A stretch of DNA of 13,765 bases, taken from the NCBI GenBank assembly GCA_023261815.1, contig JALNKA010000022.1, forward strand, positions 1-13,765. Reading direction: 5' to 3'. The notes beneath the pieces were generated by a model. That model was not told where the DNA came from. It made no database searches and saw only the letters and a list, made by a program, of their open reading frames with translations. The DNA is from Candidatus Wolframiiraptor sinensis (lineage in GTDB: Archaea; Thermoproteota; Nitrososphaeria_A; Caldarchaeales; Wolframiiraptoraceae). Below, in pieces: positions 1 through 13,765 of this stretch (positions are counted from its first letter, which is position 1; each line of letters starts with the position of its first letter). Position numbers and translations under genes: made by a program.

Positions 1-162
1 GGTATCTATGTGGTTCATGCCGAGCTCTATCGCGTATTGGATGGCCTCGATGGCCTGCTTATCAGCCGAGTAATCCGGGGACATTCCTCCCCCAATTCCC
101 CACGTTCCCAAGCCTATCGCGGCTATTTTCTCGCCCGTTTTACCAAGCCTCCTATACTCCAA
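1..162 (-). CDS. Aldo/keto reductase, N-terminal 54 aa (runs off the left edge of the window)
   Basis: Manual translation from TTG at 162: MEYRRLGKTGEKIAAIGLGTWGIGGGMSPDYSADKQAIEAIQYAIELGMNHIDT. This is the typical AKR N-terminus (R.LG.TG, GLGTW, G.N.IDT). GAGGT SD-like motif upstream. Not in the ORF track. Confidence 0.92.
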   Translation of the reverse strand, partial: MEYRRLGKTGEKIAAIGLGTWGIGGGMSPDYSADKQAIEAIQYAIELGMNHIDT

Positions 163-250
163 GGCACAATTACCTCAAAGCAAGCTCATTGCCCGTTTTA
201 ATGAATTTTCAAGACTTTTCTCGGCTGGTCCGATTCCACCTCATACTTCG

Positions 251-265
251 CAAAGCCTATATTAT
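251..265 (+). promoter_or_regulatory. Putative BRE/TATA promoter for the 293 gene (leaderless or short leader)
   Basis: caaagccTATATTAT, with the TATA-like box ending about 28 nt before ATG 293. Confidence 0.5.
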
Positions 266-292
266 GAGGCACACGATGCGCGGCGGAGATTC

Positions 293-1221
293 ATGCCATC
301 AAGACTGGAGCTTTCATCGATTAACGCGCGGCGAGCCGCCAACTACATAATCAGCAAGAAAGGGAGAGATGGTGGATACCTCACTTATCAATATCGCGGA
401 ATATTCGACTCGAGCGTGGATGACACTTACTACGCCATCAAATCGCTTAAACTTTTAGGCTTGGATCCTCCTGAGCCCGAGAAGACGATCTCCTTCCTTA
501 GGAGCATTCAGAGGGATGATGGTGGTTATCCGAGCTCGGCGATCGCCCAGAAGACCCCCGCGGCGCATCCGACTATCTGATGCTAAAGCTCAGAAATGCT
601 CTAAGGAGAAAGGAGAAAAAGCGCGGCATGAGTAAGATCGCGAGAGCTGTTGAGGAGCTCCATCCAAAAATTGAGGGGGGCGTCCTTAAATCCTGGGATC
701 TGACTGAGAAGCTCTATAACATTGAGATCTCCTCAAGGCTCTCCGACCTGCATATGGTAGCTGAGGCCTTGGAAATCCTCGGTCGCAAAATTGATCATGA
801 AGAAAAAGTAAAGAGTGTTGTTCTTCTTTACAGGATGCAGGATGGCGGGTTTGGCTTAAACTACTCCTCCATCGATGAGACCTTCTACGCGCTAGTGGTG
901 TTCGAGAAGCTCGGATGCGACGTCGAAAAGCTCGGAGATACCGCGGCATGGGTGAAGGAATGCGAGGACCCACTCGGCGGGTTTAGGGTGATGCCCTCCG
1001 TCAAGAGAGCATATTTGCTCTCGCACCTATATTATGGTCTAATGTCCATGAGAATTCTGAGGCTTAAGCCGAAATATGTCCAGCAGCACCTCGAGTTCAC
1101 CATGAAGTGCGCTAATTATGATGGCGGGTTTAGAAACTCCGTGCACATCGGGCTGTCGAGCTTGGAGGCGACATTTTACGCACTATCGTCCCTCACGATG
1201 CTCACGGGGGAAGGATCATGA
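293..1221 (+). pseudogene. Prenyltransferase/squalene oxidase repeat (alpha-alpha toroid) protein, split into ORFs 293-580 and 580-1221
   Basis: Repeated [Q/E]xxDGG[Y/F]...S...T[Y/F]YA...L..LG units in both ORFs (RDGGY, QRDDGGY, QDGGF, PLGGF, YDGGF). The frame switches near 545-549 in the middle of a repeat. Confidence 0.7.
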
Positions 1222-1871
1222 AAGAAAGAGCACATGAAAAGCACATCCTCTACGCCCTCTTGAAGAATTCCTTAACCGACTTCGGCTGCCCCATTTGCAA
1301 GCTACTCTCCAGGAGGAAAGAAGAGTGGATTGGGAGCTTATTCCACGAGCTCGCCAGCGATGCCCATGTGAGGAGGAGGATTAGGGAGAAGGGGTTTTGC
1401 GCCCACCACCTCTGGGACATCATCAGGTATGTGGAAGCTAATCCGGGGATTGATGGGCTGACCACCTCAATAATTCTGCAAGACCTATTATCTTCTAAGA
1501 TCGAGCAGCTCGAAAGGGGCGAGATACCGAAACATCCTCATGAATGCGTGATATGTGAGATCTTGGAAGAGGGTGAGGAGATCTACATAAGCTCTCTCGC
1601 CGAATGGATTGGGGAACCGGAGATCCTTAACCTATTTCGGGGAGAGAGGCCCATGCTCTGCCTCCCCCATCTAACCGCTCTCCTGAGGAGGATGGGCGGC
1701 GAAATCGCATCAGAAGTCCTTAGAATACAGCTCGAGAAGATGAGGAGCATCGATTATAGGCTCAGATCCCTGATCAGGAAATACGATTACATGGTCGAGG
1801 AAAGAATAGCTGTTGAAGAGATTGAGGCGAAGAGGATCGCCGCTGAGATCCTGAGAGGAATGGATATTTAG
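1218..1871 (+). CDS. DUF6062-like protein with two CxxC...CxxH modules (putative Zn binding)
   Basis: GCPIC...GFCAHH and ECVIC...LCLPHL. ATGA overlap with the upstream stop suggests translational coupling. Confidence 0.75.
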   Translation: MKERAHEKHILYALLKNSLTDFGCPICKLLSRRKEEWIGSLFHELASDAHVRRRIREKGFCAHHLWDIIRYVEANPGIDGLTTSIILQDLLSSKIEQLERGEIPKHPHECVICEILEEGEEIYISSLAEWIGEPEILNLFRGERPMLCLPHLTALLRRMGGEIASEVLRIQLEKMRSIDYRLRSLIRKYDYMVEERIAVEEIEAKRIAAEILRGMDI

Positions 1872-1916
1872 GACTGGGATGCGCGGCCTATTTTTCGAGA
1901 TGGAAGCCGGCTACCT

Positions 1917-2504
1917 TTAATGAATCTTCTCCAAGTATTCCCTCACGCCCTCAAGGATGAATTGAATTGCTATCGCCGCTAGTAGCATGGCCATGATCTT
2001 CGAGATCACGCTCGCCCCAACCTCTCCCAGCATTTCGTGGATTGGAGCGGCGAACCTGAGTATAATCCAGGTTATGAGGGCGGCGAGTGTAACCGCCGAG
2101 ATCGCGACGATTATTCCGGAGGTCTTCAGTATGATTATCGTCGTGGTTATGGCGCCGGGCCCCACGAGGAGCGGGACGCCCAGTGGAACCGCGCCAGCCT
2201 GCTCCGGCTTATAGGCCTTGAGCTGGGTCTCAGTCTTGAGTAGGAGCTCGAACGCTAGGAAGAGTAGGAGTGCTCCTCCGGCGATCCTGATACTGTAAAG
2301 CTCTATGTCGAATATTCTTAGAACCCACTCGCCGAGCGTCGCGAATACTATGAGTAGGCTGAAGCCCGTGAGAACTGCCGTGTTGAAGATCCTCATCCTC
2401 GCGGCCTTATCTAGCCCACTGGTCAATCCGATGAATAGCGGTATATTTCCCAGGGGATCCATCACTATCAAGAGAGAGATGAGGGACTTCAGAAGATCCA
2501 TCAT
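1917..2504 (-). CDS. MarC family integral membrane protein (start probably ATG 2504 or 2501 rather than 2543)
   Basis: MDPLGNIPLF, RIAGGALL, AVPLGVPLLVGPGAIT and KIMAMLLAAIAIQFILEG are MarC signatures; about six hydrophobic segments. Confidence 0.93.
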   Translation of the reverse strand: MMDLLKSLISLLIVMDPLGNIPLFIGLTSGLDKAARMRIFNTAVLTGFSLLIVFATLGEWVLRIFDIELYSIRIAGGALLLFLAFELLLKTETQLKAYKPEQAGAVPLGVPLLVGPGAITTTIIILKTSGIIVAISAVTLAALITWIILRFAAPIHEMLGEVGASVISKIMAMLLAAIAIQFILEGVREYLEKIH

Positions 2505-2588
2505 AATTATTTCAATCATAAAGAAAGCTCTTATGAAACCCATTTATAGGCGTGGATTCAGCCGGCCACCCTCCCTATTGTCCAGTGC

Positions 2589-2843
2589 TTACTCTACTAG
2601 TGATGCGGCCTTAAGCCTGTTTATGAGGTCTAGTAATGGTTCCCTGACCTCATCGGCGCTCGTCTCGCTCAGGTTTGAGAACTCGGTTACGACCTCTTCA
2701 ACAGTCCTGCCGTCGCAAATGCTCCAGACGTATGCGACGATCTCATCAACCCTGTAAGCTTCATTCGCCTCATTAACCAGTATGAGGTTTCCTTCCTCGT
2801 CTTTGAACAGCTCGCCCTTACGCTTAAGCTTAACCTCCTCCAT
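2589..2843 (-). CDS. PqqD family / RiPP recognition element-like small protein
   Basis: 84 aa. Beta-strand N-terminus followed by Y.VDE...VWS.CDG.TVEEVV...F....EV...LL.L...L....LVE, matching the PqqD winged-helix pattern. Confidence 0.85.
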   Translation of the reverse strand: MEEVKLKRKGELFKDEEGNLILVNEANEAYRVDEIVAYVWSICDGRTVEEVVTEFSNLSETSADEVREPLLDLINRLKAASLVE

Positions 2844-2868
2844 GACGAAATTTATCCAAGCGGGTCCG

Positions 2869-2882
2869 ATATAAGCATTTCA
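2869..2882 (-). promoter_or_regulatory. Putative BRE/TATA promoter of the PqqD-like gene
   Basis: Minus strand tgaaatgcTTATAT, about 26 nt before ATG 2843 (leaderless spacing). Confidence 0.55.
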
Positions 2883-2926
2883 GAAGAATAATTCCGGCGT
2901 TATAACCCAGAATTCTGAAAAAATGT

Positions 2927-3790
2927 TCACCGCCCGCTTAATCTCTCCAAAAATTCCTTTGATATCTTGACCACCTCGCTCTCAGATATACCTAGAAGCT
3001 GATTTAACCCCATTCTGCTCTCGCTCAATTTTCTGATGAGCTCATATCCGAGATATCTGCCGGCGAAGCTTAAGCCCTTCACGGATTGATATGGCGAGTA
3101 GAATTGATCTACGAGCCCTTTCCGGGCGCCATCCAGGTAGCTGGCGGCCAGTTCGCCCATCCGCCTCCTGCATTCCTCGGCCCAATCCTCCTCCGCAATG
3201 CCGTGCCACGAGTCCTCGGCGAGTATCAGCTTCTCCAGGAACTGGGCTAATCCCTGGCTGTAAAGCCGGAAATACGGGTTTTCCTCAAGCTCGGCGTATC
3301 TCTCTGCTCCGCCTCTTTCCATGGCTTGGCGAAGCTGCCCTAAGCCGAATGCCAGAACCCCGCGAACATCCCGTTGATCGATCCACTTCAGCGTCGCTAG
3401 GGCTCCGAGACCGATGAATAGTGCCGCCTCATCGAGGATCGAGGCGATCCATCTAGACTTCCACCCCGATCCGACGTATATCGCGAAGATCGGCTCGCGG
3501 GGGAATCCGAGCCTCCTAGACGCCGCGGAGTATACATCCTCCAAGCTCTGGAGCGTGGTCATCCAGGCCTCGATCAGATCATGGATCACCGCATCAATTC
3601 GCCCGAGAACGCGCATGATCTCGGCTTGAAGGCGATCGAGATCGCGCCAGTAAGCTGCCTCGAAGATTAGTAGCTCGGGGTATCTCGAGGCATAGTTGTT
3701 GATCCATCCATGAAACACCTCCTCCGGATTCTTTCCCGAGTAATCCTTCCAGTAGATTATGAAATCTCTCATGCTGTCGATTATCCTCAT
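2927..3790 (-). CDS. Hypothetical protein resembling DUF2268/DUF5700-type putative Zn-peptidases, with a degenerate active site
   Basis: 287-aa ORF. IYVG.G, LFIGL, LYSQGLAQ and GRYLGYELI resemble the gluzincin-like layout, but no HExxH is present. Confidence 0.6.
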   Translation of the reverse strand: MRIIDSMRDFIIYWKDYSGKNPEEVFHGWINNYASRYPELLIFEAAYWRDLDRLQAEIMRVLGRIDAVIHDLIEAWMTTLQSLEDVYSAASRRLGFPREPIFAIYVGSGWKSRWIASILDEAALFIGLGALATLKWIDQRDVRGVLAFGLGQLRQAMERGGAERYAELEENPYFRLYSQGLAQFLEKLILAEDSWHGIAEEDWAEECRRRMGELAASYLDGARKGLVDQFYSPYQSVKGLSFAGRYLGYELIRKLSESRMGLNQLLGISESEVVKISKEFLERLSGR

Positions 3791-3846
3791 CGGCTGCCCC
3801 TACCTCCTATATGGTGCTGCGCGGGCTTAACTATGTTCCGGGGATT

Positions 3847-4956
3847 CTATAAGGGCTTCCAAAAGGCCTTCTCCTGCTTGAGAAGCCGTGGAAGCAGGTT
3901 GACCTCATCTATTATCGCGTCGGCGCCTCTCCGGATGAATATCTCCAGCGCGTAAGGGTTTGTGAGAACTCCAGTGAAGACCGCGTCCAACCCGCCCTCC
4001 CTGGCATTCTCGACTAGGAGCAGATCCTCCATGGAGTTTCCCACATACATGATTCGCTCCGCGCCGAGCTTTCTGGAGCACTCGATCAGAATTCTCGGAT
4101 CCGGCTTCTCGTACCTGCTGGGGGGCTCAGCCGCGAAAACGCTAGCCTTCAAGTCGAAGTATTCGAGGAAGCCGTTGAGCGCTTTCTCCGTCTCCCATCT
4201 CCCCCTACCCGTGGCCATCGCGAGACCCTTCGGAACGCTCTCAACGAGCTCCTCCAGCGTATTCCTCTCGATCAGCGGTTTCTCCCGGTCGATCAGCCCC
4301 CTCCATGAGACGAAACGCGGCCTTGCTCCATATCTCTCCTTAACACCATCCTCACCCAAGTAAACCTCATCGTAGAGAGTCGCGAGGAGGCCTGAGCCGT
4401 AGCCGGTGAGGGGGCCTAGAATGCTCCTCAGCTCCTGGATCTGCTTCAGCCTCCCCATCTTCTTGGCCTCGGCATCAATTATCTCCTCGAAATCACGTAA
4501 TGACATGAATTTTCCATAGAATTGTGATGCCTTCTCCAGGAGATATTTTAAGCCGCTTCTAGCGCATTCCGGCGAGCTCTTCTCAACCAGGCATCCCTCA
4601 AAATAGCTCTCGACATTCCTTATCTCGCCGATGTCATTGGAGATCCTCTGGGGGGGCTTATCCGCGCTCAGGATTATCGCCTGGATTAGGAGGTTCGTCT
4701 TATTCCAATCATTGTTGAATCCTCCGAGCATCTCGATCCTCGCTAGAACGTCGTTCACGTCCTCCCCCAGGCGGCATTCAAGCCCATAGAGTTTATCGAG
4801 GATTATGCAGGCCACCATACGATCGGCCAGGTAATATGATCCCGTAGAGTCCACGAGCGTTCCATCGCAGTCGAAGATTATCGCCTCGACCTCGCGCATC
4901 TTTTCATAGCTCTTCAGATGAATCATTACGCCATCTCCGAGAAGCTTGTAATCCAT
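3847..4956 (-). CDS. HAD superfamily hydrolase (subfamily IA, TIGR01548-like) with a large cap domain
   Basis: Motif I IIFDCDGTLVD, GGFNNDW, motif II ATGR, motif III KPDP, motif IV YVGNSMED. Confidence 0.88.
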   Translation of the reverse strand: MDYKLLGDGVMIHLKSYEKMREVEAIIFDCDGTLVDSTGSYYLADRMVACIILDKLYGLECRLGEDVNDVLARIEMLGGFNNDWNKTNLLIQAIILSADKPPQRISNDIGEIRNVESYFEGCLVEKSSPECARSGLKYLLEKASQFYGKFMSLRDFEEIIDAEAKKMGRLKQIQELRSILGPLTGYGSGLLATLYDEVYLGEDGVKERYGARPRFVSWRGLIDREKPLIERNTLEELVESVPKGLAMATGRGRWETEKALNGFLEYFDLKASVFAAEPPSRYEKPDPRILIECSRKLGAERIMYVGNSMEDLLLVENAREGGLDAVFTGVLTNPYALEIFIRRGADAIIDEVNLLPRLLKQEKAFWKPL

Positions 4957-4967
4957 GCTTGATCCTC

Positions 4968-7900
4968 CTATCTGCTGACCGCCGGGGCGGCTCTGATCGC
5001 CATAACTTCCTGGTAGAGCTCCTCAAGTATCTTCTGGTAGTCCGCTTTGCCGCTTTCGACGCGATCCATGTCTGCCTCAAGCCTCCTAGTGAGCTCCTCC
5101 GAGACGTAGTCCCCAAACCTCTCTATGAGGTATCGGTATACCGCTATGCCCTTCTTGGTCGCTATGAGCCTTCCATTTCTCTCTATCGCGTAGCCGCGCT
5201 CGAGAAGCGTCTCGATTATCTTGCTGTAGGTGCTTGGCCTACCGATTCCCCTCTCCTTCATCAGCGCGACGACATCTCCCTCGGTCAGGAGCCAGGCCGA
5301 TGGAACCTTTCTCATCTCCAGCCCGCTCACCGGATACTCGCCCGCCTCGACCCTATCAGCGATCCTGATTACCGGGTAGAACTCGAGAAAGCCCTTATCC
5401 AGGAGCTTCACATCCCTGGATAACTCGACGCTGTTGTCCAGAACATCCACCGAGATCCTTTGGGTGATTACCTTGGCTGGCCTGCACTGGCTCGCGATAA
5501 ACCTCCTGAAGATCAAGTCATACATCCTGTAATGGGTCTCGGTCAGCCTAGCAGCCGGTATCGTGATTAGCCCTATCCTGACGTAGTATCGGAGCTTCTC
5601 CGCATCGAGAGGCTTGACAGGCCTAATGCACTCATGGGCGCCCTCCATCCTGTAAGCCCTAGGCGCGAACAGGCTTGGATCTATCCTGCTCAGGTACTCC
5701 CTTGCTATACTCATTCCAACCTGGGAGACCGTAGTCGCATCCGTTCTGTGATACGTTATGAGGCCGGCCTCGAAGAGCTCTTGCGCCACTCTCATCGCAT
5801 TCGCCGCCGAGAGCTTTAGATATGATGATGCATCCCTTAGAAGTGAGTCGGTCGTATATGGCGGGGGCGGGTTGATCGTAACCTCCTCCTCGCCGAGTAT
5901 CCTGACTGTTGCCTTCAGCCTTCCGGCCTCCCACTCCCTTAAAACCTCTTCAACGTTTTCCGGCTCGAGTAGGTCGATGTAGAGGTTCTCGCCGAGCCTG
6001 ACTCTGATCATCATTCTCTTCTTCCTATAATCGATCGTTCTCTCGGCTATCCATCCGAGCACCGGTGTCTGGACTCTTCCAGCCGAGAGCCACCTGCTTC
6101 CGAAGCGCTCCCAGAGCTTTCTGCTAAGCTCGAATCCTATCCACCTGTCCTCGATCCGCCGGAGGAGCTGCGCCTCGACGAGGCTTATGCTCACGCTTCT
6201 CTTATTCTGGAGAGCCGAGAGGAGAGCTCTTCTCGTAACCTCGTGGAACTCCAGCCTATGGATGTTGGGGTTGAATGGCTTGATCAGGCACATGAGGTCG
6301 TATGCTATCTTCTCGCCCTCGGCATCCGGGTCCGTCGCCAAGTAGACCTCATTATACTGCTGGGCGAGCCTCCTAATGGCCTCGATTATCTCGATCTTAT
6401 CGAATATGTCGTCCGATCCGCATGAGGGGCACGGCCTTCCATCAGCCCACTGCTCCCCGCAGTTATAGCACCTCTTTATGACTCCATAAACCGGGATGAA
6501 TCTGCCATTCATATTCTCGACGCCGTGGAGCCCTCTCTCGGAGCCGGTGATCAGGTCTGTTATGTGGCCCTGTGTCGCGGCCACGCCCACGATCATCCCG
6601 CCTATCGCCGCCTCATAGATCGTTAGAGGGCCGATTCTCCTCCTGAAGGGCCTTCCGAAGAGATAGGCGATTGTCCTGGCCTTCGTCGGGGACTCGACGA
6701 GCATGAGAGCTGCCCTAACGAGATCCTTCACCCGGATCTCGACCTCTCCTCGCTGGATCTCGCCGAGGAGTTTCCGCTCCCTATCGATTTGCTCGAATAT
6801 GAGCTCGGCCTTCTTCTCGTCGTAGGGCTCAAAGTCCAGCTCCTCTATCTGGGCCTTGAGCCTGGATATGAGCCCCCTGAAGGCCCTGGCGTCGTCGACG
6901 ACCACGATGCTCGCGCCCTTCATGATCCCGTAAGGATATAGCCTCGAAGTCCTGCCCGATGCCTGTATGTAGCCGGTCGTATCCGGTATTATCAGCGTGA
7001 AGCCATCCCCGGCCTGCTTCAATGTTATGTCAAGATCCCTCTCGATCCTCTCCAGAAGCTGCGGGCTGAGGATCTTTCCAACGAATTCTCTCGCGGATGC
7101 TATCACCTCCTGCGCGTAGCCCTCAAATCCGTCGAGCTTCATGCCCTCTTCATCCGCCCTCCTTATCTTCTCCATCACATCCTTAGTCAGCGGCGTTATC
7201 TTCCTCAGCTTCGCTATAATCGGCTCGGACTCCCTCCTCGAGCGCTCATCCAGTATCGGCATTAGGTTCAGGATGAGTATCAGGAGCTTCGCGGGATTAT
7301 ACTCGGCCTTCTCGATCCTTATCTCCCTTCTCGGGACTCCGGCGAAGACCGCATATCTTATTCTCGATGGGAGATCTATTCCGCGCGTGAAGGGGCTTCT
7401 CGAAGACGCTATCCCGACCATCACGTCTATCTCGCCGCTCGCGAACTTCTGGAGAATATCCTGGCTCATCTTCCTGTATAGGTGGACTTTTATCCCAGCT
7501 TTTTCCAAGGCCTCCGCCACATTCTCGGCATATGATCTTCCAAGGGCATGCGGGATGAACACTAGGCATCCTCCACCATGCCTTTTCACGAGCTTCACGG
7601 TTTCCTCGATCGGGCTTCCCGCGGGCTCGACATAGAGGTCCTCGACGTTTCTCACGAGCTCCTGGAATCTCCCGACCTCGAAGTCTAGGAGCTGCTCGAA
7701 TATCATCATCCGCCTCGTCCTCCTTCCCCTGAGCGTCGCCCCCGCGACCACGAGTATCCCTCTCCTCCTCTTCCTCTCCTCCTCAACCGCCCTCGAAAGC
7801 CGCTCATACTCATCGGAGAGACCCTTCGACGGCGACCTCGCCAGCTTGATCCTGACGTCTATGAGCTTGAGCGCGAGATCCACCGCCTCGGGCCTAAGCC

Positions 7901-8597
7901 CGAGAAGGCCAATAGCCTTGTCAATGTTCTTCGGGGACTTGAGAAACGAGTCCACGTCATCGACGAAGACGAAGTCGAATGGCTTTATGCCCATGAGGAG
8001 GTCTCCGTGATCGATTAGGAACCTGTCGGTTGTTATCAGGATTATCGGGCCATCGTTCTTTTTCAGAGAATTGAGAACGTTCTCCCTCTCCGCCCTGCTA
8101 AGGCCGGCATGATAGAGCAGGAGTCCATCGCTGATCCTCAGCCCAAGCCTCTCCGCGAAGGAGATGGCCTTCTCATAGAGCTGCTGGACGAGGATGCTGC
8201 TCGGGACTATCACGTAGCATCGCCTACGCCTCGCCGTGTAGAGGTATAGCGCCATTATCAGGCCTAGGACGGTCTTGCCGACGCCCGTGGGAGCCACTAT
8301 GGCGAAGTTGTCGCCCGAGATTATCCTCTTTGCCCAGACCTCCTGAAGCGCCCAGGGCTCGAAGCCCAGAGCCCTCCTGAAAAACCTCCTAAACTCCTCA
8401 TACTCCAGCTGGATTCTCAGGTACTCCTTGAGCTTCTGGAGCCTTCCGGCTTTTTTCAGCACCTCTGCCGCCTCGATGAGGCCCGCGGCCTTCCCGGGCA
8501 GGCACTTCTCGCATACCCCGACCTCGATCAGCCTAGCATCAGCTATCTCCCCGCCGCAATTGCTGCACGCGAAATTGTATATGCTCCTAATCTCCAT
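4968..8597 (-). CDS. rgy: Reverse gyrase
   Basis: 1209 aa. N-terminal Zn finger (CSNC..CEKC), helicase-like domain (APTGVGKT, DDVD, QASGRTSR), topoisomerase IA domain (ESPTKA, second Zn finger CYNC..CPSC, DPDAEGE, SAGRVQTP, catalytic ITYHRTD, GIGRPSTY). Confidence 0.99.
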   Translation of the reverse strand: MEIRSIYNFACSNCGGEIADARLIEVGVCEKCLPGKAAGLIEAAEVLKKAGRLQKLKEYLRIQLEYEEFRRFFRRALGFEPWALQEVWAKRIISGDNFAIVAPTGVGKTVLGLIMALYLYTARRRRCYVIVPSSILVQQLYEKAISFAERLGLRISDGLLLYHAGLSRAERENVLNSLKKNDGPIILITTDRFLIDHGDLLMGIKPFDFVFVDDVDSFLKSPKNIDKAIGLLGLRPEAVDLALKLIDVRIKLARSPSKGLSDEYERLSRAVEEERKRRRGILVVAGATLRGRRTRRMMIFEQLLDFEVGRFQELVRNVEDLYVEPAGSPIEETVKLVKRHGGGCLVFIPHALGRSYAENVAEALEKAGIKVHLYRKMSQDILQKFASGEIDVMVGIASSRSPFTRGIDLPSRIRYAVFAGVPRREIRIEKAEYNPAKLLILILNLMPILDERSRRESEPIIAKLRKITPLTKDVMEKIRRADEEGMKLDGFEGYAQEVIASAREFVGKILSPQLLERIERDLDITLKQAGDGFTLIIPDTTGYIQASGRTSRLYPYGIMKGASIVVVDDARAFRGLISRLKAQIEELDFEPYDEKKAELIFEQIDRERKLLGEIQRGEVEIRVKDLVRAALMLVESPTKARTIAYLFGRPFRRRIGPLTIYEAAIGGMIVGVAATQGHITDLITGSERGLHGVENMNGRFIPVYGVIKRCYNCGEQWADGRPCPSCGSDDIFDKIEIIEAIRRLAQQYNEVYLATDPDAEGEKIAYDLMCLIKPFNPNIHRLEFHEVTRRALLSALQNKRSVSISLVEAQLLRRIEDRWIGFELSRKLWERFGSRWLSAGRVQTPVLGWIAERTIDYRKKRMMIRVRLGENLYIDLLEPENVEEVLREWEAGRLKATVRILGEEEVTINPPPPYTTDSLLRDASSYLKLSAANAMRVAQELFEAGLITYHRTDATTVSQVGMSIAREYLSRIDPSLFAPRAYRMEGAHECIRPVKPLDAEKLRYYVRIGLITIPAARLTETHYRMYDLIFRRFIASQCRPAKVITQRISVDVLDNSVELSRDVKLLDKGFLEFYPVIRIADRVEAGEYPVSGLEMRKVPSAWLLTEGDVVALMKERGIGRPSTYSKIIETLLERGYAIERNGRLIATKKGIAVYRYLIERFGDYVSEELTRRLEADMDRVESGKADYQKILEELYQEVMAIRAAPAVSR

Positions 8598-8717
8598 CCA
8601 AGCAGAAGATCCCTAAGCAATACTAAAAACCATTCCCTCGCGAGCGCCTTATCGCTAGATTTTTAAGCACCCTGGCACTTTTATTCTCCTGAGGTTCCCG
8701 GAAGGGTAAAGCTAAAT

Positions 8718-8776
8718 CCCGATGATGAGAATGACCTGCACGGATGCTAGATGAGGAGCATGCGCCTCTCTGAGGG
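8718..8776 (+). ncRNA. Box C/D 2'-O-methylation guide sRNA
   Basis: ccc-g-ATGATGA (C, 8722-8728), 12-nt guide, CGGA (D', 8741-8744), tgctag, ATGAGGA (C', 8751-8757), 12-nt guide, CTGA (D, 8770-8773), ggg. Canonical archaeal spacing with a CCC/GGG terminal stem. Confidence 0.9.
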
Positions 8777-8798
8777 GGCTTCTGGAGGCCGCTTTAAG

Positions 8799-9065
8799 GT
8801 GAGGATCAGGATCTTCGGGCCGCTTAGGGAGGTCTCGAGAGAGGATTTTTTCGAGGTTGATGCCGGCGAGAATGAGAGTCTCATAGACGTCTTGAGAAGG
8901 CTTCCAGAGCCCCTCCGGGAAAGGATCTTAGAGAATGGGGAGATTTCCCCCGAGCTCCTCGTTCTGATCGATGGCGTCGAGATCTCCTGCCTCGGCAAGC
9001 CGGATGAGATATCTCTTAAGGATGTTAGGGAGATACACATGGTGCCCGTGATTCATGGAGGCTGA
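8799..9065 (+). CDS. Ubiquitin-like beta-grasp protein (MoaD/ThiS/Urm1-SAMP family)
   Basis: RIRIFGPLRE...LVLIDG.EI...VPVIHGG-stop with a C-terminal diglycine. The start was moved from 8751 (the C' box of the sRNA) to the in-frame GTG 8799, which has GGAGG at 8784-8788. Confidence 0.9.
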   Translation: MRIRIFGPLREVSREDFFEVDAGENESLIDVLRRLPEPLRERILENGEISPELLVLIDGVEISCLGKPDEISLKDVREIHMVPVIHGG

Positions 9066-9073
9066 GATACAAT

Positions 9074-9640
9074 TTGAGGCTCATGAATTTCGGGGACAAG
9101 TGGGCCGCCGCATCCGTTCTGAAAAATCCTAGGAGAAGCTTTCTAGCCGATCCCGTTAAGATCCTAGATGCTCTTAGAGCCGCGAATAGGGGCGCGGTTA
9201 TACAGGCATTTGATGCCAAATGCGTCGCATCCGTTAGGCAGATTCACGCGGCGGCCGTCGCCGCCCACCTGGCCTTCAAGGCCGGAACAAATATCTCGAA
9301 GAAGATGGAGATGGAGCTTCTGCTCAGGCTCGCCGCGGATACCCAGATATGGAGAGCTCTCGATAGGCTCGGCGTGAGGGCGGACACAGAGGAGGTTGGC
9401 CTCTGCGTCCTCGCCGATGATAGAGCCTCGGCCGCGAGAATTGCGGAGGAACTTGCTAGAGCGGTGGGCGGCGTGGAGGTTGATGATGATTATCTCATGA
9501 GAAGCGAGAGGCTTGCTAAGGCCGCCGAATTCTACAGCATAGAGGAGGCGGAGATCGAGTCCGTTCAAGCGAGCAGTAGAGCTGAGGCGATATTCATCCT
9601 AATATTGGAGAGGATCGCTACCTTGGACCTCAGAAGATGA
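9074..9640 (+). CDS. cgi121: KEOPS complex subunit Cgi121
   Basis: IQAFDA..VAS..QI..A...A..AF..G.NIS....MELLLRLAA..QI..AL..LG and C-terminal LERIA.L match Cgi121/TPRKB. Start is TTG 9074 or ATG 9083. Confidence 0.9.
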   Translation: MRLMNFGDKWAAASVLKNPRRSFLADPVKILDALRAANRGAVIQAFDAKCVASVRQIHAAAVAAHLAFKAGTNISKKMEMELLLRLAADTQIWRALDRLGVRADTEEVGLCVLADDRASAARIAEELARAVGGVEVDDDYLMRSERLAKAAEFYSIEEAEIESVQASSRAEAIFILILERIATLDLRR

Positions 9641-10033
9641 GCGGGCGGCGAGCCTCGCGATCTTATCAGCCTCATAATTCTCACCTCTCTCAACATGCGT
9701 TACAACGAATTTCTCGAGGTTCCTGGCTAGGCTCATGAGCTCCGCGTATAGCGGCGATAGTCTGCTACTTTTAACAGAGTACTCCCCTTTAATCTGCTTA
9801 ACGAGGATCTCACTATCGGAGAAGAGCTCGACCTCGGATGCGCCTAGGGTCAGCGCCTCTCTCAAGGCCTCTATCGCCGCCAGATACTCCGCTTCATTAT
9901 TAGTCCTGATCCCGACATATCTCCCCCTACTGGAGATCAGCGTACCGCTTTCGTCGAATATCAGGTAGCCTATGCCGGCCGGTCCAGGGTTACCCTTAGA
10001 GCAGCCATCCGAGAATATCCTCAGCCTTCTCAA
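9599..10033 (-). CDS. rnhA: Ribonuclease HI family protein
   Basis: FSDGCSKGNPGPAG, TNNEAEY.A, SDSE.LV.Q..G.Y and HV.R..N..AD; all four acidic catalytic residues are present. Confidence 0.95.
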   Translation of the reverse strand: MRRLRIFSDGCSKGNPGPAGIGYLIFDESGTLISSRGRYVGIRTNNEAEYLAAIEALREALTLGASEVELFSDSEILVKQIKGEYSVKSSRLSPLYAELMSLARNLEKFVVTHVERGENYEADKIARLAARSSSEVQGSDPLQY

Positions 10034-10539
10034 GCCGCGGCCTTCTTCTCGATCTTTCTAATCACGATCTGATAGCTCTTGGGCAGCTTCTTTGAGGCTA
10101 GGTCGAGGGCCTCCTTCGCCGCCTCGAGGCCATTCTCTCTCACGAGGACCTTGAATACCGTGGAGCCGCGGAGAACTCTTGCAGCCCTCCCGACGGGCTT
10201 CCCGAAGGCGCGCCTCATCCCCTCCTGGAGCCTATCAGCGTGAGCGCCGAAGATCAGCTTATTCTCCCTCAAGACGTGGTGCGGGTGCGCCTTGAGCTCC
10301 GCGAAGTAGTTCGCTTCGCCAAGCTTCGAGCTCAGATACTTCGTTAAGGCAACTCTCGCGGATTCCAGCGAGACATCCCTGATCTGCACATCCTCCTTGG
10401 CGACCAGGGAGAGCTCATACTCGTAGTCATCAGAATATGTTCCGGCGGTGTATTTCGCTATTCTGGGCTGGGGGGCGCCGGCGATATAGTCAACCCTCGT
10501 ATACGGCCTCTCAAGAGATCTCCAGTTCTTTGCCTTCAT
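10030..10539 (-). CDS. rpl10e: 50S ribosomal protein uL16 (L10e)
   Basis: QIRD.SLESAR, PHHVLRENK, ADRLQEGMRRAFGKPVGRAARV, ASKKLP. Confidence 0.97.
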   Translation of the reverse strand: MKAKNWRSLERPYTRVDYIAGAPQPRIAKYTAGTYSDDYEYELSLVAKEDVQIRDVSLESARVALTKYLSSKLGEANYFAELKAHPHHVLRENKLIFGAHADRLQEGMRRAFGKPVGRAARVLRGSTVFKVLVRENGLEAAKEALDLASKKLPKSYQIVIRKIEKKAAA

Positions 10540-10568
10540 CTCCCGGGCTAGGCGTTAAAGCCGCTTAA

Positions 10569-11345
10569 TTAGGCTTCCTCCTGAAATCCGAGGAGCTCGC
10601 AGATGCGGAGAAGCTCATCGGGAGATAGCTGGAAGATTCTCTTGGAGGCTAGCTGCTCCGGGAGCTCTCTCACGAGGCTGGTGGGCAGCGCGCCATCCTT
10701 CGATAAGTCCATTAGAACACGCCTTAGCACCTGCCTCCTTCTCGTGAAGAGCCTCTTCCAGAGAAGCTTGCAGGAGCTTCCCAGCGCCGGAACCCCGCTC
10801 CTCCGCCTCATCACGACTATCGTCGAGTCGACCTTCGGAGGAGGCTTGAATAACGTTCTCGGAACGATCTCCATCCTCCTGATCTCGTAGAATAGGCTTG
10901 AGATCGCCGAGATGTACACGTATTTCGGCGAGCCGGGAGGGGCGGTCAGCTTGGACGCGAACTCCTTCTGGAGGGTTAATACCATGAGCTCCGGCAACTG
11001 CTCCACCAGCCACTCGATGAGCTTTGAGGAGATTCTGTAAGGCGGATTTGAGACGACTTTATTGATGCCGCCCGGCTTCAGGCGCAAGATGTCGCCGAGC
11101 AGCACCTCCACATTTGGATACACTTCTGAGATTGATCTAAGGTTCTCCGCGAATCTCTCATCAACCTCGACCGCTATCACTCTTCCAGCTTTTTCGGCCA
11201 GCCTCTTAGTGAGCTCGCCGCCTCCGGCCCCAACCTCCAATACGACGTCTGATCGAGATAGCTCCGCATACTCCACCATCCTATCGAGGATCTCTGGGTC
11301 TGTGAGGAAGTGCTGGCCGAGAGCCCTTCTCCTGCTCCCTCTCAT
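10569..11345 (-). CDS. rsmA: 16S rRNA adenine dimethyltransferase RsmA/KsgA/Dim1
   Basis: LGQHFL.D, VLEVGAGGG.LT, VEVD, VSNPPY.ISS, LQKEFA, F.PPPKVDS. Confidence 0.97.
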   Translation of the reverse strand: MRGSRRRALGQHFLTDPEILDRMVEYAELSRSDVVLEVGAGGGELTKRLAEKAGRVIAVEVDERFAENLRSISEVYPNVEVLLGDILRLKPGGINKVVSNPPYRISSKLIEWLVEQLPELMVLTLQKEFASKLTAPPGSPKYVYISAISSLFYEIRRMEIVPRTLFKPPPKVDSTIVVMRRRSGVPALGSSCKLLWKRLFTRRRQVLRRVLMDLSKDGALPTSLVRELPEQLASKRIFQLSPDELLRICELLGFQEEA

Positions 11346-11938
11346 GCCGCGGTTTCCCGGGATATCGGCGACCTAACGAATAGCCTGTATTTTTCCTCCG
11401 GGCTCCTGAGCTCCTCGAGTATTCTCTGCTGGAGCGCCTTCACAGGGTCGAGCACCCCACCGCGCTTCCTGAGGTCCTCGTAGCTCTCGAATGGCTTAAT
11501 CTCCCGCTCCTCTATTATCTTCATCGCGATCTTTTTCCCAATTCCCGGCATGAGCTCAAGCGCGTGCATCCTCGGCGTCAGGGGCCGAGCCGTGTTGAAG
11601 AAATCGACGAAGCGCTTCTCATTCTCCTCCAATATCTTGAGGATCACGCTCTCGAGATTCATCTTAGCGTTAACCGTCAAGTCGTCATAATTTATCCTCC
11701 TGAGAATTCTCAAGACGCTTCTGGGCACATCCTTCCCGATGTATAACCTGCTTCCCACCGCCGGCTTATTCCCCTTCGGTGTGGCCGCCTCGAGGAGCGT
11801 GAAGAACTCCTCGCCGAGAAGCTGGATCACGTTCTCATCCCTATGAACGATTATGTTCGAGGCTTGAGCCTTGATCTCTGAGGCGGGAAAGACGTCCAGC
11901 ACATACGCGAAGTCCTCGTATTTTTTCTGTCTCACCAA
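11342..11938 (-). CDS. DUF655 family putative RNA-binding protein (HhH motif)
   Basis: YEDFAYVLD, GEEFFTLLE, FVDFFNTA.PLT.RMHALELMPGIGKK, PFESYED; usual position between rpoF and rsmA. Confidence 0.93.
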   Translation of the reverse strand: MVRQKKYEDFAYVLDVFPASEIKAQASNIIVHRDENVIQLLGEEFFTLLEAATPKGNKPAVGSRLYIGKDVPRSVLRILRRINYDDLTVNAKMNLESVILKILEENEKRFVDFFNTARPLTPRMHALELMPGIGKKIAMKIIEEREIKPFESYEDLRKRGGVLDPVKALQQRILEELRSPEEKYRLFVRSPISRETAA

Positions 11939-11978
11939 TACGCCTCACATCCTGCTACAAGCAATTTATGCTCTACCA

Positions 11979-12341
11979 CTATTCTCTCTCTTTTGTTTCC
12001 TGCAGATAGGCTTTAATGAGCTCAACTATCGCCTGGAGCTTTTCCTCGGAGAAGAGAAGGGATGGAACAAGCCTCTTATAGCCGCTCAGGATTGCCCTGA
12101 GCTCCTCGACGTGAGTTGGGCAGATATCGACTATCTGGACGGCCTCTTCTCTCGTGAGCTCAAACCTTTCCATTAGCTCTTTTATCAGCTTCTCGGCCTT
12201 ATCGGCTGGAAGCTTCGAGTATCTTATAACATAGTTTAAGACTCTTTGCTGGAGGGTTGTCAGCTCGACCTCGCTGTTACTAAGTATTCTCTCGACCTCT
12301 GGAAGTGATAGTGGGGTTCGGGAGATTATCTTCCTCGCCAT
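11979..12341 (-). CDS. rpoF: DNA-directed RNA polymerase subunit F (Rpo4/Rpb4)
   Basis: LSLPEV..IL, Y...YSKL..DKA..L..EL, AVQIVDICP....ELRAIL; synteny with rpl21e. ATG 12341 is preferred over 12359, which overlaps rpl21e. Confidence 0.93.
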   Translation of the reverse strand: MARKIISRTPLSLPEVERILSNSEVELTTLQQRVLNYVIRYSKLPADKAEKLIKELMERFELTREEAVQIVDICPTHVEELRAILSGYKRLVPSLLFSEEKLQAIVELIKAYLQETKERE

Positions 12342-12346
12342 GGCGA

Positions 12347-12640
12347 TCACGTGCTCCACCTAATCAGGTGATCCGGGAGAATCATCAAAGTCCTAGAGCT
12401 CTCGCCAAGCCCGACCCTAACTATGTATGCTCTCCCCCGCTTGCCCAAAATCTCGCCTATCTTACCGTGATATCGCCTATGCGGCGCGCCCTTATGCACC
12501 GATGGGTTCAACTTGATAACGACCTTCTCGCCGGGCTGAAAATCCTGTAAATAGATCTCGGGGTTAGGCCCCTGCCTACTCCCCACGGGCCTCGTGAGCA
12601 GATCCCTGGACTTATAACGGAGCCCCTTAGACTTCGGCAT
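12347..12640 (-). CDS. rpl21e: 50S ribosomal protein eL21
   Basis: SKGLRYKSR.LL, F.PGEKV.I..NPSVHKG.PHRRYHGK.G...G.RGRAY.V, PDHL. Confidence 0.98.
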   Translation of the reverse strand: MPKSKGLRYKSRDLLTRPVGSRQGPNPEIYLQDFQPGEKVVIKLNPSVHKGAPHRRYHGKIGEILGKRGRAYIVRVGLGESSRTLMILPDHLIRWST

Positions 12641-12668
12641 TTTCCGACTTTTAGCTCGGATCTCCCAG

Positions 12669-12682
12669 CTTATATTTTTTGC
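12669..12682 (-). promoter_or_regulatory. Putative BRE/TATA promoter of the rpl21e operon
   Basis: Minus strand gcaaaAAATATAAg, about 30 nt before ATG 12640. Confidence 0.6.
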
Positions 12683-12691
12683 TAATTTTAG

Positions 12692-12729
12692 ACCCCTATC
12701 CCCTGTTTCTACCCCTATCCCCTGTTTCT
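12692..12729. repeat. Perfect 19-bp tandem duplication (ACCCCTATCCCCTGTTTCT x2)
   Basis: 12692-12710 is identical to 12711-12729. Confidence 0.95.
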
Positions 12730-12806
12730 AAAACTCTTCTCAAGACGCTATTTTCCGGATCTTCTCCTTGTCCATGGAAGCTGCTGAATATTTTGAGGAG
12801 CCTCAA

Positions 12807-12950
12807 TGAGGCTATCGCGGGTGGAGGGGCAGGAATAAAAGCCCTGATGAGGCCTGTAGTTAAAGCTTTTGATGCTCCACGAAGGAGTAATCCCCAGCTT
12901 GACGCAGGTGAAGGGTTGTCTAGATGCCCCTCCCGCCTCACCCTCTTTTT
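12807..12950 (+). ncRNA. Candidate structured ncRNA: long irregular hairpin with a K-turn and a 3' U-tract; class unknown
   Basis: Nested complementary segments folded by hand (see findings). G-U pairs and the K-turn work only on the + strand. TTTTT at 12946-12950. Confidence 0.6.
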
Positions 12951-12973
12951 CCTCCTTAAAACCTTTATCAGAG

Positions 12974-13624
12974 CTAAGTGCGGGAGCCAACCTTATCCCT
13001 GATCTTCTTGAGAAGATTACTTAATGGGCCTGTAAGCTTATCTGCTGGGATATCTAGATCTGCCTCAACATACTCCGGCGGCTCCCTGCTCGTCCCTCCG
13101 CCGATATACTTCAGCTCCATGGTCTCGATTCCCCTTAGAGTGCTCTCTAGAAGCTTCTGCCTCTGAATTCCTATCGAGACGGGGACCATGATTACCTCGT
13201 TCTTCTGGCTTATCCTGAAGACCTTGAAATTGAGATCCTGAAGCCTCCTCGTCTTCGCGTACTTGACCGGATCCAGCACCAGTGCCACCGCCTTCGGGAA
13301 GAGCCTCTGATACAGCTTCTGGGTCTCAATGTCTATCGCTGAGAGGAATACGTCGAAGCCCGGATGCGAGTGATACCACCCGACGATGTATAAGCCGGGC
13401 CTATTCCTGAGAACCCACTCCGCCGCCGCGCCTATAGTCTCCTCCTCCAGATAGACGAAGCCCGGCGTCGATTTCTGCTCGCCCGTAATGGCATCCCATA
13501 TCTCGAGCACATCTCCCTTCTTCAGGTACTTTCCAACGAGAAGGCCCGCGACCTCCCTATTCAAGTCGTCTAAGGCGTGCTTCAGCATCTTTCCCAGCGC
13601 CAGCGGATATATCCTAACCCTCAT
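12974..13624 (-). CDS. JAMM/MPN+ (Mov34/PAD-1) metalloprotease, Rpn11-like
   Basis: REVAGLLVG (catalytic E) and VGWYHSHPGFDVFLSAIDIETQ (HxHx7Sx2D), AVALVLDP. Start moved to ATG 13624 (MRVRIYPLAL), with a TTTAAG TATA-like box about 28 nt upstream. Confidence 0.93.
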   Translation of the reverse strand: MRVRIYPLALGKMLKHALDDLNREVAGLLVGKYLKKGDVLEIWDAITGEQKSTPGFVYLEEETIGAAAEWVLRNRPGLYIVGWYHSHPGFDVFLSAIDIETQKLYQRLFPKAVALVLDPVKYAKTRRLQDLNFKVFRISQKNEVIMVPVSIGIQRQKLLESTLRGIETMELKYIGGGTSREPPEYVEADLDIPADKLTGPLSNLLKKIRDKVGSRT

Positions 13625-13765
13625 GCAGGAGAAAACACCGTTCAAGAAAATCTTAAACATTCTTATGCTATTAGCTCGGGGAGGGGTGGCGCCCCTCACC
13701 CAAATCTTACTGAAAAACTCTCGAGAAATACTTTCTTAGAGGATTCCTGCACAACATATTTATAT

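Follow-up and report, generated by a model that had tools for sequence, protein, structure and literature searches.

What is the element that occupies positions 8718 to 8776 on the plus strand of contig JALNKA010000022.1 from Candidatus Wolframiiraptor sinensis, and on which RNA does it act? The whole stretch of DNA analysed, hereafter the window, is 13,765 nucleotides long, and the open reading frame list compiled for it starts a 104-aa ORF inside this element, at ATG 8751. A preliminary description, made from the sequence alone, had proposed a box C/D sRNA whose two guides target both strands of helix 34 of the small subunit rRNA. The explanation that accounts best for the results, and that is very probably correct, is a canonical C/D sRNA with both guides on helix 34, located in the leader of a gene pair coding for a Urm1-like protein and Cgi121. 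That the element is a C/D sRNA is in itself nearly certain. Its boxes, spacers and stem were read from the sequence as follows.

8718-8776, plus strand: box C/D sRNA gene, 59 nt
8718-8720, plus strand: 5′ half of the terminal stem, CCC, pairing with GGG 8774-8776
8722-8728, plus strand: C box ATGATGA, invariant in 22 of 22 aligned homologues
8729-8740, plus strand: D′ guide GAATGACCTGCA, 12 nt
8741-8744, plus strand: D′ box CGGA, a variant of CUGA
8745-8750, plus strand: variable loop TGCTAG, 6 nt, in which TAG is an in-frame stop directly before ATG 8751
8751-8757, plus strand: C′ box ATGAGGA, whose ATG opens the listed ORF 8751-9065 as its first start codon
8758-8769, plus strand: D guide GCATGCGCCTCT, 12 nt
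8770-8773, plus strand: D box CTGA, invariant in 22 of 22 homologues
8774-8776, plus strand: 3′ half of the terminal stem, GGG

A single G separates the CCC of the stem from the C box. A C box of the form RUGAUGA stands near the 5′ end of the element and a CUGA D box near its 3′ end, and boxes, guides and stem follow one another as in a textbook archaeal box C/D sRNA. The D′ and C′ boxes are each one base off the consensus, and both deviations co-vary across the homologues: in the 22-sequence alignment, base 2 of the D′ box and base 5 of the C′ box are G/G in 18 sequences, A/A in three and G/A in one. All four boxes and both 12-nt guides lie exactly where the preliminary description had placed them. 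According to the available part of PMC7994747, archaeal guides between C and D′ and between C′ and D measure 10-12 nt, and both spacers, 12 nt each, fall inside this range. The genome itself encodes fibrillarin (E 3.2e-94), Nop5 (E 1.2e-70) and two proteins of the L7Ae family (E 8.2e-31), and therefore possesses the C/D machinery. As in other members of the C/D family, L7Ae would bind the sRNA at the C/D k-turn and at the C′/D′ k-loop, Nop5 and fibrillarin would be recruited, and both guides would be used on nascent 16S rRNA.

The relation of the element to families already described was assessed with Rfam models. No Rfam family reached its gathering score anywhere in the window, including 8718-8776, and the known sR family considered in the preliminary description did not emerge at that level; the generic C/D models, however, aligned from end to end. 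Under an E-value threshold, snoPyro_CD (RF00095) covered 8718-8776 exactly from end to end with 24.6 bits against a cut-off of 45 (E 0.0036), and Pyrococcus sR17 (RF01144) did so over the same positions with 23.4 bits against 36. Both share the architecture and length of the element, and the likeness, with scores below gathering, lies in the boxes and not in the guides. The window's 13 Rfam matches at E ≤ 10 included no eukaryotic snoRNA family. Across the genome (1.18 Mb in 33 contigs), snoPyro_CD gave 14 sub-threshold matches, the element being the fourth, and a strict box, spacer and stem pattern was found at five sites including this one and at none in the reversed genome. The element is a new member of the known C/D class, unnamed and deeply conserved, and not a new kind of system.

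The conservation of the element within its order and family was examined with similarity and pattern searches. A 141-nt BLAST query around it matched 17 of 40 relatives (E ≤ 7e-7), and 13 of the 17 matches span only the sRNA, beginning at query positions 28-32 and ending at 84-98, where query 29-87 corresponds to 8718-8776. A strict pattern requiring both guides occurred in 23 of the 76 genomes of the order, all in the organism's own family, and never in the reversed control; it was present in 12 of 13 genomes of genus g1, 3/3 of g2, 3/3 of g4 and 4/8 of g5. In genus g3 of the same family it was found in 0/7 genomes, two of which share the helix-34 sequence, and this absence speaks against the preferred reading. 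A relaxed version of the pattern recovered 28/76 genomes, the additional ones being two of genus g5 and three of the four genomes of family f3. In the alignment of 22 homologous sRNA sequences all four boxes are conserved, 9 of 12 positions are invariant in the D′ guide and 7 of 12 in the D guide, and the loop, 3-7 nt long, has no invariant column. The terminal stem, by which the C/D k-turn is closed, changes in a compensatory manner (CCC/GGG, CUC/GAG and CAA/UUG among the homologues), with 84.3% of the cells paired and three of four pairs changed on both sides, and its covariation score was reached by none of 500 shuffles.

To which RNA, then, do the guides point? Both were scanned without gaps against the organism's own 16S and 23S rRNA. 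Positions 1-11 of the D guide pair with 16S 1004-1014 (GGAGGTGCATG) over 11 contiguous base pairs, nine Watson-Crick and two G-U, which is the best rRNA site of this guide (-19.3 kcal/mol versus -16.0 for the best 23S sites). The N+5 nucleotide is G1008, directly 5′ of TGCATGG, in a C-G pair. Counting from the D′ box, positions 2-9 of the D′ guide form eight contiguous Watson-Crick pairs with 16S 1156-1163 (GCAGGTCA), and here N+5 is G1159, the first G of AGGTC, again in a C-G pair. A complementarity of at least 8-9 bp together with a Watson-Crick pair at N+5 is thus found for both guides (11 bp for D, 8 bp for D′). The distance between G1008 and G1159 is 151 nt, and the two belong to opposite strands of helix 34; in a co-folding of the two 16S segments 1007-1023 pairs with 1149-1172. 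The E. coli numbers given to columns 1051 and 1197 are in part presumed. In the archaeal/E. coli 16S alignment in the supplement of PMC4644070, as far as this source was available, G1008 stands in the C1051 column and G1159 in the A1197 column. The 16S scan, the co-folding and the E. coli-column alignment agree, and the pairings and positions given in the preliminary description were therefore correct. Both complementary stretches are present in the organism's own 16S; the G before UGCAUGG (about E. coli 1051) and, for the 8-bp D′ duplex, the first G of AGGUC (about 1197) are the N+5 nucleotides; the sites, put at about 150 nt apart, do meet in helix 34; and the D duplex, given as 10 bp with one G-U, proved to be 11 bp.

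The variation of the guides among the homologues fits the predicted helix-34 targets. The D-guide G opposite U1009 in this genome is an A in most homologues, the D guide of genus g5 carries C or U at its position 12 and gains an additional pair with G1015, and in G006 a 13-nt D′ guide, as read from the alignment, lengthens the pairing with the 16S 1156-1163 stretch. Both target stretches are identical in all seven relatives whose 16S covers the region. It is highly probable that the D guide directs 2′-O-methylation of G1008 on the 5′ strand of helix 34. The D′ guide probably acts on G1159 in its own organism, where it would direct modification of this nucleotide of the 3′ strand or at least engage it.

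The weight that such pairings can bear was estimated with shuffled guides. An equally good rRNA site was found for 763 of 5000 shuffled D guides and for 1677 of 5000 shuffled D′ guides, and single-genome complementarity was rejected as proof, as it was not above chance in this control. The element is considered more than chance on the basis of the comparison with relatives, not of complementarity in one genome. The D′ shuffles also favour an alternative in which 8718-8776 is a real C/D sRNA with only the D guide on helix 34, the D′ guide being a remnant or acting elsewhere, for example at 23S ~2126; if this were true, the RNA would not clamp both strands of helix 34 in its own organism. We regard this alternative as unlikely, though several observations speak for it. 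The D′ duplex has 8 bp in this genome, guide position 10 being an invariant A-G mismatch, and 8 bp is the lower duplex limit applied in the part of PMC6009581 available to us. Its energy is -15.2 kcal/mol at helix 34, -14.4 at 23S 2122 and -14.3 at 23S 3524, so that 23S 2122 lies within 1 kcal/mol; this site (seven Watson-Crick pairs and one G-U) is kept in 4/4 relatives and is 36 nt from 23S 2086, where the D guide forms 11 pairs with one mismatch. Guiding of several sites by one guide has a precedent in yeast snR40 (PMC4344503, in the text available). Against this alternative, the 23S site of the D guide is 3.3 kcal/mol weaker than helix 34, and an exact GCAGGTCA occurs in the 16S, the 23S and 32 tRNAs at the helix-34 site only. 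Within the region of the helix-34 3′ strand, which was picked after the D target was known, only 39 of 20,000 shuffled D′ guides scored as well. Moreover, the 9-nt D′ core ATGACCTGC is invariant in 22/22 homologues, which argues against decay.

Other candidate targets of the D′ guide were rejected. At 16S 247 (9 bp, two of them G-U), a 1-nt insertion breaks the site in G013, G014, G016 and G021, in which the guide is kept. The stretch at 23S 2742 has no counterpart in the 23S of four relatives and is an insert peculiar to this genome, and in two genera, represented by G016 and G021, a G-to-A change weakens the site at 23S 3524. GCAGGTCAT, the sequence of a target able to pair a U with the invariant A of D′ position 10, occurs 12 times in the genome, never within 100 nt of rRNA or tRNA genes, and one of the 12 copies is the reverse strand of the D′ guide itself.

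The assignment of the D′ guide to helix 34 depends mainly on homologues from another class that pair over 11 bp. A pattern composed of the C′ box, the D guide and the D box was found in 43 of 401 sampled genomes of the phylum, compared with 2 for a control pattern. In 20 of the 25 matching loci that were inspected, a D′ guide of the GACCTG type is also present (family f10, 15/15; f40, 1/1; f3, 2/2; genus g5, 2/2), and it is absent from the other five, which belong to families f44, f33 (twice), f15 and f19. Family f10 is not part of the organism's own class, whose genomes are the same 76 as those of the order. In the f10 genome G110 both guides pair over 11 contiguous bp (ten Watson-Crick and one G-U) with its own helix 34, these being the best sites of both guides in that locus, and its D′ guide carries a C where the organism's own family has the mismatched A. 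This predicted pairing supports, more strongly than any other evidence, a role of the family's D′ guide as a guide for the 3′ strand of helix 34, and it speaks against the restriction of the target to the D guide. In the f3 genome G032, in favour of that restriction, the D′ match to helix 34 has decayed, and the three best D′ sites do not include it. Judged by these comparisons, the sRNA family is conserved in at least two classes of Thermoproteota. Archaeal guide RNAs are described in published surveys as fast-evolving. The use of one RNA for both strands of a helix in the decoding region, in at least two classes and at one genomic address, represents an unusually deep conservation. The results also add a well-supported C/D sRNA to the Caldarchaeales (former Aigarchaeota), a group for which no C/D sRNA paper was found in the available part of the literature searched.

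The preferred reading, with both guides on helix 34, has consequences for the folding of the 16S rRNA. Since the two sites are 151 nt apart on strands that pair later, one sRNP could hold both strands while the 3′ major domain folds, following a published model. Such a chaperone role, argued by analogy, is tentative and we consider it rather doubtful. In the available text of PMC4644070, the guides of Nanoarchaeum equitans sR17 (helix 28) and sR15 (helix 30) are placed on opposite strands of one 16S helix, and opposite-strand dual guides are already proposed as folding chaperones. The opposite-strand arrangement and the chaperone model are thus the same in both organisms, and it is the helix (34 instead of 28 and 30) and the lineage (Caldarchaeales) that differ. 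The helix-34 site pair is absent from all 15 rows of Table 3 of PMC4644070, and the arrangement described here, in contrast to the N. equitans cases, is kept across families and classes. Distant target sites on the two strands of one helix, as defined by Dennis et al. (2015), are found with G1008 and G1159, and the two-strand targeting of helix 34 is a new instance of a published arrangement.

The same two stretches of helix 34 are addressed in Pyrobaculum. According to the available part of PMC6009581, the D′ guide of sR49 targets 16S G1009 and its D guide C1034, the D guide of sR23 targets C1161 and its D′ guide U1201, and the guides of both RNAs are complementary to the two helix-34 stretches; the Pae sR49 guide even shares a G-U wobble with the sRNA at 8718-8776. 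In Pyrobaculum, however, the two guides reside on separate sRNAs, each of which has its partner site at a distance of 25-40 nt (PMC6009581, same part). As read from the printed guides, N+5 is shifted there by 1 nt on the 5′ strand and by 2 nt on the 3′ strand, and sR49 and sR23 have other box variants and another genomic context. As far as these printed data go, the partner guides and N+5 differ, and the element does not belong to the sR49 or sR23 family.

The preliminary description had further named yeast Gm1271 and, as a possibility, Gm1428 as equivalents of the two sites. G1008 and G1159 may be the same nucleotides, the comparison being made at the level of the helix. In the accessible text of PMC2794176, yeast Gm1271 (snR40; human Gm1328) and Gm1428 (snR56; human Gm1490) are helix-34 sites with plant equivalents as well; they are guanosines near the decoding centre, and they agree with G1008 and G1159 at helix level. 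Two separate snoRNAs serve as guides for the eukaryotic sites, in contrast to the one RNA at 8718-8776. Should the eukaryotic Gm sites correspond exactly to G1008 and G1159, the family would be a candidate archaeal counterpart of two snoRNA guides. No Pyrococcus abyssi equivalent of Gm1271 or Gm1428 appears in Table 2 of the plant review PMC11542601, and E. coli equivalents of them were not found in the literature searched.

The genomic surroundings of the sRNA bear on its transcription. The neighbouring features are the following.

4968-8597, minus strand: reverse gyrase, divergent upstream neighbour (Pfam Topoisom_bac, Toprim, DEAD, zf_Rg)
8679-8685, plus strand: TATA-like TTTTATT read from the sequence, candidate promoter of the sRNA
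8708-8717, plus strand: A/T-rich element directly 5′ of the sRNA, with a similar stretch in most homologues
8785-8789, plus strand: GGAGG, likely Shine-Dalgarno site, nine bases before GTG 8799
8799-9065, plus strand: small ubiquitin-like protein ending in GG (Urm1, E 0.0069, 17.2 bits, below the cut-off of 21.8)
9074-9640, plus strand: gene for Cgi121, a KEOPS subunit (Pfam CGI-121, E 3.1e-14)

Cgi121 lies downstream of the sRNA in 17/20 loci of the family and in 18/25 loci of further lineages, and rps17e lies upstream in 18/25 of these further loci. The address between rps17e and cgi121 is therefore ancient, each neighbour being kept in 18 of 25 distant loci. In genera g2 and g4 the upstream gene, assigned by eye, is ribosomal protein S17e-like, and its stop codon falls inside a TTAAATA box that ends ~24 nt before the sRNA's 5′ end, which is normal archaeal promoter spacing. 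The A/T-rich stretch upstream of the homologues reads, for example, TTTTTAT or AAGAATAAA. In many lineages across the phylum the ORF begins 8-32 nt past the D box, and for this reason the sRNA would most simply be the 5′ leader of the downstream message. Most probably a TATA box of its own drives its transcription, with the sRNA forming the 5′ leader of the Urm1-like/Cgi121 pair; it would be co-transcribed with this pair and expressed as an RNA of roughly 60 nt. Metatranscriptome contigs from two runs of one study, which cannot show RNA ends or small RNAs, cover 8300-8547, 8746-9089 and 9285-9700, and the contig 8746-9089 joins the 3′ half of the sRNA with the small ORF. Positions 8548-8745 are covered by no contig of the RNA runs, though the DNA runs continue through them, and this gap is uninformative on a small RNA. 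A regulatory hairpin in cis between the D guide and the downstream GGAGG was considered and rejected, as the leader folds no better than its shuffles (z 0.37); the sRNA alone has a z of 0.00.

Where does the protein begin, and is the sRNA part of its coding sequence? The likely start, judged from the sequence, is GTG 8799, with ATG 8751 within the sRNA as the alternative. The combination of GGAGG and GTG 8799 gives a typical beta-grasp N-terminus, and therefore the listed start at 8751 is probably over-extended; gene callers will stretch the neighbouring small ORF into the sRNA in this way. The preliminary claim that the ORF track hides the sRNA is thus probably right for this locus, but it does not do justice to the fact that the C′-box ATG is in frame in 15 of 18 homologues of the family, and a real coding overlap between the sRNA and the ORF is possible. 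This leads to another alternative, a dual-use locus in which the 3′ half of the sRNA also supplies the Urm1-like gene with its first nine codons or with its immediate leader. It is compatible with the best explanation given above, and under it L7Ae binding and sRNP assembly would compete with translation. We judge such dual use to be quite improbable, and it is equally improbable that a transcript becomes either a helix-34 guide or the Urm1-like/Cgi121 mRNA, coding for two proteins related to tRNA modification, with L7Ae binding deciding between the two.

The frame of the C′-box ATG gives this alternative its main attraction. It is continuous with the ORF of ~100 aa, free of stops, in 12/12 scorable g1 loci and 3/3 g4 loci, and the five distances from this ATG to the downstream start (33, 42, 45, 48 and 51 nt) are all multiples of three. 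In three g1 genomes (G008, G012 and G006) the interval from the sRNA to the first beta strand contains no ATG, GTG or TTG, and the two ATGs inside the sRNA are the only canonical starts for the ORF. The close ORF starts noted above leave no room for a separate promoter, and the RNA contig that bridges the 3′ half of the sRNA and the ORF points in the same direction. In the part of PMC5539422 available, Sulfolobus L7Ae represses translation via k-turns that lie in 5′ UTRs and directly behind start codons. On the other side, 9 of 12 g1 loci, this one included, have a purine-rich stretch and a GTG or ATG at the expected protein start, and the frame is not maintained in g2 (0/3), f3 (0/2), g5 (1/4) and f10 (1/4 loci that have an ORF). 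The linker shows no third-position excess (three, five and six variable sites at codon positions 1, 2 and 3 in the five closest relatives), and the fold of the leader, with its z of 0.37, is ordinary. Furthermore, 5′ sense overlaps in Pyrobaculum usually destroy guide function, according to the available text of PMC6009581, whereas here the overlapping guide is intact and keeps a predicted functional rRNA target.

The last alternative, namely that there is no sRNA and that the boxes arose by chance in what is only the small ORF's leader or N-terminal coding sequence, draws on the listed ORF beginning at 8751 and on the absence of a hit at Rfam gathering level in the window, but it is extremely improbable, as conservation ends at the borders of the sRNA, the terminal stem covaries, the boxes and guides stay invariant while the frame of the ORF shifts between lineages, two classes retain the element, with 11-bp matches to 16S, and the box pattern does not occur in the reversed genome.

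The upstream side of the locus can be placed in time. The reverse gyrase gene adjoins the sRNA in 5 of 20 loci, those of the closest relatives only, and judged by this distribution the adjacency is recent. The organism is taken to be a thermophilic representative of the Caldarchaeales, as the reverse gyrase itself is 87% identical to the proteins from the Candidatus Wolframiiraptor allenii and W. gerlachensis MAGs.

The C'/D' motif of the box C/D sRNA is distinguished by a pair of positions that vary together. In the standard C'/D' motif, a U is placed opposite a U at the k-loop position in question. Columns 27 and 41 of the alignment of 22 sRNA homologues, which lie in the D' box (8741-8744) and the C' box (8751-8757), carry G/G in 18 homologues, A/A in three and G/A in the remaining one. 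As judged from the aligned sequences, this is a purine-purine co-variation at a single k-loop position. The guides of the same sRNA also find weaker pairing in the organism's own 23S rRNA, at 2086-2097 for the D guide and at 2122-2133 for the D' guide, two sites no more than 36 nt apart. Both matches are kept in relatives, and together they may constitute a possible secondary double-guide target.

Two A/T-rich sequences were found on the upstream side:

8620-8630 (complement; within 8595-8630), minus strand, A/T-rich box, read from the sequence
8708-8717, A/T-rich element AAAGCTAAAT, adjoining the sRNA 5' end

The first precedes the reverse gyrase start codon (ATG at 8597) by approximately 28 nt, which suggests that the reverse gyrase message is leaderless and that the divergent promoter region is compact. 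At the place of the second, most homologues also carry an A/T-rich stretch, for example TTTTTAT or AAGAATAAA. Its distance to the sRNA is too short for the TATA box of that gene. The element could instead be promoter-proximal, or it could serve as a TATA box for a transcript initiating within the sRNA. The metatranscriptome contig that reaches into the sRNA starts at 8746, a position that need not mark an RNA end, as assembled contigs do not show such ends.

Downstream of the sRNA, the following genes were identified:

8799-9065, plus strand, Urm1-like small protein with a GG C-terminal end
9074-9640, plus strand, Cgi121, a KEOPS subunit
9599-10033, minus strand, RNase H-like gene (Pfam RVT_3 and RNase_H)

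The Urm1-like/Cgi121 gene pair is kept across the family, and the rps17e/sRNA/cgi121 neighbourhood reaches into another class. In other organisms, both proteins are tied to tRNA modification pathways. The RNase H-like gene is convergent with cgi121, and the two genes share about 40 nt at the 3' end of cgi121.

Besides the sRNA at 8718-8776, the strict box, spacer and stem pattern recovered four more canonical box C/D sRNA candidates in the same genome (G000):

C22:3788-3835, minus strand, candidate
C24:5122-5174, minus strand, candidate
C4:49682-49731, minus strand, candidate
C4:9625-9676, minus strand, candidate

The additional candidates returned by the Rfam snoPyro_CD model were all sub-threshold.

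The own 23S gene (G000:C28:51900-55761) gave a match of 3862 nt against a model of 2987 positions, and the sequence around its position 2742 is without counterpart in the 23S of four relatives. The 16S genes of relatives G002 and G009 (loci L031 and L035) measured 1976 and 1668 nt, respectively, against 1478 model positions. The excess length appears to stem from rRNA introns or inserts that vary among close species.
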